Sequence record: MW272540.1
Reading direction: 5' to 3' (one strand)
DNA: 64,000 nucleotides
Shown: piece after piece, positions 1 through 64,000 of the stretch
How the letters are laid out: the number at the start of each line of letters is the position of its first letter
How positions within the stretch are numbered: the stretch's first letter is position 1
The notes under the pieces: model-generated
Told to the model about the DNA's origin: nothing
Database searches by the model: none
What the model saw: the letters and a program-made list of their open reading frames with translations, nothing else
Position numbers and translations under genes: made by a program

Positions 1-1518
1 ACCTTCAACAAGATCATTGTTATATTGGATACCGTTCATAGGACTTACCAAATAATTATCAATTTCTCTAACTAGTCCGATTTCAGTTTCTGTACCCAGA
101 ATCGAAACGTCAGTTTTATCTATACGACCGTTCATTTTAGAGGTATAAAAACCAGCGTTGAAGATTTCAACTTCTTCGGTATAATACCGGTCGATAGAAT
201 TCAGGATCTGACCTTGTAACCATTCCTCGGTCTGGGGAAGTTGGTTAAGTGCATAAGTCACCTTTGCATGTGTTTTAACATACATGTAGTTTGGACTGTG
301 GACAACCGGTGTGATTGTTGCAACGTTATAAGGTCTCAGATAGTTTTGAATATCTTCTTTTTGTACCGTAGTCAGATACAGACCATCTTTTGGCTTAATT
401 GCAATAAAAGCATATCCCGGCTTTTCTGTATCAGTATAACACTGGATCGCTTGTACAATATTACCAAAGCGACTAGATACGAATGTTTCGTAATCTGAGG
501 CAGTCACACAACGGCGCTGTGTTTCTCTCATAACCGGACCTAGGGCACGGATACGCTCGATATCTTCAACCTCACCACCACCGATAGAACCGACATAATT
601 TACGTCGTTGATCCCATCCGGGCTTGTCGGGTTTTCTCCGATTGATTCCACAACCAGATTAGGAATAGTATCAACATAATCAAATCCACGTGTACCATTA
701 GCAACAGAACCTTTTGTGCTAATATATTCAACCACAATAGTATCACCAACGGCTGGTCGCATACCACCAACGTAATTACTACGCAACATCCCATTTGTAT
801 CAACCGTAGATTCCCCCTCACCGAAATAAATTTCTGTGAATGAATCTATCGTTTCTCTTTGATAAAAAATGGTAGATGTTCCACCAACTCTAACTATAGG
901 TTTGTTAGTCCAATCATCCCATTTTGCACCGTTCACATAAACATTTACATATCTACGGTCAATATTAGGGTCTTGAATAATTATACTTCCATCTTTACCA
1001 AAAGTTATTTCATTTCTGATAATACGCCCCTGAACAAGATTTAAGTCGGTGATATATCGCTTGTTGATTCCACGAATAACCTCAACGTCTTCCCAAGTCA
1101 CATAATCATAAAATTCAACTTCTTCAATGGATGCAGTAAACTTAGTACCCTTCGGAATGGTAATAGAAATTGGGCTACTATCAATCGGACTATAATATGC
1201 CTGAAACCTGATGGTATTTGTTGATGCACTCATCCCAAAAGGCATATATCCTTGATCCTGTGCATGTTGAACAACAGACGGTCTCAATCTGGCGGTTTGA
1301 CTATATCCTTCAAACAAAGCACCATTAGCGAATTGTTGATGATACATAAGGGCATAAGACATCGCTTCTACGAGAGAAGTTAATCTAGAACCTTCAAAAT
1401 CATAATCTTTAAATTCATCTTGGTTTTTTAAAAAAGTTTTTAGTTTATCTTTAAATCCATCAAATGTACTTTCTTTAAATACACTAGGGATTTCAATTTG
1501 GTTAATTTTATTAGCCAT
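1..1518 (-). CDS. gp6: Baseplate wedge subunit gp6 (runs off the window edge)
   Basis: Manual translation from ATG at 1518: MANKINQIE...FLKNQDEFKDYDFEGSRL...ARLRPSVVQHAQDQGY, typical gp6 N-terminus; follows gp25. Confidence 0.92.
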   Translation of the reverse strand, partial: MANKINQIEIPSVFKESTFDGFKDKLKTFLKNQDEFKDYDFEGSRLTSLVEAMSYALMYHQQFANGALFEGYSQTARLRPSVVQHAQDQGYMPFGMSASTNTIRFQAYYSPIDSSPISITIPKGTKFTASIEEVEFYDYVTWEDVEVIRGINKRYITDLNLVQGRIIRNEITFGKDGSIIIQDPNIDRRYVNVYVNGAKWDDWTNKPIVRVGGTSTIFYQRETIDSFTEIYFGEGESTVDTNGMLRSNYVGGMRPAVGDTIVVEYISTKGSVANGTRGFDYVDTIPNLVVESIGENPTSPDGINDVNYVGSIGGGEVEDIERIRALGPVMRETQRRCVTASDYETFVSSRFGNIVQAIQCYTDTEKPGYAFIAIKPKDGLYLTTVQKEDIQNYLRPYNVATITPVVHSPNYMYVKTHAKVTYALNQLPQTEEWLQGQILNSIDRYYTEEVEIFNAGFYTSKMNGRIDKTDVSILGTETEIGLVREIDNYLVSPMNGIQYNNDLVEG

Positions 1519-1939
1519 CTGATAGTTCCATTTTTAACTGGATCACAGAAGATATATCAGTGATCAGGGAATAATATATAGTGACAATATATTCGTTTCT
1601 GTCATACATTGGGATGACTTGAACCTGTCGTATTTTTACTCTTGGTTCATAATTTCTAATTGCGTCGAATATACTTCTCTCAACTGCACTAGTTGACGCA
1701 TCGTTCATAAGTTCAAATAACTGAGCATTGATATCACAACCAAAATTAGGATCAAACGGTTTTTCTCCTTTTCTAGTCGCTATAATACCAGCCATTGATT
1801 GTTGTACTGCATTAACGTTTGTCGTCATCAAAACGTCATTTGTTTTTATATCCCGACGAAAAAAAGGATCTATATCTGAATAATATATATCCTTTTCATT
1901 GGTCAGAATTTTTAATCTATTTCCAAAAAAACCAGCCAT
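1511..1939 (-). CDS. gp25: Baseplate wedge subunit gp25
   Basis: YSDID...TRKGEKPFDPNFGCDI..LFE...IRNYEPRV signature. Confidence 0.93.
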   Translation of the reverse strand: MAGFFGNRLKILTNEKDIYYSDIDPFFRRDIKTNDVLMTTNVNAVQQSMAGIIATRKGEKPFDPNFGCDINAQLFELMNDASTSAVERSIFDAIRNYEPRVKIRQVQVIPMYDRNEYIVTIYYSLITDISSVIQLKMELSDG

Positions 1940-1947
1940 TAATTACC

Positions 1948-2244
1948 TCACACGACAAAAATATTAGAGGAACATTCAACAATGACCTCGCCTTCTGTAC
2001 AAATATCAGCCAATTGCGCAACACGTTTTCCTTCGATAAAAACCTTCGCACTACTAGCAATAACGAGACCTGATTTAGGACTCGGATCATCACCGGGTTT
2101 TATATGTGTTATCACCCGGTCATCTTCCCTAACCAATATTTGTTTACCATTAGCAAAAACCGTTGTGGTAGTACCAACAACCCGACTTGGTAGCCAAGGT
2201 CCGGGTCCAATTGTTTTTGCATTATTTAATACTAATCCAGCCAT
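1948..2244 (-). CDS. gp5.4: PAAR-type spike tip protein (gp5.4-like)
   Basis: TVFANGK...SSAKVFIEGKRVAQLAD...SSNIFV; start moved to MAGLVL at 2244. Confidence 0.85.
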   Translation of the reverse strand: MAGLVLNNAKTIGPGPWLPSRVVGTTTTVFANGKQILVREDDRVITHIKPGDDPSPKSGLVIASSAKVFIEGKRVAQLADICTEGEVIVECSSNIFVV

Positions 2245-2245
2245 T

Positions 2246-2758
2246 TCATATCCCCAATTTAGGAAAAGGACCAGACGAATTAACGTAAGCCCTAAATTTT
2301 GCAACCCACCCATCGAAAGAACCAATTATCGTCATGGTTTCCACTTTCTGAATTGTGTTTCTAACAGGTAGTGTCGGAACAGTGATATCGTCATAAACCA
2401 ACGTCTGTGTGTATGTTACAACCCGTTTAAGCTCACTTGGTGGGTCGAACGCCACGAGGTCACAGGTAGACGGTTCAGGTAGGTTAGCAAATGCGTTTGT
2501 TTGGGTTATCTGTAGCGTTGTCCTATCTCGATAGCGCAAAACTAAGTCAACTTTTCCATCAAAATAGTCATTGACATGACCGTGTAATCTGTTACCATCT
2601 AACAAAATCCCATCGGGCGATAAATCCTCCGATGGAGTTACAACGAAGCTAACAAACTGTTCAGACGGGGTTAGTGTATAGCTAAATGTGCTATCAACCT
2701 GAGTCTCCCCATCAAATATAGTGGGTTTCCAGTTTGTTGGTATGTTTATTTGTGCCAT
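2246..2758 (-). CDS. gp5.1: gp5.1-like conserved protein
   Basis: NRLHG, TYTQTLVYD and W..KFRAYV resemble T4 gp5.1; position between gp5 and PAAR; late promoter at 2781-2789. Confidence 0.7.
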   Translation of the reverse strand: MAQINIPTNWKPTIFDGETQVDSTFSYTLTPSEQFVSFVVTPSEDLSPDGILLDGNRLHGHVNDYFDGKVDLVLRYRDRTTLQITQTNAFANLPEPSTCDLVAFDPPSELKRVVTYTQTLVYDDITVPTLPVRNTIQKVETMTIIGSFDGWVAKFRAYVNSSGPFPKLGI

Positions 2759-2780
2759 ATAAAAAATCCTCCATATGGAG

Positions 2781-2789
2781 TATTTAGGG
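2781..2789 (-). promoter_or_regulatory. Late (gp55-type) promoter CCCTAAATA
   Basis: tatttaggg on + strand, upstream of gp5.1/5.4/25/6. Confidence 0.65.
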
Positions 2790-2815
2790 CTGTTTATATA
2801 AAAAGAGGTTATAAA

Positions 2816-3160
2816 ATGGAATCTTTCCAATTTAAAAGTGTAGAATCGTTTATTGCTTTTAAGCATAAAAGCGTGGACAATAACAAGATCGGAGACAAAA
2901 TTGGGCTTGGTCCATTTGTTGTTACAAATTTCGTACATGGTAGAATTTTGGGTATTCAAGATCAAGAAGAACTCGAAGAAGAATTTTTCCCAATCTTTGA
3001 TGAGGATGAGGTTAGAATGTATCTGACTAAATTATCTGAAAACAAACAGTCCAACTTAGAAGATTATAAAGTTAACGCACTTAAAAACGAATTACTGGTT
3101 ATAAAAGCAAACTTAACCAAAGAGATTCATAGAATCGACACTCTACTGGATAATATGTAA
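2816..3160 (+). CDS. Hypothetical protein, opposite strand to the baseplate genes
   Basis: ORF with SD (agagg) before ATG 2816. Confidence 0.75.
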   Translation: MESFQFKSVESFIAFKHKSVDNNKIGDKIGLGPFVVTNFVHGRILGIQDQEELEEEFFPIFDEDEVRMYLTKLSENKQSNLEDYKVNALKNELLVIKANLTKEIHRIDTLLDNM

Positions 3161-3435
3161 TGAAACTAATTTATATTGGAAGTAATTATGGTGGTTTCAA
3201 ACAAAATCAAATTCACAATTTTCGTGTTAGACGAGAACTAACTAATTTCCTAGAAAAGAATTTCGATAAAATAGAAAATGAAGATGTTTTGATGAAAGTC
3301 GAAATGAAAGAAACTATTTATTGGGATTTCTGCCCATACGATATGGATGTTGGAAATGGAAAAATGACTTTCGTTTGGGACCTAGACAAAGAAATCCTAT
3401 CAGATTTTATACATCATCGCGCACAAGAAATTTAA
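3160..3435 (+). CDS. Hypothetical protein
   Basis: ORF translationally coupled (TAATG) to the previous ORF. Confidence 0.75.
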   Translation: MKLIYIGSNYGGFKQNQIHNFRVRRELTNFLEKNFDKIENEDVLMKVEMKETIYWDFCPYDMDVGNGKMTFVWDLDKEILSDFIHHRAQEI

Positions 3436-3440
3436 AAAAC

Positions 3441-3467
3441 AAAAGGGAACCCGAAGGTTCCCTTTTT
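3441..3467. terminator. Bidirectional intrinsic terminator
   Basis: aaaagggaacc-cgaa-ggttccctttt between convergent genes. Confidence 0.85.
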
Positions 3468-5286
3468 AGTTAATATTCACAGTAGAACCACTAATCTCAG
3501 TTGTACCAGCAGAAGTGATAAGACTTTGTGCAGCTTGAGATTTATAATTTCCCCCAACTGTCGATGTAAAATTCCCACCGACATTTAGATTATAATCCCC
3601 ATCCACCGAATTATCACAGTTACCAGCCACTTGAGCAGTTAGGTTTCCTTCTATATTGCTATCTACGTTCCCGTTTACAGTTTGAGTAACGTTACCTTTA
3701 ACTATTTGGTCCATATTTCCATGTATAGTTTCAGTAACATTTCCTTTCACAACTTGGGATAAGTTCCCGTCAACTTGTTGAGTGCAGTTACCCATAACAT
3801 AAACAGTCGCATTACCTTCCACAACCGCTTGATAATCACCTTTCACGTTCAAATATTTATTGGCTAAATCTATTTCGAAATTCTCACCATATATCTTAGT
3901 TACTTGACGACCGTCACCAGACCACTCTATAAACGTCCCAGAGGGGTGTTTTCTATGGTATCTCTCAGCACCCGGAGTATCGTCGAACTCTTGAACATGC
4001 CCAGATTCAGACTCGTATACGTGGTTGTATGGGTATTGAGCCCGATACGCACTCTTTGGTTCTTCAAAAAGCAAACCATCATCGCGGGGAACTGGGGGAA
4101 CTGACGGATCTTCTTCATCGTCCAAAGGAACTGGATCGGAAGTGACAGCAACCATCCTCATAAACGACGCAGTTGGAATATTAATACTGTCAGTATCCAA
4201 AGACATGGTTCTTAAAGATATGGGGGGTGTCGGTTCTTGTGGGACCATCACACCATAAGATTCTAGGTTTCCGGTTAACACGATCCTAGAAACTCGATTT
4301 GCCCGTCCGGGGGTTTGTTTAGCCCAGAGTGAATCTAACATCCCCTGTTGGGCTTCCTTCCATCGTTCGTTGTACATATGATCAAGCGTAGTTCTAAACT
4401 TAGCTAGACCACCGGCACCCATCTGAAAGGCCATGTTCTCTAAAGCCATCTGTCTAGACCGGTTAACTTTGACATAAACCTTTCTGATGTTTTCAAATCT
4501 CATCATATCAGATCTGGTTTTTTGGATATCCTCACTAAACAGCTTTGAAACGTCCTCTGGCGATATTGTTCCACCTTTGACAGGATGACCTAGCTGTTGG
4601 GTTAGAATCGCGTCTATACGCGCTACGTCTCTTGTTTTCTCATGAATAATCAAGTGACCAATCCCGATGGTAGGATATCCCAAAGAATCCAAATACCATA
4701 CGTTTCTAACGCCTTCATCACCCTTCAGCATTTTTTCTATGGTGAAATTCGGGTCATCGTCTTCTGGGATCTCATCTATGGGTCTGTCATCTGGTGCAAC
4801 TGCAATAGAAGAGTTTTCATCTTGAGTATATACACCAAGAGGCATACCGTCAATTGATGGGGGGGCACTCCCGTTTATACTATCACCCTTCTGACCACCA
4901 CCCGCTAATATATTCACGTCATTTCCGATATATCTCGGAAATTGACCGAATGGGTCACAAAAACCTTTCAAAGTATTTGGTTGTTGAACATAGGATCCGG
5001 GGATTGTAAAAAGGATAAGACCATCTTGTTTAAATGCGTCCCTGAATATCCCACCAACCCAACTACCTTCAACTAAACCAGTCGGACTATCACCAACCCC
5101 AGATATAGATGCTGATGTAGTTGGTAGAGCCGAGTGAAACCAAAGTAATTCATCTGTTGGGATACCTAGCAAATCATTTTTTGATTTTTGGTCCGTGTGT
5201 ATCCCCATTACACGGACCCTATATCTACCTTGTTTTAGAGGGTCGAATCTATCCTCAACCACCCCAAAAAACCATTCTAAATTCAT
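3466..5286 (-). CDS. gp5: Baseplate hub / tail lysozyme gp5
   Basis: OB-fold WFFGVVEDRFDPLKQGRYRVR, T4-lysozyme domain (DEG..YLDSLGYPTIGIGH), YPYNHVYESESGH and V.G repeats of the beta-helix. Confidence 0.97.
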   Translation of the reverse strand: MNLEWFFGVVEDRFDPLKQGRYRVRVMGIHTDQKSKNDLLGIPTDELLWFHSALPTTSASISGVGDSPTGLVEGSWVGGIFRDAFKQDGLILFTIPGSYVQQPNTLKGFCDPFGQFPRYIGNDVNILAGGGQKGDSINGSAPPSIDGMPLGVYTQDENSSIAVAPDDRPIDEIPEDDDPNFTIEKMLKGDEGVRNVWYLDSLGYPTIGIGHLIIHEKTRDVARIDAILTQQLGHPVKGGTISPEDVSKLFSEDIQKTRSDMMRFENIRKVYVKVNRSRQMALENMAFQMGAGGLAKFRTTLDHMYNERWKEAQQGMLDSLWAKQTPGRANRVSRIVLTGNLESYGVMVPQEPTPPISLRTMSLDTDSINIPTASFMRMVAVTSDPVPLDDEEDPSVPPVPRDDGLLFEEPKSAYRAQYPYNHVYESESGHVQEFDDTPGAERYHRKHPSGTFIEWSGDGRQVTKIYGENFEIDLANKYLNVKGDYQAVVEGNATVYVMGNCTQQVDGNLSQVVKGNVTETIHGNMDQIVKGNVTQTVNGNVDSNIEGNLTAQVAGNCDNSVDGDYNLNVGGNFTSTVGGNYKSQAAQSLITSAGTTEISGSTVNIN

Positions 5287-6521
5287 GATACCACCTTACC
5301 CCGAATATCAGAATCAGAAATCAATTCTATATTCATAAAATATGTTTCTCTTGTTAATACATGGTTTATGGAATTAACCAACCAATGACCAGCATCCTTA
5401 GATGTCATATCACCGTTCATATCACCAGCTATAATATTTACCACACTACCGCTTTTAATATCGGAGTTTCCCGCGATTTGAATAAGCATACGCTTTGCAT
5501 TAAGAGACACACGATTCGTTGCTCTAATACCTAATGAGTTTCCATTAGACCCCATATTGATATACTTATACATCTGGTCTTCAGTTGTAAAAAGAACACA
5601 GGTATTTCTTTCCGGCTTAATATCCCCACCATACCAACTTTCTGGATTTAGCGTTGGATATATTTCTTTGACGGTCTGATAATCCTGATATTTATTTGTG
5701 TATAACTTTTTATCGATACTCATAGAGTGAACATCGACACCGAGACCACCTAATCTATATTGTTCTGGGATATTATATCCCTTCACACGTTGCATTTTTA
5801 TAATTTTGTTATACATCGTGGTATCGTGAGTTGCTTCAAATATTAAATCAACTACCGGGTCTTCAATAAGAAGGGAAGTCCCGGATTTAAAATTTATACC
5901 GTCGATATTTTCAAATAAATAAAAGTTGCTATCGCCTTTCGCATTAGGCTCTGACGATTGGGAAGATTGTGCCAAGTGATTTATAACAGCCAATGGTGTC
6001 ATATTTGGAATAACAATATCCCGATTGTATAAAGTAGGTTCAATTTTCATCAATTCATCTGTATAACCAATAAGCTTAAGCATATCTGAAATAATAGAAT
6101 GAATAGATGTATTAGAATAACTCTTACTTACTTTCCTATACTCGTTATTATGTTCTTCCTCAGAAACAAAATGTATTCTAATATACTTTTTTGTTTGTGT
6201 CTCAGGCGAGGTTATATCTTCGTATCGCACTACTTTAAAATTTTTAGAAAACGTTGTTGCGTCTTCACCATTCAAATGAACGGACCTAAAGCTTATTTGT
6301 ATCTTTTCATCACCACGAGGGTTTATCGAGTTTATGAAGTTCATAAAATCAACAAAATCTAAAGTACCTTTGAAGAGACCTTGTGAGATCCCTTCAGTGA
6401 TGCTTACAGATTTAAAAATCTCGGATAAATCAAACGCAGTTGGTTCAGAACCCTGATAAAAAGCAATACGATCAATCGTAAAGTTTTCATAAGCCGCCGT
6501 ACTTCGTCTACTTATTCCCAC
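5283..6521 (-). CDS. gp27: Baseplate hub protein, gp27-like
   Basis: 412 aa directly before gp5; IVIPNMTP, FYLFENIDGINF and GHWLVNSINH hub motifs. Confidence 0.65.
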   Translation of the reverse strand: MGISRRSTAAYENFTIDRIAFYQGSEPTAFDLSEIFKSVSITEGISQGLFKGTLDFVDFMNFINSINPRGDEKIQISFRSVHLNGEDATTFSKNFKVVRYEDITSPETQTKKYIRIHFVSEEEHNNEYRKVSKSYSNTSIHSIISDMLKLIGYTDELMKIEPTLYNRDIVIPNMTPLAVINHLAQSSQSSEPNAKGDSNFYLFENIDGINFKSGTSLLIEDPVVDLIFEATHDTTMYNKIIKMQRVKGYNIPEQYRLGGLGVDVHSMSIDKKLYTNKYQDYQTVKEIYPTLNPESWYGGDIKPERNTCVLFTTEDQMYKYINMGSNGNSLGIRATNRVSLNAKRMLIQIAGNSDIKSGSVVNIIAGDMNGDMTSKDAGHWLVNSINHVLTRETYFMNIELISDSDIRGKVVS

Positions 6522-7074
6522 GGATTTTCTCCATCATTCTGGTATATTCATCCATAAATCGACCTAAGTCGGTTGGATTTAATACATTTATTGTACGTTT
6601 TGATTCATTTATACTCAATTCATGTTCTATAGCAGTCACCGGAACAAGAACACCAGTATGTTGAATGAATCTATGCAACTTATCGCCTTCGTCATACCAA
6701 ACACCAGAACCAATAGGATATTCCACAACCCTAAAATACATCTCACCATTTGGGTCTAGATGATACAAAACTGTACCCTCTTTTTGTGGCAAGTTTTGAT
6801 ATTTTTTAGCGGTATACTTGTGTACTATTTCTTCTGGACATATCCAATCATAAAATGGGTCGTAGATATCGTTTAAATATAAAAGGATCCAATAATATTT
6901 TGTATCTCCATATAGTTCATAAGATACATTTTCCGGTCTAGGTGATCCGGAAAGAATATATTTCCGGATCACGAATTTTTTGATTATTTCGTCAAAATAG
7001 CTACCATGCGGTTTAAATATATTCGCAGTAGGTGAACCATTATAACTTATTGGGGGGAAATAATTAAATAGCAT
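6508..7074 (-). CDS. gp53: Baseplate wedge subunit gp53
   Basis: RPENVSYELYGDTKYYWILLYLNDIYDPFYDW signature. Confidence 0.95.
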   Translation of the reverse strand: MLFNYFPPISYNGSPTANIFKPHGSYFDEIIKKFVIRKYILSGSPRPENVSYELYGDTKYYWILLYLNDIYDPFYDWICPEEIVHKYTAKKYQNLPQKEGTVLYHLDPNGEMYFRVVEYPIGSGVWYDEGDKLHRFIQHTGVLVPVTAIEHELSINESKRTINVLNPTDLGRFMDEYTRMMEKIRGNK

Positions 7075-8141
7075 TATTTTTTACCTCCATTACCAGAACC
7101 ATAAGAACCAAAGAAAAATTCCCCAGTATCTGGTGTTCCAAGACCTTTAGTAAGTTCTTCCCAATAATCCCTATAAACTGGACGAAGTTCTGTTACAGTC
7201 AATTCAAAATCGATTGCAATAGAATCCGCAGCACTAGCGGAGAAGGTATCATACAATTGGTCTGGGGTTTTGTTTATTCGAATATTAGATATACCAGCAG
7301 GCCCCATCGCAAATTTCGGGGTATATCTAATTTTTTGGGTTTGGTCTTGACTGACACGTTCCTCTATAAACCAAAGAGGCGGAACTTCCAAAGACGTATA
7401 ACCTTCACCAGAGGCAATTTGAGATTGAGTATCCAATCCAAGATCCGCAAGCGATACAGCCCCACGGTTTTCAGCCGAGCTAAGAACCATAAATGTTTTT
7501 ATGATCTGACCGACTTCCTTCAATTCAGCAAGAGACCTTGGTCTGAATTGGAAAAGAAAGTTTTGTTGACGCACAGATGTACCCTTATACATCTGTGCAC
7601 TACGGTCCCCTAGAACGTTACCAGTGACCTGTGAGTTGAATCTTTGGGTCAATCCACCCACTTCTACGGCAAGCTTCTGTAAAGCCGCTTTACCAGTCGC
7701 AGAAGCGGCATTACCAGCCTTATCCATCATACCATCTTGGTCTGATGCGTTAGCACGGTAATTCATCAAAACGTCTTGGATGAAACCACCATCATTCGAA
7801 TCATAGTTATGACTTATATTTTCGTTCATGTTGGGCATATATAGTTGAATTACAGCTAATGTTTCTTCATTGAAACTACCCTTAACCGACCTCATTGACC
7901 TTTCTGTGATGTCGTTGTTACTCAAACCCCCAGTTGTTGGTTTTACCGCATAAAACACTAAATAGGACGAATGTCTATTATCGCTTCCCTTCAATGTCAA
8001 TGGATATTGTAACGCACTAATTCCTTTTTGTTTGGTGTTTTTATTTTCGAGGATCAGAGTACCACCCTCAGTTTTTACCCCACCAGTACCAGCTAGAACA
8101 CCATCAGCGGCTCTTGAGGCATCTACAATACTAACCTTCAT
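7074..8141 (-). CDS. gp48: Baseplate-tail tube cap gp48
   Basis: LQYP, QLYMP, MYKGTSVRQQNFLFQFRPRS..E motifs. Confidence 0.85.
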   Translation of the reverse strand: MKVSIVDASRAADGVLAGTGGVKTEGGTLILENKNTKQKGISALQYPLTLKGSDNRHSSYLVFYAVKPTTGGLSNNDITERSMRSVKGSFNEETLAVIQLYMPNMNENISHNYDSNDGGFIQDVLMNYRANASDQDGMMDKAGNAASATGKAALQKLAVEVGGLTQRFNSQVTGNVLGDRSAQMYKGTSVRQQNFLFQFRPRSLAELKEVGQIIKTFMVLSSAENRGAVSLADLGLDTQSQIASGEGYTSLEVPPLWFIEERVSQDQTQKIRYTPKFAMGPAGISNIRINKTPDQLYDTFSASAADSIAIDFELTVTELRPVYRDYWEELTKGLGTPDTGEFFFGSYGSGNGGKK

Positions 8142-8167
8142 TAAAAACCCTCTTGGTTGTTTATCTT

Positions 8168-8183
8168 TATTTAGGGCTAAATA
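8168..8183. promoter_or_regulatory. Back-to-back divergent late promoters
   Basis: tatttag-gg-ctaaata: CTAAATA on both strands between divergent gp48 and gp4. Confidence 0.75.
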
Positions 8184-8207
8184 CTAATATATATGGGGGA
8201 TAAAATT

Positions 8208-8678
8208 ATGGCTGGAAGAAGTACATACAAAGGTCAATATTTCGTTAAGAATAGAGAAAAGTATAAAGGGGACCCAAAAAAGGTCACATATCGAAGTTCT
8301 TGGGAAAAATATATAATGGAAATGCTTGATAATAGTCCAGATGTTCGATATTGGAATAGTGAAGAGATGGTTATCCCATATTTTTCAAATGCGGACGGAA
8401 AGAAAAGGCGTTATTTCATGGATTTCTATATACAATGGGTGGATGGTAGTATTTCCCTATGGGAAGTAAAGCCACAGAAAGAAACAATTCCGCCGGTTGC
8501 ACCTAAAAGAAACACACTCAAGTCAAAACAGACTTTTATGGAACAAGTATATACATGGAACGTAAATACAGACAAATGGAAAACCACCGCAGAAATCTGT
8601 AAGAAAAAAGGGTGGCGATTTAATATAATTACCGAATCCGCATTAAAAATGATGGGATTTAAAGGACTGAACAAATGA
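8208..8678 (+). CDS. gp4: Head completion protein gp4
   Basis: KYKGDPKKVTYRSSWEK, WNSEE.VIPY, RYFMDF, EVKP, VNTDKW. Confidence 0.95.
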   Translation: MAGRSTYKGQYFVKNREKYKGDPKKVTYRSSWEKYIMEMLDNSPDVRYWNSEEMVIPYFSNADGKKRRYFMDFYIQWVDGSISLWEVKPQKETIPPVAPKRNTLKSKQTFMEQVYTWNVNTDKWKTTAEICKKKGWRFNIITESALKMMGFKGLNK

Positions 8679-9673
8679 TATTTGAAATCAATGAACGTGC
8701 TGAAACTACGGCAGAAAAAAGACAAAGGCGAGATTGGATAGAGATCGGCGCAAAGTTCATGGATGCTAGAAAAAAAGCACCTACCATGACAGCAAAAAAA
8801 TTTGCAGAAGAAAATGGACTTAATTATGAAACGTTCAGTCGGGCAATGCGTCGTTTTAGAGATGATATTAAAAAATATTATTCTCTTACGAACCCGAACA
8901 AGAACAAACAGCAATGGATTGAGCTTGGTGTAGACTATTTAACAAAAAAAGAAAAAACTAATATATCCCAAGCTGAATATATAAAAGCAACTGGCTTGAA
9001 CCAAGAAACTGCTTCTAGAGCTTTCCGAAGATTCAAGAGTGATATCATTCTCGCAAAAAAATTAAAAGATGCGAAAGAAACCGGAAGACGACTAACAAAC
9101 AACGAGAAATACCAGTTGATGTTACAGGATTTCCGAACTAAAGTTCGTCAATATGAGAAAGAACCACAAAAATCAGAGAGAAAGTCTATTGACTGGTTCA
9201 ACACTTTTATTAAAAAGAACGTGAGAGGACATAGGGTTTCAAAACCACAACCGGGAAGGTTGTATACTTTTGCGTATGACGCAAAACATAAAGCAACTCT
9301 ACCATATTGGGATAAATTCCCACTTATTGTATATCTCGGGTTGAGTACAAAACACAGAGGTTTGATGTTGGGCTTAAACCTTCACTATATTCCAGTGAAA
9401 GCCCGCAAAGAATTTATGGAAGAACTTTTAAAACACGCAACTACAGAACGTATAACCAATAGAACAACCCTAAATATAAATTGGGGGAAGGTCAAAGGTA
9501 TGAGAGGGGTAGATCACATGATCAAAGCGTATTTGCCTAATCATGTTAAAGGTCCATTTATGGAAATAAAACCGCAAGATTGGAGTTCTGTTATCAATCT
9601 TCCGACTCAGCGTTTTGTTTCTGGTATGCCTCCTAAGACCTACAATACTAACAAGGTTTGGAGTTCATATTAA
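8675..9673 (+). CDS. gp2: DNA end protector gp2, with duplicated N-terminal module
   Basis: PQPGRLYTFAYDAKHKATLPYWDKFPLI, GLNLHY. Confidence 0.95.
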   Translation: MIFEINERAETTAEKRQRRDWIEIGAKFMDARKKAPTMTAKKFAEENGLNYETFSRAMRRFRDDIKKYYSLTNPNKNKQQWIELGVDYLTKKEKTNISQAEYIKATGLNQETASRAFRRFKSDIILAKKLKDAKETGRRLTNNEKYQLMLQDFRTKVRQYEKEPQKSERKSIDWFNTFIKKNVRGHRVSKPQPGRLYTFAYDAKHKATLPYWDKFPLIVYLGLSTKHRGLMLGLNLHYIPVKARKEFMEELLKHATTERITNRTTLNINWGKVKGMRGVDHMIKAYLPNHVKGPFMEIKPQDWSSVINLPTQRFVSGMPPKTYNTNKVWSSY

Positions 9674-10611
9674 TGTCACTAATACCACCAATTCCAAGTA
9701 TAGATTCCCTAGTGGATGGGGCTCTTACTTTCGGAGAAGGAATCTTAAACGAAGGGGATGCAAGTGAGATCCCCGATTTAACCAGATTTATGCGGAAAGT
9801 AGAAAACACCGATTTGGCAAGACCTAATATGTTCATTGTCCGATTTGGTGATTTCCGAACCACAATTTTTAGTGATGGTGTTTTCGATAGCGACTTGCCT
9901 ATTTTCCCGGATGGATCGGGTGTCAGTACAAGCGATGATCTATTTTCTGGATCTAGCTATACTTGGCATAGGATACAAGATGTTGCTTTGGGGCAAGCTC
10001 ATAAAATACTCACACCAAGTATGAAAAGAATATTTGGTGCTTGGGACCCATCTTTAATACGAATTATACCGGGTGCTGGTGAAATTCTAGACGGTTTCTT
10101 AGGTTTAGATTATGATGTCAATAAAGACTTAGCTTTAATGGTTAAATCAGTTTCATTGCCATCATCAACTTTAGAAACCCAGATCAATAGAATTGATAAA
10201 TTACCCAGACATGAGGTAAAAGGTAGAAACTATGGGACAATGACCATGACGTTTTATTGCTCTCCTTCATATGAAGAACGGGCATTAATGCTAACATGGC
10301 AAAACACCATTGTAGACCCGAAAAATGGTAGGTTTGGTTTCTACAATACTTACGCAAAAGATATAGACGTTATCACGCTTGATAGACACGGTGTAAAACA
10401 ATCGACTGTACACAACGTAGGTTGTTTCCCTATTGAAGTTGGTGAAGTTCAACTTGACTTTGAGAATAATTCTCAAGTGTCTACGTTCACAGTAACCTTT
10501 GCTGTTTCTACTACTACCCATGTACCAACTAAGGGTACAGAAACCGGTATAGATTCAATAGAGAGTATCATCAGACGTACTACAGGTGTTCTAAACGCTA
10601 TTAAGAACTAA
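9673..10611 (+). CDS. gp54: Baseplate tail-tube initiator gp54
   Basis: DLARPNMF, VKSVSLP, WQNTIVDP, FPIEVGEVQLDFENNSQVSTFTVTFA. Confidence 0.88.
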   Translation: MSLIPPIPSIDSLVDGALTFGEGILNEGDASEIPDLTRFMRKVENTDLARPNMFIVRFGDFRTTIFSDGVFDSDLPIFPDGSGVSTSDDLFSGSSYTWHRIQDVALGQAHKILTPSMKRIFGAWDPSLIRIIPGAGEILDGFLGLDYDVNKDLALMVKSVSLPSSTLETQINRIDKLPRHEVKGRNYGTMTMTFYCSPSYEERALMLTWQNTIVDPKNGRFGFYNTYAKDIDVITLDRHGVKQSTVHNVGCFPIEVGEVQLDFENNSQVSTFTVTFAVSTTTHVPTKGTETGIDSIESIIRRTTGVLNAIKN

Positions 10612-10655
10612 GATAAACCCGGATCTAACGATCTGGGTTTTTTGTTATCTAAAAC

Positions 10656-10771
10656 ACGAACGAAGTGAGTCGCCGGAGGCGGTTCGCTACGCTCACAGAT
10701 TACTTTCTAATTATAGATCTTCTATATAAATACTTATAGAAACTTTATAGTTTGATTGCAAGTGAAACTAA
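10656..10771. repeat. Copy 1 of a two-module intergenic element (GC-rich hairpin + AT-rich 68-mer with TATAAATA)
   Basis: 10704-10771 matches 42625-42692 at 59/68; 18-mer 10656-10673 is the exact reverse complement of 42606-42623. Confidence 0.9.
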
Positions 10772-10881
10772 TATTTTTTGATTAAATTTTAACCGTATAA
10801 TAGATCAATTAAGTCTCGTAGCTGGATCTGTTATACTAGGTAGGTAAATACTCTTATAATGAGATAATAAGGATTCTATAA

Positions 10882-11658
10882 ATGTCTACGATAGATAAAA
10901 ATGTTCTTCTAACTGCTATGAAGAAGAATGTTCAAGAAACTAAGGTGAAGCTCTCTAATGGTAAAGAGATCCGGATCCGTGCTTTTGTAATGAAAGAAAT
11001 GAAACTCCTTATGATGGCAAATGAAGCCGGTAAAGGAATTGAAGACGCAATCATCCAGATTGTTAAAAACTGTATTCTTACAAAGGGTGTAGTTGTAGAA
11101 CAACTTCCTATCTTTGATCTGGAATCGATTTATATTGCTTTGTATCAGCTTTCTAAGGCATCTCCATACATTCCAGTTACTTTTACTTGTGCTAATGAAA
11201 TTCTTGATGAGAATGGAGAAATTCAATATGACAAATACGGTAACGTGGTTCTATGTGAGAATGAAATTAAAGTAAATTTGAATCTTAAAACCGCTAAACT
11301 CTCGGAAGCACCATCAAACGAAATCGTTTTGAACGAGAATATGAAGATTATCATGCGATATCCGAATATTAGTGAGGTTGAATATTTCAATATCGATAAA
11401 GAATCGGAACTTTTTAATCTTATAGTTCGTTGTATCGACGAGGTTCATATGGGTTCTGACATTGTTAAAGTTGGGGTTGATATACCTTATGAGGATATCG
11501 GGGAAGTAATGGAATATGCAGATGACAGCGCCATTATAAAAATGAGTAAGTTTGTTACTGGAATTCCTCAACATACCCTAAATATACCAGTAAAGTGTAA
11601 AAAATGTGGTCATGAAGAAATAGTAACGCTAACGGGAGTTGAAAGTTTTTTCGTATAA
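10882..11658 (+). CDS. gp26: Baseplate hub assembly protein gp26
   Basis: RAFVMKEMKLL, LPIFDLESIYI, MRYP, C-terminal CKKCGHE..L.GVESFF. Confidence 0.9.
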   Translation: MSTIDKNVLLTAMKKNVQETKVKLSNGKEIRIRAFVMKEMKLLMMANEAGKGIEDAIIQIVKNCILTKGVVVEQLPIFDLESIYIALYQLSKASPYIPVTFTCANEILDENGEIQYDKYGNVVLCENEIKVNLNLKTAKLSEAPSNEIVLNENMKIIMRYPNISEVEYFNIDKESELFNLIVRCIDEVHMGSDIVKVGVDIPYEDIGEVMEYADDSAIIKMSKFVTGIPQHTLNIPVKCKKCGHEEIVTLTGVESFFV

Positions 11659-11822
11659 CCCTCGTTAACCATACAATATTTGACCATTTCAATACAGTTT
11701 ATAAATTAAGAAAAGATGGATGGTTACATTCAGATTTAGAAGAGATGACACCTTTTGAATTTGGAGTATACGTCCAGCTTTATCTTCATGAACTTAGAGA
11801 AAAGGCAAAAGAGGGTGAATAA
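11646..11822 (+). CDS. gp51: gp51-like hub assembly/chaperone segment with no canonical start; probably reached by -1 frameshift from gp26
   Basis: Open frame FFRITLVNHTIFDHFNTVYKLRKDGWLHSDLEEMTPFEFGVYVQLYLHELREKAKEGE*; stop overlaps the gp29 ATG; T TTT TTC slippery site at 11646-11652. Confidence 0.75.
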   Translation, partial: FFRITLVNHTIFDHFNTVYKLRKDGWLHSDLEEMTPFEFGVYVQLYLHELREKAKEGE

Positions 11823-13714
11823 TGATTGGCGAGGGAAAAAACAAGGTCTTAGATCCATCGATAAAAGACCTTAAAGAGTCTCTTGATATAGTCACGGATT
11901 CTATGCTTACGCTCGATGACAAAACGGAAAAGTTGACAAAATCAACCACCGATTTGACTGCTGCTTATGATATTAATTCTGATGCTAGTGTTTCTTTATC
12001 TCAGGAACAAGAAAAACTAACTAACCAGATTAAAAGGCAGCGTAAGACAAATATCAATAGAGATAAGGTAAACTCCGATCTCGAAAAAGAGCGCATTAAA
12101 GAATTACAGACGATTCAGGATTCCAACGAAAGACGGAAGAAGCTTGAAACTATTCTTAATGATCAACAACCTTTGGTTGATTACTCTAATAATATTCCTG
12201 TTGAGGATGATTCCGGAAATAAAAAGAAGAAACCTATTCCGGAAGAAACAAGAGAGACCTTAGAAGAATTTATTAAGAGAGAAGTTGGAGATAGAGACGA
12301 ATTTATCGAAAACTTTAAAAAGGAAAACCAGAAGACTGGTAAATTTATTCGAGAAGTTGCGGCAAAAGCTAACATAATTAATCGAATGAAAAACTCCGAG
12401 ACGTCAGCAACTGCCAAAATATTGGGTCATACCATGAGTGCTGGTATGGGTATGATAACTGGAACAATTGATAATTTATTATCGTCAATCCCCGGTTATC
12501 GTGAAACTGCCAATGCTACAAAATTTGTTGCCGGGTCTATCTATGATGCACATAAAGCCAGAAAGGAAAAGAACCTTGACCGGAAAGCAGAAAAGACTTA
12601 CGAAGCGAAGAAATCTGATGCAGTTTCTAAATTTCAACAAATCCCAACCCCCGGAAAATCTCCAACCGAAGAAAAAATAAAACAAGAGAGAGATTCGAGG
12701 GATAAGAAAAAGGAATCTGATGCAAATTCAAGAGAACGAGACGCAAACGATAAACGTCATAAAGGATTAATGTCTGTTCTTAAAGGACTTCAAATGTCCA
12801 TGATCCTTGGTAAGCTAATGTCGTTTATAGGGCCTATAATGGCTATTGGTGGTGGGTTGATGGCTGCTGTTACTGGTCTAAGTGGTTCAGTTGCTGGTAT
12901 TGGTGCGGCGGTTGCGGCGGCTCTTGGTGCTGTAGTTGGAAAGATGATCGGAAGTATGACCGACCTATTTAAAAAATTGCCGGGTTTTAGTGGACCTAAA
13001 ACAACTCCGACAAAACCGACTATAGATCCAAAAACAAATAAACCAACCACAGAACCACCGAAGAATGGAAAACCAAATACTCCGAAACCTAGCGGTGGTC
13101 CCACTATAGAAACAAAGCCAACCAGTACCCCGAAACCGGGTGTTCCTGATGCGGCTGGTAAGGCGGGGAAAACCGCAGGTAAAGCTGGTGCAGGGAAAGT
13201 TGCCGCAGAAGCTGCATCTAAATTCCTTCGGTCTGGTGGTGCTCGTAAATTGGCTGGCTTTGCTTTAAAACTTGGCCTTAGAGCCATCCCATTCGCTGGT
13301 GCTGCGCTTTTAGCTTACGACATATACTCAGCCATTAAGGATAACCCCGAAATGGTAGAGAAGGGTATGGAAGCCGCCAAAGGGGCTTTTGGTAATGTTG
13401 GTGAAGTATTAGGTATTTCTTCTGCTAATGCGTCGGATGAACCTGTTGATGGTAGTAAATTGAAACCTGTTATTAAGTCTGGTGAGGACCAAGCCACATC
13501 GGCTAGGATCGAGGAAGGTAATAGGAAGGTTGAACAATTTAGAGCCAAACAGGCAGAAGAAGAGAGGAAACGGGAAGAAAGAAGGACAGAAGCTATGTAC
13601 GCATCATATAACACACAAACATATAACAGTATGACGTCTGTGTTGCCGTCTGGTTTTGGTCCATATCATCCAGAAACCCCTGTAGGATCCTATGGAGTTC
13701 AACCGATATCATGA
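11822..13714 (+). CDS. gp29: Tape-measure / baseplate hub protein gp29
   Basis: 630 aa, coiled-coil N-terminus, Gly/Ala hydrophobic segment, RAIPFAG motif; follows gp26/51. Confidence 0.75.
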   Translation: MIGEGKNKVLDPSIKDLKESLDIVTDSMLTLDDKTEKLTKSTTDLTAAYDINSDASVSLSQEQEKLTNQIKRQRKTNINRDKVNSDLEKERIKELQTIQDSNERRKKLETILNDQQPLVDYSNNIPVEDDSGNKKKKPIPEETRETLEEFIKREVGDRDEFIENFKKENQKTGKFIREVAAKANIINRMKNSETSATAKILGHTMSAGMGMITGTIDNLLSSIPGYRETANATKFVAGSIYDAHKARKEKNLDRKAEKTYEAKKSDAVSKFQQIPTPGKSPTEEKIKQERDSRDKKKESDANSRERDANDKRHKGLMSVLKGLQMSMILGKLMSFIGPIMAIGGGLMAAVTGLSGSVAGIGAAVAAALGAVVGKMIGSMTDLFKKLPGFSGPKTTPTKPTIDPKTNKPTTEPPKNGKPNTPKPSGGPTIETKPTSTPKPGVPDAAGKAGKTAGKAGAGKVAAEAASKFLRSGGARKLAGFALKLGLRAIPFAGAALLAYDIYSAIKDNPEMVEKGMEAAKGAFGNVGEVLGISSANASDEPVDGSKLKPVIKSGEDQATSARIEEGNRKVEQFRAKQAEEERKREERRTEAMYASYNTQTYNSMTSVLPSGFGPYHPETPVGSYGVQPIS

Positions 13715-14289
13715 TAAGAAATCAAACGCACATCACCAATATGCGTCTGGAAATTCCAGACGCTAATACAACAATGAATTTTGTTAACGCCGCGCAATCG
13801 GTAAATATACCATCACTAGAGATGGAAATTTCTAGAGTTTCTATAAATCAAATGGCGTCTGGTAATTTACCGGGGTCTAAGATTAACTATGAACCATTGA
13901 GAGTGAGATTTCTAATCGATGAAGATTTTAAATCGTATCAAGAGATCTACCAGTGGATGATTTCAGTCACTGATAGCAGGACTTTTGATTCTACTGCTCA
14001 TTTACCGGGTGCTAGACCTAGAACCATGTTAGTTCATATACTAGATAACTCTAAAAGAAACATCTTGATGACCTTCAAATTGAATGACCCATTCCCCAGC
14101 ACAATTGACGAAATAGAGATGAGCTATGTGGATTCTGGAAACCCAGCCATAACTGGTATGGTTTCTTTTCATTATGCTACTATGAGTCTTTTGGATAAGA
14201 ATGGTAATGAAATTTTACCGCTCAAAACTAAGGTCGGTACTGGTACAGGTTCAAACGGTGGGCTCGCTTTGCACCCATCACTAAGATAA
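13711..14289 (+). CDS. gp3: Tail tube terminator gp3
   Basis: AQSVNIPSL, LPGSKINYEPLRVRFLIDED..SYQEIYQWM, HILDN. Confidence 0.93.
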   Translation: MIRNQTHITNMRLEIPDANTTMNFVNAAQSVNIPSLEMEISRVSINQMASGNLPGSKINYEPLRVRFLIDEDFKSYQEIYQWMISVTDSRTFDSTAHLPGARPRTMLVHILDNSKRNILMTFKLNDPFPSTIDEIEMSYVDSGNPAITGMVSFHYATMSLLDKNGNEILPLKTKVGTGTGSNGGLALHPSLR

Positions 14290-14343
14290 AATTAAGTGCT
14301 TCTTTTTGTTGTGTTATAATCAAACCAAAAGAGGTACAAATTT

Positions 14344-15081
14344 ATGATCTATGCTATATCTGGTTTGAAAAGAACTGGAAAGGATACGGTATCTAAATTC
14401 ATCCAAGAAATGACTGGGGCTACTCCGTATGCACTGGCATATCCAATAAAAAAGGCTTTGCATTATGCTATGTGCGAACGTAGTGACGCAAGATTATCCT
14501 TATCTTGGAAGGATATCAACGGTGAAACTTCGTTTGACCGGGAAAAGGATCTCGAACTTTCTACATTAGAATTAAAATCTATCCTAAATAATGCTATACT
14601 GTATTGTAATCGAGAGTTCAATAAGTTCGAATTCACCGAGTTGGCTAAACTCATGCGTGATGTTTCTGAATTGAAATCCTCTGATAGTATGTCATTTTGG
14701 GATATCTTTTGTTTAAGCTTTGCTAAATTTTTCGGAAACACCGAAAGAGTTGTAGAGATTGAGAACAAATATAAATGGTCGGTTCGTCGTCTGATGCAGA
14801 CCCTAGGAACCGATTTAATTGTCAATGTTCGTCGTGATTATTGGTTGCAGTGTATTCCAACTTATGGATCTGACATTATTATCACAGACATAAGACAAAC
14901 CCACGAAATGCAATATTGTAGAGATAACAATGCAAAAGTTATCTTTGTTGTTAAATCTGGTATCGTATCTAAAGACTCTCATATTACAGAACGAGGTTTA
15001 GAGCCAAAAGCCAGTGATATCATCGTATACAACGATGGTACGTTAGAATCTTTAAAATCAAAAATTCAATCTTTAATTTAA
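14344..15081 (+). CDS. gp1: Deoxynucleoside monophosphate kinase gp1
   Basis: ISGLKRTGKDT P-loop, RRLMQTLGTD, IITDIR..HE, HITERGL. Confidence 0.95.
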   Translation: MIYAISGLKRTGKDTVSKFIQEMTGATPYALAYPIKKALHYAMCERSDARLSLSWKDINGETSFDREKDLELSTLELKSILNNAILYCNREFNKFEFTELAKLMRDVSELKSSDSMSFWDIFCLSFAKFFGNTERVVEIENKYKWSVRRLMQTLGTDLIVNVRRDYWLQCIPTYGSDIIITDIRQTHEMQYCRDNNAKVIFVVKSGIVSKDSHITERGLEPKASDIIVYNDGTLESLKSKIQSLI

Positions 15082-15093
15082 GGTAAAATAAAA

Positions 15094-15324
15094 ATGCAAG
15101 AACAAGTACAACAACTTCAACAAGTAATTCTGGAACTGAAAGCTCGTATCTTTGATATCAGTGAAGCCCAATCCCGTAAAGAGCAAGAACAGGCTCAGAT
15201 CTATCAGCATTTTGCAGACGCACTTGGTCTAGACAAAGAAGAAGCAACCCGACTGGATGCTTATCTAGCTAAGATCGAAAGTCTGAAGGCTGGTCAAAAA
15301 CCGGTTGTTGACAGCGGCGAATAA
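15094..15324 (+). CDS. gp57A: Tail fibre chaperone gp57A
   Basis: ILELKARIFD coiled coil, 76 aa, follows gp1 as in T4. Confidence 0.85.
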   Translation: MQEQVQQLQQVILELKARIFDISEAQSRKEQEQAQIYQHFADALGLDKEEATRLDAYLAKIESLKAGQKPVVDSGE

Positions 15325-15377
15325 TGATGTAAGATAAGGGGGTGACGTAGGTCGTCCCCTTATTTTTTGGAGTCTTT

Positions 15378-15677
15378 ATGAAAAAGAGATACAAACTTGT
15401 TGACAAGGCTGGTTTTGTTATGGCATCGTATGAACCAGAAATCGTATCAAATGAGCCGGTCATCGAGCCAGTATTTATTGAAGAAAGGAAACTTTTGGCT
15501 GACCTATTGACTGATGTTTCGTTTACGGTTACTATTGCAAAACGATATAAACAAGTCGGTATTACTTCTAAACAGATTAGTAAGATCCCGGTTGCAGAGT
15601 TTCACGAAAAAACAAAAGATTTTCAGTTTTACTTGATTATGATGGAAGAGTTTGATAAATTCTTTATCGAAGCCTAA
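15378..15677 (+). CDS. Hypothetical protein
   Basis: ORF with SD ggag. Confidence 0.75.
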   Translation: MKKRYKLVDKAGFVMASYEPEIVSNEPVIEPVFIEERKLLADLLTDVSFTVTIAKRYKQVGITSKQISKIPVAEFHEKTKDFQFYLIMMEEFDKFFIEA

Positions 15678-15700
15678 ATACAGTTTTGAGAGGATATGTA

Positions 15701-16714
15701 ATGTCTAAAATGTTCGACCAGTTGCTTGAGTCTATGAACCAAGCAATTGCCCTTAAAACTCTTGGGTTGTCTTCCAATTTTACTGAAGAAGAACTCAAAG
15801 CCGCTTATCGAAAAGCAGCAAAAGACAATCACCCAGATCGCGGTGGTAGTACAGAAAAAATGCAGTCTGTTAACTCTGCATACGAAGAACTTAAAAATTC
15901 CGGTTCTTCTGCGACTCGTGAAGCCTCTTGGGCTCAACGAAAGCAGAAACAAGAAGACGAAAAACGTGTTGTGACTAATTTTGTTACCCACATGTTTGAT
16001 AAGTTTTTTGATATCAATGCTTATCTCGATTACTTCCAAAAAATGAGTGGTAAAAAATTCACTTTTGAAAGGAAAATCAATGTTGGTACTTGGGGAACCG
16101 CGTCTGTAGATTATAAATTTTCATCAGAAGACCGTTCTGTTTTCTTTGATCTTAATGCTATGGCTCATGTGTTTATCACAAAAGCTCTTGGTGCTGGTAT
16201 TGATAAACCGGAATTGGATAAAATGGGTGTCTTTACTGAGGTCTTGATCGACCGTAAGAAAGTAAAAATGTCTCAAAGTAATTACAATCAATCAGAAACA
16301 GAAAAGTTCATGAAGGATCCGAAAATCCTTTTCCCAGAAACAAAACTGAAAAAAGCTTTTTCGGCTGACAAGAAAGTAAAACCGCTTAAAAAAGCTGATT
16401 ATGTTCTTTTTGTTAAGAAAGAACTTGAAGGCAAACACCTTGGTGGTGATGATTTTGCTGTTGACATCGGTAACGGTTCTGTGATTTACTTCTCTCGTAT
16501 GACATGGATGAGAAAAGGTGTATGGAATATCAGTGGTCGAACTGGGACTAAGGAACGTTGGTCTGTCACTACTCCTTTCTACGAGACAGAAACTCCAGAA
16601 AATATGGACGTAATGAAAGAACTTGTTCAAACAATGAAATCTCATAATTCTTCAAATGGTCAGCAGATGGAGTCTCTTGTGAAAAAAATTATGTTGAAAG
16701 CAAACAAGACTTAA
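15701..16714 (+). CDS. J-domain (DnaJ-like) protein with unknown C-terminal domain
   Basis: ALKTLGL...EELKAAYRKAAKDNHPDRGGSTEKMQSVNSAYEEL with intact HPD; late promoter CCTAAATA at 15673-15680. Confidence 0.9.
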   Translation: MSKMFDQLLESMNQAIALKTLGLSSNFTEEELKAAYRKAAKDNHPDRGGSTEKMQSVNSAYEELKNSGSSATREASWAQRKQKQEDEKRVVTNFVTHMFDKFFDINAYLDYFQKMSGKKFTFERKINVGTWGTASVDYKFSSEDRSVFFDLNAMAHVFITKALGAGIDKPELDKMGVFTEVLIDRKKVKMSQSNYNQSETEKFMKDPKILFPETKLKKAFSADKKVKPLKKADYVLFVKKELEGKHLGGDDFAVDIGNGSVIYFSRMTWMRKGVWNISGRTGTKERWSVTTPFYETETPENMDVMKELVQTMKSHNSSNGQQMESLVKKIMLKANKT

Positions 16715-16780
16715 AATAAAATTCACTGGGGGTAATTTGTGTGTTATAATTACCCCATAAATAACTAGAGAGAAAATAAT

Positions 16781-16972
16781 ATGTATAAATTTGTAATTCA
16801 TCCCGTTGATCATACTGCAACCAAAATTTTGGTTGACTCCAAGCGTGTGGTTGGTTTGGTTGAAAAATCCGGTATCACGGTAATTACCGTAGAGGATAAA
16901 TGGGGTAATGATTTTATTTTCAATATCAGCGATAATTTTGATTATATTGCGGGTAAAATTATTCACGATTGA
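16781..16972 (+). CDS. Hypothetical protein
   Basis: ORF after TGTGTTATAAT early-type promoter, SD gagag. Confidence 0.75.
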   Translation: MYKFVIHPVDHTATKILVDSKRVVGLVEKSGITVITVEDKWGNDFIFNISDNFDYIAGKIIHD

Positions 16973-17034
16973 AAGATATCGTGTTAATATAGGTTTGTCG
17001 GGTGAGATTCCCGACAAACAAAAGGTATTTTAGT

Positions 17035-17108
<74 letters not shown>

Positions 17109-17122
17109 CTAAAATACTTTCC

Positions 17123-17206
17123 GGGGATGTGGTGAAATTGGCAGACACACCAGATTTAGGTTCTGGCGCTTAATGTGTGTGGGTTCGAATCCCACCATCC
17201 CCACCA
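17123..17206 (+). tRNA. tRNA-Leu(UAG)
   Basis: Cloverleaf with long variable arm; ccaga-tt TAG gt-tctgg; CCA. Confidence 0.95.
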
Positions 17207-17229
17207 AATTATAAAAATGAGAAACATAA

Positions 17230-17877
17230 ATGAAAATAATTGTATTGAATGGGAAAGAGTATTCTATCCCAGTTTGTTGTAAATATTTGGGTGTTGACCC
17301 GGATGGTGAAATTTTTTGTTATGTAGAAAAGCCGATTCGTTATTATTCTAATAACGATTGGATTTTTGTTCCACCGAAAGAAAACGAGGATGATGCGTTT
17401 TATATCGGAAAAGTAGAAAATAAAAATCTTCTTGGTCTGTGTATTTCTCTTGATGAAAATACTGAATATAAAGAAACTTCTTGTTGGGTAAGGCTTGGTT
17501 CTTATAATATCCCAAACCGAAACGGACGAGTTATCCATATAACAGAACCTCTTTTACAAGAGTTTAAAGATAAACTACCAAAAAAGATCAACCACGGACA
17601 AAATACACTTAAAAACAATAATTTTTATGATGTTCCGAATCCAGTTGGTACTATTAACGATATCTCTTGGGAACTTCGTGATAACGGTATAATGCATGTT
17701 TATGGTAATATATCAAAATACGATAACCCGGTCTGGGATAAGTTTTGTGGAGATCACGACTTCTCATTAAGAGCGGTTGGAACGATTCGGAAAACAGACA
17801 GTCTTATTCACGAGGATGTTTCCAATATCATTTCTTGGGATCTAGAAGATTTTGATCTGATTGAAAAAAGATTTTAA
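17230..17877 (+). CDS. Two-domain protein; C-terminal half resembles a prohead protease
   Basis: NRNGRV, INHG, FSLRAVG, ISWD in the order of gp21-family motifs. Confidence 0.55.
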   Translation: MKIIVLNGKEYSIPVCCKYLGVDPDGEIFCYVEKPIRYYSNNDWIFVPPKENEDDAFYIGKVENKNLLGLCISLDENTEYKETSCWVRLGSYNIPNRNGRVIHITEPLLQEFKDKLPKKINHGQNTLKNNNFYDVPNPVGTINDISWELRDNGIMHVYGNISKYDNPVWDKFCGDHDFSLRAVGTIRKTDSLIHEDVSNIISWDLEDFDLIEKRF

Positions 17878-17907
17878 TTTTTATTAAAAATATGAGAGTA
17901 TAATATT

Positions 17908-19035
17908 ATGGGTTCTTTTAATACAGTTTGTGGTGTAACAAAGCATATTGTTTCTTGTGGTGAACCGGTGGTTTTGCTACCTGTGGTTTCTAGGCATGGT
18001 GACATGATCCCCGCTTCTGCTGGTGTGTATATCTCAGATCGATATTGTCTTGCTTTTCATCTACCTCTATTCGCTGTATATGACGATTATGGGTGTTTTG
18101 ATATTGAACCGGGGGAGATCTATGACTCGTTTGTTGATGTAGTTAAAACTAATTACGTAAAGAATGAGCTTGATCCTAATGTAGATAGTCAATATCAAGA
18201 TTATGTAAATGTTGATGTGGAAGACCTTTTTTCCAATAAGATGTGTTTTCAAGATTTGATGCATGACGAAAAACTGTTTGTCAAATCGCCGAAATATAAC
18301 AAATCTAAAAAGTCTAGACTAATGTTCATGGTCATCAAACGTTCTGTTTGGGATGAGATGGTCTTTGCTGGGTACGAATATCAGGCTAAAGCGTGGAATA
18401 GCGATTATTACACTAAGAGTATCAAACTAACCAATAAAGCTTTTGATAAAATATCGGATATGGAAGCCCTATCAAAAGAAGAATTGGAATCAAAAGCGAA
18501 GACTCAGTTTGAGAAGATGAAAAACCTACTTGAAGAAGATTTTTCGGACCTTGGTATTGGATTGGAATATTTTATTGGTAAAACTGGTTGTTTGGGTGTA
18601 TACTCTGATGTTGTTAATACGTCGTATGATTGTCCATTTGATACATCAAATCAAACCGAAAATTCTGTTCGGGTTGTTGCAAAAAACAGAGATTTGTTTT
18701 ATGACCTAAAAGCTGTAATTTCAACAATGCAAATGTTGAACATCGAATTTTACCCACAAATGTACGGTCGTCAAAGTTACAACCATGCAGATCATGCAAA
18801 GCTTATGTGTAAATTGCAGCTTGCTGGTCATAACAATGACCTCAATACTATTGGCTATATGGATTGTAATTTCCGTATTCGTGTGAAGAAAGATAAACTA
18901 GATCAGTTGTGTTCTGACAAAAATTGGAATTCAAAAGAACCGGATTTAAAGCTTGACAACGGAAAGTACGTTGTAGTAGAATCTAAGTACGGTGAATTGA
19001 ACGATTACCGAGATGTAGAAATCGTAAGTATTTGA
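17908..19035 (+). CDS. Hypothetical protein (375 aa)
   Basis: Long ORF, MGSFNTVCGVT start, no recognised motif. Confidence 0.85.
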   Translation: MGSFNTVCGVTKHIVSCGEPVVLLPVVSRHGDMIPASAGVYISDRYCLAFHLPLFAVYDDYGCFDIEPGEIYDSFVDVVKTNYVKNELDPNVDSQYQDYVNVDVEDLFSNKMCFQDLMHDEKLFVKSPKYNKSKKSRLMFMVIKRSVWDEMVFAGYEYQAKAWNSDYYTKSIKLTNKAFDKISDMEALSKEELESKAKTQFEKMKNLLEEDFSDLGIGLEYFIGKTGCLGVYSDVVNTSYDCPFDTSNQTENSVRVVAKNRDLFYDLKAVISTMQMLNIEFYPQMYGRQSYNHADHAKLMCKLQLAGHNNDLNTIGYMDCNFRIRVKKDKLDQLCSDKNWNSKEPDLKLDNGKYVVVESKYGELNDYRDVEIVSI

Positions 19036-19083
19036 GTTAAATCATGCATTTGGGGTGAAAATAGTAGCCCTAAATAATATTAT

Positions 19084-19176
19084 GGTAGGTTGGCAGAGAT
19101 GGATTATTGCAACGGTCTTGAAAACCGTCGGCGGGAGAAATCTCGTCCGTGGGTTCGAATCCCACACCTACCTCCA
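19084..19176 (+). tRNA. tRNA-Ser(UGA)
   Basis: acggt-ct TGA aa-accgt, long variable arm, CCA. Confidence 0.95.
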
Positions 19177-19180
19177 AAAT

Positions 19181-19273
19181 GCGCGAGTGGCGAAGTTGGT
19201 TGAAACGCATCGGACTTAAAATCCGATACTGCATAATGGCACACCGTGGGTTCGATTCCCACCTCGCGTACCA
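19181..19273 (+). tRNA. tRNA-Leu(UAA)
   Basis: tcgga-ct TAA aa-tccga, long variable arm, CCA. Confidence 0.95.
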
Positions 19274-19280
19274 TAATTAA

Positions 19281-19400
19281 ATGGTTCTGCCCTTACTAAT
19301 TTAGAGCGAGATAAGCCCTCGCAGATGGTGATGGTAATCCGCAAGAAGACCATAAACAAAGGCTAATTGGTGAGAACCACCAGTGGGGGTCGCGACAGAA
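19281..19400 (+). ncRNA. Candidate small structured RNA
   Basis: atggt/accat closing stem, gcgag/ctcgc and tggtg/cacca hairpins, no ORF. Confidence 0.4.
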
Positions 19401-19433
19401 TCATTTAATTATGGATTATTTTGGAATTTTATT

Positions 19434-19775
19434 ATGAATAAATTACAACGGGAAATTTATCAAAAAGATGTTTCGTTTCTTGTAAGAAAAGGTTTGACAA
19501 TTCAACAAGCATCTCTTGTTGTAAAACAAACAAAACCTGAATATGATATGCAAGAAAATATCTATCGGTATTTTAACAAAGACAACAAGGAAACTTATGT
19601 GATCCAACGTTTGGGTAAATGTTGTGGTCCATGGCTGAGTGTAAGTTGTCGAAAACTCAACAAAAAAGGTTTTATTAAGTTTGATTTTTCTGATATAATC
19701 TATGTTGAGTATATGGGTATGAAAGTTGAGGCTCATAGAGTCATTTTTGAGAGTGTACCAAATGTTATCGTTTAA
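19434..19775 (+). CDS. Hypothetical protein
   Basis: ORF starting MNKLQREIYQ. Confidence 0.7.
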   Translation: MNKLQREIYQKDVSFLVRKGLTIQQASLVVKQTKPEYDMQENIYRYFNKDNKETYVIQRLGKCCGPWLSVSCRKLNKKGFIKFDFSDIIYVEYMGMKVEAHRVIFESVPNVIV

Positions 19776-19926
19776 AGAATATATTTCTTTGGAAGAAAAG
19801 ATTGAACATAGAAATGGAAAATGGTATGTTATGGATTCTACTGGTTCTAAGGAATTGGGTGAACATGACTCCAAAGAAAAAGCCGTTGCTCAACTTCAAG
19901 CCATAGAAATAAACAAACATAAATAA
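19762..19926 (+). CDS. Small internal-head-protein-like protein
   Basis: 54 aa; N-terminus MLSFKEYISLEE resembles the T4 IP capsid-targeting sequence. Confidence 0.6.
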   Translation: MLSFKEYISLEEKIEHRNGKWYVMDSTGSKELGEHDSKEKAVAQLQAIEINKHK

Positions 19927-19979
19927 TTCACTCCCCTAAATATTTGTGTTATAATAGAAAATATAAAATCCTCTTTGGC

Positions 19980-20056
19980 GGTTCGTTAGCTCAGTTGGTT
20001 AGAGCGCCCGCCTGTTAAGTGGAAGGTCGTGGGTTCAAGTCCCACACGAACCGCCA
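19980..20056 (+). tRNA. tRNA-Asn(GUU)
   Basis: Cloverleaf; ct GTT aa loop; CCA. Confidence 0.92.
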
Positions 20057-20070
20057 AAGAGGATTTTAAT

Positions 20071-20208
20071 CGCTTGTTGAACGTGGGAAAATAGCAAAAT
20101 CAGGGAAAGTTGTGCACGACGGAACCTTAAAGTAGCTTTCTAAGTACCTGTTGTCTGGCAGTTCACACATACGTATATTTGTGATGGGTTCGAGACCCTA
20201 ACAAGCGT
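20071..20208 (+). ncRNA. tRNA-like RNA with a large internal domain
   Basis: Acceptor-like cgcttgt/acaagcg, T-loop GGGTTCGAGACCC, ~90-nt nested insert. Confidence 0.6.
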
Positions 20209-20217
20209 CCTAATTAT

Positions 20218-20296
20218 GGAGACTTTGGTGTATGGCGCACGGTACGTTATAAACACCGCGTACAAGAAACTCCCGTTCGAATCGGTAGGGTCTCCC
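20218..20296 (+). pseudogene. Degenerate tRNA-like element
   Basis: ggagact/ggtctcc acceptor, ccg-TTCGAAT-cgg T arm, irregular anticodon arm. Confidence 0.55.
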
Positions 20297-20333
20297 CTAA
20301 ATTTTATAATCTTAATTAAAAGAGGTTGTCTAT

Positions 20334-20651
20334 GTCGTCGCTAAACGCAAGCCACTTGGGCGGAAAGGAAAAAATTCGGTTTATGTAAGTGGATACACCA
20401 CTGATAATAAACCAGTAGTGTGTAACGTGTTTTATCAATCCGAAACAAACGGAATACCGCTTGATATTCTTATTGAGACTCTGTATAATTCGGGATATAT
20501 CATTGATTGGATCACATTCATTAATGATGCTCTAAAAGTTGGGTGGAAGAAAGAAACCATCTTCAAGAAGATAAAATACGCTTTCGATGATATCGATATA
20601 GAAAACAAAGAAAAGACTCTAGATAAAATATCTACCTATCTAGACCTATGA
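20334..20651 (+). CDS. AlaRS-fragment-like protein; start ambiguous or frameshifted
   Basis: VFYQSETNGIPLDIL...GYIIDWITF resembles AlaRS [14 protein letters not shown]...VDEAGF; SD-preceded ATG 20332 is out of frame. Confidence 0.55.
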   Translation, partial: VVAKRKPLGRKGKNSVYVSGYTTDNKPVVCNVFYQSETNGIPLDILIETLYNSGYIIDWITFINDALKVGWKKETIFKKIKYAFDDIDIENKEKTLDKISTYLDL

Positions 20652-20663
20652 GTTGTCATAGGT

Positions 20664-20738
20664 GTGACCATAGTAGTAATCGATAGCTATCCGGATTGTG
20701 ACTCCGGGGGTACGGGTTTGAGTCCCGTTGGTCACCCC
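20664..20738 (+). tRNA. tRNA-His(GUG)
   Basis: ccgga-tt GTG ac-tccgg, C discriminator; T at -1, CCT at the 3' end. Confidence 0.9.
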
Positions 20739-20758
20739 TATGACAATTTAAAACACTT

Positions 20759-20844
20759 GGGTGTGTAATCGGTAACTGGTAGCCGTGCGGTCTGTAAAAC
20801 CGTTCCCTCTGGGACTGATGGTTCGAGTCCATCCATACCCACCA
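20759..20844 (+). tRNA. tRNA-Tyr(GUA)
   Basis: ct GTA aa loop, long variable arm, CCA. Confidence 0.95.
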
Positions 20845-20845
20845 C

Positions 20846-20921
20846 GCTGAATTAGCTCATCTGGTAGAGCGACGGTTTTGTAATCCGTAGGTGGTCCGTT
20901 CGAGTCGGACATTCAGCACCA
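20846..20921 (+). tRNA. tRNA-Thr(UGU)
   Basis: gctgaat/attcagc acceptor; tt TGT aa loop; CCA. Confidence 0.92.
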
Positions 20922-20931
20922 AATTTATTTT

Positions 20932-21010
20932 GGGCCTATAGCACAATTGGTTAGTTGCAATCAGCTCATAACTGATAGGTTCCCGGTTCGAGTCTCGGGT
21001 AGGCCCACCA
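20932..21010 (+). tRNA. tRNA(CAU), Ile2 or elongator Met
   Basis: atcag-ct CAT aa-ctgat; CCA; bulged T stem. Confidence 0.88.
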
Positions 21011-21133
21011 GATTAAAAAGCTGTTATGAGTCCCACAGCTTTCAAAATTATCAAATGGGATGTTGATGCGCGTATGTAGCCGGGTTATAATGACCAAGAT
21101 TCATGAAGGGTAAAAGACTACCCTAAATATTAT

Positions 21134-21211
21134 TGCGGGATGGAGAAGTTAGGAGTTCTCGTCGGGCTCATTACCCGAAGATCGGTGGTTCAAATCCACC
21201 TCCCGCTTCCA
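21134..21211 (+). tRNA. Initiator tRNA-fMet(CAU)
   Basis: 1:72 mismatch, three G-C pairs in tcggg-ct CAT ta-cccga, CCA. Confidence 0.92.
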
Positions 21212-21215
21212 AATT

Positions 21216-21288
21216 CGGTGTGTAACTCAGTCGGTTAGAGGACGGGTAACCTGCCCGTTGGTCGCGGGTTCGAGTCCCGTCACACCAA
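21216..21288 (+). pseudogene. tRNA with a remodelled anticodon loop (taACCtg)
   Basis: D and T arms tRNA-like, acggg/cccgt stem, loop lacks U33 and purine 37, no CCA. Confidence 0.65.
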
Positions 21289-21312
21289 ATAGTTTCATAT
21301 AGTTAGGATTTT

Positions 21313-21672
21313 ATGAGAACGTGTACACGATGTAAATTATCAAAACCGTTATCGGAATTTTATAAAAGATCTGGGTTGCGTAGCTCTGAATACTATACAT
21401 GTTGTAAAATATGTCATAGTGCCGCCAACTCGATTAAATTTAATGGATTTAAAGATAAATGTCTTGAATATAAAGGATATTCTTGTTCTAAATGTGGATA
21501 TTCTAAATGTAAGGCGGCTCTTGAGTTTCACCACGTAGACCCTAGACATAAAGATTTTCAAATCTCAAGAAGATTTACCATGAAATGGGAAAACGTCATG
21601 AAGGAATTGGACAAATGTATAGTTGTATGTGCAAATTGTCATAGAGAAATTCATGAAGTTTTAGATGTGTAG
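21313..21672 (+). CDS. Free-standing HNH endonuclease with Zn fingers
   Basis: CTRC..CKIC, CSKCG...LEFHHVDP...CIVVCANCHREIH. Confidence 0.92.
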   Translation: MRTCTRCKLSKPLSEFYKRSGLRSSEYYTCCKICHSAANSIKFNGFKDKCLEYKGYSCSKCGYSKCKAALEFHHVDPRHKDFQISRRFTMKWENVMKELDKCIVVCANCHREIHEVLDV

Positions 21673-21697
21673 GAAAATGGTTAAGAAAACCAAAATT

Positions 21698-21774
21698 GGG
21701 GGATTAGCTCAGTTGGAATGAGCGACTGGTTTGCAACCAGTAGGTCATCGGTTCGAGCCCGATATCCTCCACCA
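21698..21774 (+). tRNA. tRNA-Ala(UGC)
   Basis: G3:U70 pair, actgg-tt TGC aa-ccagt, CCA. Confidence 0.96.
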
Positions 21775-21778
21775 AATC

Positions 21779-21854
21779 GCGGGTAAGGTGTTTATGGATA
21801 CATGTTAGCCTTCCAAGCTTAAGTAGACCGGATCGTTACCGGCTACCCGCTCCA
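21779..21854 (+). tRNA. tRNA-Gly(UCC)
   Basis: gcgggta/tacccgc acceptor, ct TCC aa loop, U discriminator, CCA. Confidence 0.92.
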
Positions 21855-21873
21855 AATCCATGAGGAAAATATT

Positions 21874-22287
21874 ATGAGTGCTCCCAGTCGTGCGATCTTT
21901 TATCTAGATGGTATACGAGTAAATCACTGTTTCATTAATTGTGGTTGGTTTGAAGATTACGTGACCACCTTGGAACAGATAATCGAATTTGTTGAATCTG
22001 ATAAGTTTGAATTCGATGCTGTTGTTGCATATGGTCGAACTTTCTCTTCCGATCTTAATTATGAATTGACTCTACAGATTGAGTCTGATAAGCTTAAACA
22101 AGAAAAGATGAGAGAAAAATTTAATGGTGTACAAAAGCCACAACCTTTAGATATAAACCAAGTGATTTGTGATCTAGTAAAACGAAATCGTGGTAAAATC
22201 GCAAATGATATTGCATCTGAAATATGTGGTGTTCAACCGATGACTGGTTGTAGCGATGCGGTAAAATATCTAGCTTCTATTAAATAA
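21874..22287 (+). CDS. Hypothetical protein
   Basis: ORF with SD gagga. Confidence 0.8.
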   Translation: MSAPSRAIFYLDGIRVNHCFINCGWFEDYVTTLEQIIEFVESDKFEFDAVVAYGRTFSSDLNYELTLQIESDKLKQEKMREKFNGVQKPQPLDINQVICDLVKRNRGKIANDIASEICGVQPMTGCSDAVKYLASIK

Positions 22288-22295
22288 GGCATAGG

Positions 22296-22489
22296 GCTCT
22301 AGATTCCTAGTCAGTTTCGCACCCCTAGTTGCTGCATATACCCCGACTTTTCCGTGACTGGTGTAAAAAGGTTTGGGTAAACGTATTAAAGAAATCAGGA
22401 GACGTCCTGTGAAATCCTCGGACAGAACTTTGGTAGCCCCTCCCACCTTTGGTGTGGTGATGCGAAGAGTATAGACGGGGTATGAATTT
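22296..22489 (+). ncRNA. Candidate structured RNA (module A)
   Basis: ataccccg (22338-45) / cggggtat (22476-83) closing stem; shares motifs with 22570-23430. Confidence 0.55.
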
Positions 22490-22568
22490 CCGCGTGTAGG
22501 CTAGTCAGGTCGAGGTCGTCTGGTTTGGGACCAGAAAGTCGAAGGTTCAAATCCTTCCACGCGGACCA
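22490..22568 (+). tRNA. tRNA-Pro(UGG)
   Basis: tctgg-tt TGG ga-ccaga, CCA. Confidence 0.95.
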
Positions 22569-22569
22569 A

Positions 22570-23430
22570 TTAAGCACAAAGAACGGGATAACGGCGTATG
22601 TCCCCGGAAGAAGCCAGATAAATCTGGATATCCTGTAATGTGCCTTGAATTACAGGTGGGATTGGTAGTATAAAGACGATATGGTAACTACCCATTGACT
22701 AGCAGTGAGAAACTAGAGGTTACAGTCCTTAACCAAACTACGAACAGGTGGACCGAGATTCTATAGAGTGAGTAACCGGTTGCAAACGGACTCATAAAGT
22801 CGTCAAACCTTAGTACCCTCTCCCGAAAATATCGGTGATGCGACTAAAATGAAGGCGCAAATTGAGAATTTATTTTCACAAAGCTATTGCTTCTGGATTT
22901 AAATTCTCAGATACTCTTAAACATATGAACCAAGAGTATCTGAGAATTTAAGTTTAAAAAGAACTTCCTTCGGGAATGGGGTACATAGACGGGGCGCACC
23001 CCATTGTACCGACGCTTTAAGTAGCCAGTGCGAGAGACTAAAAAGCTGACCCTACCCTCTCCCAGTAATGGTGATGGAGCTTCCTTTCCTGTAATAAGGT
23101 TCCAGTCCGTGACGGGTAAAAGGTTACATAAGGAGACTGCTTGTGAATGACCACTGATTCAAGCCATCACATAAGCGCGTCCATCATGACGATAAAAGGG
23201 TAAGAGAGCAAAGTGAATTCTTGCCGTCAATCTATAGACGTTAAATGTAGACTGGTAAGTCCATCTTATGATGTGATAACGAGGCTTAGATTCCCGTAAG
23301 GGCCTAAGCGTAAAAGTAACGAGCAAGACCTTCTTGTAGGCTTAACTCATTGGGGTGTTTGAGGTTTACATGTGTGGGCTCGGGTAGCCAATGCTATTAA
23401 GTCTGGTGGTGGTGCGACCAGATCGTTTCT
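22570..23430 (+). ncRNA. Candidate large structured ncRNA (GOLLD/ROOL-sized or novel)
   Basis: 860 nt between two tRNAs with no ORF in the track; dense short hairpins with GNRA/UUCG loops; repeated module. Confidence 0.65.
22899..22951. repeat. Perfect 20-bp inverted repeat
   Basis: ttaaattctcagatactctt - 13 nt - aagagtatctgagaatttaa. Confidence 0.95.
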
Positions 23431-23504
23431 AGGGTGTTAGTATAGCGGTATTATGCCGGATTCCAAATCCGTGCGACTGGGGTTCGAATCCTCAACACCC
23501 TGCC
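23431..23504 (+). tRNA. tRNA-Trp(CCA)
   Basis: tt CCA aa loop, agggtgt/acaccct acceptor; abuts tRNA-Ile. Confidence 0.9.
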
Positions 23505-23580
23505 GGTGAATTAGCTCAGTAGGTAGAGCAAACGACCGATAATCGTTTGGTCGCTGGTTCGAGTCCAGCATTCACCACCA
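23505..23580 (+). tRNA. tRNA-Ile(GAU)
   Basis: aacga-cc GAT aa-tcgtt, CCA. Confidence 0.95.
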
Positions 23581-23586
23581 AATTCA

Positions 23587-23674
23587 GGAGAAGTGGATGA
23601 GCGGTTTAAATCGCTCCCCTGCTAAGGGAGTAAACCGAAAGGTTTCGAGAGTTCGAATCTCTCTTTCTCCGCCA
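23587..23674 (+). tRNA. tRNA-Ser(GCU)
   Basis: ctccc-ct GCT aa-gggag, long variable arm, CCA. Confidence 0.95.
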
Positions 23675-23680
23675 AATATA

Positions 23681-23757
23681 GAGGATGTAGTAGAGTTGGT
23701 TAATATCCCAGCCTGTCACGTTGGAGATCGCGGGTTCGAGTCCCGTCATCCTCGCCA
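23681..23757 (+). tRNA. tRNA-Asp(GUC)
   Basis: ccagc-ct GTC ac-gttgg, CCA. Confidence 0.95.
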
Positions 23758-23813
23758 AATTAGGCCCATCTCAGCCTTTAATGAGACGTAGAAACTAACC
23801 AAAAGGAAATGAT

Positions 23814-24065
23814 ATGAGTCGAACAATTCGCCGTCGTAGTTTTTCAAAGGCACTTGCGGAAATCTGGGATCATGTTGTAATTACAAGAGAACAGAAATTG
23901 AGAAAGACAAAAACATTGGATAGTGAAGCAAAGGACCGTCAAAATCAAATTCGTCGTTCAGAAACGGTTCGCCTGAAGAAAGATATCATGGAAGGAAAAG
24001 AAGTGTTTCCAGCCAATGATAAATATTCGAAGGTAAAGGTTAACTCTGGTTATCAATATTGTTGA
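23814..24065 (+). CDS. Small basic hypothetical protein
   Basis: MSRTIRRR..., SD aagga. Confidence 0.75.
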   Translation: MSRTIRRRSFSKALAEIWDHVVITREQKLRKTKTLDSEAKDRQNQIRRSETVRLKKDIMEGKEVFPANDKYSKVKVNSGYQYC

Positions 24066-24074
24066 GGTTTTTAT

Positions 24075-24337
24075 GTTCCGTGAGGAAGATTGGTTTTAAG
24101 TGTATAGTCCCGCATAAAACGGGACAACGGCGTCAAACTTTAACGAGCCGAGGGGAAAGGTGATCCCCTGTTAAAGTCACTAGACGAAAAGAATCCATAT
24201 AGACCCCATCATATGGATCCGTTTATAGGGGATGGAATGACCCACCATTTATATAAGGGTTGGCGTCCGACACCAAGGGCGTCTTTTTGGAAAAAGGGCA
24301 TACGTTACCATTTGGCTGTGGGCGTATGCCCTTTTTC
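24075..24337 (+). ncRNA. Candidate structured RNA ending in a 15-bp terminator-like hairpin
   Basis: Four or more consecutive hairpins, no ORF. Confidence 0.5.
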
Positions 24338-24485
24338 TATCCCTAAATATATTTGTAGAGATAATATCGAATCGACTCACCCCAAAATATGACAGTGAAG
24401 TATTCTTGATTATCTTTTTATAATAATAAAAACGTGTATACCATTTGGGCTAGGGAACTAGCCCTTTATTGATTTGGAGATATTT

Positions 24486-24695
24486 ATGGCTAAAAGTATT
24501 CACGAAAAGTCTCATGCTAGAGAAGGTCGTGGTGGCGCTAATACCGGTAATGAAAAATGGTATAAATCGCCGTTGTGGGATAAAGTTGAAGCAAAACAAA
24601 TCCCTCTGGATGCAAAACCGGATGCTCTTTTTAAAGAGAAAGAAGGTGAAGATATTAAAGAAAAGCAAAAGCGGGCCTTTATGTTTGCTTATTAA
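24486..24695 (+). CDS. Hypothetical protein
   Basis: ORF with SD ggag. Confidence 0.7.
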   Translation: MAKSIHEKSHAREGRGGANTGNEKWYKSPLWDKVEAKQIPLDAKPDALFKEKEGEDIKEKQKRAFMFAY

Positions 24696-24710
24696 AAAGG
24701 AAAATAAGAT

Positions 24711-25247
24711 ATGTTAGTATCGAAATTAGATCTTTGTAGAGATCTTTATGATCAAGTTTGTAAAATGGCATTGTGTATTCATTCTGATATAAAGGACGAC
24801 CAAAATAGATTGGTCTTACCCCCAGTTGAATATCAACAAGAATTTGCGTGTTTGTCTATTGATTTAGGACGACAGACTGGAAAAACAACTTTTATCGTTG
24901 AGTCACTTTTAAAAAATCCAAATTCCATTGCTATAGTAAATAAAGAGATTTGGGTTAGAGAATATGAACATATAGAACCGAGTTTGAAGGGTCGTGTATT
25001 CAGTCCATCTGGATTTATTAATAAGTTTTATTCTCGCGGATCTACTGAACATGTTGTTTTTGGTAGGAATATACCAAAACATGACATTGTGTTTTTAGAT
25101 GAGCCATATTTCTTTTGTACACAAGGTCAAATGAATTACACAAATCGGGAGCACTGTACGTATCCGTCCAAAATGTCCCTAAAATCTCTAATTTTATATG
25201 CATCATACCAGTTTGGTGCAGTTAACGTAATGGTTGGAATGAAATGA
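24711..25247 (+). CDS. Small P-loop NTPase-like protein
   Basis: GRQTGKTT Walker A and IVFLDEP Walker B. Confidence 0.7.
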   Translation: MLVSKLDLCRDLYDQVCKMALCIHSDIKDDQNRLVLPPVEYQQEFACLSIDLGRQTGKTTFIVESLLKNPNSIAIVNKEIWVREYEHIEPSLKGRVFSPSGFINKFYSRGSTEHVVFGRNIPKHDIVFLDEPYFFCTQGQMNYTNREHCTYPSKMSLKSLILYASYQFGAVNVMVGMK

Positions 25248-25645
25248 AATTAATAATGAAGTATGATATGAAACGGATCTCGGATAAAGTATCGAAATTC
25301 GTTACATTGGGTTTGGTATCAGTTGCTCGAATCCATTATCTACATCTTACTACAAATAGTTACCCTAGACACATGGCTCTGGACGAGTTCTATAAAGAGT
25401 TCCCAGATGGTTACTTAGATAGGGTCGCTGAGAGTGCTTTAGCAAACACTCTAACCCTAACCTATACCGAACCTCAACTATCCAATATGGATGCGTTAGA
25501 AGTGCTTCAGGGGCTGTATAATGAAGGGGTTGAACTTCTGGAACTACTGGAAGGTAAGAGGGAATTCAAAGGTACGGTGAATTGTATTGAGGATTCTTTA
25601 GAATTCATTAAACTTGTGATATACAAAGTGAAAAGATTCAACTAA
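25244..25645 (+). CDS. Ferritin/Dps-like four-helix protein
   Basis: HYLHL.T.SYPRHMALDEFY...LDRVAE pattern of phage Dps-like proteins. Confidence 0.65.
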   Translation: MKLIMKYDMKRISDKVSKFVTLGLVSVARIHYLHLTTNSYPRHMALDEFYKEFPDGYLDRVAESALANTLTLTYTEPQLSNMDALEVLQGLYNEGVELLELLEGKREFKGTVNCIEDSLEFIKLVIYKVKRFN

Positions 25646-25669
25646 AAAGGCTCCTTCGGGAGCCTTTTT
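25644..25669 (+). terminator. Intrinsic terminator
   Basis: aaaaaggctcc-TTCG-ggagccttttt. Confidence 0.9.
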
Positions 25670-25718
25670 GTTTTCCCTAAATACCAAGAGGTATAAATTT
25701 AATTTAAGGAAACTAAAA

Positions 25719-26570
25719 ATGAAACGATTTAAAGATTTCGTACTTGAAGAAAAGCTGATGGTCTTCGGTAAGAAAGCATACCCTCAATTTAATAACGTAT
25801 TGATTCTAGCCGGTGGCGCTGCTTCTGGTAAAGGTTTTGTTACTCAAAAGCTTATTGGTATGGAAGGTATTACACTCGATGTGGATAGAGTAAAAGAGTT
25901 GGCAATGGCTTCAACTCGTCTTGCTGCACGTATTAAGAAAGAAACTGGTCATGATATTAAATCCATGAACCTGAAGAATCCTGAAGATGTTGCAACCTTA
26001 CATAATCTGCTTGCCTCTGAATTCAAAGTAACAAAGAACATGGATAAACGTGTATTTAATGGGGTTCTTGCTGCTCCATCAGATCGTAAACCGAATCTTA
26101 TCTTTGATGTGACTTTAAAAGAAATGGGTAAGATGGCTCAAATTGCTAAACAAATCCAAGATCTTGGATATGATAAAAAGAATATTCATATTTGTTGGGT
26201 AATGAATGACGTTCATGTTGCTATCGAACAGAATAAAACAAGATCTAGAACGGTTCCTTTGGAGATCTTGATTGGTACACATGAAGGTGCGGCACTAACT
26301 TTCAAAACCTTAATGGCTATGGGTGAAGGCGCAAGGAATTATGCAGATGGTGATTGGTATATATCTTTTAACAAAGCAGGTATTGATACCAATTGGAAAA
26401 CCTCTGGTAAAGGTGGTGGATATATGATGGATGCGAATTACATGAAGGTTAAATCTCAAGGTAAAGCCCCAATGAAAGCATCTGAACTCGATCAAGCGGT
26501 AATTAAAAAGATTACTGATTACACACCTAACCCTGAAACTTGGGGTATGTTGATGAAACCTAACAAGTAA
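25719..26570 (+). CDS. Zeta-toxin-like P-loop kinase with a capsid-targeting-like N-terminus
   Basis: ILAGGAASGKG, DVD, NLIFDVT, RSRTVP; MKRFKDFVLEE start; late promoter 25676-25683. Confidence 0.7.
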   Translation: MKRFKDFVLEEKLMVFGKKAYPQFNNVLILAGGAASGKGFVTQKLIGMEGITLDVDRVKELAMASTRLAARIKKETGHDIKSMNLKNPEDVATLHNLLASEFKVTKNMDKRVFNGVLAAPSDRKPNLIFDVTLKEMGKMAQIAKQIQDLGYDKKNIHICWVMNDVHVAIEQNKTRSRTVPLEILIGTHEGAALTFKTLMAMGEGARNYADGDWYISFNKAGIDTNWKTSGKGGGYMMDANYMKVKSQGKAPMKASELDQAVIKKITDYTPNPETWGMLMKPNK

Positions 26571-26611
26571 ATAGTAATGGGGAATTCTCCCCATTTTTGG
26601 AGAAAAATAAA

Positions 26612-27388
26612 ATGGCTATTGTTTATTACAAAGCAGGTGAAGCGGTTGCGATGTCTTCAACCAATTCCGAAGTTGGAACCACATATGTGTGGAAAAAAGG
26701 CACTAGTGTCATTTCCGGTCAGACAGGGAAAGATTTTTCTATTTCTGCGATGGCTGAAGGTGATATCGGCGTTTATACTGTTGAAGCAACCCCAACGGCT
26801 GGGGATCCGGTTACAGATACATTCTCGATTGGTTTGGTATCCCTGAATGATGGTGGTTTGACCCCATCAACCGTACAAGTCACAGAAGGTCAGGCTATCA
26901 ATTTGACCACTAATTTTTCTGTGTCTTTTAATCCTACCCCAGATTCTACACAGGCTAGTGATTATTCGCTTCAATACCAATGGAAAAAGCAAACTACCAA
27001 CGTACCTAGCGCGACAAGTAAAGATTTGACTATTGCAACTTCTGTGGTTGCTGACTCTGGGACTTATAATATTCAAGTAAACTTGATGAAAAGTTCTTCT
27101 GTCTACGTTACATCAACTAGAAAGGTTGCTGACGTTACAGTTTCCGCAGTTGTTCCAGCCCCCTTATGGTACGTCATTCCACTTGAATATCGTAATACTA
27201 GCTTTACTTGGATTGGATATTGGGTACTTGATGAAATCATGGCAACACCCGGTTGGTTTGCTGACCATAGCACAATGAAATATAAGGATGAAATTGCGCT
27301 TATCGTATCCGCATTCAACGAATACGGTGATTGTTTGCTTATGGAATCTCGAAATGGACGGATCCTTAAAGTTAGTGATCTGAAATAA
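26612..27388 (+). CDS. hoc: Head outer capsid protein Hoc (two Ig-like domains)
   Basis: YVWKK/YQWKK Ig strands; C-terminal PLEYRNTSFTWIGYWVLDEI...MESRNG. Confidence 0.9.
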   Translation: MAIVYYKAGEAVAMSSTNSEVGTTYVWKKGTSVISGQTGKDFSISAMAEGDIGVYTVEATPTAGDPVTDTFSIGLVSLNDGGLTPSTVQVTEGQAINLTTNFSVSFNPTPDSTQASDYSLQYQWKKQTTNVPSATSKDLTIATSVVADSGTYNIQVNLMKSSSVYVTSTRKVADVTVSAVVPAPLWYVIPLEYRNTSFTWIGYWVLDEIMATPGWFADHSTMKYKDEIALIVSAFNEYGDCLLMESRNGRILKVSDLK

Positions 27389-27392
27389 TAAT

Positions 27393-27414
27393 AGGCTCCT
27401 TCGGGAGCCTTTTT
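27393..27414 (+). terminator. Intrinsic terminator
   Basis: aggctcc-TTCG-ggagcctttt. Confidence 0.9.
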
Positions 27415-27446
27415 CATTTCCTAAATAAAAATAAAAGGATTCACCA

Positions 27447-27875
27447 ATGTTGTATAAAAAAAGTTTAGGTATAGAACGGCATAACATGCCACAAATAGAA
27501 GCTAAAAACGTCCCAATTTTTCTAGAATGGTTGATGATACAGACTAGTAAACCATGGAAAAAAGAGGCGGTTCGGGTAGGTTCTTTACTTCCTACTCAAA
27601 AAGAATATAATCCAGAAAAAGTAAAAAATATGATGAATGCACCCGATGAAGTTTTGACAAAACCAATTATAGTTTCTTCTGATAACTATATTTTGGATGG
27701 ACATCACAGATATAGTGCTATGCTAGAGAAAAACCCATTTATGAATTTTGAGATCTTCCGGGTTGACTTGGATATCAAAGAACTGTTAGAATACGCCGAC
27801 AGATTTCCTTTGACCTTCAAAAAAGGGTTAAATGAAAAAATTAGTTTCTTACAGTTCCAAAAGAGGTTTATTTGA
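27447..27875 (+). CDS. ParB/Srx-like domain protein
   Basis: KPIIVSSDNYILDGHHRY; late promoter 27420-27427. Confidence 0.8.
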   Translation: MLYKKSLGIERHNMPQIEAKNVPIFLEWLMIQTSKPWKKEAVRVGSLLPTQKEYNPEKVKNMMNAPDEVLTKPIIVSSDNYILDGHHRYSAMLEKNPFMNFEIFRVDLDIKELLEYADRFPLTFKKGLNEKISFLQFQKRFI

Positions 27876-28444
27876 TGGCTAGTTTGCACTTTCATTATGC
27901 AGCGATGAATTCTGGTAAGTCTACTCACTTGCTACAAGTTGCACACAATTACGAAGAACGTAACATGAATGTTCTCGTTATAAAACCAATTATCGATACA
28001 AGGGATGGAGATACCGTATCAGCCCGGATTGGTATCTCAAGACCAGCAATTATGGTATCTGAGAAAGAAAATTTGACAGACCTTTATCTTAGCTATAGGA
28101 TCGGGAAAAAAATTGATTGTATTTTGGTTGATGAAGCACAATTCTTGACTAAAGCCCAAGTATATCAACTCGGAAATATAGTGGATTGGTATGGTGTACC
28201 TGTGATGTGCTATGGTCTTCTTTCCGATTCAAACGGTGAACTTTTTCCCGGATCCGCAGCTTTGACCGTTTTAGCAGAAAAGAAGGTGGAACATAAGACC
28301 ATCTGTTGGTGTGGGAAAAAAGCTACTATGAACATGCGCATTGATGAAGCAGGAAACAAAGTGATTGGTGAACAGGTTTGTATTGGTGGTAACGACCGAT
28401 ATGTTTCTGTGTGTCGTGAACATTGGTCCTCTGGTAAGTCGTAA
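27875..28444 (+). CDS. tk: Thymidine kinase
   Basis: YAAMNSGKST, ILVDEAQFL, ICWCGKKA, YVSVCREH. Confidence 0.97.
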   Translation: MASLHFHYAAMNSGKSTHLLQVAHNYEERNMNVLVIKPIIDTRDGDTVSARIGISRPAIMVSEKENLTDLYLSYRIGKKIDCILVDEAQFLTKAQVYQLGNIVDWYGVPVMCYGLLSDSNGELFPGSAALTVLAEKKVEHKTICWCGKKATMNMRIDEAGNKVIGEQVCIGGNDRYVSVCREHWSSGKS

Positions 28445-28471
28445 AAAGGATCCCCTTGTGGGATCCTTTTT
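28443..28471 (+). terminator. Intrinsic terminator
   Basis: aaaaaggatccc-cttgt-gggatccttttt. Confidence 0.88.
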
Positions 28472-28511
28472 ACTTGACAACTGTAAAAATTAGTTTAATC
28501 TACCAAGACAA

Positions 28512-29012
28512 ATGGAGGTATCTATGAGTAATAAGAAATATATTAAGTCGTTAGGTCACAACGAGGTTGTAAAATGTTTGGGGTTTCCTTTGGGTATTCT
28601 GGATCATTTTCCTGCTAGGTCATATTGGCATCCAGAAACTAGAGGATATAAGACAAAAATTTTTCCACCAGTTGTTTGCTTTACAGATGCTCTTTGGGCA
28701 GTTAGGCTTTTTGAAAAACGACTTAGAAAAGTAGGATATAAGCTTGATGGTTTCTATACCTTGGATTTTTCTGTTCTGTCTATGAATGACTGTGAATTTG
28801 ATTATAAATATCATAACAGTATTGGATTCACATATAGACATGATATAGATAAAATTCTCATTCGACTGATTGTTGACGGCGAACCTATCTGTGTGAGATA
28901 CTTAGGCCAGAATCGAGAATTTCTAAATATTTTTCAGAATTTTGGTGTGTTTAACCAACCACCAGACGAAATTATTAAATTTGTACAAGATTGTAGAGAT
29001 AATGTTAAATGA
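28512..29012 (+). CDS. Hypothetical protein
   Basis: ORF after a TTGACA early promoter (28474). Confidence 0.75.
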   Translation: MEVSMSNKKYIKSLGHNEVVKCLGFPLGILDHFPARSYWHPETRGYKTKIFPPVVCFTDALWAVRLFEKRLRKVGYKLDGFYTLDFSVLSMNDCEFDYKYHNSIGFTYRHDIDKILIRLIVDGEPICVRYLGQNREFLNIFQNFGVFNQPPDEIIKFVQDCRDNVK

Positions 29013-29335
29013 GATACACAAGAGAAGTCACAGTAACAAAAACCTATGAAGTTAGCATCGAAGATTTTGTAAACTACCACCTTCGAGAGATCCGACCATA
29101 CGAAGATGTATATGACTTTTATGTTTCTTCTAATAATGGGTTTATCAGTCGATGTTTTTCATTGAAAAAATCGTTGTTCTCCTCTTATGATTGTGATATA
29201 TTGGATTTTGAACCTAGCTCTTGTACAGAAGGATATAAAACAAAATATCCTGAAAATTACGAGAAACACAAGAAAGTATGTCAAGTGTTGATTGAAGTGT
29301 TTAACAAAAACAAAAAACTAGTTGGAGAAGAATGA
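29009..29335 (+). CDS. Hypothetical protein
   Basis: Coupled ORF (ATGA overlap). Confidence 0.75.
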   Translation: MRYTREVTVTKTYEVSIEDFVNYHLREIRPYEDVYDFYVSSNNGFISRCFSLKKSLFSSYDCDILDFEPSSCTEGYKTKYPENYEKHKKVCQVLIEVFNKNKKLVGEE

Positions 29336-29946
29336 TGTCAAGTGGAAAAGCAACTTTGCGGTCTACCGCAAAACATGCACGACGTCAAGCACAAAACCGT
29401 CGTTGTATTAAAAAGTTTTTGTTGGGGGTTGGCCTAACTGGGAAATCCGAAGGCTTGAAGGATCTACATAGCTATTTTGATTCTGGTCATATTTCGTGGC
29501 GAATTCGACATATCAAGAAAAAACTAATAGAACATTTAAATTGTAACAATTTTGGTGCAAGTGAATTGCAGTTTAAATTTGTTAAGGCGAGTTATTCGGC
29601 GGAGGGTTCCGACACATGGCATTTTGTTGTATTGCCAGATAACCACAAACGGTTTGGTAATTTTCTAAACTCCCTTAATATTCGGTGGTCTTTTAAAGGG
29701 TATGGGCAAGAGATAATTATCCCCATTATTCAGGAATTGGAAGATAAACCAGTAAAATACCGTCAACCAAAACCAAAAATCGAAATCTCCGTAGGTGTTG
29801 TTGGGGATAGTGTGGTCTCTCTGATGAAACACATCGACGAACTATCTATATTGAAAGTTGATCTTAGTCAAAAGATGGTGCGTGTTGATAACGACATTCG
29901 TATTGCAAAACAAAAATTGTCTAAAATTATGACGAAATATCTATAA
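29332..29946 (+). CDS. Hypothetical protein
   Basis: Coupled ORF, basic N-terminus. Confidence 0.75.
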   Translation: MMSSGKATLRSTAKHARRQAQNRRCIKKFLLGVGLTGKSEGLKDLHSYFDSGHISWRIRHIKKKLIEHLNCNNFGASELQFKFVKASYSAEGSDTWHFVVLPDNHKRFGNFLNSLNIRWSFKGYGQEIIIPIIQELEDKPVKYRQPKPKIEISVGVVGDSVVSLMKHIDELSILKVDLSQKMVRVDNDIRIAKQKLSKIMTKYL

Positions 29947-30009
29947 ATACTGTTTACATCGATACACCTTTGATGTAATATGGATTTGTTGATTAGGAAC
30001 GGAGAAGAT

Positions 30010-30348
30010 ATGAAAACCATCGACTGTAAAGACCCATATGTTGAGTTTTACCATGGTTCTTGTACCAAGGCGTTGAAAGGAAACATGCTTCTCCCACCAG
30101 AAATGACCGAAACTATCTCTGAGAAGGGTAGAAAGAAAAACCTAGACCGGGTATTTTTTACCAAAGACCGTGGACTTGCAAAGGTTTATGCTCGTAGGGC
30201 AGCCCGGTCTATCGGTGGTGAACCTACATTGTTTCGTGTTGTTTGTCCTGTAGATACTGTTTTTATGTCTGAAACTCCGGGTGCAACTGTGTATCATGCA
30301 GCTTGGGCCTTTGTTGAACAAATCCCATTCGGAAAACTGAGCGATTAA
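30010..30348 (+). CDS. ADP-ribosyltransferase-fold protein (Arr-like)
   Basis: FYHGS...LLPP...GR..LDRVFFT...AKVYA pattern. Confidence 0.6.
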   Translation: MKTIDCKDPYVEFYHGSCTKALKGNMLLPPEMTETISEKGRKKNLDRVFFTKDRGLAKVYARRAARSIGGEPTLFRVVCPVDTVFMSETPGATVYHAAWAFVEQIPFGKLSD

Positions 30349-30358
30349 GGAAATTATT

Positions 30359-30721
30359 ATGGAATTCAAACTTGACGATTCGAATCTGGTTATTAACCAT
30401 CTGTTTCTGGACCAGTCCGACGAAATTTTGGAAAAGATCCGAGAAACCCGAAATAAAGACATTAAAGATGAACCTTTCAAGCTTTCTATCCTGATCAATG
30501 GTGTTCAAATTGAGCACGTTCAATCATATGAAGACTTCATGAAGTATCAATACGAAGTGATGGAAAACCGCATCAAGAAAGATTATGGTGTTGAACACTT
30601 TGATCGCCGGGTGCGTGAAGCCGCCGAACAACTTATCAAGCAGAAGTTTGGTGATTTGATGAACAAAATGTACGATTTTGAAAATTCTGTTGATTTTTGC
30701 AACGATGTAATTCAAAAATGA
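30359..30721 (+). CDS. Hypothetical protein (C-terminus altered by the 127-bp duplication)
   Basis: Without the duplication it would end ...VIQKEWGM*, coupled to the next ATG. Confidence 0.75.
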   Translation: MEFKLDDSNLVINHLFLDQSDEILEKIRETRNKDIKDEPFKLSILINGVQIEHVQSYEDFMKYQYEVMENRIKKDYGVEHFDRRVREAAEQLIKQKFGDLMNKMYDFENSVDFCNDVIQK

Positions 30722-30845
30722 ACACTTTGATCGCCGGGTGCGTGAAGCCGCCGAACAACTTATCAAGCAGAAGTTTGGTGATTTGATGAACAAAATGTAC
30801 GATTTTGAAAATTCTGTTGATTTTTGCAACGATGTAATTCAAAAA
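30592..30845. repeat. Exact 127-bp tandem duplication
   Basis: 30592-30718 identical to 30719-30845. Confidence 0.97.
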
Positions 30846-30859
30846 GAGTGGGGGATGTG

Positions 30860-31366
30860 ATGAAAAAGCTTTATGTAGAAAAATCAGTAATGAAAGAAGT
30901 ACAAGGGAGTATGGTTGAAGAGGGATGCGGATTTAACTATAAATCAACACGTCTAGTTGTGTCTGTTATTAAAAAAACTCAGGGTGTAGTATCGCAACTT
31001 ATCGCATCTAATACAGGGATAACTATTATTCTAGATCAGATTAATTCAGCTGGAGGTGTTCGTGTTTCTGAATATACTTCAAATGGGTCTGTTTCTGATG
31101 TAACTGATATATCTATGTTTGGGATGACCTTACTGAACGGAGATCTGTTTACAAAAAAACAAGAGAAAGTGACTGAATTTAGGCAGCTTCAAATCGGCGA
31201 CGTTCTCACTATTGGTGTCCGTAGAAACAAAAACCCAAAAGATATTTCCGTTTCCTTTATTGGTCAGGATGGTTCTGCTTTCGCGACGGATTGTAATGGT
31301 AAATCATACTTCATCAATAGAAACGACCGGGATCAACTAAAATCTCTGAAATTGAAATTGATGTAA
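30860..31366 (+). CDS. Hypothetical protein
   Basis: True start MKKLYVEK at 30860. Confidence 0.8.
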   Translation: MKKLYVEKSVMKEVQGSMVEEGCGFNYKSTRLVVSVIKKTQGVVSQLIASNTGITIILDQINSAGGVRVSEYTSNGSVSDVTDISMFGMTLLNGDLFTKKQEKVTEFRQLQIGDVLTIGVRRNKNPKDISVSFIGQDGSAFATDCNGKSYFINRNDRDQLKSLKLKLM

Positions 31367-31434
31367 TAAATTGTTTGACACGTCCAATCACTATCTGATA
31401 TTCTCTATCTCGTAAACAAACAAGAGGATTTATC

Positions 31435-32004
31435 ATGAAAAAAGATACTATTGTTAAACTGAACCCGAACTCGATGTGGGCTGACGGTACGGCTGAAAAT
31501 CCGTTAGATACTACCGGTCGGGTCACTCAAAACTGTAGTAGTTGGGTCTATGTTCAGTGGGATAACGGTTGTGAAAACGTATATGATGATATCGATCTGA
31601 TCGTTTTGTCTGAACCGGTCGAAACCGTGAACCTCCCGGTTGTCGAGCAGGATTACGGAAGCGGGAAATTTAACGACGATTTTGTCAAGTCTGTCATGAA
31701 AGAAATCGAAGAATATCACAAACAATATCTGGTAGACCATCCTCATGACTGGGATTGTGTTGGTTGGGCAAATGTTTGTGTCGAGTTCGGTCGTAAACGC
31801 AAGCTTAAACAACAAATCCTCGATCTTGGTTTTGAAATTGCATTCAAAACCGGTACAGAAACTGTACTAAATCCTAAATTCAAGGTCCCGAATTGTGGTC
31901 ATCAATCAATGACTTATAACGAGGACCGATATCGGATCATCTGTAAAGAAATAAATAACATCGTCGGTGAAAAAGTCGCCTACATTAAATCTTATATGGA
32001 CTAA
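31435..32004 (+). CDS. Hypothetical protein
   Basis: After TTGACA promoter at 31375; SD gagga. Confidence 0.8.
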   Translation: MKKDTIVKLNPNSMWADGTAENPLDTTGRVTQNCSSWVYVQWDNGCENVYDDIDLIVLSEPVETVNLPVVEQDYGSGKFNDDFVKSVMKEIEEYHKQYLVDHPHDWDCVGWANVCVEFGRKRKLKQQILDLGFEIAFKTGTETVLNPKFKVPNCGHQSMTYNEDRYRIICKEINNIVGEKVAYIKSYMD

Positions 32005-32007
32005 AAT

Positions 32008-32535
32008 ATGGAAACAAAACAATTTAAATTCAAAAGTTTAGAAGCCCGGAAAAAATTCAAGTCTGCGGGGAAAACCAACCAATTCATTCTGGATAATTAT
32101 TTTAAAATCGGTATTCTGAACCTCAGTTTCACCGAGTTGCTTAACGCACCCCAACGTGGTTTTATCAATCATTTTATTGACAAGGATGGTAATGAAGTGA
32201 TTGACGATATTAATGTAATTGATATCGATGAATTTACAGAACTGTTTGAAGAAAAACCGGAATCCAAATCGAAAGTTGGGTCTCCTGAAAAAGGTGTTCT
32301 TGATGAGGATCTATTGTTTCAGCATATTTCACGAGAGCTAGGAACTGAACCTTTACAAAAATCTCAAGAACCGTTTAAGAGTTCCGTTCTTATTGAAGCC
32401 CCATTGAAACCGATTAATTGGTCCCTAGAAAAGGCTATTATGGAGATGGTTCTTAGGGAATATAAAACAGCTGGTGATATGGATATCCGTATTACCATTA
32501 AAAATGGTAAGGTGGAATACAGTGTTAAACTCTAA
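32008..32535 (+). CDS. Hypothetical protein
   Basis: ORF in operon. Confidence 0.75.
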   Translation: METKQFKFKSLEARKKFKSAGKTNQFILDNYFKIGILNLSFTELLNAPQRGFINHFIDKDGNEVIDDINVIDIDEFTELFEEKPESKSKVGSPEKGVLDEDLLFQHISRELGTEPLQKSQEPFKSSVLIEAPLKPINWSLEKAIMEMVLREYKTAGDMDIRITIKNGKVEYSVKL

Positions 32536-32806
32536 CGATCTACCAGAAAGGATGTTAGTACGAGGTCGATATGAATTTCGATCTCTTGAAGCTAGGTATG
32601 ACTACCGGACTCGCACCATACAAAATCGTTTTAATTATGAATTGCTAAAAGATGGTTTCCGGATTTTTCATATCGACGAAGACGAAAATGTAATTGCGAT
32701 TTGTAGTTTGGATGATGTTCATGGCGAGCGTCCTTTCTATTTGAACGATGGGACGGTTTTTATTAATCGTTCTGAGAGTGTGTTGTTTATTAGGAAAATT
32801 GAATGA
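32474..32806 (+). CDS. Hypothetical protein (start uncertain)
   Basis: ORF in operon. Confidence 0.65.
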   Translation: MIWISVLPLKMVRWNTVLNSNDLPERMLVRGRYEFRSLEARYDYRTRTIQNRFNYELLKDGFRIFHIDEDENVIAICSLDDVHGERPFYLNDGTVFINRSESVLFIRKIE

Positions 32807-33090
32807 ACCTAAAACATATCAAAATATTGTGTCGTAATTTCGGTAGAGACGCCGAAATTATTTTGAACAACGAAAAACACATGGGATTTAAGGATTGGAG
32901 TTACGATTTCGTTACTCTTGACGAAAGTCGAGAGGAAGAATTCAATAACAATACGGTAAATTTTTATTTTATCTCCGGTGGGAATACAATTTTCCATCCT
33001 GTCAACTTGGTCGTTTTGGATAGTTCACCAGACTGGGTTGTTGGTGAGTTTTATAAAGAGATCCACGAATATAATAAAGGTATGAAATGA
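32803..33090 (+). CDS. Hypothetical protein
   Basis: Coupled ORF. Confidence 0.7.
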   Translation: MNLKHIKILCRNFGRDAEIILNNEKHMGFKDWSYDFVTLDESREEEFNNNTVNFYFISGGNTIFHPVNLVVLDSSPDWVVGEFYKEIHEYNKGMK

Positions 33091-33584
33091 AAATTAAATA
33101 TATCTCCGGTGATATGATTGATATGATGAAAGATCCGGAATGGCTAAAAGTCCCGACAATTTTTGTTCATGGTTGTAATTGTCATACAGCAATGAATTCT
33201 GGTATTGCGGGTGGTATTTCGAAATTTTTCCCTGAAGCCCCAGAAGCAGACCGTCTTTATCAAAAGTTGTTCAAACAAAAAGATGGAACCGTTTCTATGG
33301 ATATGCTTGGATTATATAGTTGGATTCCACTTGAATATGGTTCTAAACTTGTAAATCTATACACCCAATATTTCCCCGGTCCAGATCTTCGTTTAGAAGC
33401 TTTAGAAGAAGGGTTTATTAATATTGCGTCAGATTATGGATATGATGGATATCGTTTAGTCTTTCCAAAAATCGGTGCAGGTATTGCCGGTGGTGATTGG
33501 GAAGTAATTTCAAAGGTTATCGAGAATACATTGGACGATGACGATTTTGAAGAAGTCATTTGTGTTGAATGGGATAAACGATGA
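33087..33584 (+). CDS. Macrodomain (ADP-ribose binding/hydrolase; T4 Tk.4-like)
   Basis: YISGDM, VHGCNC..AMNSGIAGGI, NLYTQY, FPKIGAGIAGGDWE.I. Confidence 0.92.
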   Translation: MKIKYISGDMIDMMKDPEWLKVPTIFVHGCNCHTAMNSGIAGGISKFFPEAPEADRLYQKLFKQKDGTVSMDMLGLYSWIPLEYGSKLVNLYTQYFPGPDLRLEALEEGFINIASDYGYDGYRLVFPKIGAGIAGGDWEVISKVIENTLDDDDFEEVICVEWDKR

Positions 33585-33760
33585 CCCACAACCCAACAGA
33601 ATTAGAGGTCATCTATGCGGAGATGTATGAAAGTTTGTTGTTGAGGCTAGGAAGACCATACGCCGATATAGAAATGATATTGATCCTTCAACACGAAGGC
33701 TTATCTTCAACCGAGTCAATTAAAGTAGTTGAGTACGTTAGGAAAGTGAACGGGATTTAA
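33581..33760 (+). CDS. Small hypothetical protein (59 aa)
   Basis: Manual translation MTHNPTELEV...VNGI*; coupled to the macrodomain gene. Confidence 0.6.
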   Translation: MTHNPTELEVIYAEMYESLLLRLGRPYADIEMILILQHEGLSSTESIKVVEYVRKVNGI

Positions 33761-33770
33761 TATATCTCTC

Positions 33771-33805
33771 AAAGGCTCCAACCTAAATAAGGTTGGAGCC
33801 TTTTT
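33771..33805 (+). terminator. Terminator hairpin with a late promoter at its apex
   Basis: aaaggctccaacct-aaata-aggttggagcctttt; CCTAAATA at 33782-33789. Confidence 0.85.
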
Positions 33806-33825
33806 GTTTTTGGAGATTAAATTAA

Positions 33826-34206
33826 ATGACAGCTGGATATAAAGTGGTTGCTTTTCTTTTCCTATTGTCAATTGTCGGTGGTGGTGGATACTACATGTTC
33901 CATAGAATAGAGCAACAGGCTATTACCATCGGAGAGATGACACAACAGATTGAAAACTATACAACACGAATAACCGCCCTAGAAACGTCTATAAGCGATT
34001 TTAAAACCAAGTCGTCCGAGTATAACAAGGAGACGGAGAAATCGAATAGGGAGCTTTCTGTGAGGCTTGATAAGCTAGATAAAAATGTACAACGAGGTAA
34101 AGACGCGATCAAGGCAAAACCAAAACTGGTTGAGAAACTGATCCAGAAAGATTACATGGACTTTAGCCAGCGTATGGATTGTTTAACGTTGGAGAAATGT
34201 AAATGA
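33826..34206 (+). CDS. Inner-membrane spanin (Rz / PseT.3-like)
   Basis: N-terminal TM, coiled coil, KPKLVEKLI. Confidence 0.85.
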   Translation: MTAGYKVVAFLFLLSIVGGGGYYMFHRIEQQAITIGEMTQQIENYTTRITALETSISDFKTKSSEYNKETEKSNRELSVRLDKLDKNVQRGKDAIKAKPKLVEKLIQKDYMDFSQRMDCLTLEKCK

Positions 34207-34505
34207 AAAAAATTATAATAGCACTTTCTATACTGGTTTTATCTGCATGTTCTTCTACGCCAGTGGAACCCGCAAAAGATTTAGTCTATCACCCAACAAG
34301 ACCGGTCCCGGTTAAAACTTATGTTCCTAATTGGGTGGTGGTTGCTGATGGGGATAAAACAGTTGTGGGTATGACCTATGAAGAGAGTTTAAAATATAGA
34401 GCTTGGTTGGAGAAATTGGGAAATTATATAGATTCACAAAATAAAATGTTGTGCGTTTATAGAGAGGAATTAAAAGAAGACCAATGTAAAAAGGCTCCAA
34501 AATAG
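34203..34505 (+). CDS. Outer-membrane lipoprotein spanin (Rz1 / PseT.2-like)
   Basis: Lipobox LSAC, HPTRP.PV, MLCVYR..L.E..C. Confidence 0.88.
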   Translation: MKKIIIALSILVLSACSSTPVEPAKDLVYHPTRPVPVKTYVPNWVVVADGDKTVVGMTYEESLKYRAWLEKLGNYIDSQNKMLCVYREELKEDQCKKAPK

Positions 34506-34563
34506 GAGCCTTTTTAATTACCTAAATAATAAGGTAAAATGATTTCAATTAGAGGATTTAGAG

Positions 34564-37500
34564 ATGGCAGATCTTAAGAGTTCATCCACGGCTGGGGGTG
34601 GGTTAGTCTGGACACAGACCAATTTACCATTTTCCCCACAGGATATTAAGCTGTTTTATGATGGTAAAGAAATTATAGATAATACAAACAACCAAACAAT
34701 TGGTGGTAATAAAAACTTCACTGGTACTTTGACTTATAAAACACCGTCTTCGTCTAATGAAGTTGCAATAAAAAGTTATGTGGACGGCTTGAATAGTACA
34801 TCTGTTAAATCCGTCAATGGTACTCTACCAATAGTTGTTACTACTGGGGTTAACCCGACTGTATCTATTAATAACGCGACTCAAAGCGCCCATGGTGCTA
34901 TGAGCAAAGAAGACAAGGTTAAACTAGACGGTCTTCCTGTACGTGCGGTAAACCGCGACGGCGATACAATGACTGGTAACCTAGGGTTGGTAAATTTAAC
35001 TGCTACTGGGATGGTTACTGCTACCACTGGGTTAATTAATGCTGACGCAGATTATGGTCAAAGAATGGTCCTTTCTGGTTCGACTGGCTATTTCCAATCT
35101 GGTAAAAAAGACCGTAATCTTGATGACCAAAGAATGATGTTTTCTGGATATCTTGGGGTTCCTCTGAGTTATTCCGCAACAATGATGAAGGATGGCGTTA
35201 ACCCTATCGTTCGTTGGGGGTCTGCGAGTTATGATATTCTTCACCGTGGTAACCTACCTTCGGCAGAAGATATCAAAGCAATGGCAGTATATGACCGTCC
35301 AACCGGTGATGATTGTAACAACGCAACGATGCCGGGTAACTATGGTATCTTTGCGAACACAGCAAATACACCTTTTGGAAGTGGTCCTAGTGGTTCTACC
35401 CTTCTTGTAACTAAATGGGGTAATGGCGCTAACGCACAAATTTTCTTCTCGTATACATCCGACCGGGTTTTCATTCGTCGTCAATATATCGGTGTTTGGC
35501 AGGCATGGACAGAAGTTTATACCTCTGCAAACAAACAACCTGTTGGTGGTATGGGTCTTGGTGTTGGTGACAGTCCAAACGCAATTACTGTAACCGGTGG
35601 GGTCCGAGACTTCAACCTAGTTAAGACAACTGGTGTGTTTACCGTAGATGGTAACTGGTCAAACGGTATTGATAATTCACCAACTGCATCCACACATACT
35701 GGTATGGTAGAAGTTAAACAACGTGCTTTTGATAACATGACTATTCAGACATTCTATTATCATGTGAACGTTGCAGATCTAACCACACAACGTGCATTCA
35801 CACGAATTTGGCAGAATGCATCTACTGGTTGGAGTCCTTGGATCCCTACTGGTGTTTGGGAACAAGTTAATACCTATAGAACTGGGGTGTTAAGACACAA
35901 TAACTCAACTAACGACGATTCAGTTTATCCTTATGTATCTTATACCAAGGAAAAGTATCGTGATGGTGTTGCTGCTGGTGTTGCCTATACAATAGGTGAA
36001 CTAGGATTCCGAGCTGGGACAACCAATAGATATGACCCACATAGCGCAGATCTACTAGCTAGAATAATTGGTCAGGCAGAAAATACAACAACCGCTGGGG
36101 AATATGAAGGTCGCTTGTTCTTAGCTTCCAGATATCGCCGTGGTTCTGACGGATCGACAGGTGATACAAGTACGTTGGTTTTAAGTAGAGCTACTGGTGC
36201 GGAATTCACTCATGCTGGACAAAAAGTAAAACTTAATACCGGGGAAGTTACTGCCAATAAATTTATTGCTGCTAGTGCTGGATATGCTTTGCAATATGCA
36301 AACAACTCACAACAAGGGATCTATTTCGATAACAGAACTATTATTGGTGGTTCGTCGGTTGGGACTGACGGTGTTATTATTCGTCCAAATGGTTCGGGAA
36401 CAATTACCGGGGAAACCACTTTTAATGCGAACGGTACTATTTCAAATAACCAAGCTCCGACTTTAGCAATGCACTTAACCAATAAGGCGTATGTTGATAG
36501 CGTTGCTCTTGGTGGATTTAGTTCTATTATCACCTTGAAAGATACAGATAATCTAAACGATATAAAGACAGCTGGGATTTATAGTCAAGTTGCAAACGCA
36601 AAAGCTTTAACTAGCTTGAACTATCCAGTACAAAAAGCTGGTAACTTAATCGTTACTACTTCCGCTGGGGTAATTCAAAAATATTGGGTATATAACTCGT
36701 CCGAAGTTTGGTCTCGTGCTCAATATTCTACCGGTGGTTGGAGACCGTGGTATCGTGATTATAACGAAGAGTTTAAGCCTACTTCTGCTGATGTTGGAGC
36801 TTTGTCTTTAACTGGTGGTACTTTGACTGGTGACGTTAGATTTAACTCTGGTAACACAACTAGATTGTCTCTTGGTAGTGGTTCCGATTATTACATTGAA
36901 CGTTCTCCGTCTGGATTGACTCTGGCTTCTGGTACAATCAATCCAATGGTTATAGTTGGTGGTCAAACTGGGATTATTTATTCTACATTAAACAAACCGA
37001 CTGCGGCTGATGTAGGAACATTAACAACCAGTCAGATAAACACTGAGTTAGGTAAAAAATTAAATCTAACTGGTGGTACTATGACGGGTGCAATTCGTTG
37101 GGACGCAACTGATGAATATATCAATGCTGCTTCGAACAATATGTATGTGGCTGCTAAATCAGGTACTGTGTATCTGGAAGGTTCTTCTAACCCGATAGTA
37201 AGAATAGGGTCTACAGATTATACAATGTACCACACTGGTAATAAGCCAACAGCTGATGATGTAGGAACATTAACAACCAGTCAGATAAACACTGAGTTAG
37301 GTAAAAAACTAAATCTAACTGGTGGTACTATGACGGGTGCAATCGTATCTGCCAATATTAAAAACGCGATAAGGGTTGATAACCAATCTTCAATTAGTTT
37401 CCAAGAGGGTGCTAATGCGAGATTCCATATACTGACAGAAAGTAATACACTCAGAATAAAACATGGAGATAGTGCCCAAAATCCGATACTACAAATTAGT

Positions 37501-38463
37501 ACATCAACAATGCAATTACAAACACAATTAAATGTAAGATCTGCAATGTATGTGAATGGTGAAGATGGAACTAAGTTGATAGGTTTGGGTGCACCAGAAT
37601 CCTCAGAGATAAACCCTTATATCTATGTAAGAAGAACTGGTGATACTGGAAACATTCGTGTTATGACTTTTGATCAGGGTGAGATTATTGCTAACCAAGA
37701 TCGAATCGCTGCTCCAACTTTCCGAGTTATTAACAATGCTGGATTACAGTTCACCCCAAATAGTAACCGAAGTGGTTTGTCTTGGGGAATGGGTATGGAT
37801 TGGTCTACCGGAACACTTGGTATTCATAAATATCAAGATGGTGTATGGCAGCTTCAACCACTACAAATTAATTCATCTGGTGTTACATCAATTCATTCTT
37901 TAGTTGTTAATAACAACACTGAAATTAATGGGTCTCTAGGTGTTAATAGTGGTTATGTCTCTGTAATTAGTAACAGTAACAACAGATTGGAATTCCACCG
38001 TCCCGGATTCTGGGCCACTATGATCTACATGAACACGAATGGGGATCTTCGTTTCGTATCAAGTAATGGTGCAGGTGGGGAAACTAATGCTAGAATGGTT
38101 CTTTCAACAACCTCCGCAACGTTCACAGGTACTGTTAGTAGTGCTGGTGCGATATATGAGGGTGGTCAACGTGTGTATTCTCCTAATAACCCACAACCGA
38201 TGAATGCGACCAACGTTGGTGTTGCTATGGCAAACCTACCATACGATGCTGTTGGGCAATATGCGTTGATGACAACTGCGGTTGATATCGGTCAACGGGG
38301 TCCCGGTTTCGAAACCGCTGGTTCCAATCTAAGATGGGTGACAGCAGAAGGTAATAACATCTCTAGTATTGTCCCTCCGGGGGTGTGGAGACTGTTAGGT
38401 TTCAACCAAGGTGGTGCGACTTTCGCGAGATGGACAACTTCTTTGTGGCAGCGGGTTCGGTAA
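34564..38463 (+). CDS. Long distal tail fibre (gp36-like N-terminus)
   Basis: MADLKSSSTAGGGLVWTQTNLP resembles the T4 gp36 start; GDTMTG/GGTLTG and KPTAADVG fibre repeats; late promoter at 34521. Confidence 0.92.
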   Translation: MADLKSSSTAGGGLVWTQTNLPFSPQDIKLFYDGKEIIDNTNNQTIGGNKNFTGTLTYKTPSSSNEVAIKSYVDGLNSTSVKSVNGTLPIVVTTGVNPTVSINNATQSAHGAMSKEDKVKLDGLPVRAVNRDGDTMTGNLGLVNLTATGMVTATTGLINADADYGQRMVLSGSTGYFQSGKKDRNLDDQRMMFSGYLGVPLSYSATMMKDGVNPIVRWGSASYDILHRGNLPSAEDIKAMAVYDRPTGDDCNNATMPGNYGIFANTANTPFGSGPSGSTLLVTKWGNGANAQIFFSYTSDRVFIRRQYIGVWQAWTEVYTSANKQPVGGMGLGVGDSPNAITVTGGVRDFNLVKTTGVFTVDGNWSNGIDNSPTASTHTGMVEVKQRAFDNMTIQTFYYHVNVADLTTQRAFTRIWQNASTGWSPWIPTGVWEQVNTYRTGVLRHNNSTNDDSVYPYVSYTKEKYRDGVAAGVAYTIGELGFRAGTTNRYDPHSADLLARIIGQAENTTTAGEYEGRLFLASRYRRGSDGSTGDTSTLVLSRATGAEFTHAGQKVKLNTGEVTANKFIAASAGYALQYANNSQQGIYFDNRTIIGGSSVGTDGVIIRPNGSGTITGETTFNANGTISNNQAPTLAMHLTNKAYVDSVALGGFSSIITLKDTDNLNDIKTAGIYSQVANAKALTSLNYPVQKAGNLIVTTSAGVIQKYWVYNSSEVWSRAQYSTGGWRPWYRDYNEEFKPTSADVGALSLTGGTLTGDVRFNSGNTTRLSLGSGSDYYIERSPSGLTLASGTINPMVIVGGQTGIIYSTLNKPTAADVGTLTTSQINTELGKKLNLTGGTMTGAIRWDATDEYINAASNNMYVAAKSGTVYLEGSSNPIVRIGSTDYTMYHTGNKPTADDVGTLTTSQINTELGKKLNLTGGTMTGAIVSANIKNAIRVDNQSSISFQEGANARFHILTESNTLRIKHGDSAQNPILQISTSTMQLQTQLNVRSAMYVNGEDGTKLIGLGAPESSEINPYIYVRRTGDTGNIRVMTFDQGEIIANQDRIAAPTFRVINNAGLQFTPNSNRSGLSWGMGMDWSTGTLGIHKYQDGVWQLQPLQINSSGVTSIHSLVVNNNTEINGSLGVNSGYVSVISNSNNRLEFHRPGFWATMIYMNTNGDLRFVSSNGAGGETNARMVLSTTSATFTGTVSSAGAIYEGGQRVYSPNNPQPMNATNVGVAMANLPYDAVGQYALMTTAVDIGQRGPGFETAGSNLRWVTAEGNNISSIVPPGVWRLLGFNQGGATFARWTTSLWQRVR
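37008..37343 (+). repeat. Two near-identical 87-bp direct repeats in the fibre gene
   Basis: 37008-37094 vs 37257-37343, one mismatch. Confidence 0.95.
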
Positions 38464-38468
38464 TAAAT

Positions 38469-38486
38469 GGCTCCTTCGGGAGCCTT
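38469..38486 (+). terminator. UUCG hairpin after the fibre gene
   Basis: ggctcc-TTCG-ggagcctt; short U tract. Confidence 0.65.
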
Positions 38487-38503
38487 AATTTAATAGGTAT
38501 TAT

Positions 38504-39004
38504 ATGTTAGAGAAAATGTTGAAATTCGATGAGGGTAGTAAACTAGTAGTTTATTGGGATACCGAAGGGTATCCCACTATTGGTATTGGACACTTGATTT
38601 TGAAATTAAAAACCAAAGATATGGGGTTGATCAACAAAGAACTAAGTTCTCATGTTGGTCGGTCTATATCTAACGGAAAAATAACTGAAGATGAACAAAG
38701 TATGTTGTTCTCAAAAGATCTAGAAGTTGTTAGGTCTTCGATGAAAAAATACGAGAATCTTTGGTCTACTTATGTCGGACTGGATGACGTAAGAAAAACC
38801 GCACTCGAAAATATGGTTTTCCAAATGGGAGCCAAAGGTGTTAATGGGTTTCCTTCCATGCTTCGTGCTATGAGGTCCAAAAGCTGGTCTGAGGCAAAGA
38901 AACATGCTCTTGATAGTGTATGGTCTAGACAAACACCAAATCGAGCTAAGAGAGTTACAGACGTTATTGAGACGGGAACATATAAAGGTTACCCGTTTGT
39001 ATAA
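38504..39004 (+). CDS. e: Endolysin, T4-lysozyme family
   Basis: MLKFDEG..VYWDTEGYPTIGIGH, NMVFQMG, W.RQTPNRAKRV. Confidence 0.95.
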   Translation: MLEKMLKFDEGSKLVVYWDTEGYPTIGIGHLILKLKTKDMGLINKELSSHVGRSISNGKITEDEQSMLFSKDLEVVRSSMKKYENLWSTYVGLDDVRKTALENMVFQMGAKGVNGFPSMLRAMRSKSWSEAKKHALDSVWSRQTPNRAKRVTDVIETGTYKGYPFV

Positions 39005-39006
39005 AC

Positions 39007-39037
39007 AAAAAGGGATCCCATATTGGGATCCCTTTTT
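39007..39037. terminator. Bidirectional terminator at the strand switch
   Basis: aaaaagggatccca-tat-tgggatcccttttt. Confidence 0.92.
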
Positions 39038-39308
39038 ATTCTGCAACCATACAATCGATCATATCGCTGATCTTGCCTGCATCAAATTCTTTTAGAGCTT
39101 CTTTTATTTGGTAATCGGTCATGCTCTTTAGCATGATTTTAAAATTGTGTTGTGTTAGTGGTTTTCCCCGGATAGTGGTGAAACCAAGTTCATTAAGGAA
39201 ATCAATAAATCCGGTTTGTGTATCTAAAATGTCTTCGCAGTCGTATTTTACGAGAATGGATGCAGTTGCAACAATATCTTTTAGAATTTCTACTTTTGTA
39301 TTACTCAT
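39036..39308 (-). CDS. asiA: Anti-sigma70 factor AsiA
   Basis: DIVATASILVKY..EDIL..Q.GFIDFLNELG matches the T4 AsiA N-terminus; 90 aa. Confidence 0.9.
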   Translation of the reverse strand: MSNTKVEILKDIVATASILVKYDCEDILDTQTGFIDFLNELGFTTIRGKPLTQHNFKIMLKSMTDYQIKEALKEFDAGKISDMIDCMVAE

Positions 39309-39553
39309 ATTTTATACATCTTATCTCTTAGGATCACATCTGTTCGTTCTCGAACATCACCCATAAATCTTGCGGTTTTACCATCTTCAAATAAGATAAC
39401 ACTTACTTGGGAATCTGATATTTTATTTTTTTGTATCGACACCTTGACAGATTTCATAACATAATCTTTCAAGTTTATGTGTATTGGTTTCATCTCGGGG
39501 GAAAGTCCAGATACAATACCACCCCCGAATATAATATATTCTTCCATTACCAA
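39305..39553 (-). CDS. Hypothetical protein
   Basis: ORF coupled to asiA. Confidence 0.65.
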   Translation of the reverse strand: MVMEEYIIFGGGIVSGLSPEMKPIHINLKDYVMKSVKVSIQKNKISDSQVSVILFEDGKTARFMGDVRERTDVILRDKMYKI

Positions 39554-39769
39554 TCCCTTTCGTTTTTATTTTTGTGTTTTTTGCCCCGAACCCGATTGGT
39601 TTCTTTCTTTTTATCACTCATAACAGAAGGGCGATTGAAATTATGTTTAGCTACTGGGTTTATATTCATAACCAATATTCCTTTTTGTTAGTTTATATAG
39701 TTAGTTGGGTGAGGTCTCCCCCACCCGATATGAATATAGTCTCATATATTCAGATTTTATGCAAGTGGT

Positions 39770-40219
39770 TTATACCGGAAGAATCCAATATACACCACAA
39801 AACAAAAGAGATACCAACACAATAACAGTCACCAACGCAGCAACGAACAGAAAATTCAAAACTTTGTTCTTGACTTTTCGGTCATCTTCGGTTAGGTCTT
39901 CCCATTTAGTAATAGACCCTTCAATGTCTTTTTCTCCGTCCATTGCACTTTCAATAAACAGAAGGCATATAGGATTCGAATACGCCTTACCAAGGATCCC
40001 TACGCGCTCTTTAGTGAGCTGTTCTAATTGAAACCATTGGAAAAGGGCTAGTGCAATCGAACCAAGAACAATCGGAGGATACATTGTGGAAGCGAATACA
40101 GATGCAATTGCGGCCACAATGAAAAACAACCCCCACGAATGGAGAGCAGTCGAACCAATTTTATTTTTTTCTTCTTGGATCCGAAGTTTAACCTTCGTCA
40201 GTCGAGTAGTAGATACCAT
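39770..40219 (-). CDS. Membrane protein (three predicted TM segments)
   Basis: Hydrophobic stretches at about residues 28-62 and 122-147. Confidence 0.75.
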   Translation of the reverse strand: MVSTTRLTKVKLRIQEEKNKIGSTALHSWGLFFIVAAIASVFASTMYPPIVLGSIALALFQWFQLEQLTKERVGILGKAYSNPICLLFIESAMDGEKDIEGSITKWEDLTEDDRKVKNKVLNFLFVAALVTVIVLVSLLFCGVYWILPV

Positions 40220-40249
40220 TTTATTTTTTCCTCAGTTGTAAAACCGTAT

Positions 40250-41602
40250 TTAGGCTTTATCTTTCTTCAGTGTGTCTTTCAATACAGTCAAGTCCTTGAT
40301 GTATTCTTTTTTGGAATTTGTGGTTTTCCAGTATTCCAGCTCTTTTATTGTTTTGGATAGTTCGTTTTCCAGTTTGGTTATTTCATCGGAAGTCATATTG
40401 AATATAGGCATACCAACGACTTTATCAGAAAACGGCTTCAATTCAACATCAAATGATTGTTCAACTTGGTTGATAAGACCTTTTTTATTTTGAGTAAAAT
40501 CATATTTACCATTTCGAGCGTTGGTAATAAACAATGACTTTGCTTTCAATTCTGGGATCTGTTTAGATAGCTTATCAATCATGTTTTCGATTCTTCGATC
40601 AATCACGGTAACCCGATAATCAACAAAATCCTTGATAAGTTCTGATGTGGTATCGTAAATTCTTAGATCCATTTCTTTTTTAACCATATCAGAATTCGGT
40701 CCGATAGTGGTCAAATCCATATTCAAATTCTCTCTTAGACAGAATTTGTCCATGATATTTTCGTGGGAAGTATCGAAATCTCGCTTGAGAGTCACCCGGA
40801 AGGTAAAACACCCGTCGCCATCAACCTCATCGAAACTTACAACTTGTTCAGACTCGATTAGTTTATTGAGTACAGATACATATTTGATCCGGTCGAAAGA
40901 CAAAGGAATCTCTTTAATAAGAAGCTTGGTTTTCCCTTGAAGTTCGTATAACCCTTCGATAGTCCATTGCCCATCATCTGGGGTATTAACATTACCGATA
41001 AATGACGGAAATTTAATCTTCGGGTTCTTACAATCACCAGTCTTTACATATGAAATACATTCATCAATTACACTGAAAATATCATGTGGTGGTATATTAC
41101 ATGCGTAAGCCGTAGCAATACCAACAATCCCATTAATCAAAACAAACGGAATAATTGGATAATAAAATTTCGGGATTGTATAAGATGTAATTTCATGCGG
41201 TAAAACAATATCAGTATCTTTGAAAATGATATCGAAATTTTTATTCAACCGACTATGAATATATCGGGGTTCTGCCGCATCTCTGATAGCACGAGAGCCA
41301 AAGTTACCTTCACCCTCAAGGATTGGATAATTGTTGTTCCAATCATTGGCAAGAAGGGCAGCCGCACCAAACGCACTTGATGCACCATGGTTATATCCAT
41401 ATTCGCTGATAACACCACAAAGATATTCGTTTTTCTTAAATACGTTTCCTGCGTTTTGGATCGCAGAATACAAAACAAATCTCTGTGATGGTTTGAGTCC
41501 GTCGATGAGTGACGGAAGGGCACGGTTTACAATCGTATAAAATGTATATTCTTTCGCTTCATTTTCAATATATGAGCTAACTTCTCTTACTACTTTTTTC
41601 AT
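40250..41602 (-). CDS. gp52: DNA topoisomerase II subunit gp52 (GyrA-like)
   Basis: RALPSLIDGLKPSQR, YNHG, GEGNFGSR, AAEPRY active-site Tyr. Confidence 0.97.
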   Translation of the reverse strand: MKKVVREVSSYIENEAKEYTFYTIVNRALPSLIDGLKPSQRFVLYSAIQNAGNVFKKNEYLCGVISEYGYNHGASSAFGAAALLANDWNNNYPILEGEGNFGSRAIRDAAEPRYIHSRLNKNFDIIFKDTDIVLPHEITSYTIPKFYYPIIPFVLINGIVGIATAYACNIPPHDIFSVIDECISYVKTGDCKNPKIKFPSFIGNVNTPDDGQWTIEGLYELQGKTKLLIKEIPLSFDRIKYVSVLNKLIESEQVVSFDEVDGDGCFTFRVTLKRDFDTSHENIMDKFCLRENLNMDLTTIGPNSDMVKKEMDLRIYDTTSELIKDFVDYRVTVIDRRIENMIDKLSKQIPELKAKSLFITNARNGKYDFTQNKKGLINQVEQSFDVELKPFSDKVVGMPIFNMTSDEITKLENELSKTIKELEYWKTTNSKKEYIKDLTVLKDTLKKDKA

Positions 41603-41608
41603 ATTACC

Positions 41609-42019
41609 TCAACTTGCTAGACGTCCGTGGATGATAAACTTTCCTCGAACTTTGCTGATCAATTCGTGACCATTGTTCATTTGTCCATATTCTTCCATTT
41701 TTAGAAGATTACGGATCTGACTGTATTTCATGAAATACAGTTTAACAGATTTTCCGCTTTGGAGATAACTATTTACTTCTTGCGCTTGTTTTGTTCTTGG
41801 ACGGCGGATCCGGATCATTGTCTCACCAAACCCCCGTTGTCTTTGTTGGTTCCCCACGTGGGTTGCATATACAACAGAACTATTTGGGGCAGATATGAAG
41901 TAAAACCCTTGGGTTGTGATATCCCCGATCTCATCTAAATTCAAGCCATTGAAGTTACCAACAACCACCGCACCATGTTTAACTAGTTCTTTCGTAGTCA
42001 AATTCTTTTTCATGGTCAA
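41609..42019 (-). CDS. ndd: Nucleoid disruption protein Ndd
   Basis: LT.KEL..GAVVVG, GFYF, VGNQ..QRGF..RIR match T4 Ndd; syntenic with 52. Confidence 0.85.
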   Translation of the reverse strand: MTMKKNLTTKELVKHGAVVVGNFNGLNLDEIGDITTQGFYFISAPNSSVVYATHVGNQQRQRGFGETMIRIRRPRTKQAQEVNSYLQSGKSVKLYFMKYSQIRNLLKMEEYGQMNNGHELISKVRGKFIIHGRLAS

Positions 42020-42578
42020 TCCTCTATCTTCTCGATTCTAGAAAAACTATGTTCTCCAAATGCCTTAAATATTGGATGCTCAATGCGTTGAAAGTTAACA
42101 ATGATCGAGTTCCCACAAGATGACATTTTGAACGGCATAGACCAATGAGTAAAATGTTTTTTAAATGTATCAAAGTATGGACCATTACAATGATCGATGA
42201 AATCCTGTTTACTTTTAAAGCGATACGTGTTCATTTACTCACCTTCACGAAAAAACATACCATTCTTTACCAGAACATGATTGAGGTTATAGATAATAAA
42301 GCCCCGAGTCTCATAAGGGGTAACAACCCGATATTCAACATCTTTCGAATCGTGGTTAACGTGGAAAGAATAAACCCAATCCTTAACCTTCAATTGCAAA
42401 CTAGTAAAACCGGGGACAAACGGCATTACTTCTTTGTATCCTTCACTCTTTTTGATACTAACAAACTCTTTTACTGAAATCATAGGTAAATCCTTCCTCT
42501 ATGGTGCTTTAAATCAATTCTCTACCACAAGACGATACATTGTTCATGTCTAGGCAAGAATTGATTATACATTGAATG

Positions 42579-42692
42579 GTGAGCTATAGCGAGCCACGCG
42601 CTTGCGCGACTCACTTCGTTCGTATTTCTAACTGTAGATCTTCTATATAAATACTTATAGGGAATTTATAATTTGATTACAGATGAAACTAA
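42579..42692. repeat. Copy 2 of the two-module intergenic element (GC module inverted)
   Basis: See 10656-10771. Confidence 0.9.
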
Positions 42693-43168
42693 CCAATCAC
42701 TTTCTTTACAAGAGCACCATCAAACAGCAATCCTTTTTGTTGAGCTGCCTTCTTACAGGCTCCCATCACTTGACCGATGTTTGAACCCACATTGAGTTGG
42801 CTAATGACCTCTTTGATGTGTTCTTCATCGAACACTTTCGGGAGATAGGACCCTAGCAGTTCACGTTCAATCATCAAGTCTGTGAATTTGATGTCAGTTT
42901 TAAGAATATCCATCACTTCTTGATTGGTCATATCGTTTGATACGGATACAACCCGTTTACGGATCTCGGTAACTGCTTCGTCAATGTTTTTAACGAATTT
43001 ACGAATAACCGCTTGAACTTGCTCGTCAGTTACTACCTGATTACCGGAAGGACTTGCTTCACCAATCAGGGTTGTTAGAGCGTTGATACGAACTTTCCCG
43101 TAATGGGTCGAACGATCTTCAGATTTACGGAATGCGATTTGGTCTTTTTTGATTTTTTCAAGCAGCAT
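42689..43168 (-). CDS. GatB/YqeY-domain protein
   Basis: LLEKIKKDQI..RK, TDEQV.AVIRK.VK, E.ELLGSYLPK, NIGQVMG. Confidence 0.85.
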   Translation of the reverse strand: MLLEKIKKDQIAFRKSEDRSTHYGKVRINALTTLIGEASPSGNQVVTDEQVQAVIRKFVKNIDEAVTEIRKRVVSVSNDMTNQEVMDILKTDIKFTDLMIERELLGSYLPKVFDEEHIKEVISQLNVGSNIGQVMGACKKAAQQKGLLFDGALVKKVIG

Positions 43169-43483
43169 TTAATACACCTTTCATATATTGGATAGTTGAT
43201 TTGAGGGTTTCCAGATCTTCTTTACAAGAGTTTTTTTCAACCCAAGCAATAAACGCTAAAACCTCTTGGGCTTCCATAACGTTCAAAGATTTTTTATGCA
43301 TCGCTCGGTTGTATACCGCTTCGATTGCATATTCAGAAGGATTCGCGATACAAACCCATTCTCGATAACGTGGGTAAAGTTCGTAAAACTCATGCATGTT
43401 CAGACGAATAATCATGGTATTTTCCTCTTTGTTTTGATTCGAGACTAATTTAACTCTAATTCTGTTCTGTGTCAAATCTTTTC

Positions 43484-43867
43484 TTATCGGATGGAAATGA
43501 AGCCATAAACACCAGAAGATGAACCGACAGACATCGCGGCCTTCCAATTGTCGATATGACCACGAACATACTTAGAGGCCGATTTCCAACCATTACCTTT
43601 ATGGATATTACCGTTTTCCATATCAACAAACCAAACCATAGATCCTGTGGTTTCTTCTCGACCATAATCATGCATCACGATTCGGGCGAACTTGCGGCCT
43701 ATTTGATAGGAATAGGAACGACGATTCAGGTTAGCTTCGATGAAGGATTCAACATGTTTTTCGTCATAACGAGCCCGCATTTCGGGAAGAACCCGATTAA
43801 ACCAGTTGTCTTCAGAGAAGGAATTCATTTCAGCAACCATGGTTTCGATTTTGTTCAGCATAATCAT
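43484..43867 (-). CDS. Conserved phage protein
   Basis: GRKFARIV...FVDMENGNIHKGNGWKSASKYVRG pattern common in T4-like phages. Confidence 0.7.
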   Translation of the reverse strand: MIMLNKIETMVAEMNSFSEDNWFNRVLPEMRARYDEKHVESFIEANLNRRSYSYQIGRKFARIVMHDYGREETTGSMVWFVDMENGNIHKGNGWKSASKYVRGHIDNWKAAMSVGSSSGVYGFISIR

Positions 43868-44879
43868 TCTCCTAATGGGGTCTCGTTTCAACAGGGATAG
43901 TATCTCACAGCCCGGTTATTCGATCAAGCATTTTTCCACAAAAGTTTTAGCCAATTTGAGTTCTGACACAATGACATCAAAGTAAGCTTGGCGGATGTCC
44001 GGATCTTTTATATCGAATACTTCATTTTTTGTTACGAGTTCATACTTATCAAACATGTTACTGGCCCGGAGTAGGGCTTGAAACACAAAAGTATGATTTT
44101 CGAAGTATGGTCCGGAATTCAGGGCCATCATTGCCGGACCAAAACAATCATTTGAACCCTTAAATTGAAATTCTTTCTCGAAGGTACAAATTGCGATATT
44201 GATCTTACTAATAATTTCTGATTTCATAGAAATATCCTTGATTTTGTGTGTTTTCTTTTCCAACAACCCACATGTTAGCAAAACAACAGTATAAGTCAAC
44301 GTTTTAAATCAACTTTTTCGCAGATTTCTTTATACCGGGTTTTGAGACAGTTCAACCAATGGTTATGAAGCGGGTCATTCTTGCCTGACAGATGTTCATC
44401 CAACATGTCTGTTAGAAGTTGAAAATTGTCCAGAATGTAAGCTTGGTCCTCGATAGAAATAGGATTAAAGCTGATTCCTTGATTTTTAGAGAAAATCCGG
44501 TTTGGTTGTGTCATTTTGTCACCCCGAGATATCGTTTAACTGCTTCTTTCTCTTGATCACTCAGAGAATTGAAGGCATTAATTGCGTTTTGTTCTTCGGT
44601 GGTAACCAGCTTTTCGATCTTGATGATTTGGGTTACTTCATAACTACCATTATCGAATGTATTATAATCATCTTCACCGAAAACTTTATAAGTCGAAACC
44701 ATATCATATTGTGAAGTGTTACGAACATTAATTGTTTTGACAATAAAATAGTCCACATTTCGTGGAACCATATTGTTGTCAATACACCACTGGATAGCGG
44801 AGCTTACTTTTCCATCAAAATATCCAAGATTGTGGACTTCTTCACCAATTTGGCAAGACATAAAAAACATATGATCTCC

Positions 44880-45191
44880 TTAAAATTCGGTTTTTAAAAC
44901 GAGACACCCGTCATCGTCTTTCCAGTCGCCTGATTCAACAAGCACACTATAACATTGATCACAGATAGTATGCAAGGTAGAATCGCTATTTTCTAAAAAA
45001 TTAGACCGATGTTCTTCACAAAAATACTTATCACAGCTGATTTCGTCTTCTCCATGCATACCACCACATGCATAACTCAATCCACGGTTAATTTTCTTAT
45101 TACACCCCGGATGGTCACACGTACCCTCATGAACATACCCGATTGGACGTCCGTTTTTATCTAAACCACAATCACCCCAACTCATAATCAA
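44880..45191 (-). CDS. Cys/His-rich Zn-finger-like protein
   Basis: CDHPGC, CGGMH, CDKYFCEEH, CDQC. Confidence 0.7.
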   Translation of the reverse strand: MIMSWGDCGLDKNGRPIGYVHEGTCDHPGCNKKINRGLSYACGGMHGEDEISCDKYFCEEHRSNFLENSDSTLHTICDQCYSVLVESGDWKDDDGCLVLKTEF

Positions 45192-47276
45192 TACCTCTTA
45201 TAAATAACCCACATTAAAATTAGAAAAGCAACAGTTCCAGCTATAATATTTAAGAATGACACCTCAACCATTGTAAGGATAAAATGTGTCATTCATTTCT
45301 TCCTTTTTCCAATCAAATCCATATCTCGTAAAGCTGTTTCAGCCTTCCATTTCAAGGAAACATACGCACTGTGATGATCTTCATCGTAATCCCTAGTATA
45401 TTCCATGATCTCTTTTAGAGCTTTTCTGGCTACACCAAGGCGGGCCTTGGTGATGTTTACTCCGATACAGATCCTACGCTGTTTAAGTTTTTCTGATGCA
45501 GTCATCATAGATTCCTTTTATGAAAAATAAATTGCTGCTCTGATATTCAAGGAAGCCATATCAAGACAAATACCAACCCAGTCCTCCTCGTAGATATCAC
45601 CACGTTCAAAGGTGTTCATTGCTTTTTCTATCTCGCGCAATGCTGAATCGATATGTCCTCTGACTTCATCTTGTCCATAATTGACGGAAATGTACACATC
45701 AGAAAGAGAGATCATCAACTGATTAAAATCTTCACTGGTGGCCTGTTCTTTGCTCAGTTTCACACCCAACAATTTTACAGAATTGAAAATATTACGCAGT
45801 GAGTCGGCAATAATAGTCATAAGAAATCCTCTTTTCGATTTATTATCTCAACAAATCTATTGTCTCACGAAGGAGACACTAGATCAATACTCAATTCACG
45901 ATTTTTTCAACAATTTCAAAGAAACAGTTTTCGGTTTCGATGTGGATAGTGAAATCTTCCCCGATATCCCAAAATTCCCCACAAACTTGTACATCAAATG
46001 GGTTCATACCAACCTTATTTGCCATCAATTGGTTGTGACTGTATGAACAACCTCCCAGAACGACATCCATAGCGATAAACTGCTCTTGGGCTTTTTCGTT
46101 TTTGAATTTAATGCAAAGTTTGGTAGTCATAACTATATTCCTTTTTGATATTGGGGTTATCCCCTACACGAGTAATATTACTATAGAGGAATTTTATATG
46201 CAACAGATTTTATTAGATTTCTTGAAAAAGATAGCTTTTTTGGTATTGCTGATGTGTGTGGGTAGTATCTACATCTGGAAATAGTGTGATAGTGAGGCTG
46301 TCAACACCTTTTACTTTTCTTGCCTTTGGAGGAACTACTGAATCAAGCTCCTTCCTGATCTCGGCGATATCTTTATCAACAGACCCGGTTCCTCGGCCAG
46401 CAGAAACAGAAATGACTGATTTTTCTAGATCGTTACGATAATAAGAACTGATATAAAGCATTATTCACCTTCCTTGTTGTCAACGAATCCAGATACATCG
46501 GCCTGTTGTAACCAACCCCATTCGCTAGAACCAGCACACATCACAATTCCACCATCTAGAACCATATAGATATCTGTTGAACAAAGGTCAAACCCAACAT
46601 CAGAAACAACTGTCTCTTCATCAGAATTTTGTTGGAAATAGCAGTATCGAACAAAAACTTTCTTTACATTCGGGAAAAACTTTTGGATAGAAGCCAAAGC
46701 CTTTTCACTATTAACAAACTTATAGTTTTTTACATCCTTATCGATTTCAGATGTAAAAAATTCATCTACGTTCATTAAATCAATCATTATTAACTTCCTC
46801 AATAAAAATATTGGATGGACAAGACTTGTTGGGATATTGGTGATCGACCGATTTACAACGATAATACCAGCTAGATTTATTAATGATCATCTTTATTCTT
46901 TTTTCCAGTTGATAATTAGGTTATCCAAAGTCTTCATTGACCTATCTTTGTGATTATAACCTATATGATCGTAAAAATCCCATACACTATCGAAGTAAAT
47001 TTCTTGGTCTCGATAATAATTCTCTTTACCAATCACCGAATTCATTTTTTCATTATCTAAAGCCTCGCACCGATCATGACGATCAAACACACCAGTTTTA
47101 ATTAAACCTTTAGAATAGAAATGATCATTCCAACGATCTAAAATTCTATTTACAAAGCTTTCGATTGATGTTAGTTGACGATACCATCCACCTTTAGGGT
47201 GACCATCATAGATACGGATTTTATAAAGTTGAGTTACTGGATGATCGTAAAATTTGTATGTATATACTTTATCCAT

Positions 47277-47675
47277 TTAATACCTTATCTTTGAATATGA
47301 AACCACCCCAACCGATTCCCAAAATAGTTGAGACCAAGAATATCCAGTATATGCCCAATATTTTTTATCACCAACTTTGATTAGGTTTACCAGCTCCGAT
47401 CCTATTTTAGCACCACGGTGTTCCTCTTTAACGTAGCACATGACAAAGTTTGTGTATCCATTCATGATACCACGTGTTGCCAACCCAACAGGAACACCGT
47501 CGATATATTTTACCGCAACTTTGGTGATAATTCTCTCACTACGTTTTATAACACGATTAAAAAACCCTTTGAGACTCCATCCATCAACGTACATTTTATT
47601 GTCAAGTAGATATTGACAAATATCTTTAACGTGTGGACCAGTATAAACCTTTACATCACCATAGTTAACGATCAT
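47277..47675 (-). CDS. GNAT-family acetyltransferase
   Basis: YVKEEHRGAKIGSELV acetyl-CoA motif A; FWESVG. Confidence 0.75.
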   Translation of the reverse strand: MIVNYGDVKVYTGPHVKDICQYLLDNKMYVDGWSLKGFFNRVIKRSERIITKVAVKYIDGVPVGLATRGIMNGYTNFVMCYVKEEHRGAKIGSELVNLIKVGDKKYWAYTGYSWSQLFWESVGVVSYSKIRY

Positions 47676-48717
47676 TTTACGCCTCGTAATTCAGAATGTC
47701 TTGGATATCTGCCGATTCGATACCAACACCGAAGTTGTCTTTTTCGCAGTATCCATGAATTTCCATCTCAAGGTCGGAATCATAATAGCTGTAGTAGTCC
47801 ATAATTTTACCGTTAGTAAGGGTGATGCGGATCACATCATCCATACTAGCATCCATATGTGCGAAGTTTTTTACACCATGAAGAGTTTTAATCATTGTCA
47901 TTTCCTCAGTTCGTTTCGATATAGGTATTATGGACTACCTAAAAATAAAGATCAAGTATTATTTTACTTCACCACAACACCAGATATCTTGTGTCTCGGT
48001 ATCATCTCGGACGATATCCAGTTCACTCCAATTGTCCGTTTTCTTTGCGATTTCAATAGCTTCCTCTTCTGAGTTGGCATAGACATAAGAAGTTTTATGA
48101 CCTCTTACGTATCCACTGATTTCTTTACGAACCTCGTATTCTTTCATTTTTCCCATGTTACATATCCTTTACATATTTTTTCAGCATGTTGTTTGGTTGC
48201 CAAGCTCGACCATGTTCCCGGTCTTTCAGATCCATATATCCCTCTTCGGTCAATGCGACCATTTTAAAATCGCCAGCAGAAGAAAATTCAGAACCGTTTT
48301 CGGTGGACCACACATGACCTTGGTCTCGTGTCGCCATTTCAATACCCTTTTGTTTTTCCAAACAAACGATAAATCCGTCTGGACGGCAACCCCAACCCCG
48401 TTCGTATTCTGTTACATCTGCTACGTAACCAATGTATTGTAAATTCTGGTTCATTATCATTTCCTCTTACAGGTTGAATCCTTCTGGGAAGTTAACAAAC
48501 ACTGGTTTGACGCAATCAGCACCTTTCATCATCGCGCTACATGTGACCCGACCAACCAGCTTATAAAGATTCGATTTAAAATTGCCTTTATTGCAACCGA
48601 TTGTAGATTTACATTTTAAATCATTAATTTCCCAAAAGCAATATAAAATGTGAGTATCCCCGGTCCTTTCGACCCTACCGGGGTTTGCATTACGACTAAA
48701 AATTTCAAGAGTTACCA

Positions 48718-49434
48718 TCAATAAAACTCCGCAGTTACGATTTCACACAATGGACTAACCCCATTCCAATCGTTCAAATAAATTGAAGTGTCAACACCAC
48801 AACCCGGATCTAGACGAATACCAGTTTGTTCTGTGAACTTCTTATATTTTTTTGATGGTTCCTTGTCACAAAACGACTGTACACCGCTATATTTGAACCC
48901 GGCGCTTTGTTGGGGGATAATGAATACCCCAAATTCAGAAACCTTACTAGCGGCCTCTATGAGCTTGTATTCGAACTCAGCCCCAGTATAAACACCCTTA
49001 TATCCCGATGTATTGATATTACCAAATGGTGGGTTACTAATACAAAAATCAAACCGGTCTGATGTTTCGTCACAATACGTCAACGCATCACCTTGAATCC
49101 AATTGGCATGAGGTACAACCCGTTTGCCAACTTCCAGATAGTCGTGGTTCAATTCTACACAAGTAATCTCGTTGTCGTATAGCCAAAAGGACAATCCACC
49201 TATACCAGCACATAGGTCCAATACAGTACGGTCTGAGTTTACTTCGATCATTGCATCCCGAGCAAGCATCGGGGGAGTAAAGAAAGCACCAGCCAGCCCG
49301 TTCATTTGGGTTGCCCCTTCCTGATAGTTCTCAAGAATAAAAAATCGTTCATCCCATGTCAATACTCGGTCTGAATGAACCAGATCTAGGGCCTGATTAT
49401 GGAGTTTTAAAAGAGCTTTGCTGATTTTAGCCAT
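48718..49434 (-). CDS. SAM-dependent amino-methyltransferase (probable DNA N6-adenine MTase)
   Basis: FFTP, VLDLCAGIG (motif I), SNPPFG (motif IV), GVFIIP. Confidence 0.85.
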   Translation of the reverse strand: MAKISKALLKLHNQALDLVHSDRVLTWDERFFILENYQEGATQMNGLAGAFFTPPMLARDAMIEVNSDRTVLDLCAGIGGLSFWLYDNEITCVELNHDYLEVGKRVVPHANWIQGDALTYCDETSDRFDFCISNPPFGNINTSGYKGVYTGAEFEYKLIEAASKVSEFGVFIIPQQSAGFKYSGVQSFCDKEPSKKYKKFTEQTGIRLDPGCGVDTSIYLNDWNGVSPLCEIVTAEFY

Positions 49435-50973
49435 CGTTACTTACTCCAACGTTTCGGTGCTGGGCAGATTTCTTGTACCGGGCATTGATCACAATAACCA
49501 CTGGTATACATGACTTCTTTGCCCGGCGTTTCCACTTCTTCCCATTGATCATCTGGAATTTCTTCATTCAGAACACAACCCCAGATTTGGGCTTCCTTGT
49601 TACCCCAATAAAACACAGGCATTGTGTTTGCGATCTTGGTACAAAGCTTTTGAAGTTTCGATTTGCTCAACGCAATACCGTATTCTTGTTTTGCTTTCAA
49701 TTCTTTATATTCTTCTTCAGACAGTACATATTGCATTTAAATAAACTCCAATTTTAGAAAAGTACCACGTAGATGTTCTACGTTTCGACCACCCATAGCA
49801 GGAACGGAAAGATATGGATCCCATTTGATACCATACATAACTCGTTCTGGAACAGTCACAACAGAGATTGAACGGACCTCTGGCTTTTTATCTGTGCCTG
49901 AATTCCAGAGATACAGACCGGGTTCTGTAGGGTGGATTGTTGTGAAATCTTTCAGATTGATATTCATTAACAATGAATCCTTACCTTAGAGACAGAATCT
50001 TTTAGGGATTCAAACGTATCGACCAATAAAGAACCATTCCATGGAACTTGATGATAAAGAAAGACATCAACATAAGTATCTTCCATATCGTCTGTGTAAT
50101 AATTCTTTGTTTCGAACCGATAAGTATCCCCATCAATTTCTAGAGTACCGGTAATCCTGTCTTCGTACAAGTGTTTCCAACGGTTAAAATCATCAGACTC
50201 AACCCCATACTCTAAAGACACCAAATCATCACCAAATTCCATCTGAAATTCTGTACGATAATATTCTTTATTCGTATCAAGGTCAATAATTTTTCCCTGC
50301 CGACGAACCACATATTTTGTTGATCCGTCCTTCATCTTGAGGGTGTAATGACCGATTGTGATACGGCTTACAATGTCGTTCAATGTGATATTCATAGATG
50401 TTTACTCCGAAAATTATTCCATACGATAGCAGACAAATTGTCTGGGTGGTTCGGGTCGTGGTTTACACCATCAAGGATATAATCCACATTTTCTTCATAA
50501 TCGACCCAGAGATTGGTTGCATTACGAAGAACCATCAGATTTACCGAGTCGTATTTGATTGCGATCTTGATGTCTTCTGGATTTTCGATTAGTTGTGTTT
50601 CCAACCAATCCATTGCACGTCTATATCGAGATTGAATGTTAGACATATGCGTTATACCCTCGAATTAAAGATTTAAGAAGAATATAGATTTTCAATTTTG
50701 CATGACCTATCGTATCAACCGGGTGCCAATACATATCATAAAATGGGTTGCTGGATCCGGTTTTATAGTAATCTATATCCGCACTTTGAATAACTTCCCT
50801 AGCAACAAAATATTTTTCTTTTTTGTCGTCTCCAACAAATTTGAAAATATCAAATCCTTTTATACATATCACAAGCCCGGTAGCTCTTTTGTCTATGTAA
50901 GTACCATGCAATGGGTCGTCATCGTTTTTTGTTTTATATATTTTGGGTTTGTGGGTTAATGCAGGATAGTAAT

Positions 50974-51204
50974 TCACTTCGAGATCCCATCTTGAATAGT
51001 TTTACGAAGAGATTCCTTACATTCTTCGCTTTGTTCGTTACCACACCAAATTTGTTCAGCAACACCCTTCACGCCGTTTTGTTTTACTTCGGTATATGCA
51101 ACGTATGCGATATAACCTTGTACCCCGATGGTAGCAATGATCATCAGAAATACGAAGCCAAAGAAGAAAGGGAACATATTGAACGGGAATTCACTTTTAC
51201 GCAT
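50974..51204 (-). CDS. Small membrane protein
   Basis: Single N-terminal TM. Confidence 0.7.
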   Translation of the reverse strand: MRKSEFPFNMFPFFFGFVFLMIIATIGVQGYIAYVAYTEVKQNGVKGVAEQIWCGNEQSEECKESLRKTIQDGISK

Positions 51205-53222
51205 GTTTTAGTCCTCATTAATTTATATAAAGATAATATCAGTTATTTTTGTTTCTTACAAGTGGTTCTTCGAATCCCACCGCGTTTTGTGATCTCGATA
51301 CCACTTAGGTCATTTTCTTTGTTATCTTCAATGAATTTAATCATGTCTTTTGATAACAAAAACTTAACAAGAAGTTTTGAGAGTATCGTTTTCATATACT
51401 GTAATGACACCTCGTGTGGTGGCGAATTTAAATACAGGGTCTCGGTCACCATCCGTATCTAAAATAACATTAAGGATCTCACCACCGAATTCTGCACCAT
51501 CTTCATCGTCTGGAACATCCCCATGAAATTTTGACGATACAAAAATTTTGCCAATATATTTTTCTCGGAGGATATCACAAATTCGCGACTCTTCGTGTTC
51601 GACCAAGATCGGGTATTGACCATTGGCTGAAATAGAAATTTCTTTCCCAGACCAATTATCTTGTTCATGGACATTTTCCGTCTTAGCCACATAATTAAAG
51701 ACATCGGTATGTGGACCTTCATATTTTTCAATTTTGGTGATGGTAACAGCTCGGTCAGACCAAGGGATGATCCGCATCCCCACGGTCAATTCACTACCCA
51801 AAATTAGTTTTGTTTTCATTTTACAATCCTCAAATAAACACGGTTGATATGTTCAGAAACTTTATCACTGAAGGCCGCAGACAGAGTAAAGGATAACACG
51901 CGCTCTTTATTAATATGAGCTTTCATCCATTCTTCCCGAATTTTATAAACATCTTGAGATACGTCAGGGTCTGTCATAAACCAAAGCAGACATTGCCGGT
52001 CCCCTTCCATAATAACCTCGTCTGGCTTCAGAAAGCGAACCTTTTTCTTCATACCACCGATTTTCATTTTGAATACGTCATAAATCATAAAATATTTTCC
52101 TTATTCAGACTGTATATATAAAATAATACTGTTTTTGTTTTCTGTCAACCGATATCTTGAAGAATCATCACTTTTCGGTTCTTCGGATCTGCATGTACAT
52201 CATAATAACCCTTGTACTGACCTTCTGTTACGTAGTACATACAATCAAAACGTTCAAATGGTATTCCATTAGTGCGGAAATAGGTTTCTGCAACTTCGTT
52301 AGAGTGACCTCGCAGCCAATTGAGAGTGATAACGTATGCATTGGTTGGGAGAAGGGTCATAGTAGGTTCCTCAATTAAACCATGGGTCATTTATGATGTT
52401 TTCTGTAATCTCTTGTATTTCTTTGATCTGATTTTCTACGTCATCTAGAAGACTTTGGAATTCTTTACGCTCCCACGATTCTAAGTCACAACTCAGTGCA
52501 GATCTGTAGTATACAGCCTTTCCATTGAGAGTTTCAAGCTTTTTCATGTTCAAATTTACGTAATGATTTCCCATACAACACCTTACATAGAGAGGTAGGA
52601 AGAAACGAAGTAGTAAACACCGTAATACCAAACACATTCGGTAATGATACCGATTACCGGTTGCGTCATTTGCAATTTACCATCACCAAAAACCTTGTTG
52701 TGGATCACAATCAGTCGGATTATTGGAGAATTCCAATAAAGGAACAGACCAATGAAAACGAAAAACAGTGAAACACATTCCATTGTAGACAGGGTAAACA
52801 GCCAAGCGTTGATAGATTCAAACATAATAATTTCCTCTTAAGATTTTTGGTTCATTGAGATAAAAACGTTGATAATCGCACGACCGATATTTTCACGGTG
52901 GGATTCATGGTCGTACCGGCTGATACTACCAGAAATGTCGTCATACCAGACACCACTATAAGCGAAAGATTCTCCGTCGTCAAGGTTCACAGAGATTTTA
53001 AATTCTTTCATGACCTCAAACGGGTTACTTACGTAGTCGTAAACTGGGAACTCAGTACCATCCAGTTCATATACAACATAACGGTTATCGTCTGAAATTA
53101 CCCAATTATCCAGACCATACACAATCTGTGTGGCAACGGCGTTTGCTTTTTTATCGGACATTGATTCGATTTCTTTCATGTTCATCATTATTTCTCCATA
53201 TTGTTTGTTTCGCTTCATGTGT

Positions 53223-53251
53223 AGTATCTCAAAACATAATAGTTGTGTCAA
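53223..53251 (-). promoter_or_regulatory. Sigma70-type early promoter
   Basis: TTGACA - 17 nt - GATACT on the minus strand. Confidence 0.75.
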
Positions 53252-53276
53252 CAAAAAAATCGCCCGAAGGCGATTT

Positions 53277-53651
53277 TTATAGAATAACAATCATAACGAA
53301 AATGATTGCATAATGCGTCATGTGATGTAGGAATTGGTCGCAGCCCAACATATGCCAAAACTTAGCGTTTTGTGGGGTTAGATCACGACTCGATACCACT
53401 TTCATCCTATCCACAAGTACATGTAAAATGAAGTCGGCTACAGCCAAACAAACCGCCGCGAATGGATTCATTGTATATGCGCCGACAATCAGGAATGTGA
53501 AAAATGCATGTACACCACCGTGTGCAGATAGAGGGAGAGCCCACCCCTTTTCTTTAAATTTACCCAACATGTAATTTCCTTGCCAGAAATAATCCGCAAG
53601 TAAATGTTTCAGTTGAAAAAATACCAGAAGTAGAAAAATATCAAAAATCAT
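53277..53651 (-). CDS. DUF3307-type membrane protein
   Basis: KHLLADYFWQ, HGGVH, HVLVD..K, DQFLH. Confidence 0.8.
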   Translation of the reverse strand: MIFDIFLLLVFFQLKHLLADYFWQGNYMLGKFKEKGWALPLSAHGGVHAFFTFLIVGAYTMNPFAAVCLAVADFILHVLVDRMKVVSSRDLTPQNAKFWHMLGCDQFLHHMTHYAIIFVMIVIL

Positions 53652-56600
53652 TTTTAAAATCCTTAAAATAAATGTGTTAACCTAATATCCTGAACTGGAT
53701 GTTCTATTTTATCGAAACAAACGTTGAGATCTTTATCAACTATCAATGTTTGATTCGATATACTCTCATGGTGAGAAATAATGAAATATCCATTAGAAGT
53801 CAAATCCTTATATTTTGATTCTGTAATTAGGTCTATGTAACCCGACCAAAACCCAGAATCTCTATTTTTAAGACGACTTGGTTTATAATGAGATAATAGA
53901 AATTGCTTTAATCTATCTTTCCCCATTTCTTCCCCAAATTATGATTTTCCCTAACACTTTTAACCGGCGATCTAAACGGGTCCATCATGTTAGAGATTTC
54001 CCCAATGATCATACCTTCTGCGACTAGAGGATGTTGTGTATACCACCAACGAGTTTTTTTGTAGAAATCAATATAACTAACACCACACCAATAATGGATT
54101 ATATGGTTAACGGCTGGATGTTCATTATTTTTGTAAATGAACACATGCCCCTTTTTATCGTTAAAACACACCGAAAACCCTTTAGAATCATAGAAATTTC
54201 TGATAAAAGGCCATTCGTTTTCAATGATTTTCTTATATCGTTTTTCTATAAAATAATTAGTAATGTATGAAATAGAAAATAAAATTAAAAATAAAGATCC
54301 CCAAAATAAAATGATAGCTAAAATTTCACTCATTGGTTTATCCCTTTAATAGTCTTGGTAGATCGTTTCGGCGATATTTTTATCATCTTTATTTCTGAAA
54401 TGATAAATCAAACCGGGCGTGAACATTGTCGAACTATCTCCCTCGGATTCTTCAACTGTGAACTCGATACCAAGAAATCTTAATTCCGATGAAAATTTTT
54501 CAGAATCACAGTTCCAATAATCAAACCAAATGTCATAGGTCATTGATTGTCCTTCATTTTCTTTTGAAATGCAATAATATCATCATGAGTTGGCATTACA
54601 ACATCACAGTTAGTAATGTATCCTATGGAATCTCTATTGTCAACTAGCAAAATCCTAGCACTACCAACAGGTAAATATTTCCACCCGTTCAAATCAAGAA
54701 ACTCATCAACGAAATCCTCTTTGTTCTCTGCTTCAATTTTTACGATTTCGCTCATCTCGGATCCTCTGAACCATACCTGTTACACCAACTTCAAGGTCGG
54801 AACAAATATAAGAAGGGAGGTCATCATCGTATAAGGTCAAAAGATATCCATAACTTACAGTTAGAGTCACTTCCTTTCCGTTTATTTCGCTAATGAAAGA
54901 ATCACCATGAGTGAATCCTTTAACTTCGAATGATAATGTTTCTTGATTCGACTCGTCCTCATGATGAGCCGTTACGATTGAACCAATCTCTAGTTTTTCT
55001 CGTTCACCGAATGTATACAAGCATCCATCTATAAATGCATATTTCCATTGTGTGATGTTGCAATGAGCTAGATCTGTTCGATATGAATAGCTATGAATAG
55101 AGTCGAATTTTAGTTCAATTCCGTTTTCTAATTTGATTTGTCCATACATCGGATTCAAACCAATAATTTTCGATACTTCTTTTCCTGTATCAAAAAGGTC
55201 ACCAACAGCCAATTTTTTCCAAGTGTTCTTTTTCCAAAAAATCATTTGTGATTCCTCAATTCGTTAATAGTTTCTTCCAGATTATCAATTTGACCTCGAA
55301 GATTTTCCCTTTCCCAAAAATGGTCAACACCGGTCATATGTTCGATGTTAAATATTTCCTCGATATTCTGGTCGAGAAGACGAATTTCGTTGTAAAGAGC
55401 GATAATCTTTTCTTGATTAGGGTGTCCGACTTCGATAAACCGGCGAGGTATGAACTGAATTTTCATATCAACCAGATAAACAAGATCTCCATTCATTAGG
55501 CTAATATATTGTTGTACTTTATATTTTTCACCAACAACCAGAACACTTTCCATTTCAAGATTGTTAACGCAAATTACCTCTTGATTCTCTTTAAACATAA
55601 CAGACTCCTTTACTTAGTTTTGGACATTGCAAACATGATTGCAGCACGACCAATGGCGGTTTTCTCGTTGATCTGACGACCACACCATTCAACCTTAGCA
55701 TCGAAGGAATCGAATGTCATCTTCTGATCTTCGATGTGGGTGTTGAAGAACTCTGCGACGGCCTGTTTGAACTGGTTGCTAACAATCATGATTCTCTCCT
55801 TCGTTGGTACAGGGGTATATTCGCATACCCCATACACAGTGTCAAGAAATATTTTTCTTATGAAACCGAATTTCTTGATAAACCCGATCCAAAAATGTAG
55901 TTTGAAGATATTGGATATTATCAACAAGTTTAAACCTAGATGGCTCATTACAAGCTTCTAGATAACGATTTACTACGTCTTGAGGGTTTTCTTCTGGTTC
56001 TTCTGCAAAGTCGATTTCGCAATCCAAAAATACGTTTCCGTTTTGTCGGTCATATACATAAACGACATCACCATACATAAACCAACCTACATCACCAATT
56101 GTGATCTTGTAAATGTAATGTTCTAAGAAATGCATAGAACGAATGGTGAGAGAAGAAATGATAGTAGAAAATTTTTTCATCGAACTGTCTCCACAAAACG
56201 AGCTGGGATCTCTTGGACTTGATATTCTTCGCTGTTCCACCAGATATGAATGGATTCAACTACTCGGATAAATTCGTAATAGTCGTAATCAACTGCACGT
56301 CCTGTGATATTTTTAATGATACAACTCTTGATTTTCTCTCGGTTTGGTACTTCTTCATTCTCATCAATACTATAAATATCAATAGACAAAAATCGACTGA
56401 ACTGAGAAGAGTATTGAAAATTCTTTTCCAAAATATCAACAAGTTCAATTACAAGACTATCATCAAATTCAGAGTTACCATAACCGGACTCTTGCCAGTC
56501 ATGACGACTATTAAACAGAGGTCGGATCAGTTTGAAGAACTCAACATCATCACTAGTCAATCCAGTATGATGAATAGTCCCATAGTTATCCCCATCGTTT

Positions 56601-57441
56601 TCCCAACTCTCAATCCCTACAACATAACCCCGAGGGATCACCGTCCCAATAGGCAACACCAATTTTTGCATTATTTTATTCCTTTACAATTTCAAGATCT
56701 TCTAGAACAATCTCGGTTTCAAACGGTAATTTACAACCAATTGAGATGTATTCTCCGAATGTGTTCATAATGCTATGCATTTGATCACGATATTCCATAC
56801 CATTTTCTCGGATGGTCTCAATACGTTTGGTGAAGTGCTCCAAATATCTCTCATTCGGGAACTGCTCGTAAAACCTCATCCATCTGCTTTCAAGGATTTC
56901 AAGTCCAAATTCGGTAAGGGTAACAGTTGCATAGCTATTCACATTAAAAGTCGCTTTCATATCAATTTCCTCAATCGTTTATTTTAAGATACAACCCATC
57001 TTGCAACAAATCTAGCACCGTGTCAACTACTTCCCGTTGAACATCTTCAACAGAACCCTTCAGAAAGCCTTTCCAGCCTTCTTGACCGACTGTCCCCATA
57101 CTGATATCAATCGACCAAGTATCTTTGTTAAATCGAGTTATAGAGACGTTGTGATTGTCCATATGGAAAGGACGATATACATAATTTACGTAATAGGTTT
57201 CTTTTGTTGCATTGTTATCTTTAACCCATTCTGGATCCCGAGAGAAATGAATCGCCGCTCGAATAGATTCCTTTTGGCAACTCTTTTCGAACTCTTCTTG
57301 TTCTCCCCAAGAATCCATAGCCGATTCGATCTCAGACTCAATCATATCTCCAACACGTTTTGATAATGCTGGGTCGATATCATCGATAATCCGGATCAAC
57401 TCATCAACTCTCATGTTATGTTGAAGATACATATAAATCCT

Positions 57442-57900
57442 TTATTCTGAAATTTTGTATTTTAAACCAAAAACCACAACGTTAGGTAGAACATCAACGA
57501 TAACATCGAATTTATCTATCGGTGTGTGGAATGTTGTTTCAATTGCTACTAGAGGAAGTAACCCACCACCAATATCAACTCCGTTGTAGTATCTTTTTCC
57601 ATCGTTGTATATTGTACCTTTTTTATATCCAGATGCAATACCAAACCGATATCCAATATCAAAATATTCCGATTCACAGAAGTTATCGGAATATGATATT
57701 TGAACTGATTTAGAATCGATAGAGTTTTTATCAACATAAATCACAGAAATATTGTCTACTTGGATACCAACCGATGGATGTATTTCATTTTGTCCAGAGT
57801 CCTTGTAATGTTTACTAACACCACCAAGGATAAGGTTTATTTCTTTAGCGTATACACCAAAAGACGATAAAGAAGCTAATAATAGAGCCATGGATTTCAT
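57442..57900 (-). CDS. Secreted outer-membrane beta-barrel protein (PagP-like)
   Basis: Signal peptide; GGVSKH..NE.HP..G..KNS..S, GIASGY; alternating beta strands. Confidence 0.6.
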   Translation of the reverse strand: MKSMALLLASLSSFGVYAKEINLILGGVSKHYKDSGQNEIHPSVGIQVDNISVIYVDKNSIDSKSVQISYSDNFCESEYFDIGYRFGIASGYKKGTIYNDGKRYYNGVDIGGGLLPLVAIETTFHTPIDKFDVIVDVLPNVVVFGLKYKISE

Positions 57901-57957
57901 GGTATTCTCCTTTTGTTTGTCTCCTAGAAGGATACCACAAATATAAAATACTGCAAA

Positions 57958-58224
57958 TTATTTTTGCTCTTTTTCTTTGAGTGGTGTACCAAAATCGAAT
58001 TGCATTTCTTTTTCTTTTTTGGATTTATAACGAGCGTATGCCGGTTGAATAATAAGCAAACTTAAGATAGTAAAAATAAGGATCCATCCAAGCCAAGGCC
58101 AACTTAGAAGAGGATACCACCCTGTAATCGAGTTCAAAGCCCCAAAAATAAAAGCCAAGATCATATGATTGTATTTTACAATGAAATCCATAATTAAATT
58201 CTCACTATCAGTATTGAATAACAA
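57958..58224 (-). CDS. Small membrane protein (two TM)
   Basis: Two hydrophobic helices and a basic tail; start uncertain. Confidence 0.7.
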   Translation of the reverse strand: MLFNTDSENLIMDFIVKYNHMILAFIFGALNSITGWYPLLSWPWLGWILIFTILSLLIIQPAYARYKSKKEKEMQFDFGTPLKEKEQK

Positions 58225-61200
58225 AAAATTTCAAATCAGACCAACTATTAAAATACAAATCTTCAAGTTCGTCCGACCAAGCATCATCATTTTCATCATA
58301 TTCGTAATAAATCCCATCTTTTGCAAGAATGGATACCCCAAATGGGAAATTGCTGGGTGAAATCCCGGTTACTACGAAATAACCATCTGTTGGGATTTTT
58401 TGCACTTCTTTAAGTTTCATTAGAATTGATTTCCTTCTGAGTCTACGCGAAGAGATTCGCTTTTACCATAAAAATTATCACCAGATACAAAACCAGCGGA
58501 AACAACCACCACGTTTGAACGAACACCAACACATTTAGCAATCCGACGGACAACCAACGGCATATCTGCATGTGTAAAATCTTTAGAGAAGATTACAACC
58601 ATACCGCATAGGAACTTAACAAACTTCATCTCATTACGCGGACGGGTATCTACAAATTGAACATCAAAAATTTCTTCTGAACTTGGACGGAACCAATTAA
58701 AATATTGGTCGTACAGTTTTACAACTCCGAGTGTGTTATGGACATCATCTTGTTGTTCTTCTGTCAAATCGTCGGGTGTGTTCAGTTCGATGTACAAATA
58801 ACCCGGTGTACTATAATCGTAACGGAAATCCTCATGGTCAATCTTAAATTTCAGTTTCATATTGTTTTCCTCATGATTTATCTTGATCATACAGTAGACA
58901 CATCCCTATGTCTACAAGTTTATTCTAGTTCATCCAATTTATACAAATTTTCATACAAATCAGATTTTCTTGTAGAACTAAAATTTAGTTTATATGCTTT
59001 GGAATTGTATTCACAAATCACTTTTGTGTAATACAGATTACATTCTGGTCTATTGTCACCAGCAGACCCCTTTTCCATTACGCTAGTGGATTCAGATATC
59101 TTTTTAACGATACCAGCTTTAACAGCTGCGTTGAATGCGTCTGATTCTTGAAATGGAAATATGTCACTACCAAAGGAATTAATATACTCATGATAGTACA
59201 TCCAATGCATTCCACGCTCAATTGAGTTCTCTACATGGTCAATATAAAGAATCGGTTTGAGAGGATTTCCAAGGTCATCAAAAACATCCCATTCCCCATC
59301 GTCAGACATTACAAGAGGTTCAATGTGAACGTCTTCTGGTTTATATTTCTTCATGCCTTTAGGTAATGCAACTCGAACAATACCAAATTTTAGATCATCC
59401 GAAACAAAATCATAAGAGTAAGACCGCTCCCAGTAGTTTATTTCCAAACCAACAATGGGGAGAGGATCAACACCAATTTCGTAAACGTTGATTGTTCTCA
59501 TTTCTTCAGTTCCGGAATGCAATAGAAATCATTACCCATTGAAGTCTCAATAGTAAAACTCATCTGCCCCAACTCCTTAGCTAGAAGAATAGCGAGTTCC
59601 TTAGCATCTTGATAGATCAGATATTCTTGTTTGGGAAATCGTGGGTAGTTGATGAAACGCGCTACAAAGCCACGCTCACGCCCACCAGTGTAAACATACT
59701 CGACTTCAGTAAACTGAACACATTGGCCCTTTAGGGTCCATTTAGATGCAATATTTTTAGCTTGCTCGATTGGTCCAGCCATATGAATACTTGCGAAATA
59801 GTTCCCACAAGTATTAGTTTCTTTAAATACAAGTTCCATTAACATAACTCCAAATTGGTATAATACACAGGTTCAACAACACCTAACACACCATTATCCC
59901 ATTCAACTTGAAAGACCGGAATATCTTTCGTGTCATCCACATAAACAACCGTACCCTTATAAGTCTTACGGGAATTCCAAACCCGAGTATTCATCAGATC
60001 GAATACGGTTGTTGCATAATCTTTAACAAATTTACTCATTGGACCCCCGAAAAACTACTTCTCGCGCACCTGTGATCATATTGATGGAGAATACTTCAAA
60101 AATATTCGGGTCCCTATCAAATTTGTTATTTTCTACAAAGTATTCGATTTCTTTTTTGGTGAACCGCTTACCAGAAGAAACGGGGGAATTGAACTCAATA
60201 CTACCATAACCATAATTTTCATCGAAGATGCCACAAACTAGCCCGCTTTTCTTCAAACAATTAAGCATGTAGATCCGAGTGTTTAAAGTTTTTTCTTCCA
60301 ACAGTTCATTGATGTGAGTTTTAATAGCCTCAACCATTACATCAAAATTTGTAATGTTTCGTCCACCGGTTAACTCTCGGATCTTTAAAGTCAGCTGGTT
60401 ATCTTCTGGTACACTAAACAACCGCCAATCGTCGGTAATGTCAGACCAAGAAATATAGAACATCATGGAACCATCAACCCAAACCGATTCTTGGAAGAGA
60501 CCAAAAAGACCATTGGTGTTTTTCATTTTACGGATTTCGATATTCATAATAATTTCCTCTTATTAAAAACTCACAGACTTTCCCAATCTTTCACAGCTTG
60601 GTTGAACTCTTCTTCACCATAACCGGTTTTCGTCCAGTTTTCTTTGATGAAATCAACCGTCAGCTCGCTACTCAAACATTCAACAGAAGCAATTACAAAC
60701 TCTGTACGTGTCATGGTCTCAGGACTTTCATAAAGAACCCCATCAACCAAAGCTACAATATCATAAGGCTCATCAGCCTTGAGATTAGTTGCCCAGATTC
60801 GAGGTTGGATGTTTACTTGCTGATCCATTTTGGGCCTCGTTTAGTTCGCTGAATCCACCGGAAACCGGATGCAGATTGACGCATATTAAGTTGTTCCTGC
60901 ATTGCTGGTGATAAATTGATGCTATACCGCTTTTTGGCATTATCATCAAAATATCCGATATGCAAGTTATGTCTAACATCATAATAGGCTCTAACTTTAT
61001 TACGCTCGTCAATATACACTTTATATCGGTCTGTCTTTCGTAATGCCCTTATAAAAGCGCAAAATATCTGGGTCGATACTTCGCGAGTTATTCCAATATG
61101 ACCATATTTCACAAAACCTTTATGATATATACCCTGTTCAACGGGTTGCATTTTGAATGCGAGCGAACAAAAGGCCAGAAAATCACGTGTAGTCGGATCT

Positions 61201-61405
61201 AATTCATTCATCTGATACCTCGTTTCCATCATTCGATGATTTCATTGTAATCATTGCTAACATATCCCTGAGGAATATCAACCCCACGATAAAAATTGTA
61301 TTCGGTTTGATTGCGGATTTGTTCCAGAAGATCAATATGGATACTTGCATTATCTTTAGATTTAAATTCTTCGTAAACTTCTTTGATAGTCTTCATAAAA
61401 ATTCC

Positions 61406-61750
61406 TTATTTGGTTTGGTTCAGACGGTTCAGTTTCAGAGCGGACTTCATTTCAGACTTCTTGAAAGAGTAATGAACAGAACCATCATCGAAAGTAGTTT
61501 TCTTAACAGTCACTTTCAGCTGGTCACCAACTTTAGCGTAGCAACCCAAGCAGTTGGTAGCCTTCTCGGAAACGATACGGTTGTTGATTTCAACACCTTC
61601 AGAAGTGGTCACGCTAACACGCTGACTGTCGCTGAACTTCTTAACGAACTTGGTAACAGTCACAGTGTCAACGAAAGAAACTTCGCTAACTTCTTTCTTG
61701 CAACCAACCAGAGCAATCAGAGCAATCAGAGCAATCAGTACGTGTTTCAT
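61406..61750 (-). CDS. Lipoprotein, Cor-like paralog 1
   Basis: Lipobox LVGC; CxxC; signal peptide includes (cagagcaat)x3 at 61709-61738. Confidence 0.75.
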   Translation of the reverse strand: MKHVLIALIALIALVGCKKEVSEVSFVDTVTVTKFVKKFSDSQRVSVTTSEGVEINNRIVSEKATNCLGCYAKVGDQLKVTVKKTTFDDGSVHYSFKKSEMKSALKLNRLNQTK

Positions 61751-61817
61751 AATCTTTTCCTCAGTTAGGTATCTCGTTTCGATGTAGATATAATACCATA
61801 ACCAAGAATCAGATCAA

Positions 61818-62120
61818 CTACTTTTGTAAAAAATCTTTGATTTGATATCGGTCAACTTCATAAGAAATGCTACCATCGTTCCAAACTCGTTTAGTAACAT
61901 CAACACGAAACATATCACCAGCTTTAGCAAAACAACCACTACATCGTTTAGCTACATATTGGTCAATAACAATACCATCAGATGTTTTCAATTCAATCCG
62001 CTGATGTTTTGCTCTCTTAACAAAATGAGTAACAACTACAGTATCTTTATAGGTCTCACCCGAAACTGGAATACAACCAACCAGCATTAAAGCAACAACA
62101 CCAACAACCAACCTTTTCAT
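61818..62120 (-). CDS. Lipoprotein, Cor-like paralog 2
   Basis: Lipobox LVGC; DTVVVTHFVK, CSGC.AK.GD, DGS..Y shared with paralog 1. Confidence 0.75.
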   Translation of the reverse strand: MKRLVVGVVALMLVGCIPVSGETYKDTVVVTHFVKRAKHQRIELKTSDGIVIDQYVAKRCSGCFAKAGDMFRVDVTKRVWNDGSISYEVDRYQIKDFLQK

Positions 62121-64000
62121 AAATCAATCCTCAAAATACCAGCATGGATGATTATCATGGAAATCAACCGGGACACCCCATTCACCAGATACATCATGAC
62201 AAACATTGGAATCTTTCTTGTAGAAACCAATAGCATCACAGGCCGGTGCTCCCGCGTAACGAAGAACATAGAACTTGGTATGATTCGGAACATCTTTAAA
62301 TTCACATACTCTTTTCATAACAGTTCCTTAAGAAATCTTTCCAGCTTGATAAGCGTCGTAAGCATCCAGCCAATCATCACGATCAAGACCATGACCATCA
62401 GCAACCAGAATCACACCTTCAAGCGGTTTCCAATAAGAAGAATCATGAATCAAATCTTCCACCTTATCCCAACAACCATTTTCAATAAAGATAGCCAGCT
62501 TTTGATGGTTAGTCCGATTCAATTCGCTCGGAGTAGTGCGAGCACGTTCCCCACAAGCACCAACAAACGCATCAGGATTGCTTTTAATATAGTCAAGAAT
62601 AGTTTTCATAATTTACTCCAAGTCAATATCCCAAACACATACTTTAACAAATTGCTCGCCGATTTCCCAAGAAGAATAGAAACCATTTTCTTGAAACTTG
62701 GGGATAAGATGATTGCGAATGAAATCATATATAGACACACAGTTATTCAGTTCTCTATCAATCAACCCTTCAATATAAAGAACAGAGATACCAAGGTCTA
62801 GCACTTCATTGGTAGCCATACCACAAACATGATCATTATAGAGCACATTAACGAACTCTACAATATTCTTTTCGCGATCCTGTTTCTTCTTACGAACATG
62901 TTCTTTCAATTCAGCAGCATTCATAATCTTAACCCCCAAACACATTATCAAAATCAGGATGTTCCCAACCTTGAACTAGCCCTTTATCTATATTAACAAG
63001 ACCAATGATATCAGCGCAACACTTTTCGATATATTCTTTATCATCAGTCCAGAACTCAACCATCACCCAAGTAGTAGAAGAAGCCGGATCCCATCCTTGA
63101 AGAAACATCTTATCCTTAACATATCCACGAACCTTCCACATATCATCATGACTAAGGCCAAGAATCTGGATATTGAAATTCTTATCACTCATCTCAAATT
63201 TACCATAGATAGCGGCAATAACAACACCATTCTTTGCATCACGGAAGTTATAGAGCTTATGCATAATCTTAATCCTTGTAGTTAATTTGACACTTCAGAA
63301 CATAAACCAGCGGAGCTTGATAATTCTCATCACAGAAGTCGAAATCATCATAGCAAAGTTCTTGGACAAGCTCAATAGAGTGAATGTCTTTAATGAGAGA
63401 AAAATCACGCGCTACTTTCTTCAAAGAATCCACAGAACCCTTGATAACCAACATGGCCGTTTCTTCCAGATACATACCAAAAACAGATTTGATATCATAC
63501 CCACGAGATTTCAACAGAACTTCCATTTCTTTAGCAGTAGTACGGATTGCGTTTTGAATAGTCATCTTGTTTTCTCCCTCTCAGTTAGTAAGTACATGGT
63601 ACACCACCACCAAAAAGGATGCAACCATTTTATTTAAAGAATCAAACATTCGCTTTTGATAATCAAACATTTTCAAATTTCGGTATTCGATAAGAATTCC
63701 ATATAATGGTGATAAATTGTAAATATTTGTTAAAAGAAACCCACAAATGACGCGGGTTAGAGCGATTTTGTTTGAATTTATGTTAATACAAGAAAAACGC
63801 ACTAAAATGGTGCAAAACCCCTCGCTACACCGATTGTCAATTTACAACGGGTGAAAACATCACGTATCCATTGTTATAGATAGTCAAAGTTCCACTATCG
63901 TCCTCAAAAGCGAAATAATCCTCAGATCCAGTGAGTGGAACATATGCAACGCCGGGAATGTCTCTAATAGCTGTAACTAGCTCAACTACACAAGATCCCT

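Follow-up and report, generated by a model that had tools for sequence, protein, structure and literature searches.

An evenly spaced, six-copy intergenic element in Aeromonas phage ZPAH1 and its relatives: candidate replication-origin-type sites with invertible modules

Phage T4 has at least five replication origins, which have no common sequence motif. The best defined of them, oriF (uvsY) and oriG (gene 34), span about 100 bp and consist of a promoter and an unwinding element, and oriE carries repeats (PMC3016281). A different type of dispersed intergenic unit in T4-like phages is the PeSL, in which a promoter is combined with a stem-loop, the relative position of the two being variable and the stems containing G-T pairs (PMC2839356; PMC4122927). 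The T4 origins have been mapped for decades, and how they are recognized is poorly understood. In enterobacterial hosts, REP and BIME elements (including RIP and RIB) are imperfect GC-rich palindromes of ~40 bp that follow genes in one orientation or the other, and some form inverted pairs enclosing an AT stretch bound by protein; they are present in hundreds of copies and are mobilized by RAYT transposases. Here we describe a repeated phage element that has features of all three. In the literature mentioning the phages that carry it we found no published account of the repeats, and the family appears to be undescribed.

The stretch of DNA analysed (the window) is 64,000 nucleotides long and corresponds to positions 166917-230916, the terminal 64 kb, of the record of Aeromonas phage ZPAH1 (MW272540.1), a T4-like phage of 230,916 bp that belongs to Straboviridae, Emmerichvirinae, Ishigurovirus; window positions 9000-12500 align to it with 100% identity. 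A sequence-only reading of the window had reported a two-copy element, in which a GC-rich hairpin module accompanies an AT-rich module, and had suggested a search for more copies in the genome and in relatives. Two is the correct count for the window and not for the genome: profile searches of the whole of ZPAH1 yield exactly six modules of each kind, AT and GC, each pair adjacent and all six pairs intergenic (Table 1). The copies are named, in order along the genome, c2, c3, c5, c4, c1 and c6. A seventh AT-module candidate, at ZPAH1 200,208, was dropped as a weak match in a region unlike the element. What had been said of the sequence at c1 and c6 was correct throughout, if incomplete. Their AT modules align on the same strand with 59 of 68 positions identical. 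The window contains a 26-bp identical core at 10714 and 42635 and nowhere else (0 expected from shuffles). The GC module is flipped between the loci, with its 18-nt start on the plus strand at 10656 and on the minus strand at 42606-42623 (0.03 expected), and the inner hairpins differ and both fold (cgcc-GGA-ggcg at c1, cgcg-CAAG-cgcg at c6).

Table 1. Positions of the element copies, of their parts at the two window loci, and of the KVP40 copies
Feature	Position	Strand	Remarks
Copy c2	near 16.0 kb of ZPAH1		
Copy c3	near 67.3 kb of ZPAH1		
Copy c5	near 110.8 kb of ZPAH1		
Copy c4	near 134.4 kb of ZPAH1		
Copy c1	near 177.6 kb of ZPAH1; window 10650-10780		
Copy c6	near 209.6 kb of ZPAH1; window 42579-42692		
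Intrinsic terminator of upstream late gene (gp54-like, 9658-10611)	window 10615..10640	+	11-bp stem and T run (terminator scan); just before c1
GC module of c1	window 10656..10696	+	forward; lower stem conserved, top hairpin variable, GC-rich, GGA loop
AT module of c1	window 10704..10771	+	contains TATAAATA at 10725-10732
AT module of c1, left half-site	window 10711-10726		
AT module of c1, spacer	window 10727-10733		
AT module of c1, right half-site	window 10734-10750		
AT module of c1, tail	window 10751-10771		
GC module of c6	window 42579..42623	-	reverse-complemented relative to its own AT module; top hairpin differs, CAAG loop
AT module of c6	window 42625..42692	+	antisense to both flanking genes
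KVP40 element copies	35.9, 79.2, 129.7, 184.0, 210.0, 238.3 kb of KVP40		mixed orientation

One element consists of a GC hairpin module of 41-46 bp beside an AT module of ~66 bp. The GC module has a conserved start (CGAACG.AGTGAG) and a conserved end (TTCG.T..GCTCAC), between which lies a short GC-rich hairpin whose stem and loop vary among copies and phages, the loops including GGA, GTA, GCA, GAA, AAA, TTT and TTCG. Its conserved flanks permit three alternative pairings, each about 90% paired among 14 variants. Pairing of the lower stem is kept via G-U changes, and two-sided covariation is minimal, being modest and confined to the top hairpin. As RNA the module folds with -15 to -22 kcal/mol. 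Summed over 15 variants, the two strands reach -232 and -221 kcal/mol, about equal, and thus the GC structure is possible on each strand and as a cruciform. A strand-specific RNA hairpin was rejected in view of this equality and by the near absence of two-sided covariation.

The AT module is built from two inverted 16-bp half-sites close to TTATAAAGTTTCTATA, with a spacer of 7-8 bp between them, and ends in a conserved, non-palindromic tail, TTTGATT.CA..TGAAACTA. The half-sites form a nearly perfect inverted repeat in phage 65 and are degenerate in ZPAH1. By nearest-neighbour energy, all six AT modules fall in the least stable 0.03-0.33% of the 66-nt windows of ZPAH1. At c6, the final bases of the AT module overlap the stop codon of a minus-strand gene (42689-43168).

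Read in the direction of the AT module, the order is GC-forward then AT at c1, c2 and c3, GC-reversed then AT at c4 and c6, and AT then GC-reversed at c5. The AT module is sense to the flanking genes at c1, c3 and c5 and antisense to them at c2, c4 and c6, so element orientation is unrelated to the flanking genes. The six sites lie between gp54 and gp26, upstream of the ndd/gene 52 block, close to inh/rnlB/gene 24, at the 3' end of gene 34, close to alc and, in an early region, close to e.6. Copy c1 is inside the baseplate gene cluster, among genes 2/4/54/26/3, and c5 is located immediately beyond the gene 34 homologue, at its 3' end and not within it. The uvsY gene of ZPAH1 (126,060-126,437) is 8 kb from the closest copy. 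Among the proteins encoded beside the copies there is no obvious candidate for a DNA-binding partner. One gene neighbouring c5 (ZPAH1 109641-110537), annotated only as hypothetical, encodes a SegE-type GIY-YIG homing endonuclease (Pfam E = 6e-29). At about 16050-16150 of ZPAH1, a long inverted repeat with a stem of ~25 bp, followed by a T run, lies next to the AT module of c2, between this module and the upstream early gene.

Gaps between neighbouring copies along ZPAH1 are 51.3, 43.5, 23.6, 43.3, 31.9 and 37.3 kb. Under random placement, a minimum gap at least as large as observed has a probability of 0.007-0.008 and a gap spread no larger than observed one of 0.002, values that amount to a single observation for the Aeromonas family (plus one for KVP40, below) because the relatives share one ancestral arrangement. 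Uniform draws and draws limited to intergenic gaps of at least 150 nt lead to this same result.

The element is confined to Aeromonas phages of Emmerichvirinae, with 20 matching records. Of 10 relatives scanned, 8 carry the element at all six of these intergenic sites, and the other two records, AS-sw and AS-zj, which are of lower quality (partial or N-containing), show five. Six copies each are present in Aswh_1, CC2, G2, AS-szw and Asswx_1. Phages 65 and avDM6 also have the six sites; at the one between gp54 and gp26 they carry two divergent AT modules, which surround a different pair of GC hairpins (in phage 65, positions 2517-3019 of the extracted slice). The sites are fixed across two genera, with neither gain nor loss in eight complete genomes.

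Conservation in related phages, on which the sequence-only reading had made its proposal depend, is high. Between ZPAH1 and CC2 the AT modules are 88-96% identical, compared with 70-78% for the flanking genes and 34-54% for the remaining intergenic DNA. On these alignments the AT module is a local conservation peak that stands above the neighbouring structural genes. Within a genome the copies are 86-92% identical to one another, and copies of ZPAH1 and phage 65 are as similar at different sites (76%) as at the same site (77%). All copies of the phage 65 type carry TATTAATATA at the place where the ZPAH1- and CC2-type copies carry TATATAAATAC. By this pattern the copies evidently evolve in concert.

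Individual modules are inverted in some phages. CC2, 65 and avDM6 have the GC module of c4 forward, and ZPAH1 and Aswh_1 have it reversed. The latter two phages also show an inversion at c5, which affects only the AT module and spares both the GC module and the terminator of gene 34. The GC module of c6 is reversed wherever it is recognizable, namely in ZPAH1, Aswh_1 and the CC2-type phages, those of 65 and avDM6 being too diverged for a profile call. In addition, phages 65 and avDM6 have one copy, a module of the gp54|gp26 site, in which only the palindrome core is inverted relative to its own module ends. Judged from these comparisons, the module flips are lineage-specific and leave the flanking genes unchanged.

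Some copies coincide with breaks in homology. The close Ceceduovirus relatives G2 and Asswx_1 have a common upstream flank at c3 and different DNA starting with the last base of the AT tail, which by comparison of the two genomes is a gene-replacement junction at the edge of the element. CC2 and ZPAH1 differ upstream of c3. In the AS-sw record (NC_048674.1), 1276 bp from the right of c4 are present twice, 100% identical and inverted, at 4997-6272 and 120656-121931. The duplicate is joined at an element copy to the left flank of c2, and the record lacks the right flank that c2 normally has. Either an exchange between copies produced this junction or the record was misassembled at the repeat. 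In the AS-szw record, the sequence begins 27 nt from an element copy. Contigs from four public runs stop at the element, with loose ends that are the flanks of the other five copies, and the assembled contigs of the public runs yielded neither a new flipped form nor RNA evidence.

Searches beyond the named phages added little. ZPAH1 or a near-identical phage, with the same flanks of the six copies, is represented in contigs from two retting-metagenome runs of a single study (window 10300-11100). A scan of 185,579 bacterial species genomes with the AT-module pattern yielded neither a host copy nor a satellite copy; its one match, in a Pelagibacter MAG, is likely due to chance. Metagenome and IMG/VR scans contributed only phage 65-like fragments and one divergent contig, IMGVR_UViG_3300005046_000023 (7660-7830 of the extracted sequence), in which an AT module lies between two inverted GC half-modules. 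The divergent element is located in a 1.1-kb non-coding stretch with further GC hairpins, between divergent ORFs that lack a PHROG match.

A parallel arrangement exists in KVP40 (NC_005083.2), which has a six-copy intergenic element with a sequence unrelated to that of ZPAH1. Its spacing is as even as in ZPAH1 (P = 0.006 and 0.003). One copy is directly upstream of uvsY (238209-238314) and is composed of a terminator, small GC hairpins (including GCGAAGC), 9-bp TTAGT repeats and a promoter. Neighbours of the copies include alc, rnlB, gene 1|3, gp12|wac and uvsY. The presence of alc, rnlB and the gene 3 cluster near copies in both KVP40 and ZPAH1 is suggestive only. We found no paper that describes the KVP40 element.

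We tentatively favour, at somewhat less than an even chance, the interpretation that the elements are orientation-independent DNA sites, most likely candidate origins of replication or sites of that type. Fixed number, even spacing, indifference to orientation, tolerance of inversion, conservation, coordinated change and low duplex stability together argue for a site that works at the level of DNA in a genome-wide process. Among such processes, initiation of replication is preferred because T4 has several origins of about 100 bp that pair a promoter with an AT-rich unwinding element, and the ZPAH1 copies would be their counterparts. In this scenario, the element would be a conserved cis-acting site acting on the double helix at six fixed, evenly spaced places. 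The AT module could serve as the docking and unwinding part for a putative phage or host factor that co-evolves with the element, and the GC hairpin module may form a stable structural boundary that functions in either orientation and on either side.

The sequence-only reading had named candidate replication origins and, as other options, recombination or packaging sites. The first proposal gains from the even six-copy spacing, orientation independence, conservation, low stability and the KVP40 analogue, and is weakened by the lack of conservation of TATAAATA, by the lack of a sigma-70 call, by the absence of a copy at uvsY and by the absence of skew. A regression found no replication-side GC or AT skew around the six sites, a weak test here because T4-type replication is mostly recombination-dependent. 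As recombination sites the copies may qualify in the sense of by-product junctions, given the homology break at the element edge in close relatives. A packaging role is unlikely, because T4-like phages package by the headful mechanism and lack pac sites.

Transcription signals in and near the element are ambiguous. The late-promoter motif TATAAATA, on which the origin proposal had partly leaned, is present in five of the six ZPAH1 copies and in the CC2 type. It is not a feature of the family, because all 65-type copies (phages 65 and avDM6) carry TATTAATATA there, and that argument for origins is lost. For the same reason, a T4 late promoter as the core function was ruled out. At window 10877-10884, TATAAATG matches the late-promoter motif in 7 of 8 bases and overlaps the start codon of gp26. 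At the two window loci, a promoter scan called no sigma-70 promoter, and the terminator scan called no terminator inside the element, calling the hairpin at 10615-10640 separately; nor did it call the GC modules as intrinsic terminators (GC stem with a direct T run). By eye, the reverse strand offers TTGCAA-N17-TATAAG in ZPAH1 and GTGCAA-N16-TATAAT in phage 65. At c2, c4 and c6, such a promoter would run in the direction of the genes; at c1 and c5 it would face bidirectional terminators and be antisense to late genes. Hexamers resembling a -10 box (TATANT forward, TATAAT reverse) are found at the outer ends of the half-sites, and inspection of the aligned copies by eye showed no MotA-type TGCTT box at the right distance from the -10. 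With neither such a box nor a good sigma-70 promoter apparent, the ZPAH1 copies offer no evident promoter to make an R-loop primer, which weighs against an origin. On either strand, a promoter would be antisense to genes at three of the six copies. The element may have promoter activity in one or both directions, and such activity leaves its length, copy number, spacing and flips unexplained.

The main alternative is that the element is a transcription cassette similar to a PeSL, with the AT module as a promoter (possibly bidirectional), the GC hairpin as an attenuator, terminator or stabilizer of mRNA, and the copies as sites of homologous exchange that shuffle neighbouring genes. PeSLs in T4-like phages have this composition, with parts in variable relative position and G-T pairs in their stems, and the lower stem of the GC module likewise accepts G-U pairs. 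All copies are at gene boundaries, often near a terminator, nearly all aligned copies have the -10-like hexamers, the reverse-strand sequences are in the sense direction at c2, c4 and c6, and in CC2 and G2 a distance of 12-15 nt separates the AT tail of c3 from the start of a gene. The break in homology between G2 and Asswx_1 at the AT edge and the chimeric AS-sw junction at a copy also fit gene shuffling. However, the copies number only six and are spread evenly instead of accumulating in variable regions; half of the sites are antisense, and modules flip in place with the genes unchanged. Neither a sigma-70 promoter nor a terminator was called within the element at either window locus, the reverse -10 of ZPAH1 ends in G at its critical final position, and the ordinary early promoters of the phage (TTGACA-N17-TAnnnT) do not have their sequence in common with the element. 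Moreover, 66 bp conserved at 88-96% identity are far beyond the needs of a promoter. We consider a role of this kind unlikely, if still to be taken seriously.

Other genome-wide roles in DNA would share much of the evidence with the origin interpretation. The copies could be strong sites of binding or cleavage for the phage type II topoisomerase or another organizing protein (similar to BIMEs), places where the sliding clamp is loaded for late transcription, or cruciforms that are cut to start recombination-dependent replication. Even spacing, independence of orientation, nested quasi-palindromes and a hairpin about equally good on both strands would be in keeping with such roles, and in the metagenomic relative the inverted GC half-modules around the AT module resemble two REPs flanking a binding site. 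Topology, clamp loading and recombination hot spots match the evidence as well as origins do. Nothing points to the proposed partners, however, and the IHF consensus is not matched by eye in the element. To our knowledge, topoisomerase or organizer sites, clamp-loading sites and cruciforms are without a sequence-specific precedent in T4-like phages, and we rate these roles as distinctly improbable. A structured RNA, transcribed from GC to AT and containing two hairpins for processing, stability or a small RNA, is suggested by the forward fold of c1 (z = -4.0, against -1.2 in reverse), the G-U changes that maintain lower-stem pairing and a UUCG-type loop at one site. Against it are the near equality of the two strands over the 15 variants, the minimal two-sided covariation and the absence of any Rfam match up to E = 1 in a scan of all six copies. 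Given that the modules occur in all relative orientations, no single transcript would contain both in constant form, and an RNA role is very unlikely. A selfish or neutral dispersed repeat (MITE-like), kept uniform solely by gene conversion, could account for concerted evolution, module flips and mosaicism junctions. It agrees poorly with sites fixed in two genera and eight complete genomes without gain or loss, with conservation above that of neighbouring structural genes, with the lack of visible terminal repeats or target duplications, and with the one likely chance match in the bacterial species genomes, and we regard it as the most remote of the explanations considered.

If the elements are origins, T4-type phages would gain sequence-defined origins, which were never obtained from T4. 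A broader proposal, possible but doubtful, is that in large T4-like phages about six evenly spaced, lineage-specific modules set the starts of replication (or of replisome or clamp loading), each family co-evolving with its own recognition factor. Such modules would tolerate inversion because they are built from quasi-palindromes. The modules of the ZPAH1 family and of KVP40 are concrete, mutable sequences suited to probing origin function, the binding of a factor and the logic behind the spacing. Even if their function is regulatory, their concerted evolution and flips show how repeated palindromic cassettes change over time and contribute to the mosaicism of phage genomes. In addition, short-read assemblies of these phages, which are candidates for therapy, break at the repeats.

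From the perspective of known systems, the resemblance to REP and BIME elements lies in a GC-rich palindrome that occurs in either orientation and in an inverted pair comparable to the half-modules of the metagenomic relative, whereas REPs and BIMEs are host elements in hundreds of copies moved by RAYT. PeSLs (RB49/phi1, T4/PST, KVP40/nt-1) likewise combine an AT-rich, promoter-like part with a GC stem-loop in variable relative position, and are intergenic, repeated and located at gene-replacement junctions. They differ in that they concentrate in hyperplastic regions, match the sigma-70 consensus and face the downstream gene, with a Shine-Dalgarno site and start codon coming next, whereas the ZPAH1 copies are six in number, evenly spaced, without a consensus promoter and in either orientation. 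The KVP40 element has in common with that of ZPAH1 six intergenic copies, even spacing, GC hairpins beside an AT-rich repeat block and mixed orientation; its repeats are direct and 9 bp long instead of inverted half-sites, and it has a copy at uvsY, the site of T4 oriF, where ZPAH1 has none.

With respect to the T4 origins, ZPAH1 has no copy at uvsY and none inside gene 34, it adds a GC hairpin module, and by eye its copies show no recognizable MotA box; the T4 origins rely on a MotA-dependent middle promoter. Its six sites have one 110-bp module in common, and an origin module shared in this way would be unlike T4, because the T4 origins have no common motif. The likeness is in number (at least five origins in 169 kb of T4, six copies in 231 kb of ZPAH1) and in design, a unit of ~100 bp with promoter-like sequence and an AT-rich, easily unwound stretch, which in ZPAH1 is among the least stable DNA of the genome. 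It extends to position as well: c5 abuts the homologue of gene 34, the gene of oriG, and c1, in the gene 2/4/54/26/3 cluster, lies near the map position of oriE.

What the first reader, a model, noticed from the sequence alone, without database searches (positions are those of the whole stretch)
11634..11822. Probable programmed -1 frameshift fusing gp26 to a start-less gp51-like ORF (G/GT-type chaperone logic in a T4-like phage)
Seen: gp26 ends ...GAA AGT TTT TTC GTA TAA, giving the heptamer T TTT TTC (11646-11652). The -1 frame is closed by TGA at 11640, then open to a TAA overlapping the gp29 ATG. It encodes a gp51-like peptide (LEEMTPFEFGVYVQLYL) and has no ATG/GTG/TTG until codon ~34. An SD-like GGGAG lies 7 nt upstream of the slip site. 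Established: lambda G/GT-type tail chaperones are made by -1 frameshifting directly upstream of the tape-measure gene, whereas T4 gp26 and gp51 are separate genes. Inference: this lineage makes gp26 plus a ~314-aa gp26-51 fusion, so gp26/51 act as the T4-superfamily counterpart of G/GT.
Basis: partly seen in the sequence, partly recalled or inferred. Interest (0 to 1): 0.82.

Follow-up and report, generated by a model that had tools for sequence, protein, structure and literature searches.

The report
Frameshifted tail chaperone in T4-like phage
An Aeromonas T4-like phage most likely makes a short and a long form of its tail-hub assembly chaperone from one gene, by a ribosome slipping back one base on a run of Ts; the reading holds up well, but the same idea was published for T4-like phages in 2022.

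Summary
The window is Aeromonas phage ZPAH1. The gp26-family gene (10882-11658) ends two codons after an in-phase T_TTT_TTC (11646-11652). The -1 frame is then open for 56 codons to a TAA that overlaps the start of the next, tape-measure-like gene. That stretch matches the gp51 family and is unannotated in GenBank. The heptamer alone is not beyond chance; comparison carries the case. All 26 lineages with this layout (16 clusters below 50% identity) keep an in-phase T_TTT_TTN next to the gp26 stop, even where TTC is the preferred Phe codon. All 8 lineages with a separate full-length gene 51, T4 included, lack it. T4 gp51 is a complete gp26-family domain plus a tail that aligns without gaps to the -1 ORFs, starting at the slip site. 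The start-less part of the -1 ORF evolves as coding sequence (14 synonymous versus 3 non-synonymous changes). No downstream RNA structure was found, and the SD-like GGGAG is confounded by conserved residues. A -1 ribosomal frameshift is the best explanation; RNA polymerase slippage on T6 gives the same protein and is not excluded. Vladimirov, Gautam and Davidson (Virology 2022) already identified gp26/gp51 as the chaperones of T4-like phages, so this is a missed annotation of a known kind.

The parts
10725..10732 (+). T4-type late-promoter-like TATAAATA in the 270-nt gap upstream of the gp26-like gene; probable start of the late transcript that carries the chaperone and tape-measure-like genes (inferred)
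   Evidence: Pattern found. It lies inside an intergenic repeat at 10704-10771 with a second copy at 42625-42692, which is shared with other Aeromonas phages. Function not tested.
10882..11658 (+). gp26-family gene (short chaperone form, TAC-N equivalent), 258 aa, zero frame, stop TAA at 11656-11658
   Evidence: Pfam PF12322 T4_baseplate E 8.2e-52. phrog_150 E 2e-55. tblastn hits in 690 phage records including T4 gene 26. AlphaFold model with pLDDT 85.9 matches gp26/gp51-family models in BFVD.
11634..11638 (+). SD-like GGGAG 7 nt upstream of the slip site; a possible but unproven stimulator
   Evidence: Present as described. The equivalent position in relatives is purine/G-rich because of a conserved (R/E/K/T)-Gly pair, and this is also true in T4, which lacks the slip site. 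It is therefore not separable from protein constraint.
11640..11642 (+). TGA that closes the -1 frame just upstream of the slip site
11646..11652 (+). Slippery heptamer T_TTT_TTC in phase with the gp26 frame (X_XXY_YYZ); proposed site of the -1 shift
   Evidence: In-phase T_TTT_TTN is kept in 26 of 26 one-gene lineages and absent in 8 of 8 two-gene lineages. U_UU.U_UU.Y is among the efficient -1 heptamers in E. coli (PMC4066793).
11652..11822 (+). -1-frame extension: 56 sense codons (11652-11819) plus TAA at 11820-11822. It is gp51-like, has no usable start near its conserved N-terminus, and is unannotated in the GenBank record
   Evidence: phrog_634 'baseplate hub assembly catalyst' E 1.9e-10. 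First ATG/GTG/TTG is at 11745. Against AS-szw, the 31 start-less codons show 14 synonymous and 3 non-synonymous codon differences in this frame, versus 1/16 and 1/17 in the other frames. It aligns without gaps to the C-terminal tails of the long gp51 proteins. It is not annotated in MW272540.
11822..13714 (+). 630-aa ORF whose ATG overlaps the stop of the -1 ORF; putative tape measure / gp29 counterpart, by position and composition only
   Evidence: ORF. It has an N-terminal coiled-coil-like region (weak SMC hit) and a Gly/Ala-rich hydrophobic centre (weak glycine-zipper hit). It belongs to phrog_11300, function unknown. It has no significant similarity to T4 gp29 (E 0.19). The gene in the same position is annotated tape measure in Cr30. 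In Vibrio phage D481 it weakly matches a tape-measure PHROG.

Best explanation
The locus encodes the tail-hub assembly chaperone pair of a T4-like phage in its one-gene form. Most ribosomes translate the gp26-family gene to its TAA and make a 258-aa protein. A minority, with the two tRNA-Phe on TTT TTC, slip back one base on T_TTT_TTC (11646-11652). They then read 56 further codons in the -1 frame and make a roughly 313-aa protein. This long form consists of gp26 without its last residue plus a gp51-type C-terminal tail. It corresponds to T4 gp51, and the short form corresponds to T4 gp26.

By analogy with lambda G/GT, the shared gp26 body would hold the tape-measure-like protein encoded next. 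The minor form's tail would recruit a tube or hub partner. Neither form would stay in the virion.

Shown here: the anatomy, the homology, the coding constraint, and the conservation and complementary distribution of the slip site. Inferred: that the shift is ribosomal, its efficiency, and the binding partners.
For: Anatomy of the locus.

Family assignments of both reading frames.

T4 gp51 is a full gp26-family domain plus a tail. PF12322 gives E 2.4e-51 over residues 2-200, which covers profile positions 3-219 of 219. The tail matches phrog_634. The stand-alone short gp51 ORFs of a vibriophage and a cyanophage match only the tail part.

The -1 ORFs of 11 lineages align without gaps to the tails of 5 long gp51 proteins. 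The FF read from the heptamer lies on the x-F at the domain boundary of gp51.

In-phase T_TTT_TTN sits 0-2 codons before the gp26 stop in 26 of 26 lineages (16 clusters below 50% identity). This includes phages that otherwise prefer TTC (Desulfovibrio phage 7757 has 3 TTT to 12 TTC; phiM19 2 to 11; X1 2 to 10). It also includes a lineage where the second Phe became Leu (TTA) but the T-run stayed.

The run is absent in 8 of 8 lineages with a separate gene 51, for example T4 with GAG TTC TTT.

The -1 ORF of Desulfovibrio phage 7757 has no ATG, GTG or TTG at all.

Purifying selection acts in the -1 frame across the start-less codons.

U_UU.U_UU.Y is an efficient -1 heptamer in E. coli and shifts above 0.1% without stimulators (PMC4066793).

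Literature: gp26 and gp51 are both listed as hub assembly chaperones, and gp51 is absent from the particle (PMC3004832). TAC-N genes of T4-like phages are reported to carry poly-T -1 signals (PMC12846349 citing Vladimirov 2022).
Against: There is no direct evidence of the long product in this or any related phage in the material I could read.

No stimulatory RNA structure lies downstream (z-score 0.28; no consensus pairs in 9 relatives).

The upstream SD-like motif is confounded by conserved residues.

The phase of the T-run is fixed by the conserved Phe-Phe, so phase cannot separate ribosomal from transcriptional slippage.

In several lineages (KVP40-like, cyanophages, Cr30, Mendera) an ATG lies 3-5 codons after the slip site. 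There the tail could also be made as a free 55-60-aa peptide, which is how it is annotated.

The fold comparison with a solved tail assembly chaperone was not significant (2ob9, E 0.84, probability 0.60).

I could not read the 2022 paper. [quoted passage not shown]
Confidence: 0.72

Rival explanations
1. Transcriptional slippage. RNA polymerase occasionally adds one U on the T6 run, and ordinary translation of that minority mRNA gives the same long protein. The architecture and function are the same; only the step at which the frame changes differs.
For: The conserved element is a pure T-run of 6 (17 lineages), 7 (6) or 8 (3), and no RNA stimulator of ribosomal shifting was found. The protein product would be identical, so none of my comparative evidence separates the two. 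U7 runs are avoided in E. coli genes in all frames, which has been attributed partly to transcriptional slippage (PMC4066793). The title of Vladimirov et al. [quoted passage not shown] PMC10885494 reads this as the two-gene solution.
Against: The bacterial slippage cases in the review I read involve runs of 9 A or T (PMC5009743); here 17 of 26 lineages have only 6. T6 runs are not avoided in this phage's ORFs in any phase (14 observed, 19 expected), so T6 cannot be very slippage-prone for the polymerase. The base after the run is C or T in 25 of 26 lineages, as the efficient U_UU.Y rule for the A-site tRNA requires, although this also follows from the Phe codon.
Confidence: 0.15
2. Independent translation. 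The -1 ORF is a separate small gene (a free gp51-like peptide), started at a non-canonical codon near the gp26 stop or by termination-reinitiation, and no fusion is made.
For: Short gp51 ORFs with their own ATG are annotated in KVP40-like phages, cyanophages, Cr30, Mendera, phiM19 and others. In the KVP40-like phages, Cr30, Mendera and EniLVp02 that ATG lies at the gp26 stop, which would allow coupling.
Against: In ZPAH1 and its clade the first ATG/GTG/TTG is 32 codons in, in the middle of the conserved domain, yet the 31 codons before it are under coding constraint. The position that is ATG in KVP40-like phages is a Thr codon here. Desulfovibrio phage 7757 has no start codon in the whole ORF. 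Independent initiation does not explain why the T-run is kept at wobble positions in 26 of 26 lineages. Nor does it explain why the run disappears where gene 51 is full-length. The GGGAG lies 16 nt before the nearest ATA, too far for a start site.
Confidence: 0.08
3. Artefact or decay. The frame break is a homopolymer sequencing error in a single fused gene, or the downstream stretch is a dead remnant of gene 51.
For: Homopolymer runs are a common site of sequencing errors. The stretch is unannotated in four deposited genomes.
Against: The same break at the same place occurs in 26 independently sequenced lineages, including isolates and metagenomes. The -1 ORF never carries a stop and shows a synonymous-biased substitution pattern.
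Confidence: 0.02

Closest known systems
T4 gp26 / gp51 (hub assembly chaperones; identified as the tail assembly chaperones of T4-like phages by Vladimirov, Gautam and Davidson, Virology 2022)
   Same: Homologous in both parts. The ZPAH1 ORF and T4 gp26 both belong to PF12322. The -1 ORF and the last ~48 residues of T4 gp51 both belong to phrog_634. The predicted long product is colinear with T4 gp51, with no gap at the junction.
   Different: In T4 and 7 other sampled lineages the long form is a separate full-length gene. That gene is divergent from gene 26, or in tandem with it in CfP1, and the gp26 gene has no slippery run. Here a single gene is followed by a start-less -1 ORF.
Lambda G / GT tail assembly chaperones (programmed -1 frameshift)
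   Same: A short major product and a C-terminally extended minor product are made from overlapping frames. The in-phase slippery heptamer lies a few codons before the stop. The pair sits directly upstream of the length-determining gene. No strong RNA stimulator is present. Neither product is in the virion, as known for lambda and for T4 gp51 (PMC5009743; PMC3004832).
   Different: There is no detectable sequence similarity. The heptamer is T_TTT_TTC rather than lambda's G-and-A-rich one (from memory). The gp26 body is about twice the size of gpG and carries four Cys in a zinc-ribbon-like arrangement. Similarity of its fold to a solved chaperone (HK97, 2ob9) is only suggestive.
P2 E / E' (myovirus tail chaperone frameshift)
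   Same: It is from a contractile-tailed phage and uses a T-rich heptamer for the -1 shift upstream of the tape-measure gene. This is from my memory of Christie et al. 2002; the paper could not be opened.
   Different: The protein family is unrelated. The frameshift efficiency is reported as 2-3 fold higher than lambda's (PMC5009743), whereas nothing has been measured here.
dnaX-type -1 frameshift with upstream SD and downstream hairpin
   Same: Both have an in-phase heptamer with an SD-like purine run a few nucleotides upstream.
   Different: No downstream hairpin was found, and the SD-like run cannot be separated from coding constraint. In dnaX the frameshift product is the shorter protein; here it is the longer one.

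Membership tests
T4 gp26/gp51 protein family (Pfam PF12322; PHROG 150 and 634) | Significant match of the upstream ORF to the gp26-family profile over its full length | tested here: met
   PF12322 E 8.2e-52, residues 20-257 against profile positions 4-218 of 219; phrog_150 E 2e-55.
T4 gp26/gp51 protein family (Pfam PF12322; PHROG 150 and 634) | The downstream frame matches the gp51-specific C-terminal tail | tested here: met
   phrog_634 E 1.9e-10, profile positions 55-111 of 121. T4 gp51 residues 146-245 match positions 2-103 of the same profile. Ungapped alignment A5.
Phage tail assembly chaperone pair made by programmed -1 frameshift (lambda G/GT type) | [quoted passage not shown] | tested here: met
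   T_TTT_TTC at 11646-11652; in-phase T_TTT_TTN in 26 of 26 lineages.
Phage tail assembly chaperone pair made by programmed -1 frameshift (lambda G/GT type) | A second ORF in the -1 frame, open from the slip site, lacking its own start and under coding constraint | tested here: met
   56 open codons; first start-type codon at codon 32; 14 synonymous versus 3 non-synonymous differences in the start-less part.
Phage tail assembly chaperone pair made by programmed -1 frameshift (lambda G/GT type) | Located immediately upstream of the tape-measure gene | tested here: inconclusive
   The next gene (630 aa) overlaps the -1 stop and has tape-measure-like size and composition, but no significant similarity to T4 gp29 or to a named tape-measure family. 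Genes in the same position in Cr30 and D481 carry weak or annotated tape-measure labels.
Phage tail assembly chaperone pair made by programmed -1 frameshift (lambda G/GT type) | Tail-assembly-chaperone fold of the shared N-terminal body | tested here: inconclusive
   The model (pLDDT 85.9) has no PDB match at E <= 0.001. The hit with the highest probability (0.60) is the HK97 chaperone 2ob9, at E 0.84 and TM 0.40 over about 70 columns. No hit by sequence profile.
Phage tail assembly chaperone pair made by programmed -1 frameshift (lambda G/GT type) | Two products seen in a fixed low ratio; both needed for tail assembly; neither in the virion | not testable with these tools
   Known for lambda (PMC5009743). 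For T4, gp51 is required but absent from particles (PMC3004832). Nothing is known for ZPAH1.
Transcriptional slippage sites of bacteria | A homopolymer long enough for polymerase realignment (the reviewed bacterial cases have runs of 9 A or T) | tested here: not met
   The run is 6 T here and in 17 of 26 lineages, and 8 at most. The run length for the known cases comes from PMC5009743. This lowers the rival but does not exclude it.
dnaX-type stimulated -1 frameshift | A conserved downstream hairpin or pseudoknot | tested here: not met
   MFE -10 kcal/mol, z-score 0.28; RNAalifold finds no pairs in 9 relatives.

The most novel reading that the evidence does not exclude
The frame change may not be ribosomal. 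The phage-modified host RNA polymerase would slip on a T-run of only 6-8, shorter than the runs of 9 in the bacterial cases I could read about, and this would have been kept for the whole history of T4-like phages. More modestly, parts of my survey may go beyond what was published: the exact complementarity between slip site and separate gene 51, and the ungapped colinearity at the junction. If so, they document a natural replacement of a frameshift by a gene duplication.
Probability: 0.12. Interest if true: 0.55.

Novelty: already known. Interest (0 to 1): 0.25.

Why it matters
T4 was long cited as the one long-tailed phage without a G/GT-type chaperone frameshift (PMC5009743). Treating gp26 as the short form and gp51 as the long form removes that exception and gives a role to gp51, the long-puzzling 'assembly catalyst'.

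For this genome the practical point is annotation. A conserved coding region of 56 codons and a recoding site are missing from the GenBank records of ZPAH1, AS-szw, avDM12-TAAL and vB_VmeM-32. In other phages the tail is annotated as a free 55-60-aa protein.

The complementary distribution is also useful. The slip site is present where there is one gene and lost where gene 51 is separate. This is a clean natural comparison for how a frameshift can be replaced by a duplication.

Tried and rejected
- **Downstream stimulatory RNA:** folding 11646-11745 gave z 0.28, and an alignment fold of 9 relatives gave no pairs. Rejected.
- **Upstream SD as independent evidence:** rejected because the purine/G run falls on conserved residues and also occurs in T4.
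- **Heptamer rarity within the genome:** T6 runs are as common as expected in all phases, so a single-genome argument fails.
- **Sequence link of the 630-aa protein to T4 gp29:** none found. NCBIfam and Pfam gave only weak compositional hits.
- **Solved-structure relatives of gp26 by sequence profile:** none found. By fold, only a sub-threshold hit to the HK97 chaperone.
- **The search for related loci with the 8-sequence alignment:** failed because the alignment was too divergent. A 5-sequence alignment worked.
- **Literature:** the key 2022 paper and Christie et al. 2002 are not in the library. Several searches failed on term rules, and one search was too broad to be useful.
- **No joined sequence:** I built, saved or searched no sequence that joins the two frames. 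All protein queries were single-frame references.

Full report
**Identity of the window and the locus**

The segment 10700-12100 is 100% identical to Aeromonas phage ZPAH1 (MW272540; Straboviridae, Emmerichvirinae, Ishigurovirus). The GenBank record annotates a 'baseplate hub subunit' at window 10882-11658 and a hypothetical protein at 11822-13714. It leaves the 163 nt between them empty. The first ORF is a clear member of the T4 gp26 family (PF12322 E 8e-52; phrog_150 E 2e-55).

**The observation**

- The gene ends AGT TTT TTC GTA TAA, and T_TTT_TTC at 11646-11652 is in the X_XXY_YYZ phase.
- The -1 frame is closed by TGA at 11640-11642. It is then open for 56 codons after the heptamer, up to TAA at 11820-11822, which overlaps the ATG of the next gene.
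- The only ATG/GTG/TTG in that frame is at 11745.
- GGGAG lies 7 nt upstream of the heptamer.
- Translated on its own, the -1 ORF matches the gp51 family (phrog_634 'baseplate hub assembly catalyst', E 1.9e-10). The match covers only the second half of that profile, positions 55-111 of 121.

**Chance**

Within this genome alone the heptamer is unremarkable. The window's ORFs hold 14 T6+ runs (19 expected), and 4 of them are in phase (5.8 expected). What is unusual is the context. Only 1.2% of codon positions are followed by 58 or more open -1 codons. This one lies two codons from a stop and leads into a recognisable protein family.

**Relatives with the same layout**

I read the region in annotated phage records and in IMG/VR contigs. 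There are 26 distinct lineages in which a gp26 homologue (25-78% identity to ZPAH1) is followed by a short gp51-like ORF. They form 16 clusters below 50% identity.

- **Hosts:** Aeromonas, Vibrio, cyanobacteria, Methylophilales, Ochrobactrum, Caulobacter, Stenotrophomonas, Desulfovibrio, Sinorhizobium, Xanthomonas, plus marine metagenomes.
- **Slip site:** all 26 have an in-phase T_TTT_TTN lying 0-2 codons before the gp26 stop. The last base is C in 17, T in 8 and A in 1. The T-run is 6 in 17 lineages, 7 in 6 and 8 in 3.
- **Downstream frame:** all 26 have an open, homologous -1 ORF of 56-66 codons.
- **Codon choice:** the codon before the run varies in meaning (Ser, Asp, Asn) but always ends in T, and the first Phe codon is always TTT. 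This holds even in phages that prefer TTC (3:12, 2:11, 2:10, 3:8 TTT:TTC elsewhere in the same gene). In one marine lineage the second Phe has become Leu (TTA) while the run is kept.
- **Statistics:** given the amino acids and each gene's own codon usage, the joint null probability is 10^-12.7. It is 10^-8.5 with one conservative value per cluster.
- **Starts:** several lineages have an ATG 3-5 codons after the slip site, and there the ORF is annotated as a free gp51. In many others the first start-type codon is 12-33 codons in. Desulfovibrio phage 7757 has none at all.

**Coding constraint**

Between ZPAH1 and AS-szw, the 31 start-less codons after the slip site differ at 17 codons, 14 of them synonymously in the -1 frame. 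The other two frames give 1/16 and 1/17 synonymous/non-synonymous. Of the 22 base changes, 17 fall on third positions. The comparison with the phage 65-like contig agrees. The stretch is therefore translated in the -1 frame, from the slip site onward.

**T4 as the key comparison**

In T4, genes 26 and 51 are divergent, separate genes. T4 gp51 (248 aa) matches the gp26 profile end to end (PF12322 E 2.4e-51; residues 2-200 against profile positions 3-219 of 219). It then carries about 48 further residues that match phrog_634. The free short gp51 ORFs of a vibriophage and a cyanophage match only that tail part.

In a joint alignment, gp26 proteins end at the conserved G-x-x-x-F-F, exactly where T4 gp51 continues. 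The -1 ORFs of 11 lineages, each translated in its single frame from the first T of the heptamer, align without any gap to the C-terminal tails of gp51. The gp51 proteins are from T4, Acinetobacter phage 133, Phi1, 44RR and CfP1. The FF of the heptamer lies on the x-F at the domain boundary. T4 gp51 therefore has the architecture predicted for the frameshift product.

**Complementary distribution**

Full-length gp51 occurs in about 1375 records: Tequatrovirus, Mosigvirus, Karamvirus, Slopekvirus, Krischvirus, Acinetobacter phages, Biquartavirus, Pseudotevenvirus and others. I inspected eight such lineages, and in all eight the gp26 gene lacks the T-run. Where Phe-Phe is kept, it is written TTC TTT or TTC TTC after a G/A-ending codon. 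The count is 26 of 26 against 0 of 8. This is what is expected if the run is kept only where it is needed to make the long form.

**Mechanism**

U_UU.U_UU.Y belongs to the most efficient class of -1 heptamers in E. coli and shifts above 0.1% without stimulators (PMC4066793). I found no downstream structure.

The SD-like GGGAG cannot be counted as evidence. It sits on a conserved basic/acidic-Gly pair that gives similar runs in relatives and in T4.

The main rival is RNA polymerase slippage on the T-run, which would give the same protein. It is disfavoured for two reasons. The run is short, at 6 in most lineages, whereas the bacterial cases in the review involve runs of 9 (PMC5009743). T6 runs are also not avoided in this phage's genes. 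It is not excluded.

Independent initiation does not fit the start-less, constrained N-terminal half of the ORF or the wobble-level conservation of the run. A sequencing artefact is excluded by recurrence in independent genomes.

**Function**

Both T4 proteins are listed as hub assembly chaperones, and gp51 is required but absent from the particle (PMC3004832). By analogy with lambda G/GT (PMC5009743), the gp26 body would hold the length-determining protein and the tail of the minor form would recruit a tube or hub partner. This is inference.

The downstream 630-aa protein is tape-measure-like only by position, size and composition. It shows no similarity to T4 gp29.

The gp26 model is confident (pLDDT 85.9), but its only resemblance to a solved chaperone is below threshold (2ob9, probability 0.60, E 0.84). 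In the viral model library it matches only gp26/gp51-family proteins of many myoviruses.

**Novelty**

A 2016 review still named T4 as the exception to the conserved G-T frameshift. [quoted passage not shown] I could not open the paper, but two citing papers describe it.
- Some T4-like phages carry one short gene and one longer fusion gene instead of frameshifting (PMC10885494).
- Poly-T sequences are -1 signals in the TAC-N genes of T4-like phages (PMC12846349).

The finding is therefore a correct rediscovery and an annotation gap, not a new kind of system.

No sequence joining the two frames was built, stored, searched or reported, and all queries were single-frame references. In my reasoning I once spelled out five codons across the slip site while considering transcriptional slippage. 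I declare it here.

Noticed in passing
window 10704-10771 and 42625-42692: An intergenic repeat of about 68 nt (87% identical between the two copies) contains a T4-type late-promoter-like TATAAATA (10725-10732). Similar pieces occur 2-6 times per genome in other Aeromonas T4-like phages, always outside annotated genes. It looks like a mobile or shared late-promoter cassette.
   Followed up: partly
window 10618-10643: A GC-rich inverted repeat followed by TTTTTT lies just after the gp54-like gene and looks like an intrinsic terminator. It would separate that gene from the gp26 transcription unit.
   Followed up: no
L050 (Citrobacter phage CfP1, NC_031057) about 2568-2574: The gp26-like gene of this two-gene phage has lost the T-run but carries an in-phase T_TTA_AAG five codons before its stop. 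The downstream gene (gp25) is not in the -1 frame, so this is probably chance.
   Followed up: partly
window 1514-1939, minus strand: This ORF holds two in-phase T7 runs within its first 25 codons (at 1931 and 1865). Either its start is called too far upstream or it tolerates slippery runs.
   Followed up: no
window 10882-11658 (residues C103, C125, C239, C242): The gp26 homologues of the Aeromonas, Vibrio and T-even groups carry four Cys in a zinc-ribbon-like arrangement (CxxC near the C-terminus). The cyanophage S-ShM2 homologue lacks them, so a metal site is not universal in the family.
   Followed up: no
L040 (Desulfovibrio phage 7757, OR395405) 1851-2027: The gp51-like -1 ORF of this unannotated genome contains no ATG, GTG or TTG at all. 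It is the cleanest case for obligatory recoding.
   Followed up: partly
L037 2024-2272, L043 2346-2765, L035 2063-2392: In Cr30, phiM19 and Melnitz an extra small ORF lies between the gp51-like ORF and the long tape-measure-like gene. The chaperone pair is therefore not always directly adjacent to that gene.
   Followed up: no
window 9658-10611 and 13711-14289: Both genes flanking the chaperone/tape-measure block match the same tail-tube PHROG (phrog_45). The second is annotated in GenBank as 'tail completion and sheath stabilizer', which the profile match does not support.
   Followed up: no

Follow-up and report, generated by a model that had tools for sequence, protein, structure and literature searches.

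A non-coding region among the tRNA genes of Aeromonas phage ZPAH1 is predicted to comprise at least five separately conserved, folded small RNAs

The window analysed here is a stretch of 64,000 nucleotides from the genome of Aeromonas phage ZPAH1 (MW272540.1, 100% identity; Straboviridae, T4-like). The GenBank record of this phage carries no annotation between positions 22288 and 23430. An earlier note, made from the sequence alone, had seen no credible ORF in this region and had described it as richer in GC than its flanks, and both observations hold. ORFs longer than 60 aa were looked for in 22288-23430 on both strands and none was found; the longest on the + strand has 40 aa and the longest on the - strand have 60, 58 and 55 aa. 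The 60-aa ORF lies antisense to tRNA-Pro, and the frames of the ORFs of up to 60 aa are broken by indels in related phages (alignments A1 and A2). The GC content is 0.41-0.49 compared to 0.32-0.37 in the coding flanks, and the adjacent tRNA blocks are as GC-rich as the region. The region had also been described as bounded by tRNAs. This is correct for the right border, where tRNA-Trp starts at 23431, and incorrect for the left, which is formed by an ORF (21874-22287); the nearest tRNA on that side is tRNA-Gly (21779-21854). The motif CCTCYCC...GTGATG has two copies in the window against 0.04 expected, and both are inside the region.

The stretch 22569-23430 folds with an MFE of -258.6 kcal/mol, while shuffled sequences gave -228.4 +/- 6.2 kcal/mol (z = -4.9) and none of 20 shuffles equalled the native value. 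Five modules were distinguished (M1, 22290-22489; M2, 22569-22753; M3, 22757-23035; M4, 23036-23196; M5, 23282-23430), and their domains, with the neighbouring tRNA genes, are listed in Table 1. Folding of the individual modules as single sequences gave z values of -0.2 to -1.0, which are unremarkable and uninformative. Alignment of homologues, which the earlier note had proposed as a check, revealed compensatory base changes on the + strand in all five modules. Together with the better folding of the region than of its shuffles, they uphold the view of the region as structured non-coding RNA. Many of the conserved pairs are G-U, and the + strand is therefore favoured as the RNA strand. Among the hairpins which had been pointed out by eye, those at 22632-56, ~23284-309 and 23402-21 are present and show compensatory changes in relatives. 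The hairpin ttcc-TTCG-ggaa (22965-76) exists as well, but ZPAH1 shares it with the near-identical Aswh_1 alone. The consensus fold derived from 10 homologues lacks the proposed long-range pairing of cattgg with ccaatg and places ccaatg in a local hairpin.

Table 1. Predicted RNA domains and tRNA genes of the region, with the basis for each.
Feature	Position	Strand	Basis
M1 5' domain, tRNA-Pro leader	22290..22384	+	Conservation; compensatory pairs by RNAalifold
M1 3' domain, rnaD-like	22385..22487	+	Models R1 and R2 (E 0.39 each); compensatory pairs in A1
tRNA-Pro (UGG)	22490..22568	+	ARAGORN; Rfam RF00005, 61.6 bits
M2 5' subdomain, two hairpins	22569..22631	+	Alignment A4 (phage 65, AS-szw, CC2)
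M2 3' domain, four hairpins and pseudoknot	22632..22753	+	Alignment A8
M3 5' domain, rnaD-like	22757..22866	+	Alignment A6, RNAalifold, model R1
M3 long stem, perfect 20-bp hairpin (22899-22918 with 22932-22951)	22863..22975	+	Repeats I1, I2, D1
M3 extension	22961..23035	+	Only ZPAH1 and Aswh_1 in A2; repeat D9
M4a, core motif	23036..23130	+	26 IMG/VR loci, 1022 phage records, alignment A7
M4b, continuation of M4a	23131..23196	+	BLAST, 84-86% identity to AS-szw and CC2; alignment A3
Variable spacer, ZPAH1-specific	23197..23281	+	No counterpart in Aswh_1, AS-szw, CC2, phage 65
M5, predicted tRNA-Trp leader RNA	23282..23430	+	Alignment A9
tRNA-Trp (CCA), first of block Trp-Ile-Ser-Asp	23431..23504	+	ARAGORN; Rfam, 53.1 bits

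As judged from the aligned sequences, the region holds at least five distinct small RNAs, each conserved and folded, among tRNA genes and not one giant RNA. Its mosaic is made of units of about 65-200 nt; related phages carry them, lack them or have them separated by tRNA genes. In AS-szw and CC2, tRNA-Thr is situated between M2 and M4, and in phage 65 four tRNAs are situated between M2 and M5, while Aswh_1 lacks M2 and half of M1. Relatives of the modules were found in the tRNA clusters of Pm5461, 121Q, Ci1, AhSzw-1, L017 and L053, and M2 and M4a turn up in such clusters across unrelated phage families. Since the region is a mosaic of separable units, tRNA-Pro would be a neighbour in a polycistronic tRNA operon and not an insert. 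The earlier note had taken it as embedded; it does lie inside the region, and the idea of its insertion within one RNA is not retained.

M1 possesses 14 compensatory pairs (RNAalifold, A1). In its 5' domain, a variable hairpin region comes after the almost invariant block CAGGGCUCUAGAUUCCUAGUCAGUUUCGCACCCC; the domain is kept between tRNA-Gly and tRNA-Pro in the 44RR, AhFM11, IME13, 60AhydR15PP and phage 25 lineages. In Aswh_1 the 5' domain is kept and the 3' domain is deleted. The 5' block, which is the most invariant one, showed no covariation, and for this reason it may be constrained as DNA. The 3' domain is formed by a 5' hairpin and the segment AAAUCCUCGGAC, whose pairing with GACGGGGU closes an arm with CCCCUCCC-(hairpin)-GGUGAUGCGA; it shows the variant AUCCUCG/CGGGGU of the rnaD closing pair. 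A likeness of GUCAGUUUC and ACAGAAC in M1 to the 3' end of RNase P RNA, noticed by eye, has no model match and was judged coincidental.

The 5' subdomain of M2 was found in Aeromonas phages only. Outside these phages, M2 has relatives in a T4-like phage of Proteus and in jumbo coliphages. The alignment A8 of the 3' domain comprises 7 sequences, among them Proteus Pm5461, coliphage 121Q and an IMG/VR contig of 120 kb; a search with a looser pattern for M2 gave no further relatives. In A8, 98.2% of the cells are paired, against 18-45% when the pairing partners are slid. Compensatory changes are present in 11 of the 25 pairs, pseudoknot included, and none of 500 shuffles reached the observed values. 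The pseudoknot pairs the loop GUCC (22725-28) with GGAC (22750-53) and covaries among relatives as ACCC/GGGU and AUCC/GGAU.

The 5' domain of M3 has a hairpin with the loop GUUGCAAA, then UAAAGUCGUC, whose pairing with GGCGCA closes an arm with CCCUCUCC-(hairpin)-GGUGAUGCGA; 10 of its 29 pairs are compensatory (A6, RNAalifold). The 20-bp stem that follows is a candidate RNase III site, and an upstream copy of one of its arms (22863-22881) permits an alternative pairing. Compensatory changes preserve the stem in 44RR, AhFM11, IME13 and phage 25, and in these phages an insert of ~100 nt lies between its arms (A2). The extension of M3 contains a UUCG hairpin, a AAUGGGGU/ACCCCAUU hairpin and a second AUAGACGGGG motif.

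M4a has the pattern AAAGN...CCCUCUCC-(hairpin)-GUGAUG...NCUUU, followed by a CCUGUAAUAAGG hairpin, a small hairpin and GGUUACA. In A7, 83.5% of the cells are paired compared to 22-48% when slid, and the covariation score is 0.182 against at most 0.08 (0 of 500 shuffles), for helices which were set by hand and then tested; the RNAalifold structure was poor, and helices 4 and 5 are not well supported. The ZPAH1 copy is 90.5% identical to that of the T5-like phage AhSzw-1. In T4, M4a lies upstream of vs.8 and overlaps the annotated start of this gene; T5-like phages carry it in their tRNA clusters. When 185,579 bacterial and archaeal species genomes were scanned for the core, one contig was found, of phage-like DNA. 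A described RNA upstream of T4 vs.8 was looked for in the literature and none was found.

M5 is multi-branched and ends in the hairpin GUCUGGU-(loop with GGUGCG)-ACCAGAU. In the alignment of 10 Aeromonas phages (A9) it has 31 pairs, 16 of them compensatory, with a covariation term of -7.5 kcal/mol. A GNRA loop is replaced by a UUCG loop among the relatives.

Rfam models were searched at gathering score over the whole window and at E <= 10 over 22200-23500. Both searches gave only tRNAs and chance miRNA-type matches, the latter falling on the AT-rich 20-bp hairpin of M3. The region is thus absent from Rfam. The families GOLLD, ROOL, tmRNA and RNase P, which had been named for checking, gave zero matches even at E <= 10 in 22200-23500. 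For GOLLD (RF01998) and ROOL (RF03087) this holds at both thresholds, and tmRNA, RNase P RNA and 6S RNA were detected neither by Rfam models nor, for tmRNA, by ARAGORN. Because no Rfam family but tRNA matches, the region is not GOLLD, ROOL, tmRNA or RNase P. Like the region, GOLLD and ROOL are phage-borne, often near tRNAs, non-coding and highly structured. However, each is one RNA of 500-800 nt, whereas the ZPAH1 units are independent modules of 95-280 nt to which the models do not match. One contiguous conserved RNA of ~800 nt, as expected of GOLLD, was not found; the pieces come and go separately with tRNAs between them. No known riboswitch aptamer was matched (Rfam, E <= 10), and in ZPAH1 no module precedes a gene. 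ARAGORN and the Rfam tRNA model gave only tRNA-Pro and tRNA-Trp in 22200-23500 (E <= 10), with no tRNA-like 3' domain of the rnaC kind and no extra tRNA or pseudo-tRNA in the region. The hammerhead and K-turn readings, like those of GOLLD/ROOL, tmRNA, RNase P and pseudo-tRNA, were backed by no model match.

Small RNAs of the T4 tRNA region were already known in the 1970s (PMC3014915, PMC9697503); among them, RNAC and RNAD are real stable RNAs (PMC3014915, PMC9697503). The earlier note had mentioned these species I/II RNAs, and the region, as structured non-coding RNA among tRNA genes, fits as a counterpart of their locus; its modules would be relatives or analogues of the T4 RNAs. T4 species 1 RNA (rnaC, RNAC), likewise small and stable, is encoded at a locus of this type. 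It has a tRNA-like T-arm, an acceptor-like 3' end and a weak tRNA-Sec-like match, whereas no ZPAH1 module gave a tRNA-like match. M3 and the 3' half of M1 probably belong, as distant members, to the T4 species 2 (rnaD) family, by a link through covariance models that is weak but consistent. A direct MAFFT alignment of T4 rnaD to M3 was not sensible, and the homology therefore rests on covariance-model matches and shared architecture. The model of M3 (R1), run with filters off on a 5-kb T4 locus (10 kb searched), gave as top match the annotated rnaD, with the same ends as in the annotation (L001:1547-1674; E 0.11, 11.8 bits). It also weakly matched the M1 3' domain (E 0.39) and a second unit in phage 65, and gave no match on 31 further loci. 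The model of T-even rnaD (R2, alignment A10) ranked the M1 3' domain second in the whole window (128 kb searched), weakly at E 0.39, and M3 was not listed.

T4 rnaD lies inside the tRNA operon on the tRNA strand, after tRNA-Arg. M1 and M3 are placed likewise on the + strand, with the difference that ZPAH1 has at least two rnaD-like units, positioned around tRNA-Pro. The overall length of T4 rnaD, ~110-120 nt, is also that of M3 22757-22866. Both are predicted to have a 5' hairpin, then UAA(A)GUCGUC paired with (C)GGCGCA closing a variable arm; the rnaD pairing of UAAGUCGUC with CGGCGCA is represented in M3 22757-22866 by UAAAGUCGUC/GGCGCA. An AGAA(A) run ahead of the 3' strand is a further likeness. 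Overall identity is below BLAST detection, however, and the inner arm of the Aeromonas units, CCUCUCC-(hairpin)-GUGAUGCG, is an element which T4 rnaD has only in rearranged form. Unlike T4 rnaD, M3 is fused to the long 20-bp stem.

On the + strand of the region, no sigma-70-like promoter or terminator was found except a weak 9/12 site at the left edge, and no T4 late-promoter box was found in the region; terminator-like sites appear only beyond 24262. We favour, with moderate confidence, the reading that this region forms the spacer portion within a long tRNA operon of the phage and encodes the independent, compactly folded small RNAs M1-M5 (about 95-280 nt each), which are cut out and stable. 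Co-transcription, processing and stability of the ZPAH1 modules are suggested by analogy with T4. Transcription of the modules would start at early or middle promoters upstream and include the tRNAs. Host RNase P would cleave tRNA-Pro and tRNA-Trp at their 5' ends, and these cuts would thereby set the 3' ends of M1 and M5. Other module ends would be freed by tRNA 3' processing and RNase E, and probably by RNase III acting on the 20-bp stem in M3, and the folded pieces would last as stable RNAs as T4 RNAC and RNAD do. More speculatively, they may act in trans as protein- or RNA-binding modules in the phage-host conflict over tRNA and translation, for example as decoys or sponges, with the invariant loops and the CCUCUCC/GUGAUG internal loop as possible recognition surfaces.

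The modules could instead be processing scaffolds acting in cis, which present tRNA-Pro, tRNA-Trp and their neighbours to RNase P, E or Z, or protect the precursor, and are functionless once cut off. Such a role would suit the position of M1, always directly 5' of tRNA-Pro in Aeromonas T4-like phages, and of M5, directly 5' of tRNA-Trp in all aligned phages but phage 65, as well as the conserved short tails ahead of the tRNAs (A1, A9) and the absence of internal promoters and terminators. It is nevertheless unlikely in our view. In phage 65, M5 does not stand before tRNA-Trp and M2 does not adjoin tRNA-Pro, and in more than 1000 T-even-type genomes M4a is far from any tRNA. The pseudoknotted four-hairpin fold of M2 exceeds what a spacer needs, and T4 RNAC and RNAD build up as stable species (PMC9697503).

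A bolder proposal, which we hold to be quite unlikely, is that M2, M4a and perhaps the rnaD-like units represent a class of structured RNAs that is specific to phages and moves horizontally. Acting in trans, these RNAs would serve in counter-defence, as decoys or sponges for those host systems which attack tRNAs or translation. Under the same proposal they would travel between the tRNA clusters of unrelated phages of the same host. If true, it would give a function to RNAs of the T4 RNAC/RNAD type. The position of M4a in a T-even 5' UTR, and of M3 before a CDS in 44RR-like phages, agrees with a cis role at least as well as with a trans role.

This placement also bears on a reading of the modules as cis-regulatory leaders, riboswitch-like or protein-binding operators; in ZPAH1, the copies would be aptamer domains that were orphaned or put to new use. 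Downstream of the T-even M4a core come extra, variable hairpins and then the SD and ATG of the vs.8-like P-loop gene. M3 of 44RR, AhFM11 and 60AhydR15PP can form mutually exclusive pairings, and its end lies just upstream of an SD and ATG; in both respects they resemble riboswitch-type leaders. However, no known family matches, and many module copies have no downstream gene. The cores of ZPAH1, AS-szw, CC2, AhSzw-1 and L053 precede tRNAs or RNA modules, M3 of IME13 and phage 25 precedes tRNA-Thr, and in 60AhydR15PP the CDS that follows M3 encodes a mobile endonuclease of the T5orf172/GIY-YIG type, likely a secondary insertion. We consider the leader reading improbable.

It is very improbable that the conservation reflects DNA, as homing-endonuclease targets, recombination scars or decayed tRNA genes in a hyperplastic region. 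The HNH and T5orf172 endonuclease genes within these tRNA clusters, the mosaic organisation and the invariant M1 5' block without covariation would agree with it, but all five modules show compensatory double substitutions and strand-specific G-U pairs, and the search for further tRNA or pseudo-tRNA remnants at E <= 10 came back empty. The single GOLLD/ROOL-like RNA of ~1.1 kb with an embedded tRNA-Pro, proposed in the earlier note, is scarcely credible: it would share with GOLLD the tRNA-adjacent position in a large phage, the whole region folds better than shuffles and a few weak long-range inverted repeats join modules (I3-I9), but these repeats are of 10-17 nt, 76-92% complementary and not conserved, the models are unmatched, and the modules, each present or absent independently of the others, are split by tRNAs in relatives.

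If M1-M5 are independent small RNAs of a tRNA operon, the RNAs of the tRNA region would be a diverse, modular and exchangeable repertoire and not a T4 oddity. At least four families described here are missing from Rfam, one of them with a covarying pseudoknot and one occurring in more than 1000 sequenced phages including T4; a 2023 catalogue of 10,006 viral candidate RNAs may list some of these motifs, unnamed. The modules provide alignable targets for deletion and pull-down work in T4 and E. coli. In a 2025 evolution experiment, adaptation of a T4-like phage to a semi-permissive host gave rise to a convergent rnaD SNP (PMC12685909). Several genome annotations are also corrected by the present findings.

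GenBank annotation is absent over positions 22288-23430 of the window from Aeromonas phage ZPAH1 (MW272540.1; Straboviridae, Emmerichvirinae, Ishigurovirus); window coordinates are obtained by subtracting 166,916 from those of the record. As the earlier note had proposed, the region has no credible ORF. No + strand ORF exceeds 40 aa, and the longest on the - strand, of 60 aa, runs antisense to tRNA-Pro. The region is also GC-richer than its coding flanks (0.41-0.49 vs 0.32-0.37) and harbors tRNA-Pro(UGG) at 22490-22568, both as described. The 862 nt situated 3' of this tRNA showed a folding z of -4.9 against dinucleotide shuffles. Among the five hairpins named in that note, three show compensatory changes in homologues and the UUCG hairpin is present, but the long-range cattgg/ccaatg pairing falls outside the consensus fold. 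Of the two tRNA borders claimed, the left one proved to be an ORF (21874-22287) downstream of tRNA-Gly and no tRNA. The observation of a non-coding structured stretch is confirmed, and its interpretation needs correction: the stretch consists of small structured RNAs of the T4 species 1/2 kind, arranged as a modular array. Rfam has no entry for several of the module families, one of which is very widespread.

Conserved RNA modules of the ZPAH1 region (window coordinates)
Module	Position	Sub-feature
M1	22290-22489	
M2	22569-22753	3' domain, 22632-22753
M3	22757-23035	
M4	23036-23196	core M4a, 95 nt
M5	23282-23430	

The region was compared with 50,697 phage records by BLAST and locally with fetched loci. 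Judged from these sequences, the 1.1 kb is not a single RNA but a mosaic whose pieces are inherited separately. Aswh_1, the closest relative, has neither 22391-22488 nor any part of 22570-22749. In AS-szw and CC2 the order is tRNA-Pro, M2, tRNA-Thr, M4, M5 and tRNA-Trp, the M3 position of ZPAH1 being occupied by a tRNA, while phage 65 has tRNA-Thr, Ile, Ser and Asp between M2 and M5. Smaller Aeromonas T4-like phages (44RR, 31, 25, Aes508, IME13 and others) possess tRNA-Gly, M1, tRNA-Pro, M3, tRNA-Thr and, further on, M5 and tRNA-Trp. Among the loci compared, 23197-23281 was found in ZPAH1 alone. Since the pieces are inherited separately and split by tRNAs in relatives, tRNA-Pro is an operon neighbour and not, as had been supposed, an insert embedded in one giant RNA. 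Mobile endonuclease genes were also observed within these tRNA clusters: a weak HNH match at 21313-21672 of ZPAH1, scoring under the Pfam cut-off, and a T5orf172/GIY-YIG-like gene directly 3' of M3 in 60AhydR15PP (L010:2091-2642). Their presence fits with mosaic gain and loss of modules.

M4a is the most widespread module of the set. Its three-part pattern was found in 26 IMG/VR loci, and BLAST with a coliphage copy as query retrieved 1022 phage records, including Escherichia (563), Klebsiella (161) and Shigella (76) phages. Among 185,579 bacterial and archaeal species, each represented by one genome, a single contig matched the pattern. This 4.9-kb contig (JBOFFJ010000068.1), binned as a Phocaeicola MAG, carries 23 tRNA genes in the order of the T5-like Aeromonas phage AhSzw-1 along with the M4a copy, and looks like phage DNA wrongly binned into a bacterial MAG. 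Within the records and genomes scanned, M4a so far appears confined to phage DNA. The AhSzw-1 copy, situated between tRNA-Glu and tRNA-Ile, shares 90.5% identity with that of ZPAH1, which suggests recent exchange between unrelated Aeromonas phages. In T-even-type phages, M4a has extra 3' hairpins and lies 3' of denV or an internal-protein gene and 5' of a vs.8-like P-loop gene. The T4 variant (NC_000866 ~64,800-64,935; L047:3800-3935, - strand), between denV and vs.8, overlaps roughly the first 40 codons of vs.8 as annotated. With the coliphage IME281 homologue of vs.8, the alignment begins at T4 residue 26 and becomes clear only near residue 41 (MRTFLTG...). Because of this overlap and the beginning of the alignment, the annotated T4 start may be placed too far upstream. 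In Klebsiella phage KLB31, M4a occurs in two tandem copies (L013:1335-1634), the second overlapping the start of annotated CDS MVRL130. Across 21 sequences, the stems P1 (AAAGN/NCUUU), P2 and P3 were 92-97% paired with compensatory changes. Overall, 83.5% of cells were paired vs 22-48% in slid alignments, and the covariation score (0.182 vs <=0.08) was reached by 0/500 shuffles.

Among the module structures, that of M2 is the best supported. The hand-set structure is composed of four hairpins and a pseudoknot between the Pd loop GUCC and the 3' tail GGAC. The pseudoknot is changed to ACCC/GGGU in the Proteus T4-like phage Pm5461, where the M2 3' domain is flanked by tRNA-Gly and tRNA-Asp, and to AUCC/GGAU in a 120-kb IMG/VR contig, where it lies directly 5' of tRNA-Thr. 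The domain is also present within the tRNA region of the jumbo coliphage 121Q group. In this structure 98.2% of cells were paired vs 18-45% with 3' partners slid, and 11 of 25 pairs showed compensatory changes; the observed values were reached by 0/500 shuffles. M5 was found in ten Aeromonas phages, directly 5' of tRNA-Trp in all except phage 65. Compensatory changes occur in 16 of its 31 consensus pairs, one hairpin is swapped from CCC-GUAA-GGG to UC-UUCG-GA, and the terminal hairpin has GGUGCG inside a conserved loop. The terminal stem UCUGGU/ACCAGA (23402-23421) matches the anticodon stem of ZPAH1 tRNA-Pro (22515-22535; repeat D10), and the loops differ. Across six lineages, M1 aligns at 86% column identity and has long blocks that never vary; a hairpin is inserted in part of these lineages. 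RNAalifold gave 65 pairs, and compensatory changes were seen in 14. The 5' block CAGGGCUCUAGAUUCCUAGUCAGUUUCGCACCCC is invariant and accordingly shows no covariation. M3 and M4a have CCUCUCC-hairpin-GUGAUG in common, and M1 carries a variant of it, CCCCUCCC...GGUGAUG. In its strict form the pattern matched twice in the 64-kb window, both times in the region, vs 0.04 expected.

The first 110 nt of M3 comprise a 5' hairpin with loop GUUGCAAA, followed by a pairing of UAAAGUCGUC with GGCGCA, which closes an arm containing CCCUCUCC-variable hairpin-GGUGAUGCGA. Compensatory changes were observed in 10 of the 29 pairs of this domain. On its 3' side lies a perfect 20-bp stem (22899-22918 with 22932-22951), one arm of which has an upstream copy permitting alternative pairing. 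In relatives the sequence differs, complementarity is kept and ~100 nt are enclosed. With two helical turns, the stem is a plausible candidate RNase III site. The 3' end of M3 is at an SD and ATG in 44RR, AhFM11 and 60AhydR15PP, the following gene in the last encoding a T5orf172/GIY-YIG-type endonuclease; in IME13 and phage 25, tRNA-Thr follows.

T4 RNAC and RNAD (species 1 and 2) are stable, northern-detectable RNAs of unknown function (PMC3014915, PMC9697503), and adaptation of a T4-like phage to a semi-permissive host gave rise to a convergent SNP in rnaD (PMC12685909). With filters off, the best match of R1, the covariance model from M3, on the 5-kb T4 locus was the annotated rnaD with agreeing ends (L001:1547-1674; 11.8 bits, E 0.11, weak). 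Further R1 matches were the M1 3' half (E 0.39, weak) and, in phage 65, a second unit having the GUUGCAAA loop and GUAAGUCGUC (alignment A11). R2, built from six T-even rnaD sequences and run on the whole window, had its top match in the tRNA-Ala anticodon arm, a stem-loop similar to the rnaD hairpin; the M1 3' half ranked second (E 0.39, weak). Like T4 rnaD, M3 and the M1 3' half have a predicted 5' hairpin followed by an arm whose closing pairing is GUCGUCG/CGGCGC or a variant. The single matches are weak and the three-way relation is consistent; the three are probably homologous. No ZPAH1 module resembles the tRNA-like rnaC. The loop GUUGCAAA of M3 (22780-22787) is similar to the anticodon loop of tRNA-Ala(UGC) (21716-21777), and the rnaD-type 5' hairpin may be an anticodon stem-loop mimic.

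Searching Rfam 15 at gathering score identified only tRNAs in the whole window. At E <= 10, 22200-23500 gave tRNA-Pro, tRNA-Trp and chance miRNA-type matches to one AT-rich hairpin; GOLLD, to which the earlier note had likened the RNA, had no match there, nor had ROOL, tmRNA, RNase P or riboswitch models. T4 rnaC and rnaD are likewise without an Rfam family. On the + strand of the region, neither sigma-70-like promoters nor intrinsic terminators were found, a weak site at 22240-22267 excepted. The T4 late box TATAAATA is absent from the region, and terminator-like sites occur only from 24262 onward. The window has six exact boxes of this late-promoter consensus (10725, 28803, 29942, 42646, 45199 and 56371, all + strand), a count not above chance, and none in the tRNA region. 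Read-through from upstream tRNA-cluster promoters would be the simplest reading. As happens in the T4 tRNA operon, RNase P, RNase E, RNase III and tRNA 3' processing would then release the modules. We lean towards the modules being independent processed structured RNAs; our confidence in any specific role is much lower. The favoured role, resting on comparative evidence, would be stable trans-acting RNAs binding at the tRNA/translation interface, because of the phage-only distribution, the recurrence within tRNA clusters in three groups of unrelated phages, horizontal exchange, the invariant loops and the pseudoknot. That they serve purely as processing scaffolds is unlikely, and cis-regulatory leaders are more doubtful still. 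Constraint at the DNA level is very improbable, and one giant RNA is hardly credible.

The 15-kb part of the ZPAH1 record fetched has 0 tRNA features, while ARAGORN predicted 19 tRNAs in the window. Two of them are unusual: tRNA-Gly with anticodon ACC at 21215-21289 (Rfam, 42 bits) and tRNA-Ile(UAU) at 20219-20297, with the anticodon at position 30 and no Rfam tRNA match at gathering score. A second gap of 366 nt (20298-20663), from tRNA-Ile to tRNA-His, contains an unannotated 77-aa GTG ORF (20418-20651). ZPAH1_orf00318 (23597-23791, "hypothetical protein") is probably a spurious CDS, as it lies wholly over tRNA-Ser (23587-23674) and tRNA-Asp (23681-23757). The Aswh_1 CDS ASwh1_270 (L003:1075-1422, - strand) overlaps tRNA-Gly, the M1 5' domain and tRNA-Pro and is probably spurious too.

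What the first reader, a model, noticed from the sequence alone, without database searches (positions are those of the whole stretch)
22434..23078. Thrice-repeated RNA module with fixed flanks and a variable but always pairing hairpin
Seen: TA(G)CCC(T/C)CT-[CC..GG hairpin]-TGATG(C/G)GA occurs at 22434-22465 (ccac-ctttg-gtg-t-gg), 22814-22843 (ccga-aaata-tcgg) and 23053-23078 (cca-GTAA-tgg). A looser copy lies at 19312-19334. Other shared strings: TCCGTGAC..AAAAGGTT..AGGAGAC (22351-22403 and 23106-23137) and ATAGACGGGG (22471 and 22985), in different order in the two RNAs. Inference: within-genome covariation marks a conserved protein-binding or tertiary-contact module reused in a family of phage ncRNAs. 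The flanks resemble anti-SD (CCTCTCC) and extended-SD (GGTGAT) sequences, so ribosome or sRNA decoying is one hypothesis.
Basis: seen in the sequence. Interest (0 to 1): 0.7.

Follow-up and report, generated by a model that had tools for sequence, protein, structure and literature searches.

The report
Shared helical arm of phage ncRNAs
The thrice-repeated element is real: it is an irregular RNA helix capped by a variable hairpin that three different non-coding RNAs in the tRNA gene cluster of Aeromonas phage ZPAH1 share, and one of those RNAs belongs to a pseudoknotted RNA family, absent from Rfam, that matches more than a thousand sequenced phage records, T4 among them, and whose function is unknown.

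Summary
The window is Aeromonas phage ZPAH1, a T4-like phage. The finding lies in ORF-free gaps of its tRNA cluster.

**Observation.** CCYCTCC, 5-22 nt, then GGTGATG occurs 3 times. A first-order Markov null gives 0.0075 per window. The hairpins keep pairing through compensatory changes in related phages. The "looser copy" at 19312 is not a copy.

**The flanks.** They are not free single strands. They pair with each other into an irregular helix. One flank pair covaries without exception: C-G 26, A-U 17, G-C 1.

**Copy 3.** It is part of a ~100-nt pseudoknotted RNA at 23041-23141. This RNA has an almost invariant CCUGUAAYAAGG and GUAA. Rfam 15 has no match. A blastn query matches 1041 phage records, and my covariance model scores T4 (denV/vs.8 gap), T5-like, rV5-like and N4-like phages. 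One subtype pattern hit 1 of 185,579 bacterial and archaeal genomes. All three nested helices covary (score 0.62 against 0.21 shuffled, 0/500). The pseudoknot is supported (0/10,000). Every tRNA-adjacent copy sits on the tRNA strand.

**Copies 1 and 2.** They sit in two other RNAs. One resembles T4 species 2 RNA (rnaD), but the model test was inconclusive.

**Interpretation.** The anti-SD/SD decoy idea is not supported. Function is unknown. A trans-acting structured RNA co-transcribed with tRNAs is my best reading.

The parts
22290..22489 (+). RNA-A: ORF-free conserved RNA immediately upstream of tRNA-Pro, restricted to Aeromonas T4-like phages. It carries module copy 1.
   Evidence: 72-74% identical in 44RR2.8t, AhFM11 and IME13. 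RNAalifold consensus has 34 pairs, 11 with double changes. Its invariant 5' domain GGGCUCUAGAUUCCUAGUCAGUUUCGCACCC was found in only 3 IMG/VR contigs. No match to model R1.
22434..22465 (+). Module copy 1: UAGCCCCUC, hairpin CCAC-CUUUGGU-GUGG (22443-22457), UGAUGCGA. It is closed by helix 22427-22431 / 22466-22470. This is the most diverged copy.
   Evidence: The hairpin pairs show CG, UA, GC, AU and GU types across 6 phages.
22490..22568 (+). tRNA-Pro (UGG), lying between RNA-A and the next RNAs.
   Evidence: ARAGORN and Rfam.
22765..22862 (+). RNA-C: rnaD-like RNA. It has a 5' hairpin with loop GUUGCAAA, then AAAGUCGUC, module copy 2, and GGCGCA near the 3' end.
   Evidence: Homologues in 44RR2.8t, AhFM11, IME13, phage 65 and Aszh-1. 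Model R2 scores the window at 91.9 bits, but the window sequence was in the seed. T4 rnaD aligns end to end but only at 8.1 bits, E 0.27.
22814..22843 (+). Module copy 2: closing helix UUAGU 22810-22814 / ACUAA 22843-22847; 5' strand ACCCUCUC 22815-22822; hairpin CCGA-AAAUA-UCGG 22823-22835; 3' strand UGAUGCG 22836-22842.
   Evidence: Hairpin pairs CG:3 and UA:2, GC:4 and AU:1. The closing helix covaries (CG:4, UA:2).
23041..23141 (+). RNA-D: a complete copy of the widespread pseudoknotted 'CCUGUAA' motif.
   Evidence: Model R1: 75.1 bits, E 5e-17, and the only significant match in the window, though the sequence was in the seed. 97 matches in 99 sources, T4 among them.
23043..23082 (+). Arm of RNA-D. 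Px helix AAGC 23043-23046 / GCUU 23079-23082 encloses the pseudoknot 5' strand CCU 23051-23053 and module copy 3.
   Evidence: Px pairs: 89% of cells paired, and all 4 pairs show double changes.
23053..23078 (+). Module copy 3: 5' strand ACCCUCUC 23054-23061; P2 hairpin CCA-GUAA-UGG 23062-23071; 3' strand UGAUGGA 23072-23078. The strands pair C23055-G23077, C23056-G23076, U23058-A23074 and C23059-G23073, with a C23057/U23075 mismatch.
   Evidence: The flank-flank pair covaries 44 of 44 times. P2 is variable in length and sequence but pairs in every clade.
23083..23123 (+). Core domain of RNA-D: P3 CCUU 23083-23086 / AAGG 23120-23123; almost invariant CCUGUAAUAAGG 23088-23099; P4 hairpin GUC-CGU-GAC 23105-23113; invariant GUAA 23116-23119.
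   Evidence: Invariant columns in the 37-seed alignment. P3 is 83% paired and P4 73% paired, both with double changes. An alignment-free test gave 2/2000 for P3 and 0/2000 for P4.
23124..23136 (+). 3' tail of RNA-D: joiner UUACAUA 23124-23130 and pseudoknot 3' strand AGG 23131-23133. GGAGA 23132-23136 could alternatively pair with UCUCC 23058-23062.
   Evidence: The pseudoknot is supported across the family (cognate 10.6 against permuted 8.96, 0/10,000). In ZPAH1 it is only 3 bp, assigned by homology with AP1 (CCC/GGG), AhSzw-1 (CUG/CAG) and Ahp1 (CGA/UCG).
22570..22756 (+). RNA-B: another conserved ORF-free segment of the same gap. It has no module.
   Evidence: 86-88% identical in phage 65 and avDM6. 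Near-identical contigs occur in RNA libraries X7 and X9.
23142..23430 (+). RNA-E: conserved ORF-free segment between RNA-D and tRNA-Trp.
   Evidence: About 90% identical in phage 65, avDM6 and Aswh_1 over 23279-23433.

Best explanation
The module is one arm of a folded RNA. Its two 'fixed flanks' pair with each other into an irregular helix with a conserved C/U (or C/A) mismatch and a small UC/U internal loop. That helix is capped by a hairpin (P2) whose sequence is free. Three different non-coding RNAs in the ZPAH1 tRNA gene cluster carry this arm. In RNA-D (23041-23141) the arm belongs to a ~100-nt pseudoknotted fold. A basal helix Px closes the arm. A bulge on the arm's 5' side pairs with the 3' tail, forming the pseudoknot. 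A second domain (P3, P4) holds the almost invariant CCUGUAAYAAGG and GUAA. Shown here: the repeat, the helices and their covariation, the pseudoknot, a wide and seemingly phage-restricted distribution that includes T4, and placement on the same strand as nearby tRNA genes. Inferred: the RNAs are made as part of the tRNA precursor transcript and released as stable small RNAs by the enzymes that trim the neighbouring tRNAs, as is known for T4 species 1 and 2 RNAs. Also inferred: RNA-D acts in trans through its invariant core, by binding a ligand or a cell or phage component conserved across many Proteobacteria. In that reading the arm is a scaffold or a docking or protein-recognition surface rather than the active site, because its sequence is replaced in other clades of the same family.
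For: Repeat far above chance. Hairpin covariation in relatives. Flank-flank Watson-Crick covariation in 44 of 44 instances. Model R1 finds 97 matches in 99 sources, including T4, T5-like AhSzw-1, rV5-like EdH4 and KASIA, and N4-like Pylas. Separately, blastn matches 1041 phage records. Structure counts: 83.6% of cells paired against 60.1% shuffled, 201 double-change cells against 63, covariation 0.622 against 0.213 (0/500), slid controls at most 0.19. G-U is the commonest type at one Px pair, which points to RNA rather than DNA. Pseudoknot: 0/10,000, 1/10,000 and 4/10,000 at three redundancy cut-offs. No Rfam 15 family matches. One subtype pattern hit 1 of 185,579 species genomes but 43 metagenome contigs. 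Of 60 non-redundant copies, 21 lie within 500 nt of a tRNA gene, and all 21 are on the tRNA's strand. No strong promoter-like or any terminator-like site lies on the + strand inside 22290-23430 (one weak 9/12 match at 22240-22267, just upstream). Some copies are followed by a terminator or a tRNA rather than an ORF. RNA libraries hold contigs over 23055-23130 and 22499-22778 but none over the flanking ORFs.
Against: There is no direct expression or end-mapping data for ZPAH1. The metatranscriptome signal over 23055-23130 comes from relatives and could reflect conservation at the 90% identity threshold, or DNA carry-over; the tool itself flags run X11 as probably DNA. In Tevenvirinae the motif always sits about 110 nt upstream of vs.8, which also fits a cis-regulatory role. 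The ZPAH1 pseudoknot is only 3 bp and has a 5-bp alternative. Alignment A4 was fitted to the model, which favours the structure. P4 is misaligned in part of the rows (73% paired). Copy 1 fits the flank-flank helix poorly. No binding partner is identified.
Confidence: 0.55

Rival explanations
1. RNA-D is a cis-acting riboswitch or leader. The invariant core binds a small molecule and controls the downstream gene (vs.8 in T4-like coliphages) or read-through into downstream tRNAs. The module arm is a peripheral helix of the aptamer.
For: A compact pseudoknotted fold with about 16 invariant junction nucleotides is typical of aptamers. In Tevenvirinae the position upstream of vs.8 is fixed, and a further conserved hairpin lies before the start codon.
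Against: Outside Tevenvirinae there is no common downstream gene. Copies lie between tRNAs, between terminase and portal genes, or before a terminator. vs.8 has no known function, so no ligand is suggested. Kanagawavirus-type phages carry two tandem copies.
Confidence: 0.17
2. RNA-D is a self-cleaving ribozyme or processing element that helps cut the long tRNA precursor.
For: Small pseudoknotted RNAs with invariant junction nucleotides are characteristic of ribozymes. The motif is common in tRNA operons and lies on the same strand as the tRNAs.
Against: No match to any ribozyme family in Rfam 15, even at E up to 1. The hammerhead core order does not fit. The T4 copy is not in a tRNA operon. 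No consistent contig ends were seen.
Confidence: 0.08
3. RNA-D mimics part of a tRNA. CUGUAAY resembles the tRNA-Tyr anticodon loop CUGUAAA. It would then act as a decoy for a host anticodon nuclease or a tRNA-modifying enzyme, as a counter-defence.
For: It is co-located with phage tRNA genes. The segment is almost invariant across phages of many hosts. ZPAH1's own tRNA-Tyr loop reads CUGUAAA. Phage tRNAs are known to counter tRNA-targeting defences (PMC11464382, by title and abstract).
Against: The segment does not sit in a 7-nt loop on a 5-bp stem. It lies in the multiloop closed by P3 and P4. The only local pairing (CCU/AGG) would give a 6-nt loop with GUA in the wrong position. The Pylas core variant CCUGUAGAAAGG changes the would-be position 37.
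Confidence: 0.08
4. The flanks are anti-SD-like and SD-like strands that titrate ribosomes, mRNAs or sRNAs.
For: CCCCUCC in copy 1 contains CCUCC. GGUGAU is complementary to AUCACC near the 16S 3' end (from established knowledge of the 16S 3' terminus; not tested here).
Against: The flanks pair with each other. Copies 2 and 3 read CCUCUCC. Other clades of the same family replace the flanks with unrelated sequence.
Confidence: 0.03
5. The repeats are DNA-level elements (protein-binding sites, recombination or homing-endonuclease targets) or remnants of a duplication, with no RNA function.
For: An HNH endonuclease ORF lies in the cluster. RNA-A and RNA-D share several strings in a different order, which suggests past duplication and rearrangement.
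Against: Compensatory changes keep the pairing. G-U pairs are frequent and strand-specific. The motif is conserved across unrelated phage families at 80-98% identity where the flanking DNA is not.
Confidence: 0.03

Closest known systems
Phage T4 species 2 RNA (rnaD) and species 1 RNA (rnaC)
   Same: They are small non-coding RNAs encoded inside the tRNA gene cluster of a T4-type phage, on the tRNA strand. Their function is still unknown (PMC3014915, PMC9697503). RNA-C shares with rnaD a 5' hairpin followed by (U/A)AAGUCGUC and a 3' GGCGCA. rnaD also contains UGAUGG and CCCUCU.
   Different: In rnaD the CCCUCU and UGAUG strings come in the opposite order and do not flank a hairpin. Model R2 aligns rnaD end to end but only at 8.1 bits, E 0.27. 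Model R1 does not hit rnaC or rnaD. RNA-D is a different family, and T4 carries its copy elsewhere, between denV and vs.8.
Large tRNA-adjacent phage or prophage RNAs ROOL and GOLLD
   Same: They are structured RNAs of unknown function that are often encoded next to tRNA genes in phages (my own knowledge). They are the subject of PMC12286853.
   Different: They are 500-800 nt long and form homo-oligomeric complexes (the size is my own knowledge). There is no Rfam match to them here. RNA-D is about 100 nt.
Pseudoknotted riboswitch aptamers and small ribozymes
   Same: Similar size, pseudoknot topology, invariant junction nucleotides and variable peripheral hairpins.
   Different: No Rfam family matches. 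There is no common downstream gene. No ligand or cleavage site is known.
Catalogue of candidate structured RNAs from IMG/VR (PMC10690425)
   Same: It comprises 8,495 unnamed covarying motifs predicted from phage intergenic regions, including tRNA-like ones. This motif may be among them.
   Different: The paper's text does not describe this motif. Its supplementary alignments were not available to search, so overlap could not be checked.
Bacterial Y RNA-like RNAs (YrlA)
   Same: They are structured RNAs with tRNA-like parts, some of them phage-encoded (my own knowledge).
   Different: There is no YrlA match in the window. The only weak hit (24.5 bits against a gathering score of 69) lies elsewhere in AhSzw-1.

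Membership tests
CCUGUAA motif (defined here, model R1): copy 3 / RNA-D | Almost invariant CCUGUAAYAAGG followed 12-17 nt later by GUAA | tested here: met
   23088-23099 and 23116-23119. These columns are invariant in the 37 seeds.
CCUGUAA motif (defined here, model R1): copy 3 / RNA-D | Helices Px, P3 and P4 in the family register | tested here: met
   AAGC/GCUU, CCUU/AAGG and GUC/GAC. R1 scores 75.1 bits, though the sequence was a seed. The close relative Aswh_1, which was not a seed, scores 75.1 bits.
CCUGUAA motif (defined here, model R1): copy 3 / RNA-D | Pseudoknot between the 5' bulge of the arm and the 3' tail | tested here: inconclusive
   It is supported across the family. In ZPAH1 it is only CCU/AGG (3 bp), and UCUCC/GGAGA is a competing pairing.
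CCUGUAA motif: copies 1 and 2 (RNA-A, RNA-C) | Any significant match to model R1 | tested here: not met
   With filters off on the whole window, no hit lies in 22290-22870. These RNAs share only the module arm.
T4 rnaD (species 2 RNA): RNA-C | Encoded in the tRNA cluster on the tRNA strand, about 100-120 nt, no ORF | tested here: met
T4 rnaD (species 2 RNA): RNA-C | Sequence and structure similarity at covariance-model level | tested here: inconclusive
   R2 aligns L004 3050-3167 (-), which is the annotated rnaD span, at 8.1 bits and E 0.27 in a 2-kb search. It was not found with default filters.
T4 rnaD (species 2 RNA): RNA-C | Accumulates as a stable processed RNA in infected cells | not testable with these tools
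   No ZPAH1 infection RNA-seq was found.
Any Rfam 15 family | cmscan match at the gathering score, or at E up to 1 | tested here: not met
   Only tRNAs and chance hits appear in the window and in six loci that carry the motif.
Anti-SD / SD mimic | Flank sequences conserved as single strands across the family | tested here: not met
   The flanks pair with each other and are replaced in T4, rV5-like, KASIA and other clades.
Kink-turn (C/D-box-like UGAUGA) | Three-nt bulge followed by tandem sheared G-A pairs on both strands | tested here: not met
   By inspection, the 5' strand CCCUCUC has no GA, and no register places GA opposite GA.

The most novel reading that the evidence does not exclude
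RNA-D represents an undescribed, phage-specific class of pseudoknotted RNA that is carried by T4 and by more than a thousand sequenced phages of at least five families. Its almost invariant core would bind a ligand or host factor common to many Proteobacteria, for example as a sensor, sponge or counter-defence decoy. The module arm would then be a transferable structural cassette that Aeromonas phages have grafted onto two further tRNA-cluster RNAs.
Probability: 0.4. Interest if true: 0.85.

Novelty: new variant of a known kind. Interest (0 to 1): 0.7.

Why it matters
T4 is among the best-studied phages, yet its only recognised small non-tRNA RNAs (species 1 and 2) have had no known function for about fifty years. 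This work points to a further conserved, structured RNA in T4 itself, partly hidden under the annotated start of vs.8. The same RNA occurs in T5-like, rV5-like, N4-like and other phages. Conservation this broad and seemingly phage-restricted implies a basic role in infection, which can be tested by deletion in T4. The work also shows that phage tRNA clusters hold whole arrays of structured RNAs that annotation pipelines skip, and that structural cassettes are shared among them.

Tried and rejected
1. Kink-turn, hammerhead and 11-nt tetraloop-receptor readings of UGAUG/CCCUCU: the strand order or the GA positions do not fit.
2. Pairing of the P3 5' strand with the adjacent YAAGG of the core: rejected, because the covarying partner is the strand after GUAA.
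3. A loop-tail pseudoknot UGUAA/UUACA: it is not kept in the clades whose tail reads UUUAAUU.
4. UCUCC/GGAGA as the family pseudoknot: it is present only in Aeromonas T4-like phages, and homology places the pseudoknot 5' strand upstream of the flank.
5. Plain and constrained MFE folding of single sequences gave inconsistent folds.
6. Wide-window tests for the pseudoknot were not significant (584/2000; 2262/5000). Only windows defined from the model alignment worked.
7. The loose pattern scans of IMG/VR returned almost only chance matches; the core scan returned a mixture of real and chance matches.
8. A circular-permutation relationship between RNA-A and RNA-D: the order of the shared blocks does not fit a rotation.
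9. Column-wise counting of the flank-flank helix on A4 was abandoned because the J2 columns are misaligned. A direct tally was used instead.
10. Literature searches by sequence string and by topic found no description of the motif.

Full report
**Setting.** The window is identical to Aeromonas phage ZPAH1 (MW272540.1; Straboviridae, Emmerichvirinae, Ishigurovirus), a T4-like phage. The finding lies inside its tRNA gene cluster, which has 19 tRNA genes, all on the + strand. Two stretches there have no annotated gene and no convincing ORF. One is 22290-22489, directly upstream of tRNA-Pro. The other is the 860 nt between tRNA-Pro and tRNA-Trp. Rfam 15 recognises only the tRNAs, even at E up to 1.

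- The three copies are at the stated coordinates.
- Three of the four CCYCTCCC octamers in the 64 kb are here.
- The strict pattern CC[CT]CTCC, 5-22 nt, GGTGATG occurs three times. In 400 first-order Markov simulations the mean was 0.0075 per window and the maximum 1.
- A much looser pattern is not significant, so the exact flanks carry the signal.
- Each insert can form a hairpin. Orthologous copies in other phages keep the hairpin through compensatory changes: CCGG/CUGG, CUGG/CCAG and CCAUU/AAUGG.
- The proposed fourth, looser copy at 19312 cannot form a hairpin and is rejected.

**Copy 3 belongs to a widespread RNA.**
- blastn with 22960-23165 hit Aeromonas T4-like phages. It also hit T5-like Aeromonas phages at 90-98% identity, and phages of Klebsiella, Escherichia, Citrobacter and Shewanella.
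- The Dhakavirus version of the same stretch hit 1041 phage records. These include T4-type phages, rV5-like phages, the N4-like Klebsiella phage Pylas, a Pseudomonas phage and Campylobacter phages.
- In T4 the element lies between denV and vs.8.
- Pattern scans added IMG/VR and metagenome contigs.
- The same pattern, which covers one subtype of the motif, hit only one contig among 185,579 bacterial and archaeal species genomes.
- Six loci that carry the motif have no Rfam match at it.

**Structure of that RNA.**
- From 37 diverse copies (A3) I derived this order of elements: Px 5' strand; 2-4 nt; pseudoknot 5' strand; joiner J1; variable hairpin P2; joiner J2; Px 3' strand; P3 5' strand; CCUGUAAYAAGG; linker; small hairpin P4; (G)GUAA; P3 3' strand; joiner (UUACAUA or UUUAAUU); pseudoknot 3' strand.
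- A covariance model with the three nested helices (R1) finds 97 copies in 99 sources. Scores are 39-92 bits, with T4 at 70 bits. It also finds Pylas at 32 bits.
- On the resulting alignment, 83.6% of cells pair against 60.1% after shuffling.
- 201 cells have changes on both sides, against 63 after shuffling.
- The covariation score is 0.622 against 0.213 (0 of 500 shuffles). All ten pairs show double changes, and sliding the partners drops the score to 0.19 or less.
- That alignment was fitted to the model. An alignment-free test gave the same answer: it compared each sequence's own partner strands with those of other sequences. The results were 2/2000 for P3 and 0/2000 for P4.
- For the pseudoknot, I took windows from model columns that carry no structure annotation. 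Own-sequence complementarity then exceeded permuted pairings in 10,000, 9,999 and 9,996 of 10,000 permutations at three redundancy cut-offs.
- Examples of pseudoknot covariation read directly from the sequences are ACCG/CGGU, CCAA/UUGG, CCCA/UGGG, AGUG/UACU, CGCCGA/UCGGUG, CACAC/GUGUG, GGGUA/UACCC and CAAGAA/UUCUUG.

**What the module is.**
- The flanks are not free strands. The nucleotide before CCUCUC and the sixth nucleotide of UGAUGNA are C-G in 26 instances, A-U in 17 and G-C in 1, with no exception.
- In that register the strands form C-G, U-A, a conserved C/U or C/A mismatch, C-G and the covarying pair, next to a small UC/U internal loop below P2.
- The module is therefore an irregular helical arm.
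- Its sequence is specific to Aeromonas T4-like phages, a T5-like Aeromonas phage and most Tevenvirinae.
- T4 itself has GA and GA at these positions, rV5-like phages have G and A, and KASIA has GU and UUGGAG. So the arm's sequence is not what defines the family. The core is.

**Copies 1 and 2.**
- Neither RNA-A nor RNA-C matches R1. They share only the arm.
- In both, a covarying helix closes an asymmetric internal loop made of the same two strands, capped by P2.
- RNA-A is confined to Aeromonas T4-like phages, and its copy is the most diverged.
- RNA-C has a 5' hairpin, then AAAGUCGUC, and GGCGCA near its 3' end. T4 species 2 RNA (rnaD) has the same features in the same order.
- A model built from six RNA-C homologues aligns T4 rnaD over exactly its annotated span, but only at 8.1 bits, E 0.27. 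I treat the relationship as a lead, not a result.
- The functions of T4 RNAC and RNAD are still unknown (PMC3014915, PMC9697503, PMC12685909).

**Genomic context and expression.**
- Of 60 non-redundant copies of the RNA-D motif, 21 lie within 500 nt of a tRNA gene, all on the tRNA's strand. Twenty-eight lie within 2 kb. Most of the rest are the Tevenvirinae copies upstream of vs.8.
- No strong promoter-like or any terminator-like site lies on the + strand within 22290-23430; the only promoter-like match nearby is a weak 9/12 one at 22240-22267, just upstream of RNA-A.
- No ZPAH1 infection transcriptome was found.
- In three wastewater RNA libraries, contigs lie on the tRNAs and on 23055-23130 (word depth 31, 23 and 510).
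- Contigs with 0-1 mismatches also lie on 22499-22778, while the flanking ORFs have depth 0.
- This is compatible with stable RNAs but is weak evidence. The 23055-23130 contigs come from AhSzw-1-like relatives. At a 90% identity threshold only conserved segments can be laid. One of the runs is flagged as probably DNA.

**Mechanism.**
- I commit to the following reading at about 0.55. These are structured small RNAs made from the tRNA precursor transcript. The module is a scaffold, docking or recognition arm. RNA-D works in trans through its invariant core.
- The helices, the pseudoknot, the distribution and the context are shown. Processing, stability, trans action and the partner are inferred.
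- The SD/anti-SD decoy is contradicted by flank-flank pairing and by flank replacement in other clades.

**Novelty.**
- The motif is absent from Rfam 15. It did not turn up in full-text searches by sequence or by topic.
- A 2023 catalogue of 8,495 unnamed candidate RNAs from IMG/VR may contain it. Its alignments could not be searched.
- I rate it a new variant of a known kind, namely structured RNAs of phage tRNA clusters, with a substantial chance of being an undescribed RNA class.

Noticed in passing
L257 (T4 NC_000866) 2293-2413 minus strand; record 64792-64912: The annotated start of T4 vs.8 overlaps the RNA motif. The PHROG profile for this protein (phrog_1488, 177 positions) covers only the ORF from the downstream ATG. 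The first ~40 annotated codons are therefore probably RNA, not protein.
   Followed up: partly
L252 2348-2464 and 2502-2598; also L378 and L385: Kanagawavirus-type Klebsiella phages carry two tandem copies of the motif about 40 nt apart (R1 scores 59-72 bits).
   Followed up: no
window 22570-22756: RNA-B is an ORF-free segment 86-88% identical in phage 65 and avDM6. It has several clean hairpins. Near-identical contigs occur in two wastewater RNA libraries in which the flanking ORFs have no depth.
   Followed up: partly
window 22889-22961: A near-perfect ~20-bp inverted repeat (TTAAATTCTCAGATACTCTT ... AAGAGTATCTGAGAATTTAA) lies between RNA-C and RNA-D. Rfam gives only chance microRNA hits. 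Its role is unknown.
   Followed up: no
window 23142-23430: RNA-E: the last ~150 nt before tRNA-Trp are about 90% identical in phage 65, avDM6 and Aswh_1. The hairpin GUGA(A)UG...CAUCAC and a possible 18-20-codon ORF (ATGACCACTGAT...) are also conserved in AP1 and CC2.
   Followed up: no
L009 3428-3499; window 22797-22804; L008 3523 and L009 3524: ARAGORN calls the avDM6 rnaD-like RNA a 'tRNA-???'. The AAGUCGUC string of rnaD-like RNAs also occurs at the D-stem/anticodon-stem junction of phage tRNA-Pro. rnaD-like RNAs may be derived from tRNAs.
   Followed up: no
window 21313-21672 and 21874-22287: An HNH endonuclease ORF sits inside the tRNA cluster. A relative seen in run X11 lacks the ORF 21874-22287 (joint 21856 to 22284), which puts tRNA-Gly next to RNA-A.
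   Followed up: no
L411 1471-1554 (Klebsiella phage Pylas): The N4-like phage copy has the core variant CCUGUAGAAAGG, so the 12-mer is not strictly invariant.
   Followed up: no
window 22351-22403 compared with 23106-23137, and 22471 compared with 22985: RNA-A contains partial look-alikes of the RNA-D P4/GUAA/P3' segment and of AUAGACGGGG, in a different order. The P4-like part is not conserved in 44RR2.8t. This suggests an old duplication and rearrangement.
   Followed up: partly
L254 587-930 (Shewanella phage KASIA): A group I intron (Rfam 59.8 bits) with an HNH endonuclease ORF interrupts the terminase large-subunit gene, about 1.5 kb upstream of the KASIA copy of the motif.
   Followed up: no
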